Shown here: piece after piece, positions 1-64,000 of the stretch | How the letters are laid out: the number at the start of each line of letters is the position of its first letter | How positions within the stretch are numbered: position 1 is the stretch's first letter | From: Patescibacteria group bacterium | Lineage (GTDB): Bacteria > Patescibacteriota > Patescibacteriia > Magasanikbacterales > GWA2-37-8 | Direction: 5' to 3' | Assembly: GCA_041661385.1 (NCBI GenBank) | Contig: JBAZUP010000001.1 | Location: 704,907-768,906, forward strand | Length of the DNA stretch: 64,000 nt | Program-made: the position numbers and the translations under genes | Notes under the pieces: generated by a model | What the model saw: the letters and a program-made list of their open reading frames with translations, nothing else | Databases searched by the model: none | What the model was told of the DNA's origin: nothing

Positions 1-141
1 ATTATTTGCGACAATTTTATTATGCTTGGTTCTAAGCCAGCTGGTTTTGAACCGAACACTACTCCAATTTCTTCTGAGCGGTCTTCTGGTCCGGCCGAAG
101 TAATTGAAGAAGAAATTAAAGTTGAAGACATTCCATTTTAA
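1..141 (+). CDS. ssb: single-stranded DNA-binding protein, C-terminal fragment (5' end lies outside the window)
   Basis: Frame-1 partial ORF ending ...EEEIKVEDIPF* at 139-141. An acidic tail ending DIPF is the SSB signature, and the position immediately upstream of rpsR matches the common rpsF-ssb-rpsR order. Confidence 0.55.
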   Translation: MICDNFIMLGSKPAGFEPNTTPISSERSSGPAEVIEEEIKVEDIPF

Positions 142-150
142 TTTATATCT

Positions 151-375
151 ATGGTAATGAAGAAAAACAATTTACCCAAAGCTTGTTACTACTGCGTGAA
201 CAATCGGTTAACAGTAGATTATAAAGATATTGGAACTTTGCGCCGCTTCGTATCTTCTTATATGAAGATCGCTCCGCGCCGACGCTCCGGACTTTGTGCC
301 AAGCACCAGCGCCAAGTTGCTCGCGAGATAAAAAAAGCTCGTCAGGCTTCTCTCATGGCTTATGTCAACCGATAA
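151..375 (+). CDS. rpsR: 30S ribosomal protein S18
   Basis: 74 aa, CYYC...DYKD...LRRFVS...KI.PRR.SGL..K.QR.VAREIKKAR; typical S18 length and motifs. Confidence 0.9.
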   Translation: MVMKKNNLPKACYYCVNNRLTVDYKDIGTLRRFVSSYMKIAPRRRSGLCAKHQRQVAREIKKARQASLMAYVNR

Positions 376-444
376 TCTGAAATAAATATCTATGAAAGAG
401 CGTCACATCGGTTTGAAGTGGCGCTTTTTTAAATAATAAATAGT

Positions 445-1485
445 ATGTCCACCTGGCAGGACCTAAAAAATAATGCGCGTCTGAGAAAGATTTACGAAGA
501 ACGCCTCTTGATCACAAAATGTGTTCGCGAATTTTTTTGGTCGCGCGGTTTTGTTGAAGCGGAAACATCAATATCCATGCGGCTTCCAGGCCAAGAGCCG
601 TATTTAAACCCGATAGCGATAAAATTAAATAATGCCGCAAGCGAAAGTCAGGATTTTCATCTTCGTACCTCACCGGAATACGCTTTGAAAAAATTATTAG
701 CATCAGGTTTTCAAAAAGTTTTTGAAATTGGCAAATGTTTTCGAAACAAGGAAGACTTTGGCGGTTCACATCAGCCGGAGTTTACCATGTTAGAGTGGTA
801 TCGCGCTCCGGGCACGCTCGCGGATATTATGGACGACACCGAAAAGTTGTTTAAAGAAGTGATGAAAAAAATTAATAAAAAAGAATTTACTTACCGAGAT
901 AAAAGAATTCCAGTTTTTGTAAACTGGGAGCGAGCGAGCATGAAAGAATTATTTCAAAAATATCTATCGGTAAATTTAGATGACTATCTTGAACCGAAGA
1001 ATATTTTTGAATTAGCAAAAAAATTGAATTACAATGTTGTTGAGGGTGAAGAGTATGAAAATATTTTCTTTAAAATATTTTTAAATGAAATTGAACCGAA
1101 GCTGGGAATTGAAAAACCAATTTTTGTTTACGACTACCCGGCACAGATGTGTTCACTGTCAAAACTTTCTGCTGACTCGCGTTATGCCGAGCGGTTTGAA
1201 TTGTATGTCGGCGGACTCGAAGTCGCGAATGCTTTTGGCGAGCTTACCGATCCGTCCGAGCAAAAAAAGCGCTTGGAAACAGATCGCGACTTGAGGCAGA
1301 AACTTGGCAAAGAAACCTGGCCGGTTGATGAAGATTTTACTCGCGCCCTCGGCGAACTTAAAAGCAGGGGGGCAGAGGCAGGGGGGGTTGCTTTAGGCCT
1401 AGATCGTATGGTAATATTGTGCACTGATGCGAGGGATATAACAGAAACGACTTTCAATTCTGTGAAGGATCAGCTGGATATTTAA
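445..1485 (+). CDS. epmA: EF-P (R)-beta-lysine ligase, a class II lysyl-tRNA synthetase paralog without an anticodon-binding domain (EpmA/PoxA/GenX-like)
   Basis: 346 aa with class II aaRS core motifs (FHLRTSPE, FEIGKCFRNE, GG.E.ANAF.EL.DP.EQ, GLDR). It is too short for LysRS and lies directly upstream of efp. Confidence 0.7.
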   Translation: MSTWQDLKNNARLRKIYEERLLITKCVREFFWSRGFVEAETSISMRLPGQEPYLNPIAIKLNNAASESQDFHLRTSPEYALKKLLASGFQKVFEIGKCFRNKEDFGGSHQPEFTMLEWYRAPGTLADIMDDTEKLFKEVMKKINKKEFTYRDKRIPVFVNWERASMKELFQKYLSVNLDDYLEPKNIFELAKKLNYNVVEGEEYENIFFKIFLNEIEPKLGIEKPIFVYDYPAQMCSLSKLSADSRYAERFELYVGGLEVANAFGELTDPSEQKKRLETDRDLRQKLGKETWPVDEDFTRALGELKSRGAEAGGVALGLDRMVILCTDARDITETTFNSVKDQLDI

Positions 1486-1591
1486 GCTATTATTAGCAGA
1501 TTTACTCATTAAAATCCCAATACCCAAAATCCAATGACCAAACGAACTATATATTTGGGAATTGAGAATTGGAGCTTGGTCATTTTCATCT

Positions 1592-2152
1592 ATGTTATCA
1601 ACATCTGACATTCGAAAAAGAGCTGTAATTAAGCACAATGGCGACCTTTACAGCGTGGTAGAGTTCCAAAATGTGAACCCCGGCAAAGGGGCGGCTTTTA
1701 CTCGTACCCGCATGAAAAATCTGGGAAATGGCAAAGTAATGGAAATTACTTACAAATCTGGTGAAGCCGTGGACATTGTAAATGTGAATTTCTCAACAAT
1801 GCAGTATTTGTACAAATCCGGTGACAACTTTGCTTTCATGAATAATAGCACCTATGAACAGATTGAAATGAATGCCGATCTGATCGGTGATGATGCAAAA
1901 TATTTGAAAGAAGGCATCGAAGTAATTATCGGCACCTATGATGATATGCCAGTTAGTATTGAATTGCCGAAAAAAATTGTTTACAAAGTAAAAGAAGCGC
2001 CTCCAGCCGTAAAAGGTGACAGCGCCGGCGGTAATGTGACCAAAGAAATTATTTTGGAAAATGGCCTGGTGGTTCAAGCGCCGATATTTATAAAAGAAGG
2101 GGAAGATGTATTGGTTAATACCGAAACTGGAGAATATTCCGCCAGAGCATAA
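1592..2152 (+). CDS. efp: elongation factor P
   Basis: Strong EF-P similarity, including the conserved PGKG loop lysine (VNPGKGAAFTRTRMKN). The ORF track starts at a TTG at 1562; the ATG at 1592 (MLSTSDIRK...) gives the canonical length of about 186 aa. Confidence 0.9.
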   Translation: MLSTSDIRKRAVIKHNGDLYSVVEFQNVNPGKGAAFTRTRMKNLGNGKVMEITYKSGEAVDIVNVNFSTMQYLYKSGDNFAFMNNSTYEQIEMNADLIGDDAKYLKEGIEVIIGTYDDMPVSIELPKKIVYKVKEAPPAVKGDSAGGNVTKEIILENGLVVQAPIFIKEGEDVLVNTETGEYSARA

Positions 2153-2173
2153 ATAAATTACAAATTATATTAA

Positions 2174-2198
2174 GCGCGGCCTCAGCCGCGCTTTTTTT
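2174..2198 (+). terminator. rho-independent terminator after efp
   Basis: gcgcggc-ctca-gccgcgc hairpin followed by a 7-T tract. Confidence 0.7.
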
Positions 2199-2209
2199 AT
2201 TTATTTTTT

Positions 2210-2627
2210 TATCTCGCTATCCCCGCCTGCAACGCTTTGCGTAGCAATGCGGGCAGGGCTCAATCAATTCAATCATTTCTCTATAATACTTATTTCCTTA
2301 GCCCTGCCGGCGGCATCACTTTTCATAACTGAAAAGTAATCAAAAGGTTCTGGGGGCCGGCAGAACTCGTCGCGCGAGCTCCTCAAACAGCTGGCGGCCC
2401 CCAAACCCCCGTTGGGTAATTGGTTGGACAACAACTGGTGACCGAGCCTTTGTGTAACGAGAGCGAAATGGCCGGCGAAATTAGATTTTTTCAATACGAT
2501 TATGCACCTTTGAAAAAATCGTTTTGATTTCGACAAGACATTTGCCGAGCGGAACAACTGCGAGGCAATTTTGGGGACACCCCTTTTGTTGCCAAAAGGG
2601 GTGTGAAAGAGTTTTGAGCGATAGCGA
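2210..2627 (+). ncRNA. candidate structured ncRNA or repeat element, copy A (homologous to 21659-21955)
   Basis: Shares several conserved blocks in the same order with copy B: tatctcgctatc, ctcaatcaatt, ttagccctgc, ttcataactgaaa, aaccaaaggtt, ccccaaacccccgttgggtaattg, gaccgagc, and a distal hairpin gacacc..ttttg.tgccaaaagg..gtgtg. The long stem gggggccggcag/ctggcggccccc (2352-2363 with 2391-2402) covaries with the copy B stem. The 5' end (ctcgctatc) and 3' end (gatagcgag) are complementary, forming a closing helix. The element begins right at the efp terminator T-tract. Confidence 0.45.
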
Positions 2628-2700
2628 AATGTATTAATGAAAAAATATGTTAAATTTGTAATCTAGAAATTTATATTCATCTGTGCTAGTGTAAAATGGT

Positions 2701-3258
2701 ATGAAAGAACTGACCGATAATCAACTAATTACGGCATATCGCGAGGGTGATGGCAGTGCTTTTGAAAATTTGGTAAATAGGCATCTAAAATCTGTCTATT
2801 TTTATTGCGTCCGATTGGTCGGTAAAGACGAGGCGAATGACATGACTCAAGAGGTTTTTATTAAAGTTTGGAAACATCTCAATAAGTATGATGTTGAAAA
2901 AAATTTCAAAGTTTGGCTATTTCGAATTGCCCGCAATACCTGTCTCGATTATCTCCGTAAAAAACAACCGATGGTATTTTCGGATTTAAAAAAAGAAGAT
3001 GAAATGTCGGTTGAAGAAAATATTCCTGATCAGCGAAAAGGCGTAGAGGAAAAATTATTTGCTGCCGATCAAAAATCTGAACTTGATACGGCGCTTGCTA
3101 AATTATCAATACCAACTCAAGAAGTATTTGAGTTGTTTTATCGAGATGAATTAACTTTTAATGAAATAGCGGAAACTCTTAAACTATCCGTAAATACGAT
3201 AAAAAGCCGACACCGTCGGGGTATCGTTGAGCTCCAAAAAATATTAAAAGGTCAGTAA
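2701..3258 (+). CDS. ECF-type RNA polymerase sigma factor (sigma-70 family, regions 2 and 4)
   Basis: 185 aa; region 2 (FENLVNRHLKSVYFYCVRLVG...DMTQEVFIKVW..FKVWLFRIARNTCLDYLRK) and region 4 (LTFNEIAETLKLSVNTIKSRHRRG...L). Confidence 0.85.
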   Translation: MKELTDNQLITAYREGDGSAFENLVNRHLKSVYFYCVRLVGKDEANDMTQEVFIKVWKHLNKYDVEKNFKVWLFRIARNTCLDYLRKKQPMVFSDLKKEDEMSVEENIPDQRKGVEEKLFAADQKSELDTALAKLSIPTQEVFELFYRDELTFNEIAETLKLSVNTIKSRHRRGIVELQKILKGQ

Positions 3259-3302
3259 ATGCACCAAAATTGCCGACTGTTGCGTATTATTAATATATAA
3301 AT

Positions 3303-3737
3303 ATGAACCTCGACGAACATCTAAAAAATAGCTATTCACAGGCCCTTTTGACCGAGGTTGATTTAGAAGCGACTAGATCTAAAATTATGATACAGGTTAG
3401 CCGGCTTAACAAGCGCCGCATACTCATTCGCTCCGGTTTTTGGAGTGTGTTTACCTTTGTTTCTACCCTAGGTCTCGTTACTAGCAGTATTGGGTTTTAT
3501 CAACAGTTTATTGGTTCTGGAGCCCGCGAACTTATCGTAGTTGCTATTACAGACACCAGTGTTATTCTGCAGAACGGCACGGCCTTTTTTTATTCTCTCG
3601 CCGAATCCATGCCGGTCGGAAATATTGCCGGAACGCTTGCCGCGACCGCCGCTTTTTTATATTCTTTACAACATTTATCAGAATTATTAATGAATAATTT
3701 ATCAAAAAAAATATATGGACACAAACCAACAAATTAA
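3303..3737 (+). CDS. membrane protein, possible anti-sigma factor partner of the upstream ECF sigma factor
   Basis: 144 aa with a short charged N-terminus and then hydrophobic segments. Assigned only by position immediately downstream of the ECF sigma factor. Confidence 0.35.
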   Translation: MNLDEHLKNSYSQALLTEVDLEATRSKIMIQVSRLNKRRILIRSGFWSVFTFVSTLGLVTSSIGFYQQFIGSGARELIVVAITDTSVILQNGTAFFYSLAESMPVGNIAGTLAATAAFLYSLQHLSELLMNNLSKKIYGHKPTN

Positions 3738-4185
3738 ATCAAAAATGTTGAAGTGGGTTATTTTCGGTATTGCTGAGCTCGCGCTAGTGGCAATTGTTTT
3801 TCGTACTGGCATGATGGTTGGTTTTGCAAAAGCAAACTTTAATTTTAGCTGGGGAGAACAATATCATAATATGTTCGGCGGTCCGCGCGGAGGTTGGATT
3901 GGCGGTCGTGGTGGCATGATGGGCGGCGCCTTTGATCGGGATGATTTTTCCCCAGGGCACAACGTGGTCGGATCGGTAATAAAAGTTTCTTCTTCAACTA
4001 TAATTGTAAAAGGGGCAGACAACACAGAAAAATTATTATCAATTTCAGAGGGAACAACGATTAGAAAAGGCGGAACGAATATTAAAATTTCTGAATTAAA
4101 AGAAAATGATCGAATAGTTGCAATTGGTTCGCCAAGTACTACCGGTCAGATTGAGGCAAGTTTCATCCGTGTCTTTCAGCCATAA
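3715..4185 (+). CDS. membrane-anchored Gly-rich protein, paralog of the 7882-8316 product
   Basis: N-terminal TM segment, a Gly-rich linker (GGPRGGWIGGRGGMMGG), and a C-terminal beta-rich domain that aligns by eye with the 7882 ORF (GSVIKVSSSTIIVKGADNTEKL..ISEGTTIRKGG vs GEILSKTDNTLTIKLRDGGSKI..FSSSTPVRMF). Confidence 0.5.
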   Translation: MDTNQQIKSKMLKWVIFGIAELALVAIVFRTGMMVGFAKANFNFSWGEQYHNMFGGPRGGWIGGRGGMMGGAFDRDDFSPGHNVVGSVIKVSSSTIIVKGADNTEKLLSISEGTTIRKGGTNIKISELKENDRIVAIGSPSTTGQIEASFIRVFQP

Positions 4186-4188
4186 TTT

Positions 4189-5889
4189 ATGAACATTGTT
4201 CAGAGAGTGAAAAAACATCCATACTATACAGCCGCAATTGCAATTACTTTGGTTGGCGGCGGGTGGTATTGGTATAGCCATCGAACGGTTGCGACTATTA
4301 CGCAATATGTAACAGCGACAGTTGAAAAACAAACCATAATTTCTACTGTTAGCGGCAGTGGCCAGGTCAGCACTCTGAAAAGATTAGATTTAAAACCTCA
4401 AACCAGCGGGACTACGAATCAGGTAACCCTTACTTCGATGAATGTTGTTCCCGGTCAAATTGTAAAAGCCGGCCAAGTTATAGCAGTTATAGATAATACT
4501 AGTGCGATGGTTTCGCTCGAACAAGCGCAAGCATCTCTTATTAGTGCGGAAGCGAATTATAAAAAAATATTAGGCGGGACAACTGAAACAGATTTAAAAA
4601 ATGCCAGGCAAGATGTAATTTCCGCTGAGTCGGCTTTGCAAAATGCTAAAACAAGTTTAGATACAGTAACCCAACAGCAAAATACGGCGGTAGCCAATTC
4701 TTACCGCAGTCTTTTGACAAGCGGAATAGCGGCGACTCAATCGCTATGGTCATATACTTCTACGAATGTAACTGAAAGCGACAAGCCGACCATTACCGGT
4801 TCGTACGCGCTTACCGCGTCCGGTACTTTGCAAATTTTTCAACAGGGTGCTTATTTTTATGCTTCCGGAATAGAAACTATTCCAATGCAAAAAATTGATA
4901 CCCGTATTCCGGTTGCGCTTGGTACAACCGGGCTGTATGTTCAGTTTCCAAATGATGCGATTTCTGCCGAATGGGATATTCAAATTCCCAATCCTCAAGC
5001 TAGTAGCTACGTTTCAAATTTAATTTCTTATCAGTCTGCGCTTCTTTCTCAAAAACAGGCTCTTAGTAATGCGCAAAATGCGATTATCACCGCTCAGACG
5101 AATCTTCAAAAAGCACAAGATAATCTTGCTTTGAAAGAACAGCCGCCGGAAGATAGTAGTGTCGCAACCGCGCGAGCCCAGCTTATTAACGCGCAATCGC
5201 AACTGCGAACCGCGCAAAGTAATTATAGTAATACCAGAATAACCGCACCTTTCGCCGGTCAAATTGCCGCTGTAAATTCCCAGCAAGGTGATCAGGTTTC
5301 TGGCTCTACTGTAATCGCGACCCTTATCACCGAACAAAAAATTGTCACCGTCAGTTTAAATGAAGTCGATGCTGCCAAGGTAAAAGTCGGCAATCCGGTT
5401 ACTCTTACCTTTGATGCAATACCAAGTCTTACTTTGACCGGCAAGGTTTCACAAATTGATCTCCTCGGCACAGTAGCTCAAGGGGTAGTTAATTATTCTG
5501 TTCAAATTTCATTTGATACTCAAGATGATCGAGTTCGGCCCAGTATGAGTGCGGCCGCCGCCATTATTACCGAAACCAAAACCGATGTGCTCGCCGTACC
5601 AATTTCTGCAATCAAATCAAACGGCAGCGGCTCTTATGTCGATGTTATTGAAGATAGTAATATTGCTACTAAAAACGGAACGACTGTAACTTTAAAAACC
5701 AGCCCCAAACAGCAAACCGTTCAAGTCGGAGCTTCTGATAATTCATTCACGGAAATAATCAGCGGTCTTACCGAAGGTGAGACAATTGTCTCAAGAACTA
5801 TCACTCAGGCAGCAGCTGCCTCTTCTGCTTCGTCGCTTAGAATTCCAGGTATAACCGGTGGCGGGGGCGGAAATTTCCGCGGAAATTAA
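4189..5889 (+). CDS. periplasmic adaptor or membrane fusion protein of an efflux system (HlyD/MacA family)
   Basis: 566 aa; N-terminal TM, a long coiled-coil-rich middle, and the MFP barrel-sandwich signature NTRITAPFAGQIAAVN..GD.V; Gly-rich C-terminal tail. Confidence 0.7.
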   Translation: MNIVQRVKKHPYYTAAIAITLVGGGWYWYSHRTVATITQYVTATVEKQTIISTVSGSGQVSTLKRLDLKPQTSGTTNQVTLTSMNVVPGQIVKAGQVIAVIDNTSAMVSLEQAQASLISAEANYKKILGGTTETDLKNARQDVISAESALQNAKTSLDTVTQQQNTAVANSYRSLLTSGIAATQSLWSYTSTNVTESDKPTITGSYALTASGTLQIFQQGAYFYASGIETIPMQKIDTRIPVALGTTGLYVQFPNDAISAEWDIQIPNPQASSYVSNLISYQSALLSQKQALSNAQNAIITAQTNLQKAQDNLALKEQPPEDSSVATARAQLINAQSQLRTAQSNYSNTRITAPFAGQIAAVNSQQGDQVSGSTVIATLITEQKIVTVSLNEVDAAKVKVGNPVTLTFDAIPSLTLTGKVSQIDLLGTVAQGVVNYSVQISFDTQDDRVRPSMSAAAAIITETKTDVLAVPISAIKSNGSGSYVDVIEDSNIATKNGTTVTLKTSPKQQTVQVGASDNSFTEIISGLTEGETIVSRTITQAAAASSASSLRIPGITGGGGGNFRGN

Positions 5890-5912
5890 TATTATAGGGG
5901 TGTCGCTAATGT

Positions 5913-6614
5913 ATGATTGAAGTAAAGAATATTGGAAAAACGTATAAAACTGGTGATATTGAATATCAAGCCTTAAAAGGCATTAGCCTCACTATAAAAG
6001 ATGGCGAGTTTCTCGCAATCATGGGCCCCTCTGGGTCCGGCAAATCAACGCTCATGCATATTCTTGGCGCTCTTGATAAACCATCATCCGGAAATTATAT
6101 TTTGGATGGAAAGGATGTCTCAGAATATAGTGAAGATGAACTTGCAAGAATTAGAAAACAAAAAATAGGTTTTGTTTTTCAATCTTTCAATTTATTACCG
6201 CGAACTACCGTACTTCGAAACGTAATGTTGCCGCTCATTTATGCCGGTGTGCCGAAGGGTGAGCGGGAAGAGCGAGCAAAGATGGCGCTAAAAGCCGCCA
6301 GTTTTGAAGAGTCACATTTTTTAAATTTATCTAATCAGCTTTCAGGCGGACAGATTCAGCGCGTTGCCATTGCTAGAGCGCTAGTAAATAATCCGTCATT
6401 AATTTTAGCGGACGAACCGACCGGCAACCTCGATACCAAAACCGGTGAAATTGTTCTCGGCACTTTTCAAAAATTAAACAGTGAAGGACACACGATTGTT
6501 CTAATTACCCATGAGAGAGATGTGGCAGAGCATGCGAGGCGAATTGTATTTTTGCGCGATGGTGTGGTTTTAAGTGATGAACTGAATAAAAATCAGGTAA
6601 TGGCTAAGACGTAA
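5913..6614 (+). CDS. ABC transporter ATP-binding protein (MacB/LolD-like)
   Basis: Walker A GPSGSGKST, Q-loop, signature LSGGQIQRVAIARAL, and Walker B ILADEPTGNLD. Confidence 0.9.
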   Translation: MIEVKNIGKTYKTGDIEYQALKGISLTIKDGEFLAIMGPSGSGKSTLMHILGALDKPSSGNYILDGKDVSEYSEDELARIRKQKIGFVFQSFNLLPRTTVLRNVMLPLIYAGVPKGEREERAKMALKAASFEESHFLNLSNQLSGGQIQRVAIARALVNNPSLILADEPTGNLDTKTGEIVLGTFQKLNSEGHTIVLITHERDVAEHARRIVFLRDGVVLSDELNKNQVMAKT

Positions 6615-6623
6615 AACTATATT

Positions 6624-7853
6624 ATGATGAAAACCGTTGATTTAATTGAAGAAATTTATTGGGGGCTTTCCGCCAACAAGGTCCGGTCTTTTTTAACTAT
6701 TCTCGGTATTGTTATCGGCATTGCTTCGGTAATTGCCCTGCAGGCGATTGGTGCCGGGGCCAAAGGTACCATTGAAGCTAGTATCCAATCGGTAGGATCA
6801 AATTTATTATTTGTTACACCGGGCGCTCAGCGCGGTGTTGGAGTTTCAATAAACGCCGGCCGAGGTTCGTCACAAACTTTAACGAATGAGGATGCTGCAG
6901 CAATTGCTAGCAGTATAAATGGAGTTAAGGCGGTTGTGTCGGAAAAATCTGCCCGCTATCAAGTCAAAGCGGGTGGCCTGAATACAAATACCTCGATTAT
7001 TGGTACAACTTCCGCCTATCCGGGTGTTCGCAATATTCAAATTGATACGGGAACATTTATCAGCGATCAGCAGCAGCAATCGAGCCAGCGGGTCGCGGTA
7101 CTAGGGCCGACCGCCATGGCCGATTTATTCGGTTCGAGCACCACAAATATTATTGGGAAAACCGTAACAATAAAAAACATGCCGTTTATTGTTATTGGTA
7201 CAACGGTGGCAAAAGGCGGTTCCGGTTTCAGCAATTCTGATGACGCAATATATGTTCCTCTATCTACTGCTCAAAAATTTTTAGCTGGTGACGATTTTCT
7301 GGGTACCATTGATGTTCAGGCGGAAGATGCCTCACAAATGACAAACATTAAAAATGATATTACATCTTTATTGCTCGCTCGCCATAAAATTACCGGCACA
7401 AAAACCGCAGATTTTAGTGTGATGAGTCAAACTGATATTCTTGCTACTGCTTCCAGCATTACCGACACCCTAACTTCACTACTCGCCGCTATCGCTGGCA
7501 TATCGCTTTTGGTTGGGGGTATTGGAATTATGAACATGATGTTAACGACCGTAACCGAACGCACTAAAGAAATTGGTCTTCGGCAGGCAATTGGTGCAGA
7601 AAAAGCTGATATTAGCAGACAGTTTTTATTGGAAGCTGTGACGCTCACATTTATTGGCGGAGCGGTCGGAACATTTATCGGTTATCTCGCTTCACTTATC
7701 ATCAGTAAATTTATAAATGTGGCGGGAACGATTACTTTATCTTCAGTCATGCTCGCAATTGGCGTTTCGGCCGGCATCGGAATTGTGTTCGGTTATTATC
7801 CGGCCCGACGTGCGGCAAAACTCAACCCGATTGAAGCGTTAAGATTTGAATGA
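6624..7853 (+). CDS. ABC transporter permease, FtsX/MacB family
   Basis: 409 aa with an N-terminal TM, a large periplasmic domain, then the C-terminal 3-TM FtsX-like domain (GIGIMNMMLTTVTERTKEIGLRQAIGA). Completes MFP-ATPase-permease synteny. Confidence 0.8.
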   Translation: MMKTVDLIEEIYWGLSANKVRSFLTILGIVIGIASVIALQAIGAGAKGTIEASIQSVGSNLLFVTPGAQRGVGVSINAGRGSSQTLTNEDAAAIASSINGVKAVVSEKSARYQVKAGGLNTNTSIIGTTSAYPGVRNIQIDTGTFISDQQQQSSQRVAVLGPTAMADLFGSSTTNIIGKTVTIKNMPFIVIGTTVAKGGSGFSNSDDAIYVPLSTAQKFLAGDDFLGTIDVQAEDASQMTNIKNDITSLLLARHKITGTKTADFSVMSQTDILATASSITDTLTSLLAAIAGISLLVGGIGIMNMMLTTVTERTKEIGLRQAIGAEKADISRQFLLEAVTLTFIGGAVGTFIGYLASLIISKFINVAGTITLSSVMLAIGVSAGIGIVFGYYPARRAAKLNPIEALRFE

Positions 7854-7881
7854 TATAATTAATAAATAATTAAAATAATTT

Positions 7882-8316
7882 ATGAATAGCAAAATTTTAG
7901 GAGGAATATCCGTCGTTTTAATTGGCGCCGCTTTTTATGGCGGTATGATGTACGGAAAAAGTACCGCGACTGCGGCAGCACTTGCTAACCGCAGAAATTT
8001 TCAAGGCGGTAACCAGCAGGGCGGAGGCAGAACAAATGTTGGAAATGCCGGCGTAAATATTACCGGTGAAATCTTGTCAAAAACCGATAATACTTTAACG
8101 ATAAAATTGCGTGATGGCGGTTCAAAGATAGTTGTATTTTCCAGTTCGACACCAGTACGAATGTTTTCTGAGGCATCACGCGATCAAATAGAAGTAGGAA
8201 AAAATATTACCGCGCTTGGGACAGCTAACAGCGACGGATCAATTACCGCGCAGAGTATTCAATTGCGCGAAGTATCATCTACACCCGCCGGTTTTCAGGG
8301 CGGCTCGCCAAGATAA
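7882..8316 (+). CDS. membrane-anchored Gly-rich protein, paralog of the 3715-4185 product
   Basis: TM, a Gly/Gln-rich linker, and a C-terminal beta-rich domain similar to the 3715 ORF. Sits directly after the ABC permease. Confidence 0.5.
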   Translation: MNSKILGGISVVLIGAAFYGGMMYGKSTATAAALANRRNFQGGNQQGGGRTNVGNAGVNITGEILSKTDNTLTIKLRDGGSKIVVFSSSTPVRMFSEASRDQIEVGKNITALGTANSDGSITAQSIQLREVSSTPAGFQGGSPR

Positions 8317-8329
8317 AAAAATAATCAAT

Positions 8330-8358
8330 CCCACCAGCAGTAACTGGTGGGATTTTTT
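8330..8358 (+). terminator. rho-independent terminator
   Basis: cccaccag-cagtaa-ctggtggg followed by atttttt. Confidence 0.65.
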
Positions 8359-8391
8359 ATTTGACAAAATACTTAAAAAGCGGTATTTTAC

Positions 8392-8412
8392 AGATGCAAC
8401 TGAGTTGCATCT
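8392..8412. promoter_or_regulatory. perfect palindrome between the promoter and the znuA start, candidate Zur operator
   Basis: agatgcaac-tga-gttgcatct, 9-bp arms, just downstream of TTGACA-17-TATTTT (8361-8389) and 8 bp before the znuA ATG at 8420. The Fur-family regulator is encoded at the end of the same operon. Confidence 0.45.
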
Positions 8413-8419
8413 AGGTTCT

Positions 8420-9310
8420 ATGAATAACAAGGTTCAGCGAATAATTATTATTTTATTCATTATCGGCGTAGCCGCCCTAATTTTATATTGGCCAAAAAAA
8501 GTTGCCAAATTACCTAGGACAGGCGGTCCGGTTGTTACAACTTCGTTTTATCCAATATTTTTCTTAACTAAAGAAATCATGGGTAGCCGCGGCAGTGTTT
8601 ATAATATTACTCCGGCCGGTGCAGAGCCTCATGATTATGAACTTACCACCAAAGATCGAATGATGCTTGAGAATAGCGATTTGCTTGTTATAAACGGTGG
8701 CAATTTTGAACCGTGGGGCAAAGGCATAGAGGCGCTATTGCCTAAAGTTAAAGTGTTGCGCGCGGGTCAGCAGCTGATGATTGAAAACGATCCTCATGTT
8801 TGGCTTGATCCAATAATGCTCGCGATGGAAGCCGAATCGATAACAGAAATGTTGAAAATTGTTGATCCGGCTGGAACAGAAGTTTATTCAGTTAATTTTG
8901 CGAAACTCCTGAAGCAAATATATTTAATGGATGAATCGTTTAGGAGCGGTCTTAGCCTTTGTGAAAAAAAAGATATTGTCACTGCTCACGCCGCTTTCGC
9001 TTATCTGGCGCGGCGTTATGGGTTTAATCAAATTTCTATTGCCGGACTTTCGCCCGATGCCGAACCAAGTCCGCAGACACTTGCGGAAGTTACAAAATTT
9101 GCCAAAGCAAATGGGATAAAGTATATTTTCTTTGAGAAGCTAGTCAGTCCGAAACTAGCCGAAACAGTAGCGCGGGAGGTGGGCGCGCAAACGCTGGTTT
9201 TGAATCCCTTAGAGGGGCTAAGCGAAAGCGAACTTTCTGCCGGAAATAATTTTTTTACGGAAATGAAAAATAATCTGAATAATTTAAAAACTGCCCTGGT
9301 ATGCCAGTAA
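8420..9310 (+). CDS. znuA: metal (Zn/Mn) ABC transporter substrate-binding protein, ZnuA/TroA family
   Basis: TroA-like cluster A-I SBP motifs (AEPHDYELT, NG...EPW, DPHVWLDP). The ORF track begins at 8216 but overlaps the upstream gene; the ATG at 8420 (MNNKVQR plus signal-like TM) is the likely start. Confidence 0.75.
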   Translation: MNNKVQRIIIILFIIGVAALILYWPKKVAKLPRTGGPVVTTSFYPIFFLTKEIMGSRGSVYNITPAGAEPHDYELTTKDRMMLENSDLLVINGGNFEPWGKGIEALLPKVKVLRAGQQLMIENDPHVWLDPIMLAMEAESITEMLKIVDPAGTEVYSVNFAKLLKQIYLMDESFRSGLSLCEKKDIVTAHAAFAYLARRYGFNQISIAGLSPDAEPSPQTLAEVTKFAKANGIKYIFFEKLVSPKLAETVAREVGAQTLVLNPLEGLSESELSAGNNFFTEMKNNLNNLKTALVCQ

Positions 9311-10062
9311 ATCATCACAAAAATATTATTGAAATAAAAAACCTCTCTTTCGCTTATAGTGGTGAGTTGGTGTTAAAAAATATTTCCTTAAATATTCATG
9401 AGGGTGATTATTTGGGCATCATTGGACCAAATGGCAGCGGCAAATCGACTTTGTTAAAATTAATGCTTGGCTTGCTTAAACCCTCGGCGGGTGAGGTTAA
9501 CTTGTTTGGAAAGCCGGTATCAGAATTTAAAGATTGGTATAAGCTTGGGTATGTTTCGCAAAAGGCGGTAAATTTTGATCCTTTATTTCCGGTAACAGTT
9601 TGGGAGGTGGTCGCCATGGGCCGTCTTGGTCGGCGTGGTCTAGGAAAAAATCTAAGCGATGTGGATGATAAGGCAATTGATAAAGCACTTGTGGAGGTTG
9701 GCATGACTGAATTTCGTGATCGTTTAATTGGCGATTTATCTGGCGGACAACAACAACGGGTTTTTATCGCTCGGGCGCTCGCGGCAGAACCAGCGGTAAT
9801 ATTTTTAGATGAACCGACAACCGGAATTGATGTTGAAACTCAAGAACAGTTTTATTCATTGCTTACGAAATTAAACCGGGAGCGCGACCTCACACTGGTG
9901 CTTATTTCGCACGATATTGATGTCATTGCTCACGAAGCAACCGAGCTCGCCTGTATTAACCAAACGCTTGTTTACCATGGCGAACCCAAGGAATTTGTAA
10001 AAGCAGATTATCTGGAAATGCTTTATGGAAAAAACATTCGTCAAATTTTACATGGTCATTAA
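9301..10062 (+). CDS. znuC: metal ABC transporter ATP-binding protein
   Basis: Walker A GPNGSGKST, signature LSGGQQQRVFIARAL, and Walker B FLDEPTTGID. Confidence 0.85.
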   Translation: MPVNHHKNIIEIKNLSFAYSGELVLKNISLNIHEGDYLGIIGPNGSGKSTLLKLMLGLLKPSAGEVNLFGKPVSEFKDWYKLGYVSQKAVNFDPLFPVTVWEVVAMGRLGRRGLGKNLSDVDDKAIDKALVEVGMTEFRDRLIGDLSGGQQQRVFIARALAAEPAVIFLDEPTTGIDVETQEQFYSLLTKLNRERDLTLVLISHDIDVIAHEATELACINQTLVYHGEPKEFVKADYLEMLYGKNIRQILHGH

Positions 10063-10064
10063 AT

Positions 10065-10883
10065 ATGTTTGAAATTTTTCAATATACATTTGTCGTGAGA
10101 GGACTTGTTGCCGGTCTTATCATCGGTGTGATAGCGCCACTCGTCGGAATTTTTTTGGTACTTCGCCGCTATTCTCTTATTGCCGATACTTTAGCTCATG
10201 TTTCGCTTGCTGGCGTCGCGATTGGTCTTTTGACCGGTTTGAATCCGCTTCTCACCGCGCTCGGCGCTTCGGCCCTGTCTTCACTTGCGATTGAAAGACT
10301 TCGCAATAGTAAAAAGATTTATGGTGAAACAGCGCTTTCAATATTTTTATCAGGTTCTCTAGCGCTTGCGGTAGTTCTAATTGGTCTGTCGCATGGTTTT
10401 AATGTTGATTTGTTTAGTTATTTATTCGGCAGTATTCTTACCGTTCGGCCTCAAGATATTTTTATCATGATTTTGCTTGCTCTAATAATTGGAATTTTAT
10501 TTATTTTATTTTTTAGAGAACTAATTTATTTGTCTTTTGATGAAGACTCGGCCAAAGTCAGTGGTATCCCGGCCTCAATTTTTAATTCCGCCTTTATTCT
10601 ACTTTCTGCCGCAACCATCGCTATCAGCATTCCCATTATTGGCGTGTTGCTTATTTCGGCGTTGTTAGTTTTGCCGGTTATTACCGCACTGCAGTTTAGA
10701 CGCAGTTTTGCTTATACGCTTTTGTACGCGGAAATTATTTCTTTATCTTCAATCATGGTTGGTATTATCGGGTCGTTTTATTTAAATATTCCGTCTGGCG
10801 GTTTTATTGTTCTAGTAATGCTCGCGATATTTATTGTTACATTTCTCATCAAGAAACCGAAATCACGGTTAATGTCCTGGTAA
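10065..10883 (+). CDS. znuB: metal ABC transporter permease (ZnuB family)
   Basis: 272 aa polytopic membrane protein of typical ABC-3 permease length and hydropathy, in znuA-C-B synteny. Confidence 0.75.
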   Translation: MFEIFQYTFVVRGLVAGLIIGVIAPLVGIFLVLRRYSLIADTLAHVSLAGVAIGLLTGLNPLLTALGASALSSLAIERLRNSKKIYGETALSIFLSGSLALAVVLIGLSHGFNVDLFSYLFGSILTVRPQDIFIMILLALIIGILFILFFRELIYLSFDEDSAKVSGIPASIFNSAFILLSAATIAISIPIIGVLLISALLVLPVITALQFRRSFAYTLLYAEIISLSSIMVGIIGSFYLNIPSGGFIVLVMLAIFIVTFLIKKPKSRLMSW

Positions 10884-10886
10884 ATC

Positions 10887-11318
10887 ATGAAAAATAAATC
10901 GCTAGAAATAATTAAACTTCTTCGGGAGCGCGGGGAAAGGATAACTCCCGCTCGTCGTAAAATTGTCGAAATTTTTTTTGATGCTAAGAAACCCCTTACA
11001 GCCGCTGAGTTGGCTTTGAATTTAAAAAAAGCTCGGGTGAAATCTGACAAGACCACGGTCTATCGTCAAATTGAAGATTTGGTTATTCACGGAATATTAG
11101 AGGAAGTGCGGTTTGAAGACCGGGTCAAGCGTTATGAATTATCACTAGGTTGGCACCATCATCATTTGGTTTGTGTGAGTTGTGGCAAGGTGGCAGATGT
11201 TGAACTCGCGGAAGATCTTGGCAAGCAAAAAAATATTATTTTTAAAAAATATAAATTTCAGGTTCTGCGCCATTCGCTGGAATTTTTCGGCCAGTGCCGG
11301 TCTTGCAGTAAAAAATAA
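10887..11318 (+). CDS. zur: Fur family transcriptional regulator, probably Zur
   Basis: 143 aa; N-terminal winged helix, then H.HHH and LVCVSCGKV...C..C metal-binding motifs. Last gene of the znu operon. Confidence 0.75.
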   Translation: MKNKSLEIIKLLRERGERITPARRKIVEIFFDAKKPLTAAELALNLKKARVKSDKTTVYRQIEDLVIHGILEEVRFEDRVKRYELSLGWHHHHLVCVSCGKVADVELAEDLGKQKNIIFKKYKFQVLRHSLEFFGQCRSCSKK

Positions 11319-11329
11319 TATAAATGAAA

Positions 11330-11365
11330 GAGCGGCGACCAGTGGTCGCCGCTCGTTTAATTTTT
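11330..11365. terminator. bidirectional terminator between convergent zur and the aroE-like gene
   Basis: gagcggcgacc-agt-ggtcgccgctc (11-bp stem) with T-rich flanks. Confidence 0.6.
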
Positions 11366-11366
11366 A

Positions 11367-12812
11367 CTATTTTCGGTTTGCAGCCTCCTTCATCGTTTCG
11401 GCCAGTTCTTGTTTAGTAACTCCTTTTTCAATTAGTTCTTTGCTGTGGAGTAGCCAAAAGGCTTCCACGCCTTGGTTTACTACCATCGGTACGCCGTCCA
11501 GGGTTTCGAAGCCAAGCTCGGCGGCCTTTTTGAGGAAGGGAGTGCCTTCCTTGGTGAGCACAATATCGCTCACGACCGCTTTTTTGGGTATGAACTCGAA
11601 CAGGCGCGCCGCGTTTAGGTAATTTTCGGCAAGGTTTTCCGGTGTGGCCGGAAGTCTGGCCGGAGCCAGAGCGCTGTATTCGGCCATTTCACCGGCTGCT
11701 CCCTTGGTGGAAACGTTTATTACCGCATCGGCCGATGTGATCTCGCTAGCGGTCATAAGTTCGCCTCCAAACGAGGCTATTTCCGCGCCGATGTAGCGGT
11801 TGATCCTGGTGGCAAGTTCCTCGGCTTTTTTTTCTGTCCGGTTCAGAATGGTGATTTTCATGCCTTTCTCTGCGAGGGCAAAAGCCACGGCGTTGCCGGT
11901 TCCGCCCGCACCGAGCAGTACGGCTTTTTTGCCGCGAATATCTTCACCCTGAGCCGCAAAGCGTTCGGCCAGGCTCTCTGCGTAGCCGAGACCATCGGTG
12001 TTATAGCCGCGCAGCTTGCCTTCTGGTGTCTTCAGAATGAAGTTAATTGCGCCGATTGCCTCAGCCGCCGGATCAAGTTCAAGGTGCTTTGACGCCTCGT
12101 CCTTGAAGCCGACTCCGGCTCCACCACCCAAATACTTCGGGTCATTTTCAAGAACCGTAAGTATTTCTTTGGCGTGAGTCGGGTCACCAACCAGCATGAT
12201 GTTCCCGGTTTTGAGGCCGAATTTACGGTAAGCCGCATTCCACATCACCGGAGTTTTTGCCGGGTAGTCGTGTTCGATGAGTGGCAGGGTGTAGTGGTCA
12301 AAATCGAGAGAGCTAGGATTGTCAGCCGGAAGTTTCGCGATTTTCATCGCACCGCTTTCAAGTAACTCACCCGCACCTTTGATTTTTTCCGTAAATTCGA
12401 AGTTCATAATCGTAACCATGTCAGCCTCCGTTAGTTTGCGTCCATAGACCTTTTCAAGTTTTGCGATTACTTCGGGCGAGGTGGCGCCGTCTAGCGCCGC
12501 TCCCGCGAGATCGTCCGCTTGAAGGTCGGAGACGATTTTTTTCTGAATATTTTTCACCAAAACTTTTTTGGTGGCATCCTGAAAAGTGTTATCAGGATTT
12601 TGGACCTTTAATTCAATGAACGTACCCGCTTGGTAACCAAGTTTTGGGTCGCTAGTGCGTTCGGTGCGGTCTCCAAGTCGGATGGTCGCATTGACATCGC
12701 AGTTTTCTATAACGTCGATCAGGTGTTTTACTTCCGAATCGCTAGCACCCTTGAACCAGATTTCATTCGCGAGTTTTATCGCGTGATGCTCTCGGCTATT
12801 TTCTTTTTCCAT
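11367..12812 (-). CDS. aroE: shikimate/quinate 5-dehydrogenase (AroE)-like protein with a roughly 160-aa N-terminal extension of unknown function
   Basis: C-terminal 320 aa carry the AroE motifs (V.WNAAYRKFGL, NTDGLGY, KKAVLLGAGGTGNAVAFAL..G..I.ILNRT, VNQGVEAF.LL). The N-terminal 160 aa have no recognisable motif. Confidence 0.55.
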   Translation of the reverse strand: MEKENSREHHAIKLANEIWFKGASDSEVKHLIDVIENCDVNATIRLGDRTERTSDPKLGYQAGTFIELKVQNPDNTFQDATKKVLVKNIQKKIVSDLQADDLAGAALDGATSPEVIAKLEKVYGRKLTEADMVTIMNFEFTEKIKGAGELLESGAMKIAKLPADNPSSLDFDHYTLPLIEHDYPAKTPVMWNAAYRKFGLKTGNIMLVGDPTHAKEILTVLENDPKYLGGGAGVGFKDEASKHLELDPAAEAIGAINFILKTPEGKLRGYNTDGLGYAESLAERFAAQGEDIRGKKAVLLGAGGTGNAVAFALAEKGMKITILNRTEKKAEELATRINRYIGAEIASFGGELMTASEITSADAVINVSTKGAAGEMAEYSALAPARLPATPENLAENYLNAARLFEFIPKKAVVSDIVLTKEGTPFLKKAAELGFETLDGVPMVVNQGVEAFWLLHSKELIEKGVTKQELAETMKEAANRK

Positions 12813-12813
12813 A

Positions 12814-13434
12814 TTATTTCTCCGAAACTTTTTTGCCGAGCGAACCGCCCGGATGTATTTTGGCGAAATGCCTTTTTTGAAAACCCTTTATTTCATGGAG
12901 GGTGTTCGCAATGGCATCGGAAAGAGCAAGGGCCGCGATAACGCTGGTGGTCGGAGCCAGGTTAAAGGTGGTGCAGATAGTGCACGCCTCTTCCTTGACC
13001 CCGGTTTCAAGTGCTACGTCGGCTTTTTTAGCTATACTAGATTTATTATTCCCGGTGATGGCAATAATTTTAATATTAAGGTGGGAAAGGGAATTTACAA
13101 AAGCGATCATTTCTGTGGATTCACCACTGTGTGAATATACAATCACGACGTCTTCGTGAGTGATCATTCCAAGGTCGCCATGCAGCGCCTCAACCGGGTG
13201 GACAAACACACAAAAAGTGCCGGTAGAAGAAAGTGTTGCCGCTAGTTTTCTTGCGACAATTCCCGATTTTCCGATACCAGAAACCACGACTTTTCCTTTC
13301 GAATTTTTAAGTAATTTCAGGGCGGCAATGAATGCCTCGTTATCAAGATTATTTGATAATGCCATGATAGCTTCGGCCTCATTTTTTAGTACATGCCTGC
13401 CAATGGCCGCAAATCGTTCAAACTCTTTTGTCAT
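12814..13434 (-). CDS. SIS-domain sugar-phosphate isomerase (GmhA/KpsF N-terminal domain-like)
   Basis: 206 aa, SIS motifs GKVVVSGIGKSGIVARKLAATLSSTG...VVIVYSHSGESTE. Confidence 0.6.
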   Translation of the reverse strand: MTKEFERFAAIGRHVLKNEAEAIMALSNNLDNEAFIAALKLLKNSKGKVVVSGIGKSGIVARKLAATLSSTGTFCVFVHPVEALHGDLGMITHEDVVIVYSHSGESTEMIAFVNSLSHLNIKIIAITGNNKSSIAKKADVALETGVKEEACTICTTFNLAPTTSVIAALALSDAIANTLHEIKGFQKRHFAKIHPGGSLGKKVSEK

Positions 13435-13535
13435 ATTATGAACTCTAGCACAAAAATTAATACTAATCCAGCTCTTAGGTTAGCAAGTGTATATACCAAA
13501 AAATACCTAAGGATGTTACATAAAGGGTGCGGGAT

Positions 13536-13564
13536 TTGACTAAATATAAGCAATAAGATAATAT
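13536..13564 (+). promoter_or_regulatory. sigma70-like promoter for the ilv leader
   Basis: TTGACT-17 nt-TAATAT; the predicted TSS is a few nt before the leader-peptide ATG, so the leader is nearly leaderless. Confidence 0.5.
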
Positions 13565-13574
13565 TAATTTCAAT

Positions 13575-13634
13575 ATGAAACATTTTATCAACAGCATTAT
13601 CATTATTATTAGCGCCTACCCTCGGGCAGCCTAA
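13575..13634 (+). CDS. Ile-rich leader peptide (MKHFINSIIIIISAYPRAA)
   Basis: 19-codon ORF with five consecutive Ile codons (att atc att att att), seven Ile in total, immediately upstream of the terminator hairpin that precedes ilvA. Confidence 0.6.
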   Translation: MKHFINSIIIIISAYPRAA

Positions 13635-13674
13635 CTTGTTGTTGAAAGTTAGCCGCCCACGAGGGCGGTTTTTT
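13575..13674 (+). promoter_or_regulatory. transcription attenuator (leader peptide plus alternative antiterminator and terminator) controlling ilvA-ridA
   Basis: Terminator ccgccc-acga-gggcgg plus TTTTTT (13653-13674) lies 22 nt before the ilvA ATG. Leader segment ccctcg (13618-13623) is complementary to cgaggg, which overlaps the terminator loop and 3' arm, giving a candidate antiterminator. Confidence 0.55.
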
Positions 13675-13695
13675 AAATAATAAAAATATATTTTT

Positions 13696-14964
13696 ATGAG
13701 CACATCAACCGAACAAAAAAATACCGTTAGTTTGAGAATGATTGAAGAAGCCTCATTACGGCTTGCTGGTGTGGTACAAAGAACACCGCTTCAGCTTTCC
13801 AAACGTCTTTCCGAGCGTTATGGTGCAACCGTTTATTTGAAGCGTGAAGATTTACAGGAAGTACGTTCGTTCAAGATCCGTGGCGCCTACAATAAAATCA
13901 GTTCGTTAACGGATAGTGAAAAAACGCGCGGTGTGGTTTGCGCGAGCGCCGGCAATCATGCACAGGGCGTCGCTTATAGTTGTGCGACTTTAAAAATAAA
14001 TGGCGTAATATTTATGCCGGCCGTAACTCCTAATCAAAAAATTGAAAAAGTTCGTCAGTTTGGAAAATCTTTTGTCGAAGTTAAACTCGTCGGCAATACC
14101 TTTGATGAAGCCTCGGCTGAAGCGCAGAAATATTGTACTGAGAAAAATGCGGTGTTTGTTCATCCATTCAATGACCCGCTCACTATTGCCGGACAAGGAA
14201 CAATCGCAGAGGAGATTGATCAAAAATTAAATGGCGAATTGGATTATTTACTCGCGCCCATCGGCGGCGGCGGGTTGGTTTCCGGCTTAACAGCGTATTA
14301 TAAAGAGAAAAATAATCCGGTAAAAATTATTGGCTGCGAACCAAGCGGCGCGGCGACCATGCATACGGCGCTAAGCAATGGCAAAGTAGTTACTCTCGAC
14401 CAAATTGATACCTTTGTCGATGGTTGCGCGGTAAAAACGGTCGGCGATAAAACATTTAATATTTGTGAACAGTATTTAGACCGCGTAGTGGTAGTTCCGG
14501 AAGGAAAAATTTGCACTACCATGATTGAGCTTTATCAAAATGACGGCATTGTCGCGGAACCGTCCGGCGCTCTGCCGATTTCAGTGTTGGATGAAGTGTC
14601 GGAGGAAATAAAAGGCAAGGTAGTCGTTTGTGTTCTAAGCGGCGGAAATAATGATATTCTTCGTTACCCGGAAATAATGGAGCGGAGTTTGGTTTATCAG
14701 GGCCGCAAACATTATTTTATTATTGAGTTTGCGCAAAAGCCCGGTCAGCTTCGCGACTTCTTAAATCAGGCGCTTGGACCAACCGACGACATCTCCCGCT
14801 TCGAATATATAAAGAAGACCAACAAGGAAAAAGGCCCGGCGTTAATCGGTATTGAACTGAAAGATAAAAAAGATTATGAACCATTGCTCGAAAGAATGCG
14901 GGATATTGAATTAAATTTCAAAGTGATAAATAGCAATGACATGCTTTATCAATATTTAATTTAA
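13696..14964 (+). CDS. ilvA: threonine ammonia-lyase, biosynthetic (threonine dehydratase with C-terminal regulatory domain)
   Basis: PLP site RSFKIRGAYN, G-rich loop PIGGGGL, 422 aa with a C-terminal ACT-like regulatory domain. Confidence 0.85.
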   Translation: MSTSTEQKNTVSLRMIEEASLRLAGVVQRTPLQLSKRLSERYGATVYLKREDLQEVRSFKIRGAYNKISSLTDSEKTRGVVCASAGNHAQGVAYSCATLKINGVIFMPAVTPNQKIEKVRQFGKSFVEVKLVGNTFDEASAEAQKYCTEKNAVFVHPFNDPLTIAGQGTIAEEIDQKLNGELDYLLAPIGGGGLVSGLTAYYKEKNNPVKIIGCEPSGAATMHTALSNGKVVTLDQIDTFVDGCAVKTVGDKTFNICEQYLDRVVVVPEGKICTTMIELYQNDGIVAEPSGALPISVLDEVSEEIKGKVVVCVLSGGNNDILRYPEIMERSLVYQGRKHYFIIEFAQKPGQLRDFLNQALGPTDDISRFEYIKKTNKEKGPALIGIELKDKKDYEPLLERMRDIELNFKVINSNDMLYQYLI

Positions 14965-14967
14965 AAT

Positions 14968-15345
14968 ATGTTTGAAATTATTCAAACCGATAATGCGCCC
15001 AAGGCGGTCGGCCCATATTCACAAGCTGTAGTGAGTGGAGGTTTTGTTTTTTGTTCAGGTCAGATTGGCCTTGAGCCAAAAAGCGGTAATTTGGCAGACG
15101 GGGTAGAGGCTCAAACCAAACAAGTTTTGCAAAATATTGATGCTGTACTTGCGGAAGCTGAGGTAGAAATAAATCAGGTTGTAAAAACAACTATTTATCT
15201 AAAAAACATCAGTGATTTTGCTGTCGTTAATGAAATTTACGGTAAATTTTTCGGCGACCACCGCCCGGCTCGTTCGACAGTAGAAGTTTCAAATTTGCCC
15301 AAAGGGGCACTCGTAGAGATTGAGGTGATAGCTTCACAGAATTAA
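14968..15345 (+). CDS. ridA: RidA family reactive enamine/imine deaminase
   Basis: 125 aa YjgF/RidA fold signature (APKAVGPYSQAV..G..F.SGQIG..P..G...D.V..Q..Q.L.N..A.L..AG...VVK.T.YL). Pairs functionally with ilvA, whose enamine product it deaminates. Confidence 0.85.
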   Translation: MFEIIQTDNAPKAVGPYSQAVVSGGFVFCSGQIGLEPKSGNLADGVEAQTKQVLQNIDAVLAEAEVEINQVVKTTIYLKNISDFAVVNEIYGKFFGDHRPARSTVEVSNLPKGALVEIEVIASQN

Positions 15346-15381
15346 AAAACTCCATGTCAAACGCCGTGTTATTTATCATCA

Positions 15382-15576
15382 TTATTTTTTTGTGCTTATA
15401 CCGAGCAACTTGTAAATCGGACAAAATCCGGTTACCGCAACTGCTGTCATGATGACCGCTATCGCGTATAGCATGTAGCTAACCCATCCTGAAGTTTGAG
15501 CATAACCAGTATATGCGGCAACAAGCGCGACAATCAATCTGATGCTGCGATCTAAATTATTGGTATTTTTTTGCAT
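15382..15576 (-). CDS. small membrane protein, DUF2892/YgaP-like
   Basis: 64 aa; N-terminal basic region, two TM segments and a conserved Cys-Pro (GFCPIYKLLGIST), as in YgaP-type proteins. Confidence 0.5.
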   Translation of the reverse strand: MQKNTNNLDRSIRLIVALVAAYTGYAQTSGWVSYMLYAIAVIMTAVAVTGFCPIYKLLGISTKK

Positions 15577-15617
15577 AACAAAATTATTAATAATTAATAT
15601 TTTTTTTAAATAAATTT

Positions 15618-16895
15618 TTACAAAGCTGTTATCTTTAAATACTTAAAAATATCTTGAGTTGCAATTGCCCCCTCTGAACATGCAGTGACAATTTGCCGGA
15701 AGGAATTTGATCCGGTTGTAATATCGCCAGCCGCCCAAATCCCTTTCTTATTTGTGGTCTGGTCTGCCTTGGTTTTTATATAGCCTTTTTCATCTGTTTT
15801 CAGCTTGAGTTGGTTTATAAGAATCGGATCTGGTTCGGAACCTATTTCAACGAATAATCCGTCCAGAACAATTTTTGATATTTCATTACTTATATTTTTT
15901 ATCTCAATGCTTTCTAATTTTTGATCGCCTTGAATGCTGGTAATATCTGAGTTCAAAATCAGTTTGATTTTGAGGTTATTCTTTACCTGATCAATCCAAG
16001 CCGTTTCACCACGTAATTCTTCACCACGATAAATTTGATAAACATCCTTTGCAATGTCTGCCAAATAAAGAGCCGCCGTGCTAGCACTGTCACTGCCGCC
16101 AATAACCGCTACCGTCTTATTGGTATAAAATGCGGCGTCGCAAGTAGCACAGTAAGAAATACCCCTGCCAATTAGTTTACTTTCATTTTCAATATTCAAA
16201 TGTTTATGTTTGGTGCCAGTTGCGAGTAAAATAGTTTTGGTTAAAATAACTTCTTCGTTTGAAAGGACTAGTTCATAGCCTGCTCGTTTTTTAGAGATTT
16301 GAGTTACGCCGGTATTTTTGAATGGGGTTTGAAGTTGGTTAACATGGTCCCACATTTTCTTGGTTAGATCCATGCCGGATATTTCAATTTCAGAAGGGTA
16401 ATTGCAAATTTTATGTGAGGATGTCATGAGTCCGCCGGTAAGCTCGCCTACAAGTACATGGTCAATTTTATAACGCGAGGCGTACACTGCAGCAGTTAGG
16501 CCCGCGGGTCCGGTACCGATTATGCATAAATCATGAATTTCAGAAGTTGCCTTATTTTTTCTTATTTTTCTTGTAGGTGAAATTTTTTCTAAAATAGCAA
16601 CAAAGTCTGTTTCTGCTATTTCACCTGATAATCTGTTATTTTGAAGTTCTCCATTAATATAAAAGAGTAGGGTTGGTGAACCGCTTACTCCTAATGTTTG
16701 AGCTAGAGGTCGATTTTCCTGACGATGTATTTTAATAAATTGAAAGCCGGTATATTTAATCGCTAGGCGCTCAAAAATTGGCGCCAATTTTTCGCAAGGT
16801 GGGCAATCAGTTGAAAAAAAATCAACAACAACATATTTATTATTTTTAACTATGTCAAAAAAATCCGTTTCAGTTTTAATAACTTTAATTTCCAT
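15618..16895 (-). CDS. thioredoxin domain fused to a thioredoxin-reductase-like flavoprotein
   Basis: N-terminal Trx fold with CPPC (VVVDFFSTDCPPCEKLAPIFE). C-terminal FAD site IIGTGPAGLTAA and redox-active CATCD, the TrxB-type CxxC. The dinucleotide-binding motif is modified (VIGGSDSAST). Confidence 0.65.
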   Translation of the reverse strand: MEIKVIKTETDFFDIVKNNKYVVVDFFSTDCPPCEKLAPIFERLAIKYTGFQFIKIHRQENRPLAQTLGVSGSPTLLFYINGELQNNRLSGEIAETDFVAILEKISPTRKIRKNKATSEIHDLCIIGTGPAGLTAAVYASRYKIDHVLVGELTGGLMTSSHKICNYPSEIEISGMDLTKKMWDHVNQLQTPFKNTGVTQISKKRAGYELVLSNEEVILTKTILLATGTKHKHLNIENESKLIGRGISYCATCDAAFYTNKTVAVIGGSDSASTAALYLADIAKDVYQIYRGEELRGETAWIDQVKNNLKIKLILNSDITSIQGDQKLESIEIKNISNEISKIVLDGLFVEIGSEPDPILINQLKLKTDEKGYIKTKADQTTNKKGIWAAGDITTGSNSFRQIVTACSEGAIATQDIFKYLKITAL

Positions 16896-16898
16896 AAA

Positions 16899-17240
16899 CT
16901 ATTTAACTGATTTAACAGCTTCGTCTATTTCGCGGGCTAGTGTAGCTTTTGGGCGAAAGCCGATAAAGTCCTGAATAATCTTACCCTGATAAAATAATTT
17001 CATATTGGGAATGCTGGCGATTTGGTATTGAATAGCAAGCGGCATGTGTTCAGCTACCTCAGTATCTAGCTTGGCAATTTTTACTTTATCTTTTAATTCG
17101 TCTGATAGCTGGTCAAGAATCGGTGCCATCATTTGGCAGGGTCCGCACCAGGGTGCCCAAAAATCTACCAAAACAGGCAGGGTAGATTTTAATACCTCAG
17201 CTTCAAAAGTTTCGTGAGTTAGGTTTAATGCTTTAGCCAT
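16899..17240 (-). CDS. trxA: thioredoxin
   Basis: 113 aa with the canonical WCGPC active site (VDFWAPWCGPCQMMAPIL). Confidence 0.9.
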   Translation of the reverse strand: MAKALNLTHETFEAEVLKSTLPVLVDFWAPWCGPCQMMAPILDQLSDELKDKVKIAKLDTEVAEHMPLAIQYQIASIPNMKLFYQGKIIQDFIGFRPKATLAREIDEAVKSVK

Positions 17241-17241
17241 A

Positions 17242-17544
17242 TTATTTACATTTGCAAATTAATTTTTTTAAATCTTTAATGAATAAATTTTTGCTAAAAG
17301 AATAGCAGATTTTTTTGCCACTTCTTTTTGGTAGTAGTAATCCGGCCTTCGAAAGAGCTTGGAGATGGTGGGAGACTACCGCGATATGGAGTTTTAGTTC
17401 GCTGGCTATTTCTGAAACGCATATTTCCGGTTGGTTAAAAATTGCGCAAAGGATTTTTAATCGGTTGGCATCACCAACTAAAAGCAGTTGTTTTGCCAAA
17501 GTATCAAGCTGCTTGTTTTGTCTAATTGCGATTTTTGTAGTCAT
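17242..17544 (-). CDS. ArsR/SmtB family transcriptional regulator
   Basis: 100 aa winged-HTH (RLKILCAIF...ICVSEIASELKLHIAVVSHHLQALSKAGLL). Confidence 0.75.
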   Translation of the reverse strand: MTTKIAIRQNKQLDTLAKQLLLVGDANRLKILCAIFNQPEICVSEIASELKLHIAVVSHHLQALSKAGLLLPKRSGKKICYSFSKNLFIKDLKKLICKCK

Positions 17545-17606
17545 AAAACATTCAAATGAACGTTTGAATGATATAACATTAAAAAAAGTTTGTCAAGAGA
17601 AAATAA

Positions 17607-17627
17607 AAACCGCCGTTTGGCGGGGTT
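17607..17627 (-). terminator. rho-independent terminator downstream of mntP (minus strand)
   Basis: aaccccgccaaacggcggtt hairpin followed by T-rich sequence on the minus strand. Confidence 0.55.
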
Positions 17628-17651
17628 AAAATAGAAAAAGATGCTTATTTT

Positions 17652-18206
17652 TTAATAAAGTAGAATTTTAAAGGCGAGGATAATAAGAATAATTGCTCCG
17701 ATAAGTTCAATCTTGTTTCCAAACAAGTGTCTATTTTTTGTGCCGAAGCATATTCCGACGAGGCAGAGAATAAATGTAATCAGTCCGATAATAGAAGATG
17801 CGAGTAAGGTATTTATTTTAATAAAATTGAAGGTTATTCCGACCACCAACGCATCAATACTGGTAGTAATGGCAAGTAAGGTAAGCACCTTTGTTTCGGC
17901 AAGGTGTTTTTCTTTGTTTAATTCATCTTGAGATGTTTTTTTAAAGGATTCGAATGCCATTTTGCAACCAAGTGAAAATAGCATTAAAAAACCGATGATG
18001 TTGCCGTATTTCACTAAATTTGATTTAAAACCGAACCCAAGCGCTAAGCCAATGATTGGCATAAAAAATTGAAAACCGCCAAAAAATAAAGCAATTTTAA
18101 GGGTTTGTTTAAAAGTTAACCGATGTAAAATGCTTGCGGCGATGGAAATAGCTACCGCATCAAGGGAAAGGCTGATTCCCGTCAGAATCATTTCTAATAA
18201 AGACAT
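17652..18206 (-). CDS. mntP: manganese efflux pump MntP (DUF204)
   Basis: Duplicated DUF204 motif (ISLSLDAVAISIA and SIDALVVGITF) with six TMs. The ATG at 18206 is the likely start; the track uses a TTG at 18215. Confidence 0.7.
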   Translation of the reverse strand: MSLLEMILTGISLSLDAVAISIAASILHRLTFKQTLKIALFFGGFQFFMPIIGLALGFGFKSNLVKYGNIIGFLMLFSLGCKMAFESFKKTSQDELNKEKHLAETKVLTLLAITTSIDALVVGITFNFIKINTLLASSIIGLITFILCLVGICFGTKNRHLFGNKIELIGAIILIILAFKILLY

Positions 18207-18321
18207 AGTCAGCAAATTATATCAGTATTTAGACAAATTTAAAACTCGTGTAAGTCTTGCCAATTAAGCCAATAAAATGCTACAATCCTGATGTTAATTC
18301 ATCATATTTTAGAATATAATT

Positions 18322-18588
18322 ATGTCGAATATTAAGAAAATCACAGTAAATCGCGATCTATGTATCGGCGCCGCTTCGTGTATCCTGGCTGCGAATACAG
18401 TGTTTGAGTTCGATGCCGAAAACAAAGCGACAATCATTCTCGGTGATGGAACTAAAGCTGCCGTAACAGAAAAAAGCAAACTTAAAGATCCTTCTGTAAC
18501 CGATGATACGCTTATCAAGGCCGCCCGCTCTTGTCCAACTAAAGCAATAATTTTGGAAGACGAAACCGGCAATCAGGTATACCCGTAA
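18322..18588 (+). CDS. ferredoxin, single-cluster type
   Basis: 88 aa, C..AASC....C...ARSCP Cys pattern typical of small mono-cluster ferredoxins. First gene of the hydrogenase cluster. Confidence 0.65.
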   Translation: MSNIKKITVNRDLCIGAASCILAANTVFEFDAENKATIILGDGTKAAVTEKSKLKDPSVTDDTLIKAARSCPTKAIILEDETGNQVYP

Positions 18589-18594
18589 TCACCA

Positions 18595-19830
18595 ATGAAA
18601 AAAATTGATTTTCTCATTATTGGCGGAGGGGCGGCCGGTACTACGGCCGCTGAAACTTTGCGTCAAAATAATAAAGACGCAAGTATTATTATTGTTTCCG
18701 ATGAACCGTACCGTTTTTATTCGAGAATTTTGATTTCTAAACCTTACTTTTTTTTGGAAAAAATTCCGTTTGAACAGGTGTGGTTGAAAACGGAAGCTTG
18801 GTATAGTGAAAATAAGATCGAGCTTTTGATGGGTCGTTCGGCAATTCATCTTGATCAAAAAAATAAAATTGTAAAATTAGACGACGGCACGGAAATTGTC
18901 TATGGTAAGTTGTTGCTCGCAGTCGGTGGTCATGCCCGCCGCTGGAATGTTTCGGGAGCTGATAAAAAAGGCGTGGGGTATCTGCGCAATTTGGAAGAAG
19001 CAAAAGAGATGATGAAAAATGTAAAAACCGCGAAACGCGCAATCGCGATTGGTTCCGGTTTTGTAAGTTTTGAGATTGCTGAAATTTTACGCAAGGCTGG
19101 TCTTGAAACTAGTATTGTCATGATGGAGCCGTATTATTGGTATCCGGTTTTTGATGAAGAGTTAGGAAAGTTTATTGAAAGAGCCATGGAAAAGGAAGGT
19201 GTAAAACTAATTCGCAAAGCGGAAGTTGCGGAAGTGCTTGGTAAAGATAAGGTAAAAGGCGTCTTATTAAAAGATGGATCTAAATTGGACTGCGAAGTGA
19301 TAGCGTGCGGTATTGGGTTAGATTATAACCTGGGTTGGGTGAAAGAGTCGGGAATTGAAACCAATCGCGGCATTTTAGCCAATGAGTATTTACAAACAAA
19401 TAATCCTGATATTTTTACCGCTGGGGATTGTTCTGAGTTTAATGATATAATTTTAAAAGAACGTATTCAGCTCGCGAATTGGGTAAATGCCCAAAGTCAG
19501 GGTACGGCGGCGGCATTAAACATGCTTGGAAAAAACGAGCCTTTCAAACTAGTATCATTTTATACCGCGCAGGCTTTTGGAATAAATATTTCCATGGTGG
19601 GAGATATTAAGGTCGGAGAGGGTAAGACGGTTATTTCTCGCGGCACACCGGAAGCAAATTCAATTGCCCGCATCATGATTAAGGATAATAAAATTGTCGG
19701 AGCAACGCTTTTAAATCGTACACCGGAATTATTTCAAATTTCAAAATTAATCGAGCAAAGGGTGGATGTTTCCGGACAGGAAAATAATCTTGCTGATGCA
19801 AATTTTAATCTAGCAACACTTATTTCATAA
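18595..19830 (+). CDS. FAD-dependent pyridine nucleotide-disulfide oxidoreductase (NAD(P)H:ferredoxin/rubredoxin reductase-like)
   Basis: GxGxxG FAD site (IIGGGAAGTTAA), a second dinucleotide fold (AIGSGFVSFEIA), and TAGDC near the C-terminal third. Confidence 0.65.
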   Translation: MKKIDFLIIGGGAAGTTAAETLRQNNKDASIIIVSDEPYRFYSRILISKPYFFLEKIPFEQVWLKTEAWYSENKIELLMGRSAIHLDQKNKIVKLDDGTEIVYGKLLLAVGGHARRWNVSGADKKGVGYLRNLEEAKEMMKNVKTAKRAIAIGSGFVSFEIAEILRKAGLETSIVMMEPYYWYPVFDEELGKFIERAMEKEGVKLIRKAEVAEVLGKDKVKGVLLKDGSKLDCEVIACGIGLDYNLGWVKESGIETNRGILANEYLQTNNPDIFTAGDCSEFNDIILKERIQLANWVNAQSQGTAAALNMLGKNEPFKLVSFYTAQAFGINISMVGDIKVGEGKTVISRGTPEANSIARIMIKDNKIVGATLLNRTPELFQISKLIEQRVDVSGQENNLADANFNLATLIS

Positions 19831-19834
19831 ATTT

Positions 19835-20311
19835 ATGCCCGAAGAAAGTAAAAAAATTAAAGTTGGCTGGTTTTCTTTTTCGTGTTGTGAAGATAATCTA
19901 GTAGTATTTACCGAGCTCATGAATGATCACTGGCAAGAATGGAAAAAACTTTTCGATTTTCGCCACGTCCGCGCCTTGCGTTCGGTAAATGTTTTAGATG
20001 AACTCGACATTGCTTTCATTGAAGGAGCGCTCGCTTCGCAAAAGCATGTTGATAAGGTTAAAGAAATTAGGGCCAAATCTAAAACGGTAGTCGCGGTTGG
20101 AGCTTGCGCAGTAACCGGCATGCCGGCCGGCCAACGCAATTATTTTTCCGAGGAACAAAAGAAAAATATTCAGTTTTTGGTGGATAAATTTGAAGCTTTG
20201 CCAAAAGTTTTGAAAGTTTCTGATGTGATTAAGGTAGACGCATCTGTCGGTGGCTGCCCCATGGATCCGAATAAATTTTTGGAGGCGGTTAAATTATTAG
20301 TTAAATCGTAA
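19835..20311 (+). CDS. [NiFe] hydrogenase small subunit, group 3 (NuoB/Oxidored_q6-like)
   Basis: 158 aa; proximal cluster Cys pattern (FSCCED...GACAVTGM...GGCPMDP). Confidence 0.7.
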   Translation: MPEESKKIKVGWFSFSCCEDNLVVFTELMNDHWQEWKKLFDFRHVRALRSVNVLDELDIAFIEGALASQKHVDKVKEIRAKSKTVVAVGACAVTGMPAGQRNYFSEEQKKNIQFLVDKFEALPKVLKVSDVIKVDASVGGCPMDPNKFLEAVKLLVKS

Positions 20312-20315
20312 TTTT

Positions 20316-21620
20316 ATGCATCAAGTTGATTTTGATTTAAATACCGGCGAACTGACTAAGGTTGAAGGTGCAGCAGAGCTTAATTTGCGAGTGCGAAATG
20401 GCAAAGTTGAATATGCCCATTTTGGCATTATTGAATATAAACGATTTTTTACTGAAGCGATGAAGGGCAAGCCGGTTGATGCGATTCCTCAGCTGGTCGC
20501 GCGTATTTGCGGCACTTGTTCAAACGCACACCTCCTTTGTTCAATTGAGGCCTGTGAACACGCTCTAGGAATCGTGCCGACCGAACAGACCAAATTTTTA
20601 CGACTACTTACCATGTACGGTCTAAATATCCGTGATCATGCGCTGCACCTGTATTTGTTCTGCATGCCCGATATTTTTGGTAAAGATTCATTCATGGATT
20701 TTGATGAAAATGATTCATTTCAAGATCAAATGCTTCATGATGCTTTTAATATAAAAGCGGTCGGTAATCAGCTAGCGATAATGGTCGCCGGCAGGTCTGT
20801 TCACGCTACTTACCCGGCGGTGGGTGGGTATTTGCATGTACCAACAAATAAAGAAGTTGAAGAAATAATTAAGAAATTGCGTTCGATTCGTCCGGCGGTA
20901 ATTAGGCTTATTAATTTTTTTGCGGAAAAAAATCCGTTTCACTTTGACCGGAAAACCGATTTTCTCGCTATGATTTCCGATCGTTGTGGTTTTATCGACG
21001 GAGTAATTAAATCGAGCACCGGTGAAGTAATTTCGAAAGAAAATTTTTCTAAACATCTCGAGCACACGGTACTTGAATACTCACAGGCTTCGGCTTATAA
21101 ATATAAGGGTCGACCATATATGGTCGGCGCACTTGGGCGCCTTAATATGGCGAGCGACCGATTGCATCCGAATACGAGAAAAGATGCCGGTTCAGCCATC
21201 AAACAATTTCCTTCTACCGACATATTTAAAAATAACCTTGCTCAGGCCATTGAAATTCTTCATGCAATTGATGATTCTATTGAAATTCTTACTAAGCGTG
21301 AGTTCAAGTTAGAACAGATTCCGGAAATTAAATACCGCGATGCGGTCGGAATTGGCGTCATTGAGGCGCCACGCGGACTTTTGTATCACAAAGTAACCGT
21401 TGGGGCAGATGGCCTTATAAAAGAAGGCGAAGTAGTGGTCCCAACTGGTCAGAACCAAACCAATATTGAAGAAGATATTACAACTTTGGTAAATGAAATG
21501 TTGCCCGACCACCCGTCGATGGAAAAAATAACCTTTGAAATTGAAAAACTTATTCGTGCCTATGACCCGTGTATGTCATGCGGCTCGCACTTCCTGAAGG
21601 TGAATGTAGATAAAGAGTAA
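20316..21620 (+). CDS. [NiFe] hydrogenase large (catalytic) subunit, group 3
   Basis: N-terminal L1 motif RICGTCSNAH and C-terminal L2 motif DPCMSCGSHF, the Ni-Fe ligating Cys pairs. 434 aa. Confidence 0.85.
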   Translation: MHQVDFDLNTGELTKVEGAAELNLRVRNGKVEYAHFGIIEYKRFFTEAMKGKPVDAIPQLVARICGTCSNAHLLCSIEACEHALGIVPTEQTKFLRLLTMYGLNIRDHALHLYLFCMPDIFGKDSFMDFDENDSFQDQMLHDAFNIKAVGNQLAIMVAGRSVHATYPAVGGYLHVPTNKEVEEIIKKLRSIRPAVIRLINFFAEKNPFHFDRKTDFLAMISDRCGFIDGVIKSSTGEVISKENFSKHLEHTVLEYSQASAYKYKGRPYMVGALGRLNMASDRLHPNTRKDAGSAIKQFPSTDIFKNNLAQAIEILHAIDDSIEILTKREFKLEQIPEIKYRDAVGIGVIEAPRGLLYHKVTVGADGLIKEGEVVVPTGQNQTNIEEDITTLVNEMLPDHPSMEKITFEIEKLIRAYDPCMSCGSHFLKVNVDKE

Positions 21621-21635
21621 AAATGAATTTAAAAA

Positions 21636-21659
21636 CCGCCTGAGAGGGCGGTTTTTTTA
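21636..21659 (+). terminator. rho-independent terminator after the hydrogenase large subunit
   Basis: aaaccgcc-tgagag-ggcggttttttt. Confidence 0.7.
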
Positions 21660-21955
21660 TCTCGCTATCGCTCAATCAATTAATTCATTTACTATATTTT
21701 CATTTTCTTTAGCCCTGCGCGGGCAGCGGATACTTTCATAACTGAAAGTAACCAAAGGTTTTGGGGAGATCGTCGATATAACCACTCGTTCGCGAGAACT
21801 CGGGATATCGACTTCCCCAAACCCCCGTTGGGGTAATTGTTTGGCCAACAAATCGTAGACCGAGCGCAAGTGAGCCGACAGGGGAGGCGAACTTCTAGCT
21901 CGGCAGTTTTTGACACCTTTTTGCTGCCAAAAAGGTGTGCCAGCCCGGCGAGGGC
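21659..21955 (+). ncRNA. candidate structured ncRNA or repeat element, copy B (homologous to 2210-2627)
   Basis: Same ordered conserved blocks as copy A. Stem ggggag..gtcgatat/atatcgac.ttcccc (21763-21779 with 21802-21817) covaries with copy A, and includes a plus-strand G.U pair. The distal hairpin gacaccttttt-gctgcc-aaaaaggtgtg covaries with copy A's cccc/gggg. Starts exactly at the upstream terminator T-tract. Confidence 0.45.
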
Positions 21956-21961
21956 AAATCT

Positions 21962-22327
21962 TTATTTTAAATATTTTTTTAGAAAATTCATTGCTTCAGT
22001 TTCAAGTATATTTGGCGGCAGTCCGTAAATTTTAATATCTTTTAGTTTGCCGATTTTTTGCAACCAGCGTAAATTCGCGTAGGCATCAAAATCGTGCATG
22101 GTGACATTGGGCGCTCGTTTGAAAGTTAACAAACTATTAAATATCATCGGCGACTTGATCCCAACCACCGTATCGATAATATATAAATTTTCCGGGACTT
22201 CCCATTCTTCGTTTGGATCAACGGTGATAAAATCAAAATCTTTAAAATGATTTTTAAGTTCGGTAATTATTTTTAGCGGCACTGAATCCATTTTTAAATC
22301 CGGATTGCCAAATACGAATACCTTCAT
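21962..22327 (-). CDS. hydrogenase maturation endopeptidase (HycI/HoxW-like)
   Basis: 121 aa; VFVFGNPDLKMDSVP / IIDTVVG / TMHDFD...IKIYGLPPNI resemble the HycI pattern (GVGN..GDDG.G, IVDA, TH.M, IQP). Confidence 0.55.
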   Translation of the reverse strand: MKVFVFGNPDLKMDSVPLKIITELKNHFKDFDFITVDPNEEWEVPENLYIIDTVVGIKSPMIFNSLLTFKRAPNVTMHDFDAYANLRWLQKIGKLKDIKIYGLPPNILETEAMNFLKKYLK

Positions 22328-23088
22328 ATTCCTTGATTTAAAAAGCCGATATTTTGCAGTGTGTATTTTTTTAGTATGGAGGCTTGTTTTTCGGAAATCA
22401 CCTCACAAGGTACGCTCCAATGGAAGGTTAGAATGTCTCCTATTTTAAGTTGTTCGATTTCTTCAGTCGACTCAAGTTTTCTGGTGAGTTTTTTCTTCTC
22501 CGCTTTGCCAAGGATATATTTATCACCGATTTGAATGAGTGGTTCGCTTTCTACCGTTATCGTTGGGCCGGATACTTCCAAAACTTTTCCCCAACTAATT
22601 CGGCAAGAGTCCAGTGATTCAAGATTATACTCAGTCGACATATTGCCAGTTCCTTTCCAAACATTGAAAACATGAAAGGAGTGGTGAGGTACGGCATGCA
22701 GGCGAATTTTATTTTCTAGCTTAGAAAAAGATTTCAGACCATTTTTTTTCTTTAATTCATGCTCTTCTACTAAGTTGCGATACAGCGCCTGGCGCTCAAC
22801 TTTATCGAGCAGTTCATTTCCTATCCAATAAGCTTCTACCACCCGTTCATCAAAGGGGTCCTTTATGCCGCTGGCATGAGCAATTAGTTCTAGGTACGGG
22901 TAAAGGGTATTAAAAGCCGACAGAATTTTTTCAAGACCTGGATCAGTCGCGCCTTCTTTTATATAGGCAAGCAGTTCGGAATTGGCATCGGGTCCGCAAT
23001 AATGCAAGCGGTTCGGCCCAAAAGCATAACGACTACAGCGCAGGATGCCGTCCATTATTTTTTGCGGATAGTCTAGAGTAAGTACCAT
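22324..23088 (-). CDS. hypothetical protein, co-transcribed with the hydrogenase maturation protease
   Basis: 254 aa, no motif I can assign. Its stop overlaps the downstream start by 4 nt (ATGA). Confidence 0.4.
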   Translation of the reverse strand: MVLTLDYPQKIMDGILRCSRYAFGPNRLHYCGPDANSELLAYIKEGATDPGLEKILSAFNTLYPYLELIAHASGIKDPFDERVVEAYWIGNELLDKVERQALYRNLVEEHELKKKNGLKSFSKLENKIRLHAVPHHSFHVFNVWKGTGNMSTEYNLESLDSCRISWGKVLEVSGPTITVESEPLIQIGDKYILGKAEKKKLTRKLESTEEIEQLKIGDILTFHWSVPCEVISEKQASILKKYTLQNIGFLNQGI

Positions 23089-23148
23089 ATAGCCCGACTA
23101 CTATAACACATTTTTATAAAAGTGAAAGCCACGCGCCGGAGCGCGTGG

Positions 23149-23589
23149 CTAGTTTTCCTCCTTTTCTATCAACACTCGGAAGTGCAGATAGAATCTATCT
23201 CCTGGTGCTACGGCGTGGCCGTAAATGTTGATGACCTTGAAGGCGTCGCCCTTGTCATCGGTCATAATGACGATGATTGGGCTGATTACCTTGAGGGTTT
23301 TGCCGAGAATTACCCGACAGTCGCCCTTGTGGCCATGGTGGTGCCGCCAGAAATCGGCGACAGTCGCTAGTGACCAACGGTCAGCGCCGATTTTGTCGGC
23401 ATATTCCCGTAGCCGGCGAACGGCATGGGGGAAGCAGTAGCGGAGCAATTGGGTGGTGGGTTCTCCACCATTCTTGACCAGCATACAAAGCCGGTCTAAG
23501 TGTTCACGGTCAATGTGACCGCGCATGTGCCTCCCTTCAGCACAGGGGAATGAATACAGCAGGAACAGTCTCTTGCCAGAAATTTCCAT
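23149..23589 (-). CDS. hypothetical protein in a composition-atypical (about 55% GC) islet next to tRNA-Gly
   Basis: 146 aa ORF with GGAGG 11 nt upstream and a plausible promoter. Local GC is well above the window background. His-rich segment WRHHHGHKGD. Confidence 0.4.
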   Translation of the reverse strand: MEISGKRLFLLYSFPCAEGRHMRGHIDREHLDRLCMLVKNGGEPTTQLLRYCFPHAVRRLREYADKIGADRWSLATVADFWRHHHGHKGDCRVILGKTLKVISPIIVIMTDDKGDAFKVINIYGHAVAPGDRFYLHFRVLIEKEEN

Positions 23590-23835
23590 TGTGGTTGTTT
23601 CCTCCCGAGGACTTTTACATCCTATAATATATTGCGTTTTGGTGCAAATTTAAACAACACGAACGAGCGAGCGAGGGAGTCTCACTCGCTCACTTCGTTC
23701 GCTCTCGCGGAAACCTTCGGGTTTCCGCGGGCCTTCCTCAGCAAGAAAGAAACTACGTTTCTTTCCATTTTCCTGTTCGCCTCCCGGTGTACGGTATAAT
23801 AAAATTACCCCCATAAATGGGAGTAATTTTATTAG

Positions 23836-23907
23836 AGCGGGCGACGGGAGTCGAACCCGTGTCACCAGTTTGGAAAACTGGGATAATAGCCGTTATATGA
23901 CGCCCGC
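23836..23907 (-). tRNA. tRNA-Gly (anticodon TCC)
   Basis: Minus-strand cloverleaf: acceptor GCGGGCG/CGCCCGC, anticodon stem CCAGT/ACTGG with loop TTTCCAA (anticodon UCC), T-arm CGGGT-TCGACTC-CCGTC. CCA is not encoded. Followed on the minus strand by a hairpin plus T-run terminator. Confidence 0.85.
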
Positions 23908-23958
23908 GAGGAGTGTCGCGATGAACAAAATTTATTTTGTTCAGCATGACCGACGAGC

Positions 23959-24067
23959 GGCTTCATATATCTCGCGATATATGATTCCGCGTCTCAATCA
24001 ATTTTTCATCTTTTCATTTCCGACGTAGGGCTTCATATATCTCGCGATATATGATTGCCCGCGTCTC
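23959..24067. repeat. two tandem copies (70-bp period) of a 38-bp repeat with an imperfect palindromic core upstream of tRNA-Gly(TCC)
   Basis: ggcttcatatatctcgcgatatatgatt(c/g)cc(c)gcgtctc at 23959-23997 and 24029-24067; core ATATAT-CTCGCG-ATATAT. Confidence 0.6.
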
Positions 24068-24162
24068 TTTCAATGTCGTTAAGTATATGAAAAAAAACTT
24101 AATTAGTCAAGATTATTGGGTTTTAACATTAAATTGAGCGGAAGCTGATTTTATGATAAAAT

Positions 24163-24906
24163 ATGGGTATGAAAATCACTTTTTTAGGTACAAATGGCTG
24201 GTATGATAGCGACACCGGCAATACCCCATCAATATTAATTGATACGAAGGATCATTATATAGTATTAGATGCTGGTTTTGGAATTGCGGATTTAAATACT
24301 TATTTAGTAGAAGATAAGCCGCTTTTTTTGTTTTTGAGTCATTTTCATCTTGATCACACTTGTGGTCTGCACACCCTCGGTAAACTTAAAGTAAAAGAAC
24401 TGACTATATTTGGGCAGAAAACACTGAAAAAATATTTAAAAATTCTTATTAATCATCCTTTTACAGCAACTTTTGATGAACTTGGATATAAAGTAAATTT
24501 GGTAGAACTGGCGCCTGGTAAACACGAGTTGCCGTTTGAGGTGTTTTGTTTGCCGCTTCAACATGTTGATCCGGCCATGGGCTACCGTTTTACTTTAGAA
24601 GGAAAAACAATTACCTATTGCTCAGATACTTCAATTTGTCCAAATGATTTGGAGTTATCACGCGATGTTGATCTTCTTATTCATGAATGTGCCTTTTTAC
24701 CTGGTCATAGCACAGCCTGGGGCCACACCAACCCTGAAGGAGCGGCCGGCATGGCAAAAGAAGCAAAAGTTAAAAAAATGATTCTTACTCATCTTGGAGC
24801 CGATCATTATAATACAATGGAAATGCGAAAAATTGCCGAAACTACCGCCCAAACAATTTTTCCTGAAACCTTGGTAGCGTATGATGGCTTAACGCTAGAG
24901 ATTTAG
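24163..24906 (+). CDS. MBL-fold metallo-hydrolase (RNase Z/beta-lactamase superfamily)
   Basis: HxHxDH motif LSHFHLDHTCGL plus downstream His/Asp ligands. An extended -10 (TGaTAAAAT, 24054-24062 on the local line, equal to 24154-24162) abuts the first ATG, so transcription probably begins at the second ATG (24169, MKITFLG...) as a leaderless mRNA. Confidence 0.7.
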   Translation: MGMKITFLGTNGWYDSDTGNTPSILIDTKDHYIVLDAGFGIADLNTYLVEDKPLFLFLSHFHLDHTCGLHTLGKLKVKELTIFGQKTLKKYLKILINHPFTATFDELGYKVNLVELAPGKHELPFEVFCLPLQHVDPAMGYRFTLEGKTITYCSDTSICPNDLELSRDVDLLIHECAFLPGHSTAWGHTNPEGAAGMAKEAKVKKMILTHLGADHYNTMEMRKIAETTAQTIFPETLVAYDGLTLEI

Positions 24907-24977
24907 CGTTACTTTCTTCCCCGGTTTTCGTATAATATCTTCGAGAGAGAAATTTGATATCAACTTCTCCTTAAAAT

Positions 24978-25550
24978 ATGGATCCTATCAAAGCGGCCGC
25001 CCTCGCGCGTGAATTTGAGGGTGGTAGTAAAGAAGCTTTTGGTGAGCTGTATGAAGCTTATTTAAAGCCGATTTACAATTTCGTCTATTATAAGACGCAT
25101 CACAAAGAAACAGCCGAAGAACTGACCGCTGAGGTTTTTTTAAAAGCCTATCGCTCGGTTAATTCTTATCATTCAGAAAAAGGCACTTTTCAGGCCTGGA
25201 TTTATCAGATTGCTCGCCACGCAATTATCGATCATTACCGTTCTAATAAAACGATTCTTAATATTGATGATGTTTGGGATTTGGGTAGTAAAGAAGATGT
25301 TGCGAAGGATATCGAAAATAAAATTATGTTGGAAAAAGTTCAGAAGTATATACAGGAATTACCATCTGAGCAAAGGGATATTATAATTTTACGAGTATGG
25401 CAGGATTTAAGCTATACAGAAATTGCGGAAATTATTGGAAAAAGCGAGGCAAGTTGTAAGATGACATTTTCGAGGGCCTTAAAAAAATTACGTACCTCTA
25501 TGCCAGAAGCTGCCTTTGCCTTAGTTCTGGCGCTGATTATTAGGAATTAA
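24978..25550 (+). CDS. ECF-type RNA polymerase sigma factor
   Basis: 190 aa; region 2 (YEAYLKPIYNFVYYKT...EELTAEVFLKAYRS...FQAWIYQIARHAIIDHYRS) and region 4 (LSYTEIAEIIGKSEASCKMTFSRALKKLR). Confidence 0.8.
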   Translation: MDPIKAAALAREFEGGSKEAFGELYEAYLKPIYNFVYYKTHHKETAEELTAEVFLKAYRSVNSYHSEKGTFQAWIYQIARHAIIDHYRSNKTILNIDDVWDLGSKEDVAKDIENKIMLEKVQKYIQELPSEQRDIIILRVWQDLSYTEIAEIIGKSEASCKMTFSRALKKLRTSMPEAAFALVLALIIRN

Positions 25551-25555
25551 AATAT

Positions 25556-27088
25556 ATGAAAGAAAATATAAAACAAATTATTGCTGAGCTTTGTGAACTT
25601 GATCCGGAATTAAAAAATCATGAAGATAAATTAATTAAAATTATTGAGAATTTTTTAGCTGCAAAGCCGGATACAAAATTTGATGAAAAATTTGCGCGCA
25701 CTCTTAAAGCAAAAATATTATCAGAATCAATGCCAGAGAAAAAAGTTTTTGGCAGTTCATTTTTATCAGTTTTTTATATGAAAAAATATTTAATTTTATC
25801 AGGAGCGACACTCGCGGTATTGATTATCGCGGTTACGCTTAGGGAAGCATTGCCTACACTCGTTGGGCCTAAACAATTAACCAGCAATAAACCAAATATA
25901 ACCAGAGTTGCTTCCGGTGCTTTTGGTTCGCTAACCGGTCAGCAAACTGGCAGTGAACAAGTTATGCCAAAAGCTACTTCTAATATTGCTCCAATGTACG
26001 GTCGCGGCGGTGGTGGCGGGGGCGTCGCAAGCATGGGGGTTGCTGGATCATCTGGCACTGCTACTCTAGACGCGGCAGTTTCACCTGCGCCAGATGCAAA
26101 AATGATGATTTATCGTCCGTATCAAATTAAGTATGTATATAAGGGGGACAAACTGGAACAAGGCGATAAAAATCTAGATGTTTTACGAAGAGTAAAACCT
26201 GAGCTTAATACTTCGGGCGCAGTAAGCGTCTTGAATAAGTTAAGTTTTGGCGGGCTTAATTTAGGAACTTTTGCCAATACTCAGGTTACAAATTTTGAAT
26301 TAGCGCAGAAGGACAGTAAAGGCTATATCACAAATGTCGATCTAAGAAATGGCAGTATTTCCATTTCACAAAATTATAATGCCAACCCATGTCCAAACGG
26401 TGTTTGTCCGGTTTATCAACCGCTTCGTCCTTCGGAAATGCTCTCTGATGAAACTCTCATTTCGTTAAGCAACGATTTTCTCAAGGGTCACGGTGTTGAT
26501 TTATCTAATTATGGCGAACCAGTAGTTCAAAATGACTGGCGCAAGGGAATGGAAACTGCCGCGTCAGATTTTGCTCCTTATGTCCCAGACATTATCTCGG
26601 TATTATATCCGCAAAAAATAAATGGTACGCTTGTTTACGAATTAGGCGGCGGTGAAAGCGGTCTTACAGTGAATGTCGATGTAAGAAACAAGCAGGTGAG
26701 TGGCGCTTGGAATATTACTAATCAAAATTTTGAAGCCGCGCAATATGAGGCAGAAACTGATACCGCGAGGATTATTAAAATCGCCGAAAACGGCGGAATA
26801 TATGGAAGTGGTTATATGGATCCGAGCGCGGAAATAATTGAGCTTGAGCTAGGTACTCCAACACGCGTTCTTACTAAGACCTGGAAGAATGATGGTTCCG
26901 GAGAAATAATCGTTCCGGCCTTATATTTCCCAATATTAAAAGCGCCAACTGGTAAACAGTTTTATTTCCAAACTGCGCTTGTTGTGCCGCTTATTAAAGA
27001 ATTGTTGCAGGAGCCAAGTGGAGGTCCGATTCAGTTAATGAAAGGGTCAGTCACCCCCGCTTCACCGCCAGAAGTAAAAGGACTATAA
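25556..27088 (+). CDS. membrane-anchored protein, possible anti-sigma factor with a large extracytoplasmic domain
   Basis: 510 aa; roughly 75-aa cytoplasmic N-terminus, a single TM (LILSGATLAVLIIAVTL), Gly-rich linker, and large C-terminal domain. Positioned directly after the ECF sigma factor. Confidence 0.4.
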   Translation: MKENIKQIIAELCELDPELKNHEDKLIKIIENFLAAKPDTKFDEKFARTLKAKILSESMPEKKVFGSSFLSVFYMKKYLILSGATLAVLIIAVTLREALPTLVGPKQLTSNKPNITRVASGAFGSLTGQQTGSEQVMPKATSNIAPMYGRGGGGGGVASMGVAGSSGTATLDAAVSPAPDAKMMIYRPYQIKYVYKGDKLEQGDKNLDVLRRVKPELNTSGAVSVLNKLSFGGLNLGTFANTQVTNFELAQKDSKGYITNVDLRNGSISISQNYNANPCPNGVCPVYQPLRPSEMLSDETLISLSNDFLKGHGVDLSNYGEPVVQNDWRKGMETAASDFAPYVPDIISVLYPQKINGTLVYELGGGESGLTVNVDVRNKQVSGAWNITNQNFEAAQYEAETDTARIIKIAENGGIYGSGYMDPSAEIIELELGTPTRVLTKTWKNDGSGEIIVPALYFPILKAPTGKQFYFQTALVVPLIKELLQEPSGGPIQLMKGSVTPASPPEVKGL

Positions 27089-27093
27089 TAGCG

Positions 27094-29217
27094 TTGTTAT
27101 TAATAACAACCTCTATGTATTCATTTATGAAAAAAGCTCTATTAACTCTGATTATTGGTTCTGCTGTTACGGCTGGGCTGGGAACGATTTTTTTGGTGGA
27201 GGGTTCTTTTGCCGCGGTTAAAATAATTCGTCCTTCGGCAAGCGCGAGCACCGTCCGCAAATTTATTTCGGCCGCCGATTTTAAAAATTATCTCGTCAAA
27301 GCCAGTCAAAAAAATAGCAATCTTTATGGCGGCGGAGTAATGATGAGAAATTTGGCTTTGCCAACGATGGCTTTAGAAAAAAGTTCAGATTCAGCTTCGG
27401 CAAATATCGGACCAACCGCGCAAACCGGTTCATCAGTCGGATCCGAAACTGCCACCGATCGTTATTCTTCAACTAATGTTCAAGTGTTTGGAATTGACGA
27501 ACCGGATATTGTAAAAACCGATGGAACTAATATCTTTCTTTCCACTCAAAATTGGTATCCGATTTATTATGCCAAACCAATGATGTTTCGAGCGGAAACG
27601 GGCGGTGCTTATCGATACCCAAATTATCAGAGTTCGGTTAATGTTATTAAAGCTAACCCGGTAACCGATTTTAAATTACTACGAAAGATTTCAACGGCCG
27701 GAAATTTATTGCTTGATGGTAAGGTGCTCATGGTTTTTAACGGCAACTCTGTGAAAGGATATGATGTGAATGCGAGCGGAACCGATAAGGAATTATGGAA
27801 AATTGAATATGGTCAGAACGATACTTTGGTTGGCGCAAGACTTTATAATGGAAAGCTTTTTCTAGCTACTAAGCAAAATATAAATTATGGCCGCCCCTGT
27901 CCGTATCAACCCTTTACTGCTGGTACTTCGAAAATCATGATTCCTTGTGGAGTTATTTATCATCCGATATCCCCAGTACCGACCGATATTTTATATACTG
28001 TTTCGTCGTTTAACACCAAAACCGGTACGGTCATTAACAACACCTCTTTCACCGGCTCGAATGATTACTCAATTCTTTATATGTCTCCGAACGCCATGTA
28101 TCTGACATATTTCAGCCCCGGTGACATGGTGCGGTTTACATATAATTTCTTTGCGGCCAATAAGGACCTGGTTCCGGCTGAAACTTTAAGTCGACTTGGA
28201 AAACTTATTAGTTATGATATCAGCGACGGAAGCAAACAAAATGAGATGTCGTACATCATTAATCAATGGCAACAAAATATTGATCAGGATGAACGAATGA
28301 AATTGCAAAATGAATTACAGAATCGCATTTCAAAATATTATCCGCTTCATCTGCGCGAACTTGAAAAAACCAGCATTGTTAAAACTTCTTTAACTGATTT
28401 TAAGGTGCTTGGAGTCGGTACGGTGCCGGGGCGAATCTTAAATCAATTTTCAATGGATGAATATAATTATAATTTACGGGTCGCGGTTACGGTTGGCCAG
28501 AGTTGGTTTTCGGCTGGGGGCATCAACGCTTCGGTAAAAAGCGTAAGTGACGTGTATGTTTTAAGCGAAAACATGGCCACCCTCGGCAGTGTTAAGGATC
28601 TGGGTGAGGGCGAACAGATATATTCAGCCCGGTTTATCGGTGAGCGCGGCTATGTGGTTACCTTTAAACAAACCGATCCGTTTTACGTGCTTGATTTAAG
28701 CAAGCCGAACAGTCCAAAATTAGCAGGAGAACTAAAAGTGCCAGGTTATTCTGGATATCTTGAGCCGATCAGCAATAATATTATCCTTGGAGTCGGTAAA
28801 GAGGATAATAAAGTGAAGCTTGCGCTTTATGATGTGTCGAATGCGAACAACCCTACCGAAGTAAGTAAATATATTTTGGATGAATATTGGTCAGACGCTC
28901 TAAACGACCATCACGCCTTTCTTAAAGACGAAAAACACAATTTGTTCTTTATTCCCGGCAGTCAGGGCGGTTATGTGATGTCTTATTCTGGCAATGGGCT
29001 TTCCATGCTAAAGGCGGTAAGTGAACCTGGAATTCAGCGTGCTTTGTATATAAATGATTTAATGTACATTATCAGCCCGAATCGTATAAGTGCCTGGGAT
29101 GAAAATAGCTGGAACAAAGTAAATGAACTTAATTTAACTGAGGCGATTCCGGAAACAATCATTAATCCACCGGTCATAACACCGATGATGAACGTCTCAC
29201 CCGGAGTAATTAGATAA
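27094..29217 (+). CDS. secreted or surface beta-propeller domain protein
   Basis: 707 aa; N-terminal signal/TM (LLTLIIGSAVTAGLGTIFLV) and a C-terminal block (SARFIGERGYVVTFKQTDPFYVLDLSKPNSP...GYSGYLEPI) characteristic of archaeal/CPR beta-propeller domain proteins. Confidence 0.45.
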   Translation: MLLITTSMYSFMKKALLTLIIGSAVTAGLGTIFLVEGSFAAVKIIRPSASASTVRKFISAADFKNYLVKASQKNSNLYGGGVMMRNLALPTMALEKSSDSASANIGPTAQTGSSVGSETATDRYSSTNVQVFGIDEPDIVKTDGTNIFLSTQNWYPIYYAKPMMFRAETGGAYRYPNYQSSVNVIKANPVTDFKLLRKISTAGNLLLDGKVLMVFNGNSVKGYDVNASGTDKELWKIEYGQNDTLVGARLYNGKLFLATKQNINYGRPCPYQPFTAGTSKIMIPCGVIYHPISPVPTDILYTVSSFNTKTGTVINNTSFTGSNDYSILYMSPNAMYLTYFSPGDMVRFTYNFFAANKDLVPAETLSRLGKLISYDISDGSKQNEMSYIINQWQQNIDQDERMKLQNELQNRISKYYPLHLRELEKTSIVKTSLTDFKVLGVGTVPGRILNQFSMDEYNYNLRVAVTVGQSWFSAGGINASVKSVSDVYVLSENMATLGSVKDLGEGEQIYSARFIGERGYVVTFKQTDPFYVLDLSKPNSPKLAGELKVPGYSGYLEPISNNIILGVGKEDNKVKLALYDVSNANNPTEVSKYILDEYWSDALNDHHAFLKDEKHNLFFIPGSQGGYVMSYSGNGLSMLKAVSEPGIQRALYINDLMYIISPNRISAWDENSWNKVNELNLTEAIPETIINPPVITPMMNVSPGVIR

Positions 29218-29227
29218 AAAAATTATA

Positions 29228-29255
29228 ACCCCCGCTAAAAAAGCGGGGGTTTTTG
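29228..29255 (+). terminator. rho-independent terminator
   Basis: cccccgct-aaaaaa-gcgggggtttttg. Confidence 0.7.
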
Positions 29256-29307
29256 TATCTGGACATTTTGCCTGATTTGATATAGAGTACCTTATTATTA
29301 AAATAAT

Positions 29308-29916
29308 ATGTTTAATAAAATTCCTTCTCAGACAACAATTCAGAATACTATCGCGGCCTTGCGCAATAACAATATTGAGGCTTTTTTGGTGCAAAATGGC
29401 GAAGAAGCCAAACGTAAATTTTGGGAGATTGTTCCGGAAGGCGCTGAAGTGATGAATATGACTTCGGTCACTTTGGGTTCAATTGGGCTCGATAAAGAGA
29501 TTGAGGGTTCGACTGATATCAAATCAGTAAGAAGTCAGCTTTTGAAAATGGACCGAAAAACTGAAGGATCACAGATGCAGAAATTAGGCGCTGCTCCGGA
29601 TTTTGTTATTGGCAGTGTTCATGCCGTTACCCAAGATGGTCACGTGCTTATCGCATCCAATACCGGCAGTCAATTACCGGCTTATGCATATGGATCTAGC
29701 CGGGTAATTTGGATTGTTGGGGCGCAGAAAATTGTAAAAGACATTGATGCCGGCACGCGCCGAATTTATGAATATGTTTTACCTCTCGAAAGTGAACGGG
29801 CAAAAGTCGCCTATGGTGCTCCGGGCAGCGCAGTTAACAAAATGCTTATCTTTAGCCGCGAGACCCAACCAGGAAGAGTGACGATGATTTTGGTTAATGA
29901 GGTGCTTGGCTATTAA
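29308..29916 (+). CDS. LUD-domain protein (LutC/YkgG family)
   Basis: 202 aa; pattern ...LIASNTGS....AYGSSRVIWIVGAQKIV.D...A..RI.EYVLPLE matches the lactate-utilisation C family fold. Confidence 0.5.
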   Translation: MFNKIPSQTTIQNTIAALRNNNIEAFLVQNGEEAKRKFWEIVPEGAEVMNMTSVTLGSIGLDKEIEGSTDIKSVRSQLLKMDRKTEGSQMQKLGAAPDFVIGSVHAVTQDGHVLIASNTGSQLPAYAYGSSRVIWIVGAQKIVKDIDAGTRRIYEYVLPLESERAKVAYGAPGSAVNKMLIFSRETQPGRVTMILVNEVLGY

Positions 29917-29996
29917 GATTAAATAAGATTTTTTAAAAGCCCGCTTAATTTGCGGGTTTTTTGTTTCAATAAATTGTTAAAAATGCTACAATATGA

Positions 29997-32495
29997 TTGA
30001 TGTCACGACTTAACTTACAAGGTCTTAGCGAAAAGGAGGCAAAAATTGCCTTGTTTAGATTTGGAAAAAATCAGTTAGTTCAAAAGAAAAAAATTTCTGC
30101 TTGGGTTAGGTATCTTCGTTATTTTAAAAATCCGCTCATTATAATTTTGGTTGTTTGCGCGGTATTATCTACTTTGTTTGGTGAAAGCCGGAGCGCAACG
30201 CTGATTGTGGCCATGATTTTGCTCAGTACACTGCTAAACTATTATCAGGAACAAAAATCCGGCAGTGAAGCGGAAAAACTACAAGAAAAAATTTCGTTAA
30301 TCGCGTCAGTAGTTCGGGGTGGAATAAAAAAAGATATTAGTGCTGAACTTATCGTACCGGGCGATGTTGTTTTTTTGTCAGCCGGAAATATTGTCCCGGC
30401 CGATGGGGGTCTTGTTTCGGCTGAAAGTTTGTTTGTGAATGAGGCGGCTCTCACCGGGGAAAGTTTTCCGGTGGAAAAGGAGGGAAGCGAAGAAAAGGAT
30501 TGTGATAAAAAAAGCTGTTTGGTCCATGCGGGGACTAATGTTGTTTCTGGGTCAGGGTACTTGATTGTCAGGGCAACCGGAAGTAATACTGAGTTTGGGA
30601 AAATCGCTTCTTCAATCGCTGAAGAGTCACCACCGGACGCTTTTGAAAAAGGTATTACAAATTTTGGTTTTCTTATCGTTAAAGCAACGGTTTTCATTGT
30701 GATAACTGTTTTTTTAATTATAGTCTTTAAACCACTTTTAAATCATACTGAGCTTAGCCAAGCTGACCTTGTCCAGTCTTTTTTGTTTGCGCTTGCGATC
30801 GCGGTTGGTCTTACACCGGAACTCTTGCCGATGATCATGAGCCTTAATATGACAAAGGGGTCCCTTCGTATGGCAAAGCACGGTGTGATAGTAAAACGTT
30901 TAAATGCTATTCCAGATTTTGGTAGTATTGATATTTTATGCACGGATAAAACCGGCACTCTTACTGAAGATACTATTACACTGGTTAAATACGTAGATAT
31001 AAAAGGTGCTGAATCCGATTCGGTTTTGCGTTATGCCTATGTAAATAGCGTTCTTCAAACCGGATTAAAAAATCCTCTTGATAATGCAATTTTAAATTTT
31101 AAACATTTATCAGTAAAGAATTTTCACAAGCTTAAAGAAATTCCGTACGATTTTTATCGTAAGCGAATCTCTGTGATTGTTAATCACGAAAATAATCACG
31201 AACTTATAACTAAAGGCCAACCAGAGGAAATAATAAAAATATCCACGCATTTTGAATTAAACGGAGCGGTTCATAAAATTAGCGAAGATTTTTTAAAGGA
31301 CTTTGCAACTCTTTACCGGCAAATGAGCGAGCAGGGTTTTAAAACTCTCGCAGTTGCGAGGCGACATTTTCCGGAAAGAAAACATTCTTATGATAAAAAT
31401 GATGAATGTGAAATGGTTGTTTTAGGTTTTATCGGATTTTTTGATCCTCCAAAACAAACTGCGGCTGAAACTGTAAAAACTCTTTTTGAACATGGAGTAG
31501 AGGTAAAAATTATTACCGGCGATAACGAATGGGTGACAAAAAAGATCTGTACGGAATTAAAAATTGAAATTAAAGGTATTTTGATTGGCGACGAAACATT
31601 AAATATGACTGAAGAAGAGCTTGCGCACCGGGCTGAAAATATCACCATTTTCGCCCGCTTCACTCCCGAGCAGAAGCGCCGCGTTATTGTTGCTTTGCGC
31701 TCACTTCATAAGGTGGTTGGTTATCTTGGAGACGGCATAAATGATGCGCCGTCGCTTAAAGCCGCGGATATTGGAATATCGGTGAGTAATGCCGCCGATG
31801 TTGCCAAGGAAACGGCGGATATTATTCTTAGTCACAAAAGCTTGCATGAGCTCGGGCAGGGTATTATTGAAGGAAGAAAAACATTTGGTAATACTTTGAA
31901 ATATTTAATGATGGGACTTAGTTCAAATTTTGGTAACATGTTCAGCCTTATTGGTGCGGCAATATTTTTACCATTTTTGCCGATTTTGCCTTTTCAAGTT
32001 CTGTTAAACAACTCGCTTTACGATTTGTCGCAAACTACCATTCCATCTGATCATGTCGATGGGGAATATTTAAAAAAACCCAAACACTGGGACGCAAAAT
32101 TTATGCGTAAGTTTATGATCGTGTTCGGGCTCATGAGTTCAATTTTTGATTTCGCTACCTTCTACATGCTATATGGGGTTTTTCATTTGGGAGCCGCTTC
32201 ATTTCATACGGGTTGGTTTATTGAATCGCTTGCAACTCAAACGCTCGTTATTTATATTATTCGGACTCGTAAACTTTTCTTTACTTCGCGGCCGAGCACT
32301 TATTTAATAGTAACAACACTGCTCGTAGTTGGCGCCGGATTTATTTTACCGTACACCTTTATGGGCGCCTATTTCAGCTTTGAACCATTACCGCCTGTGA
32401 TTCTCGGTTCAATAGTTGGACTCGTTACCATGTATTTGGTTTTAGTTGAGGGTGTAAAACATCTTTTTTATCGTTTGGTGCCAACTTCAGATTAA
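29997..32495 (+). CDS. cation-transporting P-type ATPase (MgtA-like, type IIIB or II)
   Basis: 832 aa; phosphorylation site ICTDKTGTLTED, TGES, hinge GDGINDAPSLKAADIGISV, and 10 predicted TMs. Confidence 0.8.
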   Translation: MMSRLNLQGLSEKEAKIALFRFGKNQLVQKKKISAWVRYLRYFKNPLIIILVVCAVLSTLFGESRSATLIVAMILLSTLLNYYQEQKSGSEAEKLQEKISLIASVVRGGIKKDISAELIVPGDVVFLSAGNIVPADGGLVSAESLFVNEAALTGESFPVEKEGSEEKDCDKKSCLVHAGTNVVSGSGYLIVRATGSNTEFGKIASSIAEESPPDAFEKGITNFGFLIVKATVFIVITVFLIIVFKPLLNHTELSQADLVQSFLFALAIAVGLTPELLPMIMSLNMTKGSLRMAKHGVIVKRLNAIPDFGSIDILCTDKTGTLTEDTITLVKYVDIKGAESDSVLRYAYVNSVLQTGLKNPLDNAILNFKHLSVKNFHKLKEIPYDFYRKRISVIVNHENNHELITKGQPEEIIKISTHFELNGAVHKISEDFLKDFATLYRQMSEQGFKTLAVARRHFPERKHSYDKNDECEMVVLGFIGFFDPPKQTAAETVKTLFEHGVEVKIITGDNEWVTKKICTELKIEIKGILIGDETLNMTEEELAHRAENITIFARFTPEQKRRVIVALRSLHKVVGYLGDGINDAPSLKAADIGISVSNAADVAKETADIILSHKSLHELGQGIIEGRKTFGNTLKYLMMGLSSNFGNMFSLIGAAIFLPFLPILPFQVLLNNSLYDLSQTTIPSDHVDGEYLKKPKHWDAKFMRKFMIVFGLMSSIFDFATFYMLYGVFHLGAASFHTGWFIESLATQTLVIYIIRTRKLFFTSRPSTYLIVTTLLVVGAGFILPYTFMGAYFSFEPLPPVILGSIVGLVTMYLVLVEGVKHLFYRLVPTSD

Positions 32496-32506
32496 TAAAG
32501 AGGTCG

Positions 32507-32535
32507 TTGACAAGCAAAGAAAAAAACTGTATAAT
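32507..32535 (+). promoter_or_regulatory. consensus sigma70 promoter for the tRNA-Gly/tRNA-Met pair
   Basis: TTGACA-17 nt-TATAAT exactly, about 50 nt upstream of tRNA-Gly(GCC). Confidence 0.7.
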
Positions 32536-32583
32536 CTCAACTGTCATTTGTTCGTTTGAAGAGCGATGCTACAGGCGAAGAAG

Positions 32584-32657
32584 TGCGGTAGTAGTTCAGT
32601 TGGCTAGAACGTCTCCTTGCCAAGGAGAAGGTCGCCGGTTCGAATCCGGTCTACCGC
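32584..32657 (+). tRNA. tRNA-Gly (anticodon GCC)
   Basis: Acceptor GCGGTAG/CTACCGC, D-arm AGTTCAGTTGGCTAGAAC, anticodon stem TCTCC/GGAGA with loop TTGCCAA, T-arm CCGGTTCGAATCCGG. Confidence 0.9.
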
Positions 32658-32701
32658 TCAGAGAAGCTTCATAATATTGAGGCTTCAACAATTCATATAT
32701 A

Positions 32702-32773
32702 GCGGGGTAGAGCAGCCCGGCAGCTCGCAGCGCTCATAACGCTGAGGTCGCGGGTTCAAATCCCGCCCCCGCA
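32702..32773 (+). tRNA. tRNA-Met (anticodon CAT; elongator Met or lysidine-modified Ile2 cannot be distinguished)
   Basis: Acceptor GCGGGGT/CCCCGC (G1-C72, so not an initiator), anticodon stem CAGCG/CGCTG with loop CTCATAA, T-arm GCGGGTTCAAATCCCGC. Confidence 0.85.
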
Positions 32774-32939
32774 ACAAATTAAACACAGCCCTATCAAGGG
32801 TTGTGTTTAATTTTGTAGGTCGAGGGATTTGAACGGGAAAGGGAGAAAACGGAAGTTTTCTCCTGCTGAGGAAAGTTCACGAAAACCCGAACGGTTTTCG
32901 TGGGAGCGTAGCGACTCTTATCCCGCCCCCGCAACAAAT
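32760..32939 (+). repeat. 20-bp direct repeat: tRNA-Met 3' end (atcccgcccccgcaacaaat) duplicated 160 bp downstream
   Basis: Exact copies at 32760-32779 and 32920-32939 flank 140 bp of hairpin-rich DNA. This is the att-like signature of a tRNA-targeted integration, now reduced to a remnant. Confidence 0.6.
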
Positions 32940-32940
32940 A

Positions 32941-32967
32941 AAAAACCCTCCGCTTGGAGGGTTTTTT
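32941..32967. terminator. bidirectional rho-independent terminator
   Basis: aaaaaccctccgc-ttg-gagggtttttt. Confidence 0.7.
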
Positions 32968-33016
32968 ATTAAGTTTAAATTCAATTCTTCGACAGCTCCG
33001 TTTTATAATAATTTTC

Positions 33017-34060
33017 TTACAGATCCCAGAAGGATTGGCAAAGCGCAGCGATAATTGGACCAAGAACAAAACCAGATAGGCCAAAGACGACTACGCCACC
33101 GAGGGTTGAAAATAAAACAATAACAGGGTGCATTTCTAATTCTTTGCCGACAATGAAAGGTCTTAGGATATTATCAATGGTGCTAACTAATAAAATGCCA
33201 ACAGTCAAAATAATAACTCCTTGAGCCATATGGCCAGTTGCGATTTTGATTAAGCCAGCCGGAAACCAAACCAGAAATGTACCAGTAACCGGTATTGCTC
33301 CAAGCGCCGCCATTATTAGACCCCAAATTAATGGTCCGGGCACGCCGGTAACCCAAAATAATAATCCGCCAAGCACACCCTGAATTAATCCGACTATTAC
33401 TGTGCCTTTTATTGCTGAGCTCGCAGCAGCGGTAAATTTATCATAAAGCAGTTGTTCATAGCGATTTCCAAGGGGGAAAATGTACATTAGTTTCTTCAAA
33501 ATTTTGTCTCCATCGCGAAGAAAAAAGAATAGAGAATATAACATCAAAACAAACAAAGCGATAAATTCAAGTGAGTTTTGAGTTAAAGATTTTACTGAAA
33601 CATAGACAAAAGTGACAACACTGCGGCCAATTTCGTCGAGTCGGCCAGATACAGAAGTATCATTAAGACCCATTTTTTGAATTAATTCATTATTATGTAA
33701 GAAATTATTTACATCTTGAATGACGCCGCCAAGCTGATCGGTTTGGCCATAAGAGTTAAAAATATTTACGATTTCTTTAATGAGAAGCGTTACAATGAGC
33801 GAAAGAGGCAAAAGGACCATTACGGTAACAATAACTAAAGTTAAAGCGGCGCTAATGCTCGGGTTAAGCAGTTTGGTAAAGCGCTTAAAAAGCGGGTAAA
33901 AAAGTGAAGCGATAACTGCTGCCCAGAAAATCGGATAAAAAAACGGATTAATAACGTAGAAAAAAAGCAAACTTACCCCGCCAAGTGTGATTAAAAAAAT
34001 GTAATTTCGCGTTTTGTTCATCTCCATAAAAATATAGCTAAAGTAAGGTAATAATAGCAA
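33017..34060 (-). CDS. AI-2E family transporter (PerM/UPF0118 permease)
   Basis: 347 aa polytopic membrane protein with the typical AI-2E length and topology; Gly-rich C-terminal helices. Confidence 0.5.
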   Translation of the reverse strand: MLLLPYFSYIFMEMNKTRNYIFLITLGGVSLLFFYVINPFFYPIFWAAVIASLFYPLFKRFTKLLNPSISAALTLVIVTVMVLLPLSLIVTLLIKEIVNIFNSYGQTDQLGGVIQDVNNFLHNNELIQKMGLNDTSVSGRLDEIGRSVVTFVYVSVKSLTQNSLEFIALFVLMLYSLFFFLRDGDKILKKLMYIFPLGNRYEQLLYDKFTAAASSAIKGTVIVGLIQGVLGGLLFWVTGVPGPLIWGLIMAALGAIPVTGTFLVWFPAGLIKIATGHMAQGVIILTVGILLVSTIDNILRPFIVGKELEMHPVIVLFSTLGGVVVFGLSGFVLGPIIAALCQSFWDL

Positions 34061-34071
34061 AATCGGGTAAT

Positions 34072-35508
34072 CTACGCAACTTTACTAAAATTAATTATTT
34101 CTTTTAAAGATTGTAATTTAATAATTTTAAATAAAAATATAAGTGCGGTATAAACCAAAATACCAAGCAAGATGGAGGGGATAAGAGGCCAGGAGACGGT
34201 AAAAATTATTGTGCCCATTATAATGCTGGAAAGAAGTATTTTGGCGAGAGTGCCAAATTTTGGCATTATTCCCGAATAAACAACGGCCATAAGAGCAAGA
34301 AAAATACCGGCGTAAATTTCCGAAAATATTGTCACCCAGACTGCTCCCAACCAGCCATATTTTGGGATAAATATCAGATAACCGGTTACGCTAAGTATCG
34401 CGTCAGAGCCATATATCAGCAAAGCTTCTTTTTGGCGATTAATTGCAAGGACCACATGGCCAAAGGTCATGCCAAAGGTCGTGCCAAGAATAGAAATACA
34501 TAACCAGCGGAGCATCGCGCCGGAGCCAGAAAATTCTGAGCCCGCAATAAAATTCATGATTGGACCTGCGAGCACAAATATTCCTGTTACCATTGGAAAA
34601 AGAATTAAAGCGAGCAGGTCAACGCCAATTTGGTAGCGTTTTTTAAATTCATCCAATAGTTTTCTCGACCAGGCAAAAGTTAAGAGCGGCATGACAAGGC
34701 CCATGACAATCGCGGCAATTTGGGTTGTAATGTCTAATACTCGGTAAGCGGCGCCATATAAACCAACTTCTGACTGTGAAACATAAAGAGGCAAAATGAC
34801 ACGATCGGCTTGTAGGTAGAGGGTGTTAAATATAACCGATATGGCAGTCGGCCACATTTTATGGAATATCGCCCGAGAAATTACTTTATCAATTGAAAAT
34901 TTAATTTTACCAAAGTTTTTTATCAAGTAATAAGTACTGCCCAAAGAAGAGAGGGTGATGATTAGCATTAGGGGGATAAAACCGGCCTTGTTTAGAGCCA
35001 GTATCGCAAATCCAATCACGAGAAGCACTCTTCCTATCACTTCGCTCATGGTTGCAATAAACATTGATAATTTTTGGCGATAGAAACCAATAAACACCTG
35101 ATTAATGGTGTTTGCAAAAAAAGATAATGAAGTGACGGCGACGGCAATTTTTATTTCATTTCGATAAGGGAAAAAAAGGAAGATTAGCGGTGCTAAAATA
35201 AAACAAATCGTGGCAGTGATAAATCGCCAAGTAAAAATAGTATTAAAGAGTTGTTCTTTATCGTGTTCGGGTTCGGAGAGTAAATTGGAAGTAGTGACAG
35301 TAAAACCGAAATCAATAAGAATGCCGACAAATTGGAGAAAACCGGTTGCAGTAACATACCAGCCAAATTGTTCGGTTCCTAAATTTCTCGTAAGAATAGC
35401 AACGGCAATAAGGCCAAGAATGGTGCTTACGGCTTTGCCGATAATCTGAACGATGGTATTTTGAGCCAGGGATTTGTTGAGCGTCATACGGAAGTCAGTA
35501 TAACACAA
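34072..35508 (-). CDS. MOP-superfamily flippase (Wzx/MurJ-like oligosaccharide or lipid-linked glycan flippase)
   Basis: 478 aa with 12-14 TMs; N-terminal basic/aromatic pattern typical of polysaccharide biosynthesis and flippase proteins. Confidence 0.5.
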   Translation of the reverse strand: MCYTDFRMTLNKSLAQNTIVQIIGKAVSTILGLIAVAILTRNLGTEQFGWYVTATGFLQFVGILIDFGFTVTTSNLLSEPEHDKEQLFNTIFTWRFITATICFILAPLIFLFFPYRNEIKIAVAVTSLSFFANTINQVFIGFYRQKLSMFIATMSEVIGRVLLVIGFAILALNKAGFIPLMLIITLSSLGSTYYLIKNFGKIKFSIDKVISRAIFHKMWPTAISVIFNTLYLQADRVILPLYVSQSEVGLYGAAYRVLDITTQIAAIVMGLVMPLLTFAWSRKLLDEFKKRYQIGVDLLALILFPMVTGIFVLAGPIMNFIAGSEFSGSGAMLRWLCISILGTTFGMTFGHVVLAINRQKEALLIYGSDAILSVTGYLIFIPKYGWLGAVWVTIFSEIYAGIFLALMAVVYSGIMPKFGTLAKILLSSIIMGTIIFTVSWPLIPSILLGILVYTALIFLFKIIKLQSLKEIINFSKVA

Positions 35509-35613
35509 TAAAAGCCTGATAAAAAGTTTGATAGAGAGAAGGATATTTCTACAGTTCGCAAATATTTGTGAAGTCTAGAAATGGCTCTATACGTAGTATA
35601 GAGCCGCCTCCTA

Positions 35614-35952
35614 CTAGCTTTTCATCTTAATTAGCCTGCCAATCTGGACTCGTTTGAACCAAAAGACGCGTTTGCCTTGTCCTTCGAATTGGGCGATGAT
35701 CCGGATTGGATATTTTATTTTCAGACTGATGTACTCAGTCAGCCAATCTTTGATGATTTCACTTTCGGTGTCATTTTCACCGATCGTGATTCCGAATTCA
35801 TCGTTCCAGCTCACAGTGCCGTCTGAACCAGCGACGCTGGTATCGGGCATTTGCCGGATTTTGAAATCGTGAGAGGAAAAATTTTTGGCAAGTTTTTCAC
35901 GCAACCTTGCTTTTAGCGGGTCGATTGCAGAAGTGGCTTTCTTTTTGCCCAT
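35614..35952 (-). CDS. hypothetical protein
   Basis: 112 aa ORF with no recognisable motif. Confidence 0.3.
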   Translation of the reverse strand: MGKKKATSAIDPLKARLREKLAKNFSSHDFKIRQMPDTSVAGSDGTVSWNDEFGITIGENDTESEIIKDWLTEYISLKIKYPIRIIAQFEGQGKRVFWFKRVQIGRLIKMKS

Positions 35953-36062
35953 GGCTTCCTCCGTGGAAAATGAACTAAGTTTACCCTAGTAGAAAATACG
36001 CAAAAAGTCAATGGTTAGAGGTTGCTGAAGCCGTTAAAAAATGGTAAGATTAAACATGTAAT

Positions 36063-37085
36063 ATGTTTAAAATTTTTGAGGGAAAATTGATAATTTTTTC
36101 TTTTTTTATTGCCATTTTTGGTTTATTTGTTTTTAGCTTAGCTGCGCAGGCTCAGGTTACTGATGTTGTTTCTTCAACAATTGCAACCACAACCACGGAG
36201 GAAGCCACCTCGTCACCCTGGGATGAAGCTCCGGCAGTTGTTGAACCGACCATCAGGGTAGGAATTTATAAAACCGATAAAAAGGTTTTATTCATGTCGC
36301 CTTATTCATATGAGGTGATTTCCAATGAACAAAGTTTGGGGTTAGTTGAAGAAGGAAAGCTTGTTACCCTTTCTTATGATAATGGAGTTTATAGCATTGT
36401 TACGGATTCGTTTAGTACAACTAGTATTTATTTTATAAGATTAATTTCGCATGATGCGGACAGCTATTTTTCAATTATGAACCTGGATCGGCATTTGATT
36501 GGTCGAAGTCAATTGAATTTTGCCACTTTTCGCGGTGATCTTGAATATCGATATGCTCCTAAAAGCGAAATACCATATGTGATAAATGAATTATTACTCG
36601 AAAACTATGTTGCCGGTATAGCTGAAACTTCTAATGGCGCCCCGGATGAATATATAAAGGCTCTCCAAATTGCTGCCCGGACTTATGCCTACATGAATAT
36701 TGGACCAGCACCGAGTGAAAAACGAATGTTTGATGTTTACGCAAGCACAGTAGACCAGCTCTATCTTGGTTATAATTTTGAGCAATTCAGCCCGCGCATC
36801 GCTTTGTTTACGGCGGCAACAAGAGGTCAGATGGTAACATACAGAGATAAGCCGGTTACAACTTATTATTACAGCCGTTCAAATGGAAAAACAAAAACAA
36901 AACCAGGTGTGCCTTGGCTAAAAAGTGTGGCTTGCAAGTATGACAAAGGTTGGCGACAGCTTGGTCACGGCTACGGCATGAGTAATCGTGATGCGGCCGC
37001 GAGAGCAAGGATAGATAAGTGGAAATATGAAAAAATACTGAATTATTATTATTCAGGAACAAAGGTTCAAAAATTATATGAATAA
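36063..37085 (+). CDS. SpoIID/LytB-domain protein (secreted cell-wall remodelling factor)
   Basis: N-terminal signal/TM, then the SpoIID signature (INELLLENYVAGIAETSNGAPDEYIKALQIAARTYAYMNIG) and the distal Y.GH motifs. Confidence 0.6.
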   Translation: MFKIFEGKLIIFSFFIAIFGLFVFSLAAQAQVTDVVSSTIATTTTEEATSSPWDEAPAVVEPTIRVGIYKTDKKVLFMSPYSYEVISNEQSLGLVEEGKLVTLSYDNGVYSIVTDSFSTTSIYFIRLISHDADSYFSIMNLDRHLIGRSQLNFATFRGDLEYRYAPKSEIPYVINELLLENYVAGIAETSNGAPDEYIKALQIAARTYAYMNIGPAPSEKRMFDVYASTVDQLYLGYNFEQFSPRIALFTAATRGQMVTYRDKPVTTYYYSRSNGKTKTKPGVPWLKSVACKYDKGWRQLGHGYGMSNRDAAARARIDKWKYEKILNYYYSGTKVQKLYE

Positions 37086-37111
37086 ACCCGGCCGATTGGC
37101 CGGGTTTATTT
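37085..37111. terminator. bidirectional terminator
   Basis: aacccggcc-gatt-ggccgggtttattt. Confidence 0.6.
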
Positions 37112-37670
37112 AAATGTTCGAAGTAGCGGTGCCGTTGGCATTGTGAAATTTACGATCTTCTTCGGCGAGATCAAGAATATGCTGGCGCAAATGTTCAGGG
37201 TCGGGAACATTGGTAATCATAAATTTTTCAACGGCCCCGGCGGTTTGAATAAGCAAATCGCCAAAATCAAATAGTGATGGAATAAAACCGTTAATTGTTG
37301 AAGTTATATCCTGAATTTTGTATAAGTCAACTTCAGAAATGGTTCTAGAAAATACTCCTTCTTGTTCGATATGAAGCAAGCGGTCGTTTGTGATAACAAG
37401 TAAATCCAAATAAAAATTTACAAAATAGGTAAAGTAAAAAAGTCCGGCGGCGAGATAATATATCCCGGCAAGCAATGTTAAACAGACTATCAATATTTCG
37501 TTTTCAAATATATTTGCAAAATTGTGGGCGGCAAACCAATAAAAAACGGTTGGTAATAAAAGTAAAACTCCAAAAAATAATAAGGAAGGAACGGTGATTA
37601 TCGGGTGCTTACGAAGTTTGTAAACAATTTTCTCGTAAGTTTTTTGGTGGATAAAGGTTGAGAGTAGCAT
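37110..37670 (-). CDS. hypothetical membrane protein
   Basis: 186 aa with three or four TM segments; no assignable motif. Confidence 0.35.
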   Translation of the reverse strand: MLLSTFIHQKTYEKIVYKLRKHPIITVPSLLFFGVLLLLPTVFYWFAAHNFANIFENEILIVCLTLLAGIYYLAAGLFYFTYFVNFYLDLLVITNDRLLHIEQEGVFSRTISEVDLYKIQDITSTINGFIPSLFDFGDLLIQTAGAVEKFMITNVPDPEHLRQHILDLAEEDRKFHNANGTATSNI

Positions 37671-37672
37671 AA

Positions 37673-37984
37673 TTATTGTCCGTTATCGAATGAGCTCGAG
37701 GCATTAATTATGCCGCCTAATTCAAATGAAAAAGGTTGATTCCATGGAAAATCGCTGACTAAATTCCAGGTGATGCTGATAACCGCAAAGGAATAAAATA
37801 AAAAAATGAAAGTAAAAATAAAGCTGGTAAGAGAAACTGCCCCGATTTTAAAAATGTGCCGAATGTTTATAAGGGTTAGTGAAAAGTGTATAAACAAATA
37901 AACACCAAACGGAATGAGAAGTAAGATTGGAGAAAAATTTAGCATAGCGACTCCATTATAACAACAAAACCAAGAAATATGCAA
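37673..37984 (-). CDS. hypothetical small membrane protein
   Basis: 103 aa with three TMs. Confidence 0.3.
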   Translation of the reverse strand: MHISWFCCYNGVAMLNFSPILLLIPFGVYLFIHFSLTLINIRHIFKIGAVSLTSFIFTFIFLFYSFAVISITWNLVSDFPWNQPFSFELGGIINASSSFDNGQ

Positions 37985-37993
37985 AACCGCGCT

Positions 37994-38455
37994 TTAAAGC
38001 GCGGTTTTTTTATAAATATAGACTCCATTTATGAATAATAAGGTGGAGGTTGCGGCAGAAAACAAACAGTATAGGCAAAGCGCTTGGATAACAAAAATTT
38101 GCAGATAAAGAAAATATAATGAAGCAAGAATGCCGATGAAAGTATAGGCGGAAAGAAGGTGTAAGATTTTGATTATTTTAAGATCGAGAAACAACAGTGC
38201 TCCAAAAATAATCACCGAATAATAGGCGACACCTAGTAGTGCTAGCGGAACCGGACCAACAGTTGAATATTTACTAATTAAAACTGTGCCGCAGCCGGTG
38301 ACAACTGTGCAGACCGGAATAATGCCGCGGTAGTGCTCGATGGTAAGGTAGCTAGCGTCGAGAAAGCCGATAATACCGAGCAATAAAAATATTATCGCGC
38401 CAATCTTATCGATTTTCGGTAATGGCGGTGGCGACGTTTGTTTCAAGGTCTCCAT
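37994..38455 (-). CDS. vitamin K epoxide reductase (VKOR) family protein, DsbB-like disulfide-generating membrane enzyme
   Basis: 153 aa; loop Cys pair CTVVTGC and TM4 active site CLYC in VKOR spacing. Confidence 0.55.
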   Translation of the reverse strand: METLKQTSPPPLPKIDKIGAIIFLLLGIIGFLDASYLTIEHYRGIIPVCTVVTGCGTVLISKYSTVGPVPLALLGVAYYSVIIFGALLFLDLKIIKILHLLSAYTFIGILASLYFLYLQIFVIQALCLYCLFSAATSTLLFINGVYIYKKTAL

Positions 38456-39128
38456 AAGTCTGTAAATTTAAAACTTTTCCGTTCAAAAAGAAAGTCGGTG
38501 TTCCTTGAATGCCAGAAGCGGAGCCGCTTGAAATATCTTTTTGAATTCGGTTTTCTACTTCAATACTTTTTAAATCGGAAATAAATTTTTCTTTATTTAA
38601 GCCAAGTTGTACAGCGTAATCAGCAAATATTTTTTCTGGTTCGGGAGCTACAGTCCAAGTCGTTTGATTGTCAAATAACTTATCATGCATTTCCCAGAAT
38701 TTACCTTGAGCTGACGCCGCTTCTGAAGCACGTGCGGCAAGATCGCTTTTGTCATGAGAAGGAAGCGGGAAGTGGCGGTAAACAAGTAAAATATCTTTAC
38801 CGTATTTTTGCTCCACAGTTTTTACTACCGGATAAAACTGTCCACATGCCGGACACTGAAAGTCGCTATATTCAACCAAAACAACTTTGGAGGCGAGGTT
38901 TCCTTTGGTATGGTCTGTTGCTGAAACTGGTTCAGAAAGGGGAGTTGTATTATTGGTAGAAGTTGGGGCTCCAAATTTAGCTAGTCCCCAAACCATGCCG
39001 ACTAAAGCGATTAAAATACCACCCCAGAGACCAAGGCGTTTTAAAAGGATTAGTTGTTTTTCTCGTGATTCTTTTTTCCTTAATTCTTCAATCCGTTTTT
39101 CTTGATCGGTTTTAGTATTATTTTCCAT
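38406..39128 (-). CDS. DsbA-like thiol:disulfide oxidoreductase (thioredoxin fold), membrane-anchored, partner of VKOR
   Basis: TM anchor then Trx fold with CPAC active site (EYSDFQCPACGQFYPV). Start set to the ATG at 39128 (MENNTKT...); the track's 39191 start adds 21 unlikely residues. Confidence 0.6.
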   Translation of the reverse strand: MENNTKTDQEKRIEELRKKESREKQLILLKRLGLWGGILIALVGMVWGLAKFGAPTSTNNTTPLSEPVSATDHTKGNLASKVVLVEYSDFQCPACGQFYPVVKTVEQKYGKDILLVYRHFPLPSHDKSDLAARASEAASAQGKFWEMHDKLFDNQTTWTVAPEPEKIFADYAVQLGLNKEKFISDLKSIEVENRIQKDISSGSASGIQGTPTFFLNGKVLNLQTYGDLETNVATAITENR

Positions 39129-39220
39129 ATAATTACTAATTATTATGACTTTGATATTATACTCTGGGGTACTAAAATAACAACCCCCCACGGAAATTGT
39201 GAGGGGTTGTGAAAATATTT

Positions 39221-40291
39221 TTAAGCTTCTTCCGGTGGCGGTACTGTTTCGTCACCTGCTGGAGATTCTTCTTCCGGTGGTTCACCTTTTTCAACTACTT
39301 CTAGAACTTGCTTGCGAATCTTATCTAATAGTTTGGGGTTGTCTCTTAAATATTTTTTGGCGGTTTCACGACCGACGCCGAGTTTTTCTTCACCATACAG
39401 GTAAGAGTTACCTTTTTTGTCTACTACTTTATAGGTAACGGCCGTATCAAGCGTATCGCCAGAAACCGAAATGCCTTCGTTATACATAATATCAAACTCA
39501 CAAGTGCGGAACGGAGCGGCAACTTTATTTTTAACGATCTTTACTTTTACCCGATTGCCGATAATTTTGTCGCCTTGTTTGATTTGAGCGGCGCGACGGA
39601 TTTCAATTCGAACTGAAGCGTAAAATTTGAGAGCGACGCCACCGGTAGTAGTTTCGGGATTGCCAAAGACAATGCCGATCTTCATGCGGGTCTGGTTAAT
39701 GAATACTACTAAGGTTTTGGATTTACTCACAATGCCGGTGAGCTTGCGGAGCGCCTGGCTCATGAGGCGAGCCTGTAGGCCCATGTGGCTATCACCCATT
39801 TCACCTTCGATTTCTGCTTTTGGTACCAGTGCGGCTACTGAGTCAACCACAATTACATCTACAGCGTTTGATCGAACCAGGGTTTCAACGATTTCAAGAG
39901 CTTGTTCACCGGTATCAGGTTGTGAGATTAAAAGTTCATCAACCTTAACGCCAATTTTGCGAGCATAATCCGGATCAAGCGCGTGTTCAGCATCAACATA
40001 CGCGGCAATGCCGCCCATTTTTTGAACTTCTGAAACGATGTGTTGGGCGAGAGTGCTTTTACCACTGGCTTCCGGTCCATAAATTTCGACAATTCTTCCG
40101 CGTGGTACGCCAAATACCCCTAGGGCAATATCCACAGAGAGGCAGCCGGTTGGCACCACATCTACATCCATGGATCGGTTGTCGCCAAATTTCATTATAG
40201 ATCCTTCGCCAAAACGAGTTCGAATTTGTTCGATCGCGCTTTCAGCCGCTTTTAATTTCTCCTTTACTTCATCACTGATTTGCTTAGCCAT
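39221..40291 (-). CDS. recA: recombinase RecA
   Basis: Walker [12 protein letters not shown]1/L2 loops, VDSVAAL; 356 aa with an acidic/Pro-rich C-terminal tail. Confidence 0.95.
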
Positions 40292-40310
40292 AATATAGTA
40301 TTATCTCCTT

Positions 40311-41012
40311 TTAATTATTTTTTAAAGTTAAGGGTTCGTGTCCGGCAGGTAATTTTACCACAATGTGTCTTGTGATGGTAGAGGTTTTGCCGTGTTTTTT
40401 GGTTGCAGAAATTTGAATAGTATTTACCCCGGCGCTAAGATCGATTTGGGCGGAGAATCTACCTTCTTCGTTGACCATTACTTCGGCGCCATTTATTGTC
40501 AGGCGGGACTCTTTTTCAGTTTCTCCTTCAATAACGGTATGAGCGCTCGTTGCGACCAATCCTTCAATTGGCGAAAAAATTGCTAGCTGGGGCGGTTGTA
40601 AAATTCCGCGTACTTGCCAGATAAGATAGCCGGCAAAGACTATTACCATGGCGAAAGCGGCAAAATTACGGACAAAAATAGAAATGGAAGCAAAAGGAAA
40701 AAGACGAACGCCGCGCCTTGGATGACTTAGGTTTGCGTCGGCTAATCCAAATTCATTTTCAAATTGTTCAGTGCAATCGACGGGAGAAAGTTGAAATATT
40801 TTGGCGACTTCTCGAACATAAGCGAGGCGATGCGCTTTGGCTTCAGGAAGTTTTGAATATTGTCCGTTTTCTAATGCCTCCAAATATTTTAGAGGAATTC
40901 GGGTAAGCTTAGAAACAGAAATTAAATCAAGGCCGCGATCTTCTCGGGTCATTCGTATTTTATCTCCCAATCGTACTGCTGGGGTCATTTTTTTGATGCA
41001 GAAGATTGTCAT
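40311..41012 (-). CDS. RodZ-like cytoskeleton protein (XRE HTH, TM, C-terminal DUF4115-like domain)
   Basis: N-terminal HTH (LGDKIRMTREDRGLDLISVSKLTRIPLKYLEALENG), a TM (FAAFAMVIVFAGYLIW), and a C-terminal beta domain. Confidence 0.55.
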   Translation of the reverse strand: MTIFCIKKMTPAVRLGDKIRMTREDRGLDLISVSKLTRIPLKYLEALENGQYSKLPEAKAHRLAYVREVAKIFQLSPVDCTEQFENEFGLADANLSHPRRGVRLFPFASISIFVRNFAAFAMVIVFAGYLIWQVRGILQPPQLAIFSPIEGLVATSAHTVIEGETEKESRLTINGAEVMVNEEGRFSAQIDLSAGVNTIQISATKKHGKTSTITRHIVVKLPAGHEPLTLKNN

Positions 41013-43300
41013 ATTTTTTCTTCTTCGCTGTCGGATTTTGGTTCAGTGAGAACTACTCCGCCAGAATCTAAAGTTTGTTCGTTGACTGGCATTTCTTCCG
41101 GTGGCGCATCCATTAGGTGTTCGGTAAATACTTCGCGAGGCTTGGCTCCGATGCCTGGACCTACTATACCAGCATCCTCTAATTGGTCAAGGATTTTTGC
41201 CGCTCTCGCATATCCGATACTGAGCCGGCGTTGTAAATAAGTAGCGCTTGCCTTGCCGCTTTCCAATACTTCATTTTTTGCTTCTTCAAACATTGGATCG
41301 TGAGCGTCCGATGGGCCGCCAAATAAATTCATTGTGCCACCGCCGCCAATTTTTTCAACGATAGCTTCGTTGTATTGTGGCGGCTCGTCACCGCGAACAA
41401 ATTTTACAATATCTTTTATTTCATTGACGGTAATAAATGCGCCCTGAAGACGTTTGGGCGCGCTCATATCCGTAGTCTGATAAAGCATATCGCCGTTGCC
41501 AAGAAGTTTGTCGGCACCAGCCGCGTCTAAAATAGTACGTGAATCAATAACAGATTTTAATTTGAAAGAAATACGTCCCGGCATATTGGCCTTCATGAGA
41601 CCGGTAATAACATCCGCGCTTGGCCTTTGAGTCGCTACTACCAAATGAATGCCCGCCGCCCGTCCTTTTTGAGCAAGACGAACGATACTGGATTCAGCAT
41701 CTGCAGCAGTTTGATGCATTAATTCCGCCCATTCATCTACCGCTAGTACAAGGTACGGCATTGTTTCTTGAGATTGTTTGTTAAACTCCTCAATATCTCT
41801 GGTGCCGGAGAGAGCAATCGCGCTAAATCGTCTTTCCATTTCGGTAATTAGCCAGCGTAAAGCATTTACCGCCTTGTTGGCTTCGACTATAACTGGAGTT
41901 AATAAATGTGGAATACCGTTGTACGGAATAAATTCAACTTGTTTCGGATCGATCATAATAAAACGCAAAGTCTCGGGAGTATTTTGAAAAAGTAAACTTG
42001 AAATAATAATATTCATGCAGACCGTTTTGCCAGACCGGGTTGTGCCGGCGACCAAAAGGTGAGGCATTTTTGTTAGATCAACAATATTAACTTTTCCAGC
42101 CACATCTTTTCCGAGCGGTAGCGTCATTTTATTTTCGCGATTTTTAAATTCTTTACTTTCAAGCAGTTCATGAAGAGTGACAGTAGCTTTTTTTTGATTC
42201 GGCACTTCAATACCAACTAAAGATTTACCGGGAATGGGCGCTTCAATGCGAACGGTATCGGCGGCGAGCGCCATCGCAAGATTAGAATTTAAACCGGTGA
42301 TTTTAGACAATTTAATTCCATCGTAAGGTTTTAAAGAATATTGAGTGACGGTAGGTCCGACCTGTACTTCGCCCATTTCCACTTCAATATCGAAGTTCTT
42401 TAAAGTGTTTTTAATTATTTCTGCGTTAGCCGTAATATCTCCAGAAGTTGGTTTGCTTTTTGAAGTTTGTAAAATACCCAAAGGCGGGAGTCGGTAATTT
42501 GAATTTGGTTTGGAAAGAACAATTTTTTCTTGGGGGCTATTTTCTTCTTCAATTTGCTCTTCTTCTTTTTCAATCGTTTCTTCTTCATCTGCATTTTCAA
42601 CGGCACTAATTTTGTGGCGCGCAAATTCTCGTTCTTCCTCTTCAACTTTTTCTTCCTCAACTTCTTTCGGCAAAACTTTTTCATAATCGCCATTGATAGC
42701 GAATTTTACTTTTTCTTTGCGGAACGTTTCAAAAAAAGCAATTATTTGTTTTCCGATCCAACCAAACATCAAAAATACTTTTTTATTTAATTCGACAATT
42801 CTTGCGAGTGAAGTGTTAAAAATAAAAATGATAGAAGCTAACCAAAGACCAAATAAAATAATCGCGGCGCCCCAATAAGATACATAAGTAAGAAGCGGCC
42901 AAGCAAGGGCGAGGCCAACTAAGCCGCCGCCTTCACCTTGAAGGGCTAGATCAACCATTTTGTCTAAGGGCTTTTGTAAATGAACTAAACCATTAAAACT
43001 TAGAAAAAACATTACGCTACCGATAAGGTGAGTGGATCGGTAGGAATATTCCATGTCTTTAATAAGAAGTACACCAACAATAAGTAAAATAAAGGGAAAA
43101 ACATAACGAACCTGGCCAAAGGTAATCGCAAGGAGTGAGTCTAGAAAATGGCCAAGAACACCGGCCAATGAAAAAAAGCTAAGAATTGATAAACCGCCAA
43201 TAATAAAAAGGATAATAGAAATAAGACCGCGGCTAACGTCGGCTTCTAATAAATTTTCTTGTTTTGGTGGCCTGGCCTGGTATTGGCGGTAACGGGTCAT
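41009..43300 (-). CDS. ftsK: DNA translocase FtsK/SpoIIIE
   Basis: N-terminal TMs, an acidic linker, motor Walker A (GTTRSGKTV), Walker B (VLAVDEWAELM), and the C-terminal gamma domain (ATYLQRRLSIGYARAAKILDQLEDAGIVGP). Confidence 0.9.
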   Translation of the reverse strand: MTRYRQYQARPPKQENLLEADVSRGLISIILFIIGGLSILSFFSLAGVLGHFLDSLLAITFGQVRYVFPFILLIVGVLLIKDMEYSYRSTHLIGSVMFFLSFNGLVHLQKPLDKMVDLALQGEGGGLVGLALAWPLLTYVSYWGAAIILFGLWLASIIFIFNTSLARIVELNKKVFLMFGWIGKQIIAFFETFRKEKVKFAINGDYEKVLPKEVEEEKVEEEEREFARHKISAVENADEEETIEKEEEQIEEENSPQEKIVLSKPNSNYRLPPLGILQTSKSKPTSGDITANAEIIKNTLKNFDIEVEMGEVQVGPTVTQYSLKPYDGIKLSKITGLNSNLAMALAADTVRIEAPIPGKSLVGIEVPNQKKATVTLHELLESKEFKNRENKMTLPLGKDVAGKVNIVDLTKMPHLLVAGTTRSGKTVCMNIIISSLLFQNTPETLRFIMIDPKQVEFIPYNGIPHLLTPVIVEANKAVNALRWLITEMERRFSAIALSGTRDIEEFNKQSQETMPYLVLAVDEWAELMHQTAADAESSIVRLAQKGRAAGIHLVVATQRPSADVITGLMKANMPGRISFKLKSVIDSRTILDAAGADKLLGNGDMLYQTTDMSAPKRLQGAFITVNEIKDIVKFVRGDEPPQYNEAIVEKIGGGGTMNLFGGPSDAHDPMFEEAKNEVLESGKASATYLQRRLSIGYARAAKILDQLEDAGIVGPGIGAKPREVFTEHLMDAPPEEMPVNEQTLDSGGVVLTEPKSDSEEEKI

Positions 43301-43330
43301 AGTTTGACTAGTATACCATAAAAATTATCA

Positions 43331-43430
43331 AATCCCAATGACCAATTACCAATAAAAACCGTAATTTCCAATGCCTCATTTTAAAATAGTTTGGGCATTG
43401 AAAATTGGGTATTGGGGTTTAAAAAATTCC
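43331..43430. repeat. CCAAT-rich repeat motifs in inverted arrangement (family shared with 1513-1545)
   Basis: cccaatgaccaattaccaata (43337-43357) and, on the opposite strand, ccccaatacccaattttcaatgcccaa (43399-43425). The latter matches cccaatacccaaaatccaatgaccaa at 1513-1538 (about 23 of 26 nt). Confidence 0.5.
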
Positions 43431-43827
43431 TATCATTAGGAATTTTTGTATTCTTTCCCTGCTACACTGCGAGAAGAGTTGGCTGTCCTAATACGCAAAT
43501 AGAATCTTGAAAACGTTACCTTAACGTATATAAAATAGTTAAAGGCAATAGAGAGGTGTTTTTTTGAAAAAATTTGGATGTGACGGCAACGCTTTCGCAG
43601 TTGAGCAGAGAAAAAATCATTTTTATCTACTACATTTTAGAAGTGAATAATATTACTGTCAACTGTGTATAAGTCGGTCATAATTATTATTTCGGCCGCG
43701 ATGCCAATATTGATAAACGAAGGCCTGTGGATAACATTTATTCAATATAATTGTTATTAGTCCGGATTTGCCTAGTTTTAGCCATAATTAATTAAATTCT
43801 TGACAAGCTTAAGAAGTCGTATATTGC

Positions 43828-43856
43828 TTGACAATAAGCCAAAATAAAGGTAAAAT
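43828..43856 (+). promoter_or_regulatory. strong sigma70-like promoter upstream of rpoBC
   Basis: TTGACA-17 nt-TAAAAT; an overlapping weaker TTGACA-14-TATATT sits at 43800-43825. About 245-nt leader. Confidence 0.55.
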
Positions 43857-44052
43857 GCGGTAAGCTTTTTAAAAATAATTTCGCGGTAGACGAATTTTGG
43901 CTAACATTAGCCTAAATTGTTTACTACGATAAATTCATTTGGTTCGTCACGAAAGGCGGACTGAATGCAAGGTAACCAAAACTTCATGTCCAAGTTGTCG
44001 TCAACCTTGCTCATTTGGCTGAAAATACAGTAAATCTAGGTAGAAATCCGTT

Positions 44053-44070
44053 GCCCACCGGGCTTTTTTT
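44053..44070 (+). promoter_or_regulatory. weak terminator-like hairpin plus T7 in the rpoB leader, possible attenuator
   Basis: gccc-acc-gggc followed by ttttttt, 31 nt before the rpoB ATG. Confidence 0.3.
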
Positions 44071-44101
44071 CGTTATTAATAACCTTTTTTAATAATTTTA
44101 C

Positions 44102-47100
44102 TTGACTATGCCTCCAATTTTTAAACACCGCCGGGTTAAAAATGCTGAGCGCAAATTCTTATCGCCTGTCAGCACCATGCCGACCCCGGATCTCATCGAG
44201 ATCCAAAAAAACTCTTACGACTGGTTTTTGAAATACGGTATCAAGGAACTTTTTGATGAAGTTTCTCCGATTACTGATTTTACCGGCCGCGACCTTGAGC
44301 TTTACATGGAAGATTATTATTTGGACGAACCGCGTTTTGACGAAAAGACTTGCCGCGAACGAAATATTACTTTCGAAGCTCCGCTGCGTGTTACCACCAG
44401 ACTTTCCAACAAACGAACTGCTAAAAGTAAATCACAAGAAATTTATCTTGGTGACGTACCGGTCATGACCGAACGCGGAACTTTTGTTATTAACGGTATC
44501 GAGCGTGTTGTTGTTTCTCAGCTCATCCGCAGTGCCGGTGCTTTCTTCACCGCTGAAAATGTTCGTGGTCGCCGCTACTACGGAGCCAAAATTATTCCGA
44601 ATCGCGGTGCTTGGATCGAAATTGAAACCGACCAGAACAATGTTATCTGGATTAAGGTTGATCGCAAGCGTAAAGTTGCTGCCACTTCACTACTTCGCGC
44701 TTTTGGTCACGAAACCGACGAAAAATTAATGGAACTTTTCAAGGATGTAAACAATCATCCTAATATTGATTTTGTAGATGCGACTATCAAGAAAGATCTC
44801 GCCAAAAATATGGACGAAGGTCTTATTGAAGTTTATAAGAGAATTAGACCTGGCGACCTCGCTACTGCTGATAACGCCAAGAGTCTTATTTACGCCATGT
44901 TTTTCAATTTTGAACGTTATGATCTCGGTCGCGTCGGTGTCTATAAATTCAATACCAAATTTGATTTGAATTATACCGCCGAAGATTACGAGAAAAAAGA
45001 AAATCGCATTTTGTCCGCTGAAAAATTATTGCTTGTTTTGAAAGAAGTTGTTCGTTTGAATATCTCTCAAGATGAACCGGATGATGTTGACCACCTTGGC
45101 AATCGCCGCGTACGCGCCGTGGGTGAGCTTACCCAAAATCGTTTTCGCGTCGGTCTTGCTCGTATGGAGCGTATCATCAAGGACCGCATGAGCACTTATG
45201 AATTAGAACAGCTCACTCCAAACAAGCTTATCAATGCTCGCCCGGTTACTTCGGCCATCCGCGAGTTCTTCATGAGTTCACAACTTTCGCAATTCATGGA
45301 TCAAACCAACCCGCTCGCTGAACTTGAACACAAGCGCCGTCTTTCGGCTCTTGGACCTGGTGGTTTATCTCGTGATCGCGCCGGCTTCGAAGTGCGTGAT
45401 GTGCATACCACTCACTATGGCCGCATTTGCCCGATCGCCACTCCAGAAGGTCCGAATATCGGTCTTGTTAACCATTTATCCAGTTTTGCCCGTATCAATG
45501 AATTTGGTTTTATTGAAACTCCTTACCGCAAAGTTTTGCGCGAAGTAGAAAACAATCCAAAACTTACCGAAGGTGAAATACTTCGCGGTGAAGTTGGCGG
45601 TTTTAAAAATGATACCGAAATTACCAAAGAAGTTGCTGAAAAACTTGGAAAATTAAAACTCAAAACAATTCCAGTAAAACCTCGTCTCACAAGTGAGATA
45701 GTTTACATGAATTCTTTCAAAGAAGAAAAAATTATTTCTTCATCCGCTAGTGTAAAAACAGACGCGAAAGGCTACTTCACACAGGAAAGCGTACCAGCGA
45801 GACGTTTCAGTCATGCTGGCGTTGCCAACACTGTTGATCTTGAATATGTCGACGTTGCTTCCAATCAAATTGTCAGCATCGCGACCTCTTGTATTCCTTT
45901 CCTTGAACACGACGACGCGACCCGCGCTCTCATGGGTACAAACATGCAGCGCCAAGCGGTGCCTTGTATTCGCCCAGAAGCGCCATTTGTCGGTACTGGT
46001 ATGGAACGCGAAGCCGCTTTGTATTCAGGCCACATGGTAGTAGCCGAAGCAGATGGTGAAATTACTGAAGTAGACGGCAGTCATATTGTGCTTACATCTA
46101 AAAAGGGCGACAAGCACACTTATCATTTAAATAAATTCAAACGATCTAATCATTCCACTTGTATCGATCAGCATCCAGTTGTTGATTTGGGAGAAAAAGT
46201 TAAAAAAGGTCAGCCGCTTTCCGATGGTCCTTCCATTCGTGAAGGTGAAGTTGCTCTTGGTCAGAATGTGTTGGTCGCTTATATGGTTTGGGATGGTTTC
46301 AACTACGAAGACGCGGTCATTATTTCCGAACGTCTTGTTCAGGCGAACGGCTACAGCTCAATCCATATTGAAGATTATACAATTGATGTTTCTGAAACTA
46401 AGCTTGGACCGGAAGTAGTAACATCTGACATTCCAAACGTTAGTGAAGAAAAATTAAAGAATCTCGATAGCGAAGGTATTATCCGCATTGGCGCCGAAGT
46501 AAAATCCGGCGACATTTTGGTGGGTAAGATTACTCCTAAAGGTGAAACTGAACTTTCTCCAGAAGAAAGATTACTTCGCGCCATCTTTGGTGACAAAGCC
46601 CGCGATGTTCGCGATTCATCTTTGTATTTAGAACACGGTGAACACGGCAAGGTTATCGATATTAAAATCTTCTCATCAGAAAATGGTGACAAGCTTGAAC
46701 CGGGAGTTATTAAACAAGTTCAAGTAACAGTTGCTGACTTGCGCAAAATTCAAGTTGGCGACAAGATGGCCGGTCGTCATGGAAACAAAGGTGTCGTATC
46801 TAAAGTTGTTCCAGTTGAAGAAATGCCTTTCCTTGAAGACGGTACTCCGGTTGATATCATTCTTTCACCGCTCGGTGTTATTTCCCGTATGAACCTCGGA
46901 CAGCTCCTCGAAACCCACCTTGGGCTTGCAGCGAACGCCCTTGGTTATAAGGCCGCTACTCCGGTTTTGAACGGTATTACCGAAGAACAAATCAAAGAAG
47001 AATTAAAGAAAGCTGGCTTCCCGACCAACGGACAAGTCCAACTTTTTGATGGTCGCACCGGTGAATCATTCGATCACCAGACCACCATCGGCTATAACTA

Positions 47101-47548
47101 CATGCTTAAACTCAACCACATGGTTGAAGACAAGATCCACCAACGCTCTATTGGTCCTTACAGTCTTATTACTCAGCAACCGCTCGGTGGTAAAGCTCAG
47201 TTTGGTGGCCAGCGTTTCGGTGAAATGGAAGTTTGGGCACTTGAAGCTTATGGCGCCGCGCACACTTTGCAAGAAATGATCACTATTAAATCTGATGATG
47301 TCCAAGGCCGCTCTAAAGCTTATGAAGCTATTATTAAGGGTGAAACGGTAAATAAAGTAAATTTGCCGGAATCATTTAATGTATTAGTACGCGAATTAAA
47401 AGGTTTAGGACTTGATGTAGAACTTCTACGCCAGTCTGAATCAGGCGAATATCGCCCCGCAGCAGAAGTCGACGCTGAGGAACAAAAAATGAAGAAAACG
47501 GATGAGATCGTGAGCGAAACGGAAGCCTCCGCAGCAGAACAGAAATAA
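44102..47548 (+). CDS. rpoB: DNA-directed RNA polymerase subunit beta
   Basis: 1148 aa with strong, unambiguous RpoB conservation (for example GNRRVR..GEL, NPLAELEHKRRLSALGPGGL, MGTNMQRQAVP, GDKMAGRHGNKGV). Confidence 0.97.
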   Translation: MTMPPIFKHRRVKNAERKFLSPVSTMPTPDLIEIQKNSYDWFLKYGIKELFDEVSPITDFTGRDLELYMEDYYLDEPRFDEKTCRERNITFEAPLRVTTRLSNKRTAKSKSQEIYLGDVPVMTERGTFVINGIERVVVSQLIRSAGAFFTAENVRGRRYYGAKIIPNRGAWIEIETDQNNVIWIKVDRKRKVAATSLLRAFGHETDEKLMELFKDVNNHPNIDFVDATIKKDLAKNMDEGLIEVYKRIRPGDLATADNAKSLIYAMFFNFERYDLGRVGVYKFNTKFDLNYTAEDYEKKENRILSAEKLLLVLKEVVRLNISQDEPDDVDHLGNRRVRAVGELTQNRFRVGLARMERIIKDRMSTYELEQLTPNKLINARPVTSAIREFFMSSQLSQFMDQTNPLAELEHKRRLSALGPGGLSRDRAGFEVRDVHTTHYGRICPIATPEGPNIGLVNHLSSFARINEFGFIETPYRKVLREVENNPKLTEGEILRGEVGGFKNDTEITKEVAEKLGKLKLKTIPVKPRLTSEIVYMNSFKEEKIISSSASVKTDAKGYFTQESVPARRFSHAGVANTVDLEYVDVASNQIVSIATSCIPFLEHDDATRALMGTNMQRQAVPCIRPEAPFVGTGMEREAALYSGHMVVAEADGEITEVDGSHIVLTSKKGDKHTYHLNKFKRSNHSTCIDQHPVVDLGEKVKKGQPLSDGPSIREGEVALGQNVLVAYMVWDGFNYEDAVIISERLVQANGYSSIHIEDYTIDVSETKLGPEVVTSDIPNVSEEKLKNLDSEGIIRIGAEVKSGDILVGKITPKGETELSPEERLLRAIFGDKARDVRDSSLYLEHGEHGKVIDIKIFSSENGDKLEPGVIKQVQVTVADLRKIQVGDKMAGRHGNKGVVSKVVPVEEMPFLEDGTPVDIILSPLGVISRMNLGQLLETHLGLAANALGYKAATPVLNGITEEQIKEELKKAGFPTNGQVQLFDGRTGESFDHQTTIGYNYMLKLNHMVEDKIHQRSIGPYSLITQQPLGGKAQFGGQRFGEMEVWALEAYGAAHTLQEMITIKSDDVQGRSKAYEAIIKGETVNKVNLPESFNVLVRELKGLGLDVELLRQSESGEYRPAAEVDAEEQKMKKTDEIVSETEASAAEQK

Positions 47549-47559
47549 TTCTTCATCTA

Positions 47560-50500
47560 TTGAAATATAAATATATGTCTCGAGATCAATTACATTCCAT
47601 GGAGTTCGACGCCATTCGCTTGAAACTTGCTTCCCCGGAAATTATCCGCGGCTGGTCATATGGTGAAGTTTCAAAACCAGAAACCATTAACTATCGCACT
47701 CAAAAACCTGAAAAGGGTGGTCTGTTTGCGGAAGAAATTTTTGGACCGGTAAAAGATTGGGAATGCTACTGTGGAAAATATAAAAAGATTCGTTATAAAA
47801 ATATCGTTTGTGACAAATGTGGAGTAGAAGTTACTCATTCTCTCGTACGCCGTGAACGCATGGGCCATATTGAGCTCGTTGCTCCGGCCGCCCACATTTG
47901 GTTCCTCCGCTCAGTGCCTTCCAAAGTTGGTTTGGTTCTCGATCTTTCCGCTCAATCACTTGAAAAAGTTATTTATTTTGCTTCATTCATTATCACTCAT
48001 GTTGATGAAGATGCAAAAAAAGAAACTCATGATTTGCTCCGTCAGGAATATAAGAGCAAGAAAAAGCAAATTGAAAATGAGTATGAGCGCGAAATAAAAG
48101 AAGCCCAGGATAAAAAGGCTGCCCAAGGCGCTCTTGATAAGGTTCGTGAATCTGCCGACGCAAAGCGCGAAGCGCTCGACGCCGATTTTGATTCTGCTGA
48201 AAAAGAATTGAAAGAATTACAAGTGATGCGCATTGTATCTGAAAATCGTTATCAGGAATTGTCACTTCGCTATGGACACCTTTTTGAAGCTTCAATCGGT
48301 GCCGAAGCGATTCACAATTTGCTCAACCGCATCAATTTAGAAGAAACTATTAAAAAATTAAATTTAGAACAGCAAAGTTCTAAAGGTGCAAAACTGGAAC
48401 GCATTATTCGCCGCAAGAAACTTTTGAAGAGTTTAGCGATGAATAAGATTCGCCCGGAATGGATGATCATGAAAAATATTCCGGTTATTCCTCCTGATCT
48501 TCGCCCGATGGTCGCTCTTGATGGTGGACGTTTTGCCACTTCAGATTTAAATGATTTATACCGCCGCGTTATCAACCGCAACAACCGCTTGCGCCGTCTT
48601 CTTGAGCTTGATGCTCCGGAAGTAATTTGCCGCAATGAAAAACGCATGTTGCAGGAAGCGGTCGACGCGCTTATTGATAATAATGCCCGTCACGCCAAAA
48701 CTGTTACTGCTTCTACCGGTCAAAAGCGCCAACTCCGTTCTCTTGCTGACATCCTTAAAGGTAAGCAAGGTCGTTTCCGCCAGAACCTCTTAGGTAAGCG
48801 CGTCGACTATTCCGGTCGTTCCGTTATCGTCGTCGGTCCGCAGCTTAATATTGATGAATGTGGTTTGCCAAAACGCATGGCTCTTGAACTCTTCAAACCA
48901 TTTATCATGAGTCAGATTATCAAGCGTGAACTCGCTCACAATGTCCGCAGTGCGAGCCGCTTTATTGAATCTGAAGCCGATGAAGTTTGGGACATTTTAG
49001 AAGAATTAACCAAAACCACCCGCGTGCTTCTTAACCGCGCTCCGACTTTGCACCGTCTTGGTATCCAAGCTTTCCACCCTCGTCTTGTTGAAGGTAAGGC
49101 TATTCAGCTTCACCCGCTCGTTTGTACCGCGTTTAACGCCGACTTCGACGGTGACCAAATGGCTGTCCACCTGCCGCTGACTGCTGAGGCCCGCGAAGAA
49201 GCTGAGACTCTCATGGCTTCTGAAAAAAATCTCTTGAAACCTGCCACCGGTCAACCAGTAATTACTCCAAAGCAAGATATCGCGCTCGGTTGTTTTTATC
49301 TCACCATGTATAAGATGGATGATAAGGGTGAAGTAAAAAGATTTTTTGGTTCTGAAAAAGAAGCAACCTTTGCTTACAAGAGCCGCCAAATCACTCTTCA
49401 TGAGCGTATCAAGGTGCGATTTACAAATATGGAAAAGTTCCCGGAAGGAACCGACAAGATGATTGAAACATCGGTTGGCCGTATTTTCTTCAATGAAATT
49501 ATTCCTTCTAAACTTCCTTATTACAATGAAACCATCAATGTAAAAAAACTTGGTGCTATCATTCGTCTTTGTCTCGAAATTTACGGACAAGGTGAAACAG
49601 CAACCTACCTTGATGATCTGAAAAATCTTGGTTACCGATATGTTACCAAATCCGGCTTCTCACTCGGTATGGATGATTTCCCAAAGATTGTGGAAAAGCC
49701 AGCTCATATTGCCGATGGTGACATGAAGATTAAAGAAATGGAAGAGCAGTTCGCTGAAGGTTTACTCACTGCGAGCGAACGCCACGCCAGAATTCTTGAA
49801 ATTTGGACTGAAACCAAAGATAAGATTATTGCCAACAACAAAACTATTTTGAATAAAAATGGTCCTGTCTATGCCATGATTGACTCTGGTGCCCGTGGTA
49901 CCTACGGCCAGCTTGGCCAGGTCATGGGTATGAAAGGTTTGGTCGTGTCGCCATCCGGTGACATTATCGAACTTCCGATCAAGGGCAACTTCAAAGAAGG
50001 TTTCGATGTGCTTGAATACTTCATTTCTTCTCACGGTACTCGCAAGGGTCTTTCCGATACGGCTTTGCGTACTGCGAATGCCGGTTATCTTACGCGTCGC
50101 TTGGTTGATGTTTCACAAGACGTTATTATCGTTGAAGAAGATTGTGGAGACGACATTGGTGAAATTATCAACGCCGAGCAATCCAAACAAATGGGTGAAA
50201 AATTGTCTGATCGTGTTTGGAGTCGTTATGTTATTGAACCTATCAAGGTTGGAAATAAAGTTATTGTAAAAGCCGGAGAAGCCGTAGACGACAAGGCTGC
50301 TCGCCTCGTAGAAGAACATGATATTAAAGAAGTAAGAGTACGATCCCTGCTCGCTTGCCGATTACCAAAAGCGGTTTGCCGCAAATGTTACGGTTATGAT
50401 CTCTCAAGTAATGGTGAGGTTGCTATGGGCACGGCAGTTGGTATCATCGCAGCTCAATCCATCGGTGAACCTGGTACTCAGCTTACCCTTCGTACTTTCC

Positions 50501-51453
50501 ATACTGGTGGTGCGGCTGGTGGTGCCGATATTACCCAAGGTTTGCCGCGTGTAGAAGAATTATTTGAAGTTCGCACTCCAAAACACCAAGCGGTATTGTC
50601 GGAGGTCGCCGGTACTCTTGAAATTGAAGATGCGGACGGTAAGATTGTTACTTCGCCGACCGGAAAAAAGATCTTTGAAGGACGCCGCGGTCAAAAGATT
50701 GTTAAGGTGCATTTTGAAGGCATGGATGAAATGAAGATCAAAGTAAAATCTGAAGACGAAATATTGGTAAAAGATGGCGCTGAAGTAAATACCGACGATG
50801 TGCTCGTAGTACGCGGCTCTTCTGGTGAAGAAATCAAAGCCAAATATACCGGCAAGGTTAAAGTCACCAAAACCACCGTCAGTCTTGAATACAACGGTCC
50901 GCGTGTCCGCGAATATATTATTCCGCTGGGTTATAAGATTCTTGCCAAAGCCGGTGAAAAGGTTGAAAAAGGTCAACAACTCACCGACGGCAGTATTAAT
51001 CTCCAGGAGTTATTTGAACTCCGTGGCCGCCCTGCCGTACAGCGCTATGTGCTCGAAGAAGTACAAAGCATATATTCTTCACAAGGTCAGAAAGTTAACG
51101 ACAAGCACGTTGAACTTATTATCCGCCAGATGTTCAGTCGTGTTTATGTTGAAGATGCTTGCGATACCGATCTTCTGCCGGGTGAAATTGTTGAAAAGTC
51201 TCAACTTGAACTGAGTAACCGCCAGGCCAAAAAAGACGGTACCAAGCCGGCGATTGCCCGCGAATTACTTCTTGGTATCAGTAAGGTTGCTCTTTCCACT
51301 CAGAGCTTCCTCTCGGCTGCATCCTTCCAAGAGACTGCTCGCATTCTTATCAATACTGCCTCGACCGGCAAAATTGATTATCTCGAGGGTCTTAAAGAAA
51401 ATGTTATTATCGGCCGCCTCATTCCAGTCGGTACCGGATACAAAAAAGCTTAA
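47560..51453 (+). CDS. rpoC: DNA-directed RNA polymerase subunit beta'
   Basis: 1297 aa; Zn-binding CYCGKY...CDKCGVEV, NADFDGDQMAVH catalytic motif, trigger loop and so on. Alternative start at 47575 (MSRDQL). Confidence 0.97.
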   Translation: MKYKYMSRDQLHSMEFDAIRLKLASPEIIRGWSYGEVSKPETINYRTQKPEKGGLFAEEIFGPVKDWECYCGKYKKIRYKNIVCDKCGVEVTHSLVRRERMGHIELVAPAAHIWFLRSVPSKVGLVLDLSAQSLEKVIYFASFIITHVDEDAKKETHDLLRQEYKSKKKQIENEYEREIKEAQDKKAAQGALDKVRESADAKREALDADFDSAEKELKELQVMRIVSENRYQELSLRYGHLFEASIGAEAIHNLLNRINLEETIKKLNLEQQSSKGAKLERIIRRKKLLKSLAMNKIRPEWMIMKNIPVIPPDLRPMVALDGGRFATSDLNDLYRRVINRNNRLRRLLELDAPEVICRNEKRMLQEAVDALIDNNARHAKTVTASTGQKRQLRSLADILKGKQGRFRQNLLGKRVDYSGRSVIVVGPQLNIDECGLPKRMALELFKPFIMSQIIKRELAHNVRSASRFIESEADEVWDILEELTKTTRVLLNRAPTLHRLGIQAFHPRLVEGKAIQLHPLVCTAFNADFDGDQMAVHLPLTAEAREEAETLMASEKNLLKPATGQPVITPKQDIALGCFYLTMYKMDDKGEVKRFFGSEKEATFAYKSRQITLHERIKVRFTNMEKFPEGTDKMIETSVGRIFFNEIIPSKLPYYNETINVKKLGAIIRLCLEIYGQGETATYLDDLKNLGYRYVTKSGFSLGMDDFPKIVEKPAHIADGDMKIKEMEEQFAEGLLTASERHARILEIWTETKDKIIANNKTILNKNGPVYAMIDSGARGTYGQLGQVMGMKGLVVSPSGDIIELPIKGNFKEGFDVLEYFISSHGTRKGLSDTALRTANAGYLTRRLVDVSQDVIIVEEDCGDDIGEIINAEQSKQMGEKLSDRVWSRYVIEPIKVGNKVIVKAGEAVDDKAARLVEEHDIKEVRVRSLLACRLPKAVCRKCYGYDLSSNGEVAMGTAVGIIAAQSIGEPGTQLTLRTFHTGGAAGGADITQGLPRVEELFEVRTPKHQAVLSEVAGTLEIEDADGKIVTSPTGKKIFEGRRGQKIVKVHFEGMDEMKIKVKSEDEILVKDGAEVNTDDVLVVRGSSGEEIKAKYTGKVKVTKTTVSLEYNGPRVREYIIPLGYKILAKAGEKVEKGQQLTDGSINLQELFELRGRPAVQRYVLEEVQSIYSSQGQKVNDKHVELIIRQMFSRVYVEDACDTDLLPGEIVEKSQLELSNRQAKKDGTKPAIARELLLGISKVALSTQSFLSAASFQETARILINTASTGKIDYLEGLKENVIIGRLIPVGTGYKKA

Positions 51454-51467
51454 AAATTTTGAACAAA

Positions 51468-51496
51468 AACCCCCGCCGCAAGCGGGGGTTTTTTAG
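51468..51496 (+). terminator. rho-independent terminator after rpoC
   Basis: aacccccgc-cgcaa-gcgggggtttttt. Confidence 0.8.
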
Positions 51497-51551
51497 TTGA
51501 CATTACAGTTGGCGCAGGCTATATTTAATTCATAACTTCTAATTATTTTTT

Positions 51552-52130
51552 ATGCCTTACGAACCAAAAAATTATGAACGCCTGCTTGGAACAGCGGGTT
51601 TTAGCGATCAACTCCTGAAAAACCATTTCACGCTTTACGGCGGTTATGTAACAAATGCCAATAAATTGTCAGAAACACTCGCAAATTATGCGAAGGAGGG
51701 CAAGGGCGGAACGCCGGAGTATGCGGAAATGAAACGCCGCTTTGGCTGGGAGTTCGACGGTATGCGCCTTCATGAATTATACTTTGAAAATATGGTGAAA
51801 GACGGCAGTTTGCCGGGAAGCAAATCCGATTTATTCCAAAAAATTGAAAAGGATTTCGGCAGTTTCGAAATGTGGGAAAAAGATTTTCGTGCCACGGGTG
51901 CGATGCGCGGCATCGGCTGGGCGATTTTATATTTTGATGCTGAGGCAGACCGGTTATTTAACGTCTGGATAAACGAGCACGACACCGGACACTTTGCCGG
52001 ATGTAAACCGCTTCTTGTTATGGATGTATTTGAACACGCCTTTATGCTAGATTACGGCACCAAGCGCGCCGATTATATTGAAGCTTTTTTTAAAGCGATA
52101 GATTGGGAAGTAGTGGAAAAAAGAGTATAG
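51552..52130 (+). CDS. sodA: Fe/Mn superoxide dismutase family protein (divergent)
   Basis: C-terminal DVFEHAFMLDYG..RADYIEAFFKAIDWEVV matches the SOD signature D-x-W-E-H-[STA]-[FY]2. N-terminal ligand region present but divergent (NHFTLYGGYVTN lacks the second His pair). Confidence 0.7.
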   Translation: MPYEPKNYERLLGTAGFSDQLLKNHFTLYGGYVTNANKLSETLANYAKEGKGGTPEYAEMKRRFGWEFDGMRLHELYFENMVKDGSLPGSKSDLFQKIEKDFGSFEMWEKDFRATGAMRGIGWAILYFDAEADRLFNVWINEHDTGHFAGCKPLLVMDVFEHAFMLDYGTKRADYIEAFFKAIDWEVVEKRV

Positions 52131-52142
52131 CTTACTAAGTCA

Positions 52143-52170
52143 AAAACCCTTCAGAAATGAAGGGTTTTTT
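52143..52170 (+). terminator. rho-independent terminator after sod
   Basis: aaacccttc-agaaat-gaagggtttttt. Confidence 0.75.
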
Positions 52171-52172
52171 AA

Positions 52173-53303
52173 TTGACCGAAGCGAGTTTTTATAGTAAAT
52201 TAAAGGAAAATACCGTTATGAAAATAAGGAATATATTAATGATATTATCATTTGGGGTGCTGCTTACAGCAGTTGCCACTCTTATTTTTTTTAACGAAAC
52301 CAAAGGAGTTGAGTCAGAACAAAGATCGGCCAGTTCTAAACCAATGATTTCAGAAAAAATAATAGTTCCGGAGACAAAAAAAATAGTTGAAGAGGAACCT
52401 GTTCAAACTCGAGTCAGGTTTTATGGCGATCTCATGATAGATCGGTCGGTCGCTGTGAAAATGGGCTCACGGGGTCTTGATTATATCTTTGAAAAAGTCA
52501 GCTCTACTAAAGATTTTTTTGGCGGTACAGATATTTTGGTGGCGAATTTGGAAGGACCTTTTGCGGAAAAAAGAATCTCTACTTCCAAATCAATTGCCTT
52601 TCGGTTTGATCCCAAATTTGCGGTGGAATTAAAAAAATACGGATTTACGGCCTTCAATTTAGCAAACAATCACAGTTACGACATGGGAAGTAAAAATGTT
52701 GTTTTTACTCGGGACCTGCTAACGAAAAATAATCTTGGTTGGTTTGGTGACGAACTAAACGAGGGACAAGCGTATACTTTTCAAACTACCACCACAGCGG
52801 GTATAAAAATTGCTTTTTTGGGTTTGCATAACACCTATCATAAATTGGATTTAAAAAAAGTTTCGGAAGCATTAGCCGCTGCTAAAAGTTCCGCAGATTA
52901 TGTTATAGTTAATGTTCATTGGGGAGAAGAGTATTGGACAAATTCAAATGCTAAACAACAAAATTTGGCGCACTGGCTTATTGATAATGGCGCCGATGCA
53001 ATTATTGGCCATCATCCCCATGTAATTCAAGAAATTGAAATCTATAAAGATAGGCCAATTTTTTATTCTTTGGGTAATTTATTTTTCGATCAATACTTTT
53101 CAGTTCCGACTCAAAACGGACTAGGTGTGACTTTGGTTTTGTCAGAAGGTAAAATAAAACAAGCTGAAGTAGTTCCATTTGTTGGTGTGAATTCACAATT
53201 AAACCCAATGTCAGACCAGGAAAAAAATAAACTAGAGGACTGGTTAAATAAAAATAGCCGGTTAGGGGAAAGAAAAATTGTTGATTGGAAAATAATATTT
53301 TAA
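52173..53303 (+). CDS. CapA-family metallophosphatase-like protein (poly-gamma-glutamate synthesis or capsule family)
   Basis: N-terminal TM; CapA signatures FYGD.M.DR, GGTDILVANLEGP, FNLANNHSYDMG, and VHWGEEY. Confidence 0.6.
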   Translation: MTEASFYSKLKENTVMKIRNILMILSFGVLLTAVATLIFFNETKGVESEQRSASSKPMISEKIIVPETKKIVEEEPVQTRVRFYGDLMIDRSVAVKMGSRGLDYIFEKVSSTKDFFGGTDILVANLEGPFAEKRISTSKSIAFRFDPKFAVELKKYGFTAFNLANNHSYDMGSKNVVFTRDLLTKNNLGWFGDELNEGQAYTFQTTTTAGIKIAFLGLHNTYHKLDLKKVSEALAAAKSSADYVIVNVHWGEEYWTNSNAKQQNLAHWLIDNGADAIIGHHPHVIQEIEIYKDRPIFYSLGNLFFDQYFSVPTQNGLGVTLVLSEGKIKQAEVVPFVGVNSQLNPMSDQEKNKLEDWLNKNSRLGERKIVDWKIIF

Positions 53304-53304
53304 T

Positions 53305-54039
53305 ATGTCCGGACATTCAAAGTGGCACAATATCCAAGAAAGGAAGGGTAAGCAGGATGCACGGCGGAGCGGTCAGTTTACCAAAATGGCGAAATCTATC
53401 ACGGTAGCCGCCCAAAAGGGCGGCGGAGATATCACCATGAATTTTTCATTGCGCCTTGCGGTTGAAAAATCCAAAGCAGTCGGCATGCCTAAGGAAAATA
53501 TTGAACGCGCAATCAAGCGGGGAACGGGAGAGCTTAAAGACGGAATTCAAATGGAAGAAGCGCTGTACGAGGGGTTTGGTCCCGCCGGAGTCGCTATTCT
53601 TATTAAAGTCGTTACCGACAATAAAAATCGCGCGATATCGGATGTTAAGCATATTTTAAATGAACACGGCGGTAATATGGGAAGCGCGGGGAGTGTACAG
53701 TGGATGTTTCAGCAGTGGGGAATAATTGTTTTAAAAAATGAAGAAATGGCAAAGCTCGGCTTGCGTGATGAAGCTGAACTCGCACTTATCGAGCTAGGGG
53801 CGGAAGATATTCAGAACGGTGAAGAAGGGGAAATAGAAGTTAAGACTAAGGTTGAACACTTTCAGAAGTTGTTACTCGCTCTCAAAGAAAAAAATATTGA
53901 GATTAAAGATTCAGGTCTTAAACTTATTGCGAAAGATCTGATTACGGTTGATGAAGCGACTGAGAAAAAACTTAATGATCTTTTTGGCGCTTTTGAAGAA
54001 AATGATGACGTCGAAGATTATTTTACTAATGCTGCCTAA
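53305..54039 (+). CDS. yebC: YebC/PmpR family DNA-binding transcriptional regulator
   Basis: MSGHSKWHNIQ..KGKQDA.R...F.K....I..AA..GG.D...N..L at the N-terminus is diagnostic; 244 aa. Confidence 0.9.
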   Translation: MSGHSKWHNIQERKGKQDARRSGQFTKMAKSITVAAQKGGGDITMNFSLRLAVEKSKAVGMPKENIERAIKRGTGELKDGIQMEEALYEGFGPAGVAILIKVVTDNKNRAISDVKHILNEHGGNMGSAGSVQWMFQQWGIIVLKNEEMAKLGLRDEAELALIELGAEDIQNGEEGEIEVKTKVEHFQKLLLALKEKNIEIKDSGLKLIAKDLITVDEATEKKLNDLFGAFEENDDVEDYFTNAA

Positions 54040-54535
54040 TGTGAAAGAGAAAATATTGGGAATTGACCCTGGGTTTGGTCGGGTTGGTTACGGAATAATT
54101 GAGCAAAAAAGCAATAATGAATGGGTCGCGGTTGATTTTGGCTGTATAGTCACTTCGCCAAAAACTAGTTTTGTCGAGCGATTATTAGAAGTTAGAAATG
54201 AACTGCAAAAAATAATTATTGAACATCGTCCTACCCGGGTGGCAGTAGAGGAGTTATTTTTTTTCAAAAATGTTAAAACCGCCATTGAGGTTGGACAGGC
54301 GCGCGGGGTAATATTACTTACTGCGGTCGAAAGCGGTCTGCCGATTGATGAATTTACTCCGCTCCAGGTTAAGCAGGCGATGACCGGATATGGGCGCGCC
54401 GAAAAGAAGCAAATGCAGAAAATTGTGGCGGCAATTCTTGGTTTAAAAAAACCGATAAAATCCGATGATGCCGCCGACGCTCTTGCGGTTGCTCTTACTG
54501 CCGGCCAAAGTTTGTGGCACTCTAAATTAAAGTAA
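54029..54535 (+). CDS. ruvC: crossover junction endodeoxyribonuclease RuvC
   Basis: ILGIDPGFGRVGYGII..., catalytic Asp/Glu pattern, ...SDDAADALAVAL. Start taken at the ATG at 54029; the track's 53948 start overlaps yebC by 90 nt. Confidence 0.85.
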   Translation: MLPNVKEKILGIDPGFGRVGYGIIEQKSNNEWVAVDFGCIVTSPKTSFVERLLEVRNELQKIIIEHRPTRVAVEELFFFKNVKTAIEVGQARGVILLTAVESGLPIDEFTPLQVKQAMTGYGRAEKKQMQKIVAAILGLKKPIKSDDAADALAVALTAGQSLWHSKLK

Positions 54536-54536
54536 C

Positions 54537-54995
54537 ATGAAATTTGTTTTAGTTCTTCCTAATATTCGCAGTGCCCACAATGTGGGTGCGATGTTTAGGA
54601 CCGCTGATGGTGCGGGAGTTGATAAAATATTTATCACAGGGTTTACTCCTTGTCCGCCTCACCCCAAAGTTGATAAAGTTTCACTCGGCGCGGAAAAATG
54701 GGTTCCTTCTGAATATAGCAAAACCACCATGCCGCTTTTAAAAAAATTAAAAAAACAAGGTTTTACGGTGGTCGCCTTGGAACAAACCAAGCGGAGTGGT
54801 AGTATATATGCGTGGCAGCCAAAATTTCCGGTCGCACTGGTAGTTGGAAATGAGGTCACCGGAATAACGCCGAATATTTTAAAATATTGTGACGAGGCCG
54901 TTCACCTGCCAATGCGCGGCAAGAAAAAAAGCCTTAATGTCAGTATCGCGGCTGGGGTAGCCATTTATCATTTTGCCGAAAAATTACATCTATGA
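54537..54995 (+). CDS. SpoU/TrmH-class tRNA 2'-O-methyltransferase (TrmL-like)
   Basis: 152 aa, SPOUT knot motifs (NVGAMFRTADGAGV, LVVGNEVTGI, HLPMRG...SLNVSIAAGVAIY). Confidence 0.6.
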   Translation: MKFVLVLPNIRSAHNVGAMFRTADGAGVDKIFITGFTPCPPHPKVDKVSLGAEKWVPSEYSKTTMPLLKKLKKQGFTVVALEQTKRSGSIYAWQPKFPVALVVGNEVTGITPNILKYCDEAVHLPMRGKKKSLNVSIAAGVAIYHFAEKLHL

Positions 54996-55711
54996 AATCA
55001 ACCATATCTTTATTTCGGGATTTATATAATAATTTGCCGCCTTTGTTTCCACCGGAAACAAAGAAGAAAATGCACCATGCTCTTACTCATCTTGAAGGCG
55101 ACAATTCGCTTAGTATCACTGAAATTGAGAAAACAATGGTTGTATTTGGCTACGAAGCCTGGCCTTGGAATCGCGCTTATCGAGAATTTTTTGTTCTTTC
55201 TGAATCGAAAGTGGGTGAACATTTTTTATTGCCAAAATTAACTCCAGAAACAAAAAAGCGCTATCAAGATTTCAAAACTTACGGTGGCACTCTGCGTGAT
55301 TTGCATTCCGGCCGGCCAGCTGAATTTTTTACTTTGGAAGAACGAAAAAATCTTCGTGAAGCGCTAATTGATATTGGTCAGGAACTTCGAGATTTTACCG
55401 ATCGAGAAGTCTTGAGTTCAGAAAAAGTGAAGTATCTGAATAGAGTCGAAGAATTTATTATCATCATGAATTCGATAAAAAAAATACTTCAAGAACTTAA
55501 GCAAGTGGCAAAGAATGAGCAAGACCACCCGGCTCTTGCCGAAGAAATTCGAGCTAGGGTCCATGGTTTTGAATCTGGTTTGTGTCTGCTTGGTCCGGAA
55601 ATAAATTTTGAAGAACTTGTAAATTCAACGGAGTTTTTTAATGGGCGACATCACGAATTGACCCGGTTAAAAGGCATAAACATTCCCGGAACTTTCAGTT
55701 TAGAAGATTAA
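54992..55711 (+). CDS. hypothetical protein
   Basis: 239 aa, predicted largely helical, no assignable motif. Its stop overlaps the start of the next gene. Confidence 0.35.
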   Translation: MKSTISLFRDLYNNLPPLFPPETKKKMHHALTHLEGDNSLSITEIEKTMVVFGYEAWPWNRAYREFFVLSESKVGEHFLLPKLTPETKKRYQDFKTYGGTLRDLHSGRPAEFFTLEERKNLREALIDIGQELRDFTDREVLSSEKVKYLNRVEEFIIIMNSIKKILQELKQVAKNEQDHPALAEEIRARVHGFESGLCLLGPEINFEELVNSTEFFNGRHHELTRLKGINIPGTFSLED

Positions 55712-55713
55712 TT

Positions 55714-56145
55714 ATGGCTATTGAATATGAAAAATCTTGCGGAGTAATACCATTTCGCAAGGAGCTTAAAGGTATTAAATATTTATTGGTTCGCAATATC
55801 GGCGGTCACTGGGAATTTCCCAAGGGACATGTGGAAAAAGGCGAGACCGAACGAGAAACAGCGAAGCGTGAATTTGCGGAAGAAACCGGTTTAAAAGTAA
55901 AAAAATTACTAAAAAAAGCTTATTTGGAGCATTATTTTTTTACTTGGAAAGGAAGAAGGAAATCAAAAACTGTGACTTATTTTTTGGGTCAGATTGAAAA
56001 TGGCGAAGTAAATATTCAAGAAGATGAAATTATTGATCACGTTTGGCTTTCGTATCGCTCGGCGATGAGAAAGCTTACCTTTCGTGAACTCAGAGATATT
56101 TTTAAAGATTGCCGAAGCGAACTTCAGAAGCACTTAAACAGCTAG
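55714..56145 (+). CDS. NUDIX hydrolase
   Basis: Nudix box GHWEFPKGHVEKGETERETAKREFAEETGL. Confidence 0.85.
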   Translation: MAIEYEKSCGVIPFRKELKGIKYLLVRNIGGHWEFPKGHVEKGETERETAKREFAEETGLKVKKLLKKAYLEHYFFTWKGRRKSKTVTYFLGQIENGEVNIQEDEIIDHVWLSYRSAMRKLTFRELRDIFKDCRSELQKHLNS

Positions 56146-57120
56146 TGGCTTAATATTGGGAAAATTTTTAGTTAAATTTTTAATGCCGGCTTCATCGAGC
56201 AATCCGGTATGGCAATCTTCATGTTGAATTACGCTCGCGCTGTTAGTAATGCCCCAAATCAGGGCATTTTTTAAATCGTGCCCTTTGAAACGAGCGGCTA
56301 GATAAGCGGCAGAAAATGCATCACCAGCCCCGGTTTTAGCAACCACGGTAACTGGAAATGAATTAAGATGTAAAACTTCTTCATCATTTCCAACCCAAGC
56401 GCCTTTTTCTGCATCGGTTACTGCGACTTCTTTGGCGCCCCGGCTAATTAGGCCGTGAATTATTGTCCGAACGCTTTTTTCTTTGGCAAGTTTTGTGTTA
56501 AGCAAAGACTCGGCTTCTTCCAGATTAACAATCAGAATATCAGTGCGAGAAATTATTTCCGCGAGGTAGGACCGTCCGAATTTCATGAGATATGAGCCCG
56601 GATTAAAAGCCAGTCGTACGGTGGGGTGGAGAGTAAGATATTTCATCAGGTGTTTATGCATGGTTTCAAAACCGTCGCCGAGACCGGTGTAATAAATCCA
56701 TTCAGTTTCTGGCGCTGGTGTCGGCCAGGCGTAATTTTTTTTGTTTGAATAAGAAAGAATGGTCCGCTCCTTCAAATAATTTAAAACGATTGAATAGCGG
56801 GTTTTGGCGGTGGGATCAATAGTGATTAGTGAGGTGTCTACTCCATAGCGAGCAAGTTCTCGTATGGCAATTTGGCCGCTCACATCTTTTCCAACCGTGC
56901 TAAGCACGGCAGTTTTTAAACCAAGTTTTGTCGCTCCGACGCAAACATTTGGCGCATTACCGCCAAGACTCTGGAAGCTATCAATAATCGGCACTTTGCT
57001 GCCGTAGTCAAAACACAATTTAATATTTCCATGAGGAATAATCCGGCATTCGGCCGAAGAATCATCAATTCGGACATGGGTATCAATAATTGGGTCACCG
57101 ATGGCAATTAGTTGGTACAT
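56134..57120 (-). CDS. PfkB-family carbohydrate/nucleoside kinase (ribokinase-like)
   Basis: N-terminal GG...N and C-terminal TGAGDAFSAAYL anion-hole motif. Confidence 0.75.
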   Translation of the reverse strand: MYQLIAIGDPIIDTHVRIDDSSAECRIIPHGNIKLCFDYGSKVPIIDSFQSLGGNAPNVCVGATKLGLKTAVLSTVGKDVSGQIAIRELARYGVDTSLITIDPTAKTRYSIVLNYLKERTILSYSNKKNYAWPTPAPETEWIYYTGLGDGFETMHKHLMKYLTLHPTVRLAFNPGSYLMKFGRSYLAEIISRTDILIVNLEEAESLLNTKLAKEKSVRTIIHGLISRGAKEVAVTDAEKGAWVGNDEEVLHLNSFPVTVVAKTGAGDAFSAAYLAARFKGHDLKNALIWGITNSASVIQHEDCHTGLLDEAGIKNLTKNFPNIKPLAV

Positions 57121-57122
57121 AA

Positions 57123-57437
57123 TTATTTTTGTTCAGGGTGTTTATATTCCTGAACTAGTTTTTCACTATGATGATGTTTTCCGCCGACAATCAAAATTAA
57201 TTCTCTGGCGCTAACGAGTAGAACTCCAGCCGAAAGGAAAGAAAAAACCGTGTTGCCATAAACAAGCGAATATACTAAAAGAGCAGTTGAACCGACGACA
57301 AATACCGCATCCTGTCTTTTTTCTTCTTCTAGAAGTACCGCGTATATTATGAGTGTTGCCCCCAAAAAACCAACCACTTTGACCAATATATCAAGAGTCG
57401 GCCAGGGCAAAGACGGTAAAAATAATCCGAGTGGCAT
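57123..57437 (-). CDS. hypothetical small membrane protein
   Basis: 104 aa with three TMs. Confidence 0.3.
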   Translation of the reverse strand: MPLGLFLPSLPWPTLDILVKVVGFLGATLIIYAVLLEEEKRQDAVFVVGSTALLVYSLVYGNTVFSFLSAGVLLVSARELILIVGGKHHHSEKLVQEYKHPEQK

Positions 57438-57454
57438 ATATTTTTATAAGTTAG

Positions 57455-58402
57455 TTATTCTTTCCAGTAATTAATATATTCAATCGCCGAAAGCGCCGCA
57501 ATGATGCCTTGGCCGGCGGCAATGCCGATTTGCTTATATGGTACATCAGTCACATCGCCAGCTGCAAAAATTCCCGGTAAATTAGTTCGGCATTTAGTAT
57601 CAATCATTATTTCACCCTGTTTATTTTTATTTACGGAATTTATAAAAGATGAATTGGGGGTCATGCCGATGTGTACCATTATGCCGTTTATTGGCAAGGT
57701 TTGTTTTTTTCCAGCTTGATCTTCGTAGATTACGGTTTCAACTTTATTTTCGCCGGTAATTTCTAAAACCTTCGCGCTATAAATAATTTTTACGTTAGGA
57801 TTAGTTTTAAGTTTATCAATTAGAATTTTTTCTCCCTTTGGAAAACCGCCTTGAGTTTCAGGAGTATCCGCAAATTTAGTAATGATATAAGCGGGTTTTG
57901 CGATTTCAGCCAGCATGAGAGCCGATTCAAGAGCGGCGTTGCCGGCCCCGATAGTCAAAGTAATTTTATTTTTAAATAAAGGGCCGTCACAAACGGTACA
58001 ATAAGTAAGTCCTTTGTGTAAAAATTTTTCTTCACCCGGAATACCTAGGTGCCGAGGGTGGATGCCGGTACCGATAATAACTGCTTTCGTTTTTATTTCT
58101 TCAATTTCTCCGCCCGGTTTTCGGGCAAGAACAACGTGAAAATTTCCTTCGGATCGAATACCTTCCACGCGATAGCCTTCTTCAATATTTACACCGTAAG
58201 ATTTTGCATGGTCTGCAAATTTTTGGGCGAGTTCAAAACCCTGGATATCAATGATGCCCGGCCAGTTGTTTACAGTGCCGGATAACGCGACTTCGCCGCC
58301 GATATTTTCGCTGATAATTCTAAAATTTAATTCCCGGCGAGCCGCGTAAATTGCCGCGCTGCAGCCAACTGCCGCTCCGCCAATAATAACTAGATCTAAC
58401 AT
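57455..58402 (-). CDS. trxB: thioredoxin-disulfide reductase
   Basis: FAD site VIIGGAAVGCSAA, redox-active CTVCDG, second dinucleotide fold GAGNAALE; 315 aa. Confidence 0.85.
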   Translation of the reverse strand: MLDLVIIGGAAVGCSAAIYAARRELNFRIISENIGGEVALSGTVNNWPGIIDIQGFELAQKFADHAKSYGVNIEEGYRVEGIRSEGNFHVVLARKPGGEIEEIKTKAVIIGTGIHPRHLGIPGEEKFLHKGLTYCTVCDGPLFKNKITLTIGAGNAALESALMLAEIAKPAYIITKFADTPETQGGFPKGEKILIDKLKTNPNVKIIYSAKVLEITGENKVETVIYEDQAGKKQTLPINGIMVHIGMTPNSSFINSVNKNKQGEIMIDTKCRTNLPGIFAAGDVTDVPYKQIGIAAGQGIIAALSAIEYINYWKE

Positions 58403-58404
58403 AA

Positions 58405-59040
58405 TTATAATAGTTCGTTTAATTCAAGAAAAGCTTTTTCAAGGTCAGGTGCGAGCATGAGCGCGCTGCCAATGCAAAGCGAATCTACTGATAAGTTTTT
58501 AAAATAATGTATAGTGTCTTTGTTTATTCCGCCGTCGACTTCACATTTTGGTTTTTTTTCTAATTTTAAGTATTGCTCTATTTTTGGTAAAACTTTCGCT
58601 TGAAAAGATGCGCCCTGCCGGCCCGGGTAAACGGTCATAAACATAACTACATCAATACAATCGAGGTGAGGTGTTAATTTTTCGATTGAAGTGTCGGGGT
58701 TGATGGCAATACCGAATTCCCAATTTTGATCCTTCGCAAATTCATAGGCTTTTTCAATTTCACCGGGTGATTCAAGGTGGGCGATTGCGCGAAAAACATT
58801 TTTTACCTTTACCCATTTTTTCATTTCTTCGACTGGGTCGTTTACCATTAGGTGTAGTTCGTACTGAAGGTCAGTTCCGATTTCCGGAATTTTTTCAACA
58901 TTATTAAATGAAATTTTATGAACAAACTTTCCATCCATGATATCGAGTTGAACATAGGGAAACAGTCCGTCGATTTTTCGTATCTGTCTTTGCAAATCTT
59001 CAAAGCTCTCAGTTAAAATAGCAGGAATTATTTTTGTCAT
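58405..59040 (-). CDS. rpe: ribulose-phosphate 3-epimerase
   Basis: IPAILTESFEDL..., DIMDGKFV, and ELHLMV motifs; 211 aa. Confidence 0.8.
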   Translation of the reverse strand: MTKIIPAILTESFEDLQRQIRKIDGLFPYVQLDIMDGKFVHKISFNNVEKIPEIGTDLQYELHLMVNDPVEEMKKWVKVKNVFRAIAHLESPGEIEKAYEFAKDQNWEFGIAINPDTSIEKLTPHLDCIDVVMFMTVYPGRQGASFQAKVLPKIEQYLKLEKKPKCEVDGGINKDTIHYFKNLSVDSLCIGSALMLAPDLEKAFLELNELL

Positions 59041-59042
59041 AA

Positions 59043-59483
59043 TTATTCCAGCTCACTAATTTTTTTTAAACGTCGTAACCGTCTTTCTTGGTTATCAAAT
59101 TCAGTGTCTAAAAAATGTTTAACAATCGCAACCGCGTGTTCGGTTGAGAGGGTGCGGCCGGACAGACAAAGTATATTTGCGTCATTATCACGGCGACCGA
59201 GCTCGGCGCTTTCAATCGATGCGCCAAGAATTGCTCTTATGCCTTTTATTTTATTGGCAGCAATACACATGCCATGGCCGGACCCGCAAATGAGAATGCC
59301 GCGGTTTGCTTTGTCTTTAGCGACTTTTTTCGCGAGGGGAATGGCAAAATCAGGAAAATCATCATCGGCATCAAAATTAACCGGACCCAAATCCTCAAAT
59401 TTTATTTTGAGAACATTTTCGAGTTTATCCGTCAAAAGCTTCTTAAGCTGATAACCGGCGTGATCGGAAGATATATAAAGCAT
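59043..59483 (-). CDS. rpiB: ribose-5-phosphate isomerase B
   Basis: 146 aa; RpiB/LacAB signature SDHAGYQLK...GILICGSGHGMCIAANKIKGIRA. Confidence 0.85.
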   Translation of the reverse strand: MLYISSDHAGYQLKKLLTDKLENVLKIKFEDLGPVNFDADDDFPDFAIPLAKKVAKDKANRGILICGSGHGMCIAANKIKGIRAILGASIESAELGRRDNDANILCLSGRTLSTEHAVAIVKHFLDTEFDNQERRLRRLKKISELE

Positions 59484-59536
59484 AACAGATCAAAAAATAA
59501 GTTGAACTTTGCTTATTATATCGCGTTTTTTCCATC

Positions 59537-59565
59537 TTGACAAACCGAGGTTTTTGTGATATAAT
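59537..59565 (+). promoter_or_regulatory. perfect consensus sigma70 promoter with extended -10 driving the GC-rich gene
   Basis: TTGACA (59537-59542), 17 nt, TGaTATAAT (59557-59565); a roughly 165-nt leader precedes the AAGAGG Shine-Dalgarno and the ATG at 59738. Confidence 0.65.
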
Positions 59566-59737
59566 GTGTCGTTGTTGAATCGATTGATTTTGAATGAAAA
59601 AGGCTTAAATAAGCGAATTTTATAGTTCATTAAAACTTAATTGTTACCGAAAATGTGAGTGGCAAAAAGTGGCTAATATTGGCTGTTTTTTGCCGCCCAT
59701 AAGGACGGTACAACCAAAAAACAAAGAGGTTCACGAA

Positions 59738-60972
59738 ATGACCACCGGAAACATCGGAACTCCCGCCCTCAAGCTGGTGACCACGTCTTCGGAGGTCAAG
59801 CCCTCCGACGAGCAGCTCTTCGCAATCGCCGAGGAAGAGCTGGGAAGCAAGCCCGACCCCGAGATTCTCGCTCAGCCTGGCGTCCGCGTCATGATGATCG
59901 AGATCTGGATGGAGCGGCAGGCCGAGCTCGAGGAGCAGAAGCGCGCCGCCGACAAGCTCGAGGCCGACCAGAAGGAGAAGGAGCGTCAGCGCGTGCTCTC
60001 CGAGCAGGCGAACAAGCTCCGCGAGCGCTCGAACAAGCGCTTCAAGCCCGGCGCCCCCAAGGGCCCGGTCGTCTTCCTCTCGAATGAGGACATCCAGAAG
60101 GCCGTGCAGAACACGGTTCTCGAGGAGGCGAAGAAGTCGCGTCCGGACCTCCTGCCCGACTGGGTCAGGGAGAAGGATGATGTGGCCGCCATCCGCGGCT
60201 ACCTCTGCGGTGAGCGGCGCAACATCATGGAGTACATGCAGGCAAACCCCGCCGAGATGAAGTTCGTCACCTGGGCCACCAAGGCCATCGCCGACATCCA
60301 GGCCGAAATCGTCTTCGTGACGAAGCTCGGCTTCCGTGCCTTCAACAAGGCCGACCTCACCAAGGAGGGGCATTACTGCCCGACGCCGAAGTACCAGCAG
60401 TATATCCTGCCGAGGCTGAAGGCGAGCAGCTTCTATCAGAAGCTGACGAGCCAGGTCGGCGGCACCAACACCGACTCCGCCAAGTCGGTGGAGAAGGAGG
60501 TGCCGGTCGACCACATCGCCGCTGCGAGGAAGCGGACCGAACAGCTCCTCGCGGAGGAGAAGATCCGCCTGGACATCGGAGGTCGTCTGGTCAAAGCCGA
60601 CTGCGACGAGCAGTCGGTGGTGAGCCGGGCCGACCGGATCATGAAGAAGTTCCAGGGCACCGCCGTGGAGCGTCTCACCCAGGCCGCGGTTGGTCAGGGT
60701 GTGCTCGCGAAGACGAGCTCGGATCCGCAGCTGTGCGAGCAGGCGATGCAGAGCGCGGCTCTGTACTCGAAGGCGGCCGATATCGGCACCGACGAGTTCG
60801 CGGCGCTCATCGACGAGCGCATCGCGAACGCCCACTCCGCGGCGGACAAGCCGTACGCCGTGGTGGAGCGGCCCCTCTCTCCACCAACCAGCAGAAGAAG
60901 CAGTCCGAGGCTGCGCGCAGGGCTCGGAACGCGAAGAAGAGCGGTGAGAAGAAGAACAAGAAGAAGCAGTAG
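59738..60972 (+). CDS. high-GC horizontally acquired gene, hypothetical protein with a coiled-coil and charged N-terminus and a Lys-rich C-terminus; apparent -1 frameshift near 60868-60880
   Basis: About 62% GC with GC3 near 90%, against a roughly 38% GC host. SD AAGAGG sits 7 nt before the ATG. Frame 2 (59738 onward) holds the G/C-ending codon bias until the C-run at 60872-60875. From there the bias continues in the neighbouring frame, which ends NQQKKQSEAARRARNAKKSGEKKNKKKQ* at 60972. The in-frame read-through to 61054 uses atypical AGA/AGT codons. The 475-aa antisense ORF (59630-61057) is a GC-composition artefact. Confidence 0.55.
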
Positions 60973-61012
60973 AGTTAGCGACCAACAGGTCGCAAAACTC
61001 TCGCAACAACCA

Positions 61013-61049
61013 GACAGCCAAGGCAATCCCTTGGCTGTCTTTCGTTTTT
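61013..61049 (+). terminator. rho-independent terminator after the GC-rich gene
   Basis: gacagccaagg-caatc-ccttggctgtc followed by tttcgttttt. Confidence 0.7.
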
Positions 61050-61050
61050 G

Positions 61051-61079
61051 TTGACAAATAAAAGATAATCTCATAAAAT
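61051..61079 (+). promoter_or_regulatory. sigma70-like promoter for the ileS leader
   Basis: TTGACA-17 nt-TAAAAT; about 205-nt leader before the ileS ATG. Confidence 0.55.
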
Positions 61080-61085
61080 AGCTTT

Positions 61086-61292
61086 AACGTTCGTACCCGC
61101 TATCAACGGGGAGTTAGGGAAAGAAAGCCGATGATATCGGCAAGTAGAATCCTTCGGGTAAGCCCGCAATAGCTGTAATTGAGGCCACTTAGGCAAAACT
61201 GGGATGGTACCGCCTGTTCGCCAGGCTCCCGGTAACGCGAGTGGTTTTTTTAATTTCACCGGGCGCGGCTCGGCATGATTTCGTCAAATCGT
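61086..61292 (+). promoter_or_regulatory. probable T-box riboswitch leader (tRNA-Ile sensing) upstream of ileS
   Basis: The roughly 205-nt leader contains a T-box-like element AACUGGGAUGGUACCGCC (consensus AGGGUGGNACCGCG with a one-nucleotide insertion) at 61205-61224, followed by nested helices and a U-run (61247-61253). Location upstream of an aaRS gene supports the call. Stem I and the specifier loop are not confidently resolved. Confidence 0.4.
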
Positions 61293-64000
61293 ATGTACAA
61301 TGCAAATCAGGAAGAACAAAAAATCTTAGAGTTTTGGGAAAAGGACAAAACTTTTGAAAAATCCGTAACTGAACGTCCGGAAAAAAAGCGTTATGTTTTT
61401 TATGATGGTCCGCCGTTTGCAACTGGCCTTCCGCACTATGGTCATATTGTGGCGTCACTCATGAAAGATGTAGTGCCAAGATTTTGGACCATGCGTGGTT
61501 TTAGAGTCGAAAGAAAATGGGGTTGGGATTGTCACGGCCTTCCGGTTGAGAATATTATTGAAAAAGATTTGAACCTAGCGAGTAAGAAAGACATTGTAAA
61601 TTTTGGAATTGCAAATTTTAATGAAGCTTGCCGCTCGACTGTTTTGAAATATGCTGAAGAATGGAAAAAAACAATCCGCCGCATGGGTCGGTGGGTTGAT
61701 ATGGAAAACGATTACCGCACCATGGACAAAGATTATATGGAAAGTGTCTGGTGGGTATTTCGCCAACTTTGGGATAAAGAATTAATTTATAAAGGGCACA
61801 AACCCATGCACATTTGTCCGCGTTGTGTTACTCCGCTTTCAAATTTTGAAGTGACGCAGGGTTATAAAGATATTAAAGATCTTTCCGCGGTGGCAAAGTT
61901 TAAAGTTTTGAAAAGTGAACTGTCAGAAAAATTAAAAATTCCGGCCGGTACTTCGATTTTGGCTTGGACCACTACCCCTTGGACATTGCCCGGTAATGTT
62001 TTGCTCGCGGCAAATGCAGATGTTGATTATGATCTCATAAAAGTGGCGCCGTCGGTTGATGGCGAAGAAGTGGCCGGCGAAGCTAGGTATGAAGCGATGG
62101 ATAATTATATTATTGCTCGCGATCGGATTAAAGAAGTGTTCAAGGAAAAAGGTTATTTACGTGAAGCCAGCTTTAGAGGCAGTGATCTTGTGGGTTTAAC
62201 TTACGAACCACTTTTCCCGTATTTTAAAGATACGCCCAATGCTTTTCGGGTTGTCACGGCGGAGTTTGTTTCTACCGCCGAAGGAACCGGTATTGTGCAT
62301 ATTGCTCCAGCTTATGGTGAGGACGATTTTGGAGTAGGAAAACGAGAAAATATTCCTTTGGTTCAGCATGTAACGATGGAAGGAAGGTTTGTCGCAGCGG
62401 TTGGTGAATTTGCGGGCCTCGAAGTAAAACCGATTGATGATGTAATGCGCACCGATATTGAAATGATCAAATGGCTCGCGGCGAATGACAAACTTTTTAG
62501 CAAACAAAAAATTGAACATAGTTACCCACATTGTTGGCGTTGTGATACCCCGCTTTTAAATTATGCGGCAACCAGTTGGTTTGTGCGGGTTAGCGAAATG
62601 AAGGATCAGCTCTTAAAAAATAACGACGCCATAAACTGGATACCAGACCACATCAAAGACGGTCGTTTCGGAAAATGGCTCGAAGGCGCGAGAGATTGGG
62701 CGATTTCACGGAGCCGTTTTTGGGGAACGCCGCTTCCGGTATGGGAAGCCGATGATGGCGATGTGATTTGTGTCGGAAGCGTCGCGGAACTCGAAGAATT
62801 AACCGGAAAGAAAGTCACAGATTTACATATACATAAAATTAGTGATTTGGTTATAACAAAAAATGGTAAAAAATATCGACCGATTAATGAAGTTTTAGAT
62901 TGTTGGTTTGAAAGCGGCAGCATGCCTTATGGAGAAATGCATTATCCGTTTGAGAACAAGAAAAAATTTGAAGAAGCTTTCCCGGCTGAGTTTATTGCCG
63001 AAGGGCAAGACCAGACCAGAGGTTGGTTTTATACCCTGCATATTCTTGCGGCAGCCTTGACCAGCGGTCGGAATCCGGCGATTAGTAAAAAGATTTTGCA
63101 TTCGCTATCTTTTACTAATAATGGAACCCCGGCTTTCAAAAATGTCATTGTAAACGGCATTGTTCTCGCTGAAGATGGAAAAAAGATGAGCAAAAGACTT
63201 AAAAATTATCCGGATCCAGAAGTTGTCATTCAAAAATATGGAGCAGACGCGATGCGTTATTATTTAGTGTCGTCGCCGGTAATGGAAGCGGAATCGCTGA
63301 ATTTTTCTGAAGCCGGAATGCGTGAAATGTATAATAGATTAATTAATACTTGGTACAATGTTCTCGAATTTTATCAGATGTTTTCGGATACGAAACACGG
63401 AGATGCCGCGAAAAGTAAAAATATTTTGGACCGTTGGATTTTGGTAAAACTTCAGAAATTGGTAAATGAAGTAACATTTGCGATGGAAAATTATAAACTT
63501 GCCGACGCGAGCAGACCGATTGTAGAATTCATTACCGAACTTTCGCAATGGTATGTTCGTCGTTCCAGGGATCGTTTTAAGGGTGACAATGTTGAAGATA
63601 AGGCGTTCGCGCTTGGCACGCTACGGGAAGTTTTGTTAGTTTTATCAAAGGTGTCCGCCCCATTTACGCCGTTTATTTCGGAAAAAGTCTATCGCGAGCT
63701 CACCAATAATATTGGCAGCGTACATCTGGAAAAATGGCCAGACACGACTAGAAAAGTTGATGAGAAAGTAATTGATGAAATGAAAGAAATTCGCAAAATT
63801 GTCGAGATGGGTTTGTCGCTGCGCGCTGAATCCGGAATAAAAGTTCGACAAGTACTTAGTGAATTTTCAGTCAGCGGTTATAAGCTCGATGATGGAGCAA
63901 GCGGAATTATCGCGGATGAATTAAATGTCAATAAAGTTATGGCCGGCAATGTCGCTGATCCGCGCTGGATAACCAAGGAAGACGGTAAATTAAAAGTTGC
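61293..64000 (+). CDS. ileS: isoleucine--tRNA ligase (3' end beyond the window)
   Basis: MYNANQEEQKILEFWEKDKTFEKS...YVFYDGPPFATGLPHYGHI (HIGH motif), WDCHGLPVE, and IleRS editing and catalytic domain order. Frame 3, open to the window end. Confidence 0.9.
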   Translation, partial: MYNANQEEQKILEFWEKDKTFEKSVTERPEKKRYVFYDGPPFATGLPHYGHIVASLMKDVVPRFWTMRGFRVERKWGWDCHGLPVENIIEKDLNLASKKDIVNFGIANFNEACRSTVLKYAEEWKKTIRRMGRWVDMENDYRTMDKDYMESVWWVFRQLWDKELIYKGHKPMHICPRCVTPLSNFEVTQGYKDIKDLSAVAKFKVLKSELSEKLKIPAGTSILAWTTTPWTLPGNVLLAANADVDYDLIKVAPSVDGEEVAGEARYEAMDNYIIARDRIKEVFKEKGYLREASFRGSDLVGLTYEPLFPYFKDTPNAFRVVTAEFVSTAEGTGIVHIAPAYGEDDFGVGKRENIPLVQHVTMEGRFVAAVGEFAGLEVKPIDDVMRTDIEMIKWLAANDKLFSKQKIEHSYPHCWRCDTPLLNYAATSWFVRVSEMKDQLLKNNDAINWIPDHIKDGRFGKWLEGARDWAISRSRFWGTPLPVWEADDGDVICVGSVAELEELTGKKVTDLHIHKISDLVITKNGKKYRPINEVLDCWFESGSMPYGEMHYPFENKKKFEEAFPAEFIAEGQDQTRGWFYTLHILAAALTSGRNPAISKKILHSLSFTNNGTPAFKNVIVNGIVLAEDGKKMSKRLKNYPDPEVVIQKYGADAMRYYLVSSPVMEAESLNFSEAGMREMYNRLINTWYNVLEFYQMFSDTKHGDAAKSKNILDRWILVKLQKLVNEVTFAMENYKLADASRPIVEFITELSQWYVRRSRDRFKGDNVEDKAFALGTLREVLLVLSKVSAPFTPFISEKVYRELTNNIGSVHLEKWPDTTRKVDEKVIDEMKEIRKIVEMGLSLRAESGIKVRQVLSEFSVSGYKLDDGASGIIADELNVNKVMAGNVADPRWITKEDGKLKV

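Follow-up and report, generated by a model that had tools for sequence, protein, structure and literature searches.

The sequence analysed, called the window throughout, is a stretch of 64 000 nucleotides from a tiny groundwater bacterium. A GC-rich orphan gene, here named gene X, lies between rpiB and ileS, in a slot that belongs to a small Magasanikbacteria (Patescibacteria/CPR) clade. The following features were located (positions are those of the window).

59043–59483, − strand: rpiB, the conserved left flank (LacAB_rpiB Pfam in syntenic loci; 79% identical to the L001 gene; GC3 0.38)
59515–59543, − strand: rpiB promoter-like site, TTGTCA-17-TATAAT (11/12, a consensus match only), back to back with the gene X promoter
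59537–59565, + strand: extended −10 promoter of gene X (12/12 consensus positions plus TG)
59572–59737, + strand: AT-rich 5′ leader of about 166 nt (34% GC), folding to −43.9 kcal/mol
59655–59700, + strand: long leader hairpin, 17 contiguous pairs at 59661–59694 plus an outer extension
59693–59708, + strand: candidate small alternative hairpin CCGCCC-AUAA-GGACGG, read from the alignment and overlapping the 3′ arm of the long hairpin
59724–59729, + strand: Shine–Dalgarno AAGAGG, read from the sequence, 8 nt ahead of the ATG at 59738
59738–60874, + strand: main frame of gene X, 379 codons, 64.7% GC, GC3 0.905, homologous to P0002, P0003, P0004 and P0005
60870–60882, + strand: frameshift site GGCCCCTCTCTCC (C4, then (CT)3), where the GC3 frames change over
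60874–60972, + strand: ancestral Lys-rich C-terminal tail, now in the −1 frame (PLSTNQQKKQSEAARRARNAKKSGEKKNKKKQ, then stop), with GC3 0.88 in that frame
60875–61054, + strand: out-of-frame, Arg/Ser-rich read-through end of the annotated 438-aa ORF
60978–60993, + strand: putative short 3′ UTR hairpin GCGACC-AACA-GGUCGC
61012–61050, + strand: intrinsic terminator of the cassette, with a 12-bp stem (seven GC pairs), a loop of 5 nt and TTCGTTTTTG as its tail
61051–61079, + strand: ileS promoter, TTGACA-17-TAAAAT (11/12)
61075–61233, + strand: right flank, ileS leader resembling a T-box, its Stem I much shortened (RF00230 alignment)

The gene X promoter consists of TTGACA (59537–59542), a 17-nt spacer and TGaTATAAT (−10 at 59560–59565). 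Its −35 box CTTGACAAA and the extended −10 TGnTAnAAT are kept in 5/5 loci of the family. The pattern was rejected as a marker of the family, since it is generic, with at least 120 matches in viral contigs. The leader folds more stably than its dinucleotide shuffles (z = −3.7), and its start (CGTTGTT) and 3′ half are conserved across the X loci. In a five-sequence alignment, the long hairpin comprises 18 pairs, six of which show compensatory double changes (e.g. GGCAG/CUGCC, GGCGG/CCGCC, GGUUA/UAACC). Among the loci fetched, it is confined to those with X. The covarying leader RNA of the X cassette is a new RNA to study. For the candidate small hairpin, pairing is retained in L001 (CUGUCC/GGACAG) and in L003 (CCGUUC/GGACGG). 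An AGAGG or GGAGG motif is conserved upstream of the gene in 4/5 family loci. The preliminary description had credited the gene with complete expression signals, and the 12/12 promoter, the AT-rich leader, the Shine–Dalgarno sequence and the intrinsic terminator are all present; the spacing of AAGAGG to the ATG, given there as 7 nt, is 8 nt.

Downstream of the gene, L001 carries a hairpin of its own (GCGC-UCCG-GCGC) at the place of the short 3′ UTR hairpin. The terminator stem-loop (61012–61040) is followed by a T run. The ileS gene starts at 61293. Its leader had been described as T-box-like: the T-box sequence GGGAUGGUACCGCC, about 90 nt upstream of the ileS ATG, is aligned at high posterior probability, but the leader scores only 21.1 bits against RF00230 (E = 0.0064 on 261 nt), under the gathering score of 93, and its Stem I has 21 nt versus 84 model positions, so that the call is weak.

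Gene X (59738–60972) has 64.1% GC versus 41.1% for the remaining window, and its main frame has GC1/2/3 values of 0.64/0.40/0.905. For the 45 host ORFs of the window, GC3 has a mean of 0.371, a standard deviation of 0.063 and a maximum of 0.63, which places gene X 8.5 standard deviations outside. The edges are codon-sharp, with 33.7% GC in the leader and 50% GC in the 3′ UTR; the deviant composition and sharp boundaries noted earlier were thus borne out, the edges falling at the start and stop codons. GC3 of the neighbouring rpiB and ileS is normal (0.38–0.43). Codon preference is inverted between gene X (AAG 97%, GAG 92%, CAG 100%, TTC 100%, ATC 95%, A-ending codons nearly absent) and the host (AAG 23%, GAG 17%, AAA 77%, GAA 83%, CAA 63%). 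Host translational optimization was rejected as the cause, because rpoBC favour NNC codons but retain AAA and GAA (87–90% GAA) and the gene X favourites AAG, GAG and CAG differ from the codons that they prefer. The Lys/Arg ratio of the protein is host-like (33/24, i.e. 1.4, versus 1.8) and its FYMINK fraction is 0.235 versus 0.30 in the host. In the k-mer profile of the gene, only the usual TA and off-frame stop depletion was found, and TTT and AAAA runs are absent. Folding of the coding sequence gave z = −3.5 to −5.5 against whole-gene synonymous shuffles and −2.5 to −5.2 against block-restricted shuffles. Controls overlap these values (+0.4 to −7.8, with host genes at −0.4 to −4.8 and two other GC-elevated genes at −4 to −7.8), and stable folding of the coding sequence is therefore not specific to gene X.

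The product had been called unrecognizable, and no significant profile or fold match was found in Pfam, NCBIfam, PHROGs, PADLOC or the PDB. It is predicted to be all-alpha (pLDDT 73.6), not to have the mixed alpha/beta core suggested at first, with a coiled coil, a conserved Lys-rich tail and no signal peptide; the explanation preferred below takes it to be cytoplasmic and fast-evolving. Among about 15 billion proteins (5.8 billion clusters at 90% identity; 1.84 billion representatives at 50% identity), five belong to the family. Genome, metagenome and viral contigs scanned with the X protein alignment gave no match, and no homologue in a GC-rich context was found among the 1.84 billion cluster representatives. 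X is a new protein family without detectable relatives outside the five loci. GC3 of the members is 0.905, 0.93, 0.94, 0.88 and 0.97, with flanks at 0.28–0.75; each member is preceded by this promoter and the covarying leader hairpin, and each has surroundings of lower GC. The loci are metagenomic or MAG loci. L004 and L005 have different, poorly characterized surroundings, and this, with a family of only five members, counts against the explanation preferred below. The idea of a phage structural or scaffold protein was not supported, as there is no PHROG, viral-contig or viral-fold match.

The rpiB|ileS slot holds three of the five members (window/L002, L001 and L003). L001 has the same synteny as the window (rpe-rpiB, X, ileS) and in L003 rpiB again adjoins X. 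The gene is absent from L006, L007, L008, L011, L025 and L030, in which rpiB and ileS are adjacent or separated by other ORFs; in several related Magasanikbacteria rpiB is directly next to ileS, with gaps of 315–690 nt. These relatives agree with the earlier view of a cassette set between rpiB and the ileS regulatory region. Presence of X is patchy among close relatives. X is missing from L006, whose rpiB is 73% identical to that of the window (72% for L003, which has X); the slot therefore turns over, which also weighs against the preferred explanation. The slot is hypervariable and contains other GC-elevated orphans (GC3 0.48–0.90), and three of the five GC3 outliers among 80 loci sit in it. 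The slot gene of L014 belongs to family Y, which is unrelated to X and is a target of a diversity-generating retroelement (DGR). Family Y occurs in many contexts, is equally GC-rich wherever checked, including between truB and infB, and shows the same NNC/NNG pattern in low-GC genomes behind its own strong promoter. That unrelated slot genes are GC-elevated too is explained by a shared GC-rich gene pool or a locus effect no less well than by family-specific selection and is a further point against the preferred explanation. No tRNA lies within 26 kb of gene X, and neither flanking direct repeats nor mobility genes were found around the cassette.

The genes flanking X in its relatives are only 59–82% identical to those of the window. 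A relative with the gene unshifted and at native GC had been taken in advance as the sign of an ancestral gene: the relatives are intact and without frameshift, but their X is not at native GC, having 63–73% GC overall. At 4-fold degenerate sites, copies of X are identical at 0.51 of positions versus 0.41 expected from composition, and ileS at 0.34 versus 0.26 (expected values are arithmetic from the site counts); 23 of the 89 X sites are C/G swaps. Identities of X and rpiB, respectively, are 45 and 79% for window–L001, 34 and 66% for L001–L003 and 29 and 72% for window–L003. The divergence of X thus roughly tracks that of rpiB, and window–L001 is the closest pair in both. Vertical inheritance of the cassette goes back at least to the split between the window and L001 lineages. 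GC3 has not decayed: it is 0.88–0.97 in all five copies despite nearly saturated 4-fold sites, as diverged as those of ileS. The GC-rich regime (about 90% NNC/NNG) has persisted through a nearly saturating turnover of synonymous sites, and because these sites are saturated like those of ileS, with many C/G swaps, the regime appears to be maintained and not a donor inheritance. Transfer from a high-GC host or partner, proposed in the preliminary description, was not supported, given the lack of a homologue in any GC-rich context among the 1.84 billion representatives, the intact and still GC-rich copies in relatives, the ileS-like 4-fold divergence and the host-like Lys/Arg ratio. Recent transfer did not hold up, there being no donor of matching composition, no amelioration and no mobility signatures at the borders. 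The composition appears to be actively maintained against the AT-biased host background and not to be a relic of recent transfer.

The reading frame of gene X switches from 0 to −1 at CCCCTCTCTCC. At about position 60875, GC3 of frame 0 falls from 1.0 to 0.5 and that of the −1 frame climbs from 0.5 to 0.9. The shift is −1, i.e. one base missing or two extra; at this position L001 reads CCT CTC TCC, in frame. The switch had been placed at a C5 run (60872–60875): the switch stands, but the run is C4 followed by (CT)3. The displaced tail corresponds to that of P0002 (...EKPLSASQ...RRAREAKKQAKGERQKKNKK), and a Lys-rich C-terminal tail ends 4/4 homologues (P0002–P0005), each of which is a single ORF through that tail. 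The disruption announced earlier is hence confirmed by single-frame homologues and a shifted window copy. As a consequence, the conserved tail is lost and the stop codon is moved past the terminator: the read-through stop (TGA, 61052–61054) lies beyond the terminator T-tract, inside the ileS −35 box. A programmed frameshift was not supported, since all homologues use one frame and no slippery X XXY YYZ heptamer is present at the shift site, which reads CGG CCC CUC UCU.

The frameshift is real, because a second assembly (L002) has the same sequence there with no gap, 11 513 positions being identical except for 10 SNPs. That the consensus is wrong at a GC-rich homopolymer or microsatellite, and the real gene intact, is improbable. 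The site is indeed a C run then (CT)3, GC3 remains at 0.88 in the displaced tail and there is no other lesion, but the shift is common to two assemblies 10 SNPs apart, one of them a 779-kb contig, without indel difference. As in a pseudogene, the frame is disrupted relative to intact homologues, in both assemblies; no further lesion or loss of codon bias was found in gene X, 379 codons being open upstream. An indel in CCCC(CT)3 has swapped the Lys-rich tail for the Arg-rich read-through tail, with a stop beyond the terminator. With the conserved tail lost and the stop past the terminator, the window allele is therefore probably recently crippled and fixed in the population.

The explanation preferred here is that of a self-contained accessory cassette, vertically kept, whose GC-rich composition is selected and whose window allele carries a frameshift; we give it an even chance of being right. 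The cassette consists of the consensus promoter, the structured AT-rich leader, a strong Shine–Dalgarno sequence, a 411-codon ORF and the intrinsic terminator. The pressure would end at the start and stop codons, take C or G equally and oppose the codons preferred by host rpoBC. From a pressure with these three properties, we infer that the target of selection is base composition as such, in the coding RNA or DNA. Its purpose would most likely be a nuclease-resistant, long-lived message that lacks tracts rich in U or in A and is enclosed between the leader and terminator hairpins; this is the weakest step. For GC to protect the message, the leader would have to be processed or protected, because this AT-rich segment is in the same transcript.

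A rival to selection is an unsampled GC-rich pool (mobile elements or GC-rich Patescibacteria) in which X and the other slot genes would mainly live. Homologous recombination in the conserved flanks would bring them into the slot again and again, each copy being young in the genome that now carries it. The hypervariable slot, in which relatives have rpiB and ileS adjacent or separated by unrelated orphans, speaks for such a pool, as do the three of five GC3 outliers found there, the GC-rich state of the unrelated family Y in many contexts, and the occurrence of X outside the slot in L004 and L005 together with its lack in L006. Against it, no family member in a GC-rich context appeared among the 1.84 billion representatives or in the genome, metagenome and viral scans. 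The AT-rich promoter and leader accompany the coding sequence in 5/5 loci, synonymous divergence of X equals that of ileS, X tracks rpiB and the protein composition is host-like (K/R 1.4 versus 1.8). We regard exchange from a pool as unlikely.

A wider form of the selection argument is distinctly unlikely: Patescibacteria would keep, by selection and over very long periods, a separate GC-rich NNC/NNG regime for fast-evolving accessory genes in genomes of 36–42% GC. This class would take in the X cassette, the DGR-target family Y and the other slot orphans. Class-specific control might, for example, allow such messages to persist or to go on being translated while conflict exposes bulk AT-rich mRNAs or U34 tRNAs to attack.

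The GC of the slot, in which several unrelated genes are GC-elevated to varying degrees (GC3 0.48–0.90), could be lifted at a recombination hot spot by GC-biased gene conversion or some other mutational bias tied to the locus. This is given little credence: the bias coincides exactly with the coding sequence, start codon to stop codon, the non-conserved leader has 34% GC, GC3 of rpiB and ileS is 0.38–0.43, X has GC3 0.88–0.97 outside the slot as well, and family Y is GC-rich between truB and infB.

A translational switch has only a slight probability. In it, an all-NNC/NNG message would stay translated when stress or phage attack leads to cleavage or undermodification of U34 tRNAs (Lys, Glu, Gln), because G34 and C34 tRNAs suffice to decode it. 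The counts of AAA (1/33), GAA (3/36) and CAA (0/23) in gene X, A-ending codons being shunned more strictly than T-ending ones, suit this, as do the reliance of the host on AAA, GAA and CAA (77, 83 and 63%) and the same pattern in family Y. However, T-ending codons, equally readable by G34 tRNAs, are also shunned (TTT 0/55, ATT 1/80), and no anticodon nuclease was seen in the window.

An assembly chimera or an overlapping antisense gene has a negligible chance of explaining the composition. The junctions recur in independent NCBI, ENA and JGI assemblies, which disposes of the chimera raised at the outset. An antisense ORF of 475 codons (59630–61057) spans the whole gene, and none of the five homologues has a stop in the codon-aligned antisense frame, but such openness is automatic at GC3 of about 0.9 and the expression signals of the locus are all on the + strand. 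The antisense protein is not conserved, because C/G swaps at sense third positions alter antisense first positions; an antisense overlapping gene was ruled out by the automatic open frame and these free swaps.

Phage morons are independent promoter–ORF–terminator units between conserved genes, known by their deviant base composition in lambdoid phages. The X cassette resembles them in having one ORF, of deviant GC, between conserved neighbours, with a sigma-70-type promoter and a factor-independent terminator of its own. Unlike morons, it is chromosomal, lies between housekeeping genes and outside any prophage, lacks phage homologues and has kept its deviant composition over long divergence. 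With a recent islet under the amelioration model, it shares atypical GC and codon usage and a patchy presence, but it has no donor, mobility genes or border repeats, its GC3 is undecayed and its edges are those of the codons of one ORF. The O-antigen (galF–gnd) and pneumococcal capsule (dexB–aliA) clusters are hypervariable loci between housekeeping flanks with persistently atypical GC. The rpiB|ileS slot likewise has conserved flanks and variable, deviant content that persists across lineages, and by this analogy exchange in the slot is probably by flank recombination; it differs in holding one or two small orphans, with GC above that of the genome and no biosynthetic cluster.

S-layer genes, Bacillus subtilis aprE and Escherichia coli ompA have very stable, highly expressed messages with long structured 5′ UTRs. 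As judged from sequence features, X is similar in its consensus promoter, long hairpin leader, strong Shine–Dalgarno sequence and strong terminator hairpin, but it has no signal peptide, its codons are not those preferred by the host and its hairpin is near the Shine–Dalgarno sequence instead of at the 5′ end. With the variable-protein genes of DGRs (family Y), X shares the state of a fast-evolving orphan, the slot, the NNC/NNG regime and an own strong promoter; it differs in the lack of a TR/VR repeat, of RT/Avd nearby and of a C-type-lectin-like C-terminus. No part of X is repeated in the 64-kb window, and no RT, Avd or Y homologue was found in the window, L001 or L003–L005. Gene X was thus ruled out as a DGR target for want of a VR/TR repeat and RT/Avd; the slot gene of L014 is one.

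Recent transfer is by convention recognized from deviant base composition, and imports are assumed to drift toward the composition of the host. Gene X is not a fresh import, because it has kept the opposite codon style for a very long time, and it has no donor anywhere in public data. Literature searches returned no description of a long-kept GC-rich codon regime of this kind. Gene X and the unrelated family Y, in the same phylum, stay about 25 GC points above the genome even as silent sites have been replaced many times over. Should selection be what holds the composition, transfer calls based on composition would need caution in small-genome symbionts, and the candidate phyla radiation would have an unrecognized constraint on coding sequences, possibly linked to message survival or selective translation.

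The 1.2-kb stretch between rpiB and ileS, which carries the orphan gene X, was 64.1% GC in a patescibacterial chromosome of 41% GC.

59043-59483, minus strand: rpiB, left flank of X
59738-60972: X, from the ATG to the stop codon of the corrected frame
from 61293: ileS, right flank of X

Within the X reading frame, GC at the three codon positions was 0.64, 0.40 and 0.905, against a mean GC3 of 0.371 (SD 0.063, maximum not above 0.63) among the window's 45 remaining ORFs. Composition broke at the ATG and at the corrected-frame stop, and the 166-nt leader was 34% GC. The GC deviation noted in the preliminary description was confirmed and is real and robust. The second-highest GC3 in the window (0.63) belonged to a 146-aa orphan ORF (23149-23589, minus strand) just downstream of tRNA-Gly(TCC), with its own terminator hairpin (GCCACGCGC-UCCG-GCGCGUGGC) and no Pfam match. 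Two copies of a 47-nt palindrome (GCGGCTTCATATATC-TCGC-GATATATGATTCCGC), 70 nt apart, lay upstream of tRNA-Gly(TCC) on its minus strand (23945-24061). A shikimate-dehydrogenase-like domain was present in a 481-aa protein (11367-12812, minus strand) whose gene was of mildly raised GC (0.51, GC3 0.55); the SIS-domain gene beside it had normal GC.

Homologues of X were sought in 5.8 billion sequences with a word index and then, by exhaustive profile search, in 1.84 billion cluster representatives. Both searches together gave a family of five proteins. MAGs labelled 'Candidatus Magasanikbacteria' and 'Patescibacteria group' also include the annotated X protein, in one case on a 779-kb contig. A second assembly of the region (L002) was 99.91% identical to the window over 11.5 kb (10 SNPs, no gap) and carried the same X gene. 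In an ENA contig (L001), the homologue P0002, about 43-45% identical to the window X depending on the alignment, was placed identically (trxB-rpe-rpiB, X, ileS). P0003 adjoined rpiB in a JGI contig (L003), and P0004 and P0005 were more distant and lay in different gene contexts. At every locus the homologue was the compositional outlier, with a GC3 of 0.93 versus 0.28-0.45 for 18 neighbours in L001, 0.94 versus 0.48 in L003, 0.88 versus 0.55-0.75 in L004 and 0.97 versus 0.44-0.70 in L005. Directly downstream of the L004 homologue, two orphan ORFs (2223-3253) had a GC3 of 0.75 versus 0.55-0.58 for the flanking glycosyltransferase genes. No homologue was found in GC-rich DNA among the 1.84 billion representatives or in genome, metagenome and viral scans. 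By sequence comparison, X is neither alone nor new to its lineage. An assembly chimera, which had been proposed, was ruled out because the X junctions recur in independent assemblies; a phage protein, also proposed, was not supported.

Divergence was then compared between the window and L001, in which the genes flanking X share 59-82% protein identity and about 70-75% DNA identity, and X itself 42-45% identity. At 4-fold sites of identical residues, the third base of X was shared at 45 of 89 positions (0.51; expected 0.41), and that of ileS at 0.34 (expected 0.26), the expectations being calculated from counted base frequencies. Silent divergence of X is thus about that of its neighbour. Many of the 4-fold changes in X were C/G swaps (23/89), A and T remaining rare. 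X divergence roughly tracked that of rpiB: window-L001 was the closest pair for both, and the two remoter pairs ranked differently. In proteins native to genomes of 65-70% GC, Arg far exceeds Lys. The X protein was close to its host in composition (K/R 33/24; host ratio 1.8). A recent transfer, as first suggested, was not supported, since silent sites have diverged about as far as those of ileS, no GC-rich homologue was found and K/R is host-like.

The frame followed by the high GC3 changed from 0 to -1 at GGCCCCTCTCTCC (60870-60882). The reported frame switch therefore stands, but the C5 run at which it was placed is a C4. L001 reads CCT CTC TCC at this place; compared with that, CCCC(CT)3 in the window is longer by two bases or, put differently, lacks one base of CCC CCT CTC TCC. 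Frame 0 continues into an Arg/Ser-rich tail in place of the Lys-rich one and stops at a TGA (61052-61054) past the terminator and its T-tract, within the ileS -35 box. Transcripts ending at the terminator would probably have no stop codon. No slippery heptamer was found at the shift site, and no frameshift in the homologues. The displaced tail had a GC3 of 0.88 and the gene no other lesion, so the frameshift is probably recent. It is common to the window and L002, which, with 10 SNPs and no gap, carries the same lesion; a consensus error shared by both assemblies is improbable, and the window X is read as a crippled allele. X is best described as a self-contained accessory cassette of long standing, with active maintenance of its GC-rich codon regime and a frameshift in the window allele.

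AlphaFold2, run with the five-sequence alignment, predicted only helices (pLDDT 73.6) in place of the mixed alpha/beta core first proposed. In the model, 49-101 is a coiled coil of 50 residues, and the helical domain at the C-terminus (257-370) is of high confidence (pLDDT about 90). The family start is conserved (MTTGN...P(T/S)D(E/D)QLF segment). A Lys-rich tail ends all four homologues, and the window copy encodes its equivalent in the -1 frame. By eye, no N-terminal hydrophobic segment was seen in the translation. No family or fold match was found for the protein; the basic tail and coiled coil suggest, as a guess, a nucleic-acid-binding or scaffolding role.

The reported promoter and terminator of X were verified (12/12 match with TG extension; 12-bp stem), and the Shine-Dalgarno spacing was corrected from 7 to 8 nt. 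The -35 box CTTGACAAA, the extended -10 box TGnTAnAAT and the leader start were common to all five X loci, as was a long leader hairpin.

Window 59655-59708: leader hairpin region
L001 6826-6875: leader hairpin region
L003, L004 and L005: hairpin in the X leaders

This hairpin is about 20 bp long (GGCAGAAAA...UUUUCUGCC, capped by GGCUAAUAUUGGC; 17 contiguous base pairs in the window) and covaries, 6 of its 18 pairs showing double compensatory changes. It is followed by a small putative alternative hairpin (CCGYCC-N4-GGACRG) that overlaps the 3' arm of the long one and lies about 30 nt ahead of the Shine-Dalgarno sequence. The long hairpin had no Rfam match, was found, among the loci fetched, upstream of X genes only and is a candidate new cis-acting RNA. 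The ileS leader (window 61075-61233; L001 8230-8400) has a clear T-box sequence with a drastically shortened Stem I, and consequently scores far under the Rfam gathering threshold (21 versus 93 bits). In L006, a relative's rpiB locus, ileS starts only about 130 nt after the terminator, and this leader may therefore be missing there.

Several causes of the GC-rich regime were considered. Because C and G turn over freely in X, an antisense gene was excluded. A bias of mutation or conversion linked to the locus or to transcription would be expected to extend into the neighbouring genes and the non-conserved leader, and neither is affected. Translational selection of the ordinary kind is unlikely to be the cause: in the host, rpoB and rpoC move to NNC yet retain GAA (87-90%) and AAA (62-71%), whereas X uses GAG (92%), AAG (97%) and CAG (100%) and shows no preference between C and G in 4-fold boxes. 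With these set aside, the candidate that remains is selection for the base composition of the coding segment as such. We infer that it may act at the message level, the X mRNA being poor in U, free of runs of U or A and depleted in UA, between the leader hairpin, with its 17 contiguous base pairs, and the terminator hairpin. A test for additional RNA structure did not separate X from control genes. No published account of such a maintained regime was found in the literature searched.

The rpiB-ileS intergenic slot was examined in detail in the closest of 80 rpiB loci taken from species-representative genomes.

L006-L038, about 300-2200 nt upstream of rpiB (locus coordinates about 3300-5000): slot
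L018 3965-4288, minus strand: Cys-rich slot ORF
L016 4524-4886, minus strand: Cys-rich slot ORF
L022 3641-4888, minus strand: 415-aa orphan slot gene

The slot was hypervariable across Magasanikbacteria. In several, rpiB and ileS were back to back (gap 315-690 nt); others held unrelated orphan ORFs, most of them with raised GC3. Of the only five GC3 outliers in the 80 loci, three lay in the slot. A small Cys-rich family (C..C..HD.ACP..LGY..G..ALEEAQNG; members 31-44% identical) occupied it in L013, L015, L016 and L018, with a GC3 of 0.48-0.74 versus about 0.36-0.45 in the hosts. The L022 gene (GC3 0.75, no Pfam match) has an IIDGLQR motif which by eye resembles the DGQHR/ParB-like motif of DNA-modification-associated proteins. 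Fast evolution and the variable slot point to a role of X in some biotic interaction.

The L014 slot held a 156-aa gene (GC3 0.90) of family Y, which comprises 144 patescibacterial orphan proteins of about 155 aa.

L014 2312-4711: family Y locus
L210 5001-8063: family Y locus
L206 296-763: family Y locus
L207 5001-5462: family Y locus
L208 4248-5468: family Y locus

The L014 gene is a DGR target, with a 122-nt TR/VR pair (83-86% identity) and bAvd and reverse transcriptase genes alongside, an arrangement repeated in L210. Family Y was GC-rich at every locus examined, with further GC3 values of 0.96, 0.85 (for two copies in tandem), 0.75 and 0.65 (hosts 0.24-0.64); the RT and Avd genes of the DGR, measured in L210 only, were host-like. 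Family Y 4-fold sites were near saturation, and its codon habit is that of X (AAG/GAG/CAG/TTC/ATC). No DGR features were found in X. The recurrence of GC-rich accessory genes beyond X leaves room for a shared, unsampled GC-rich gene pool behind X and the other slot genes. X looks like one instance of a recurrent class of GC-rich, fast-evolving accessory genes in low-GC Patescibacteria, which would make the phenomenon a more general one.
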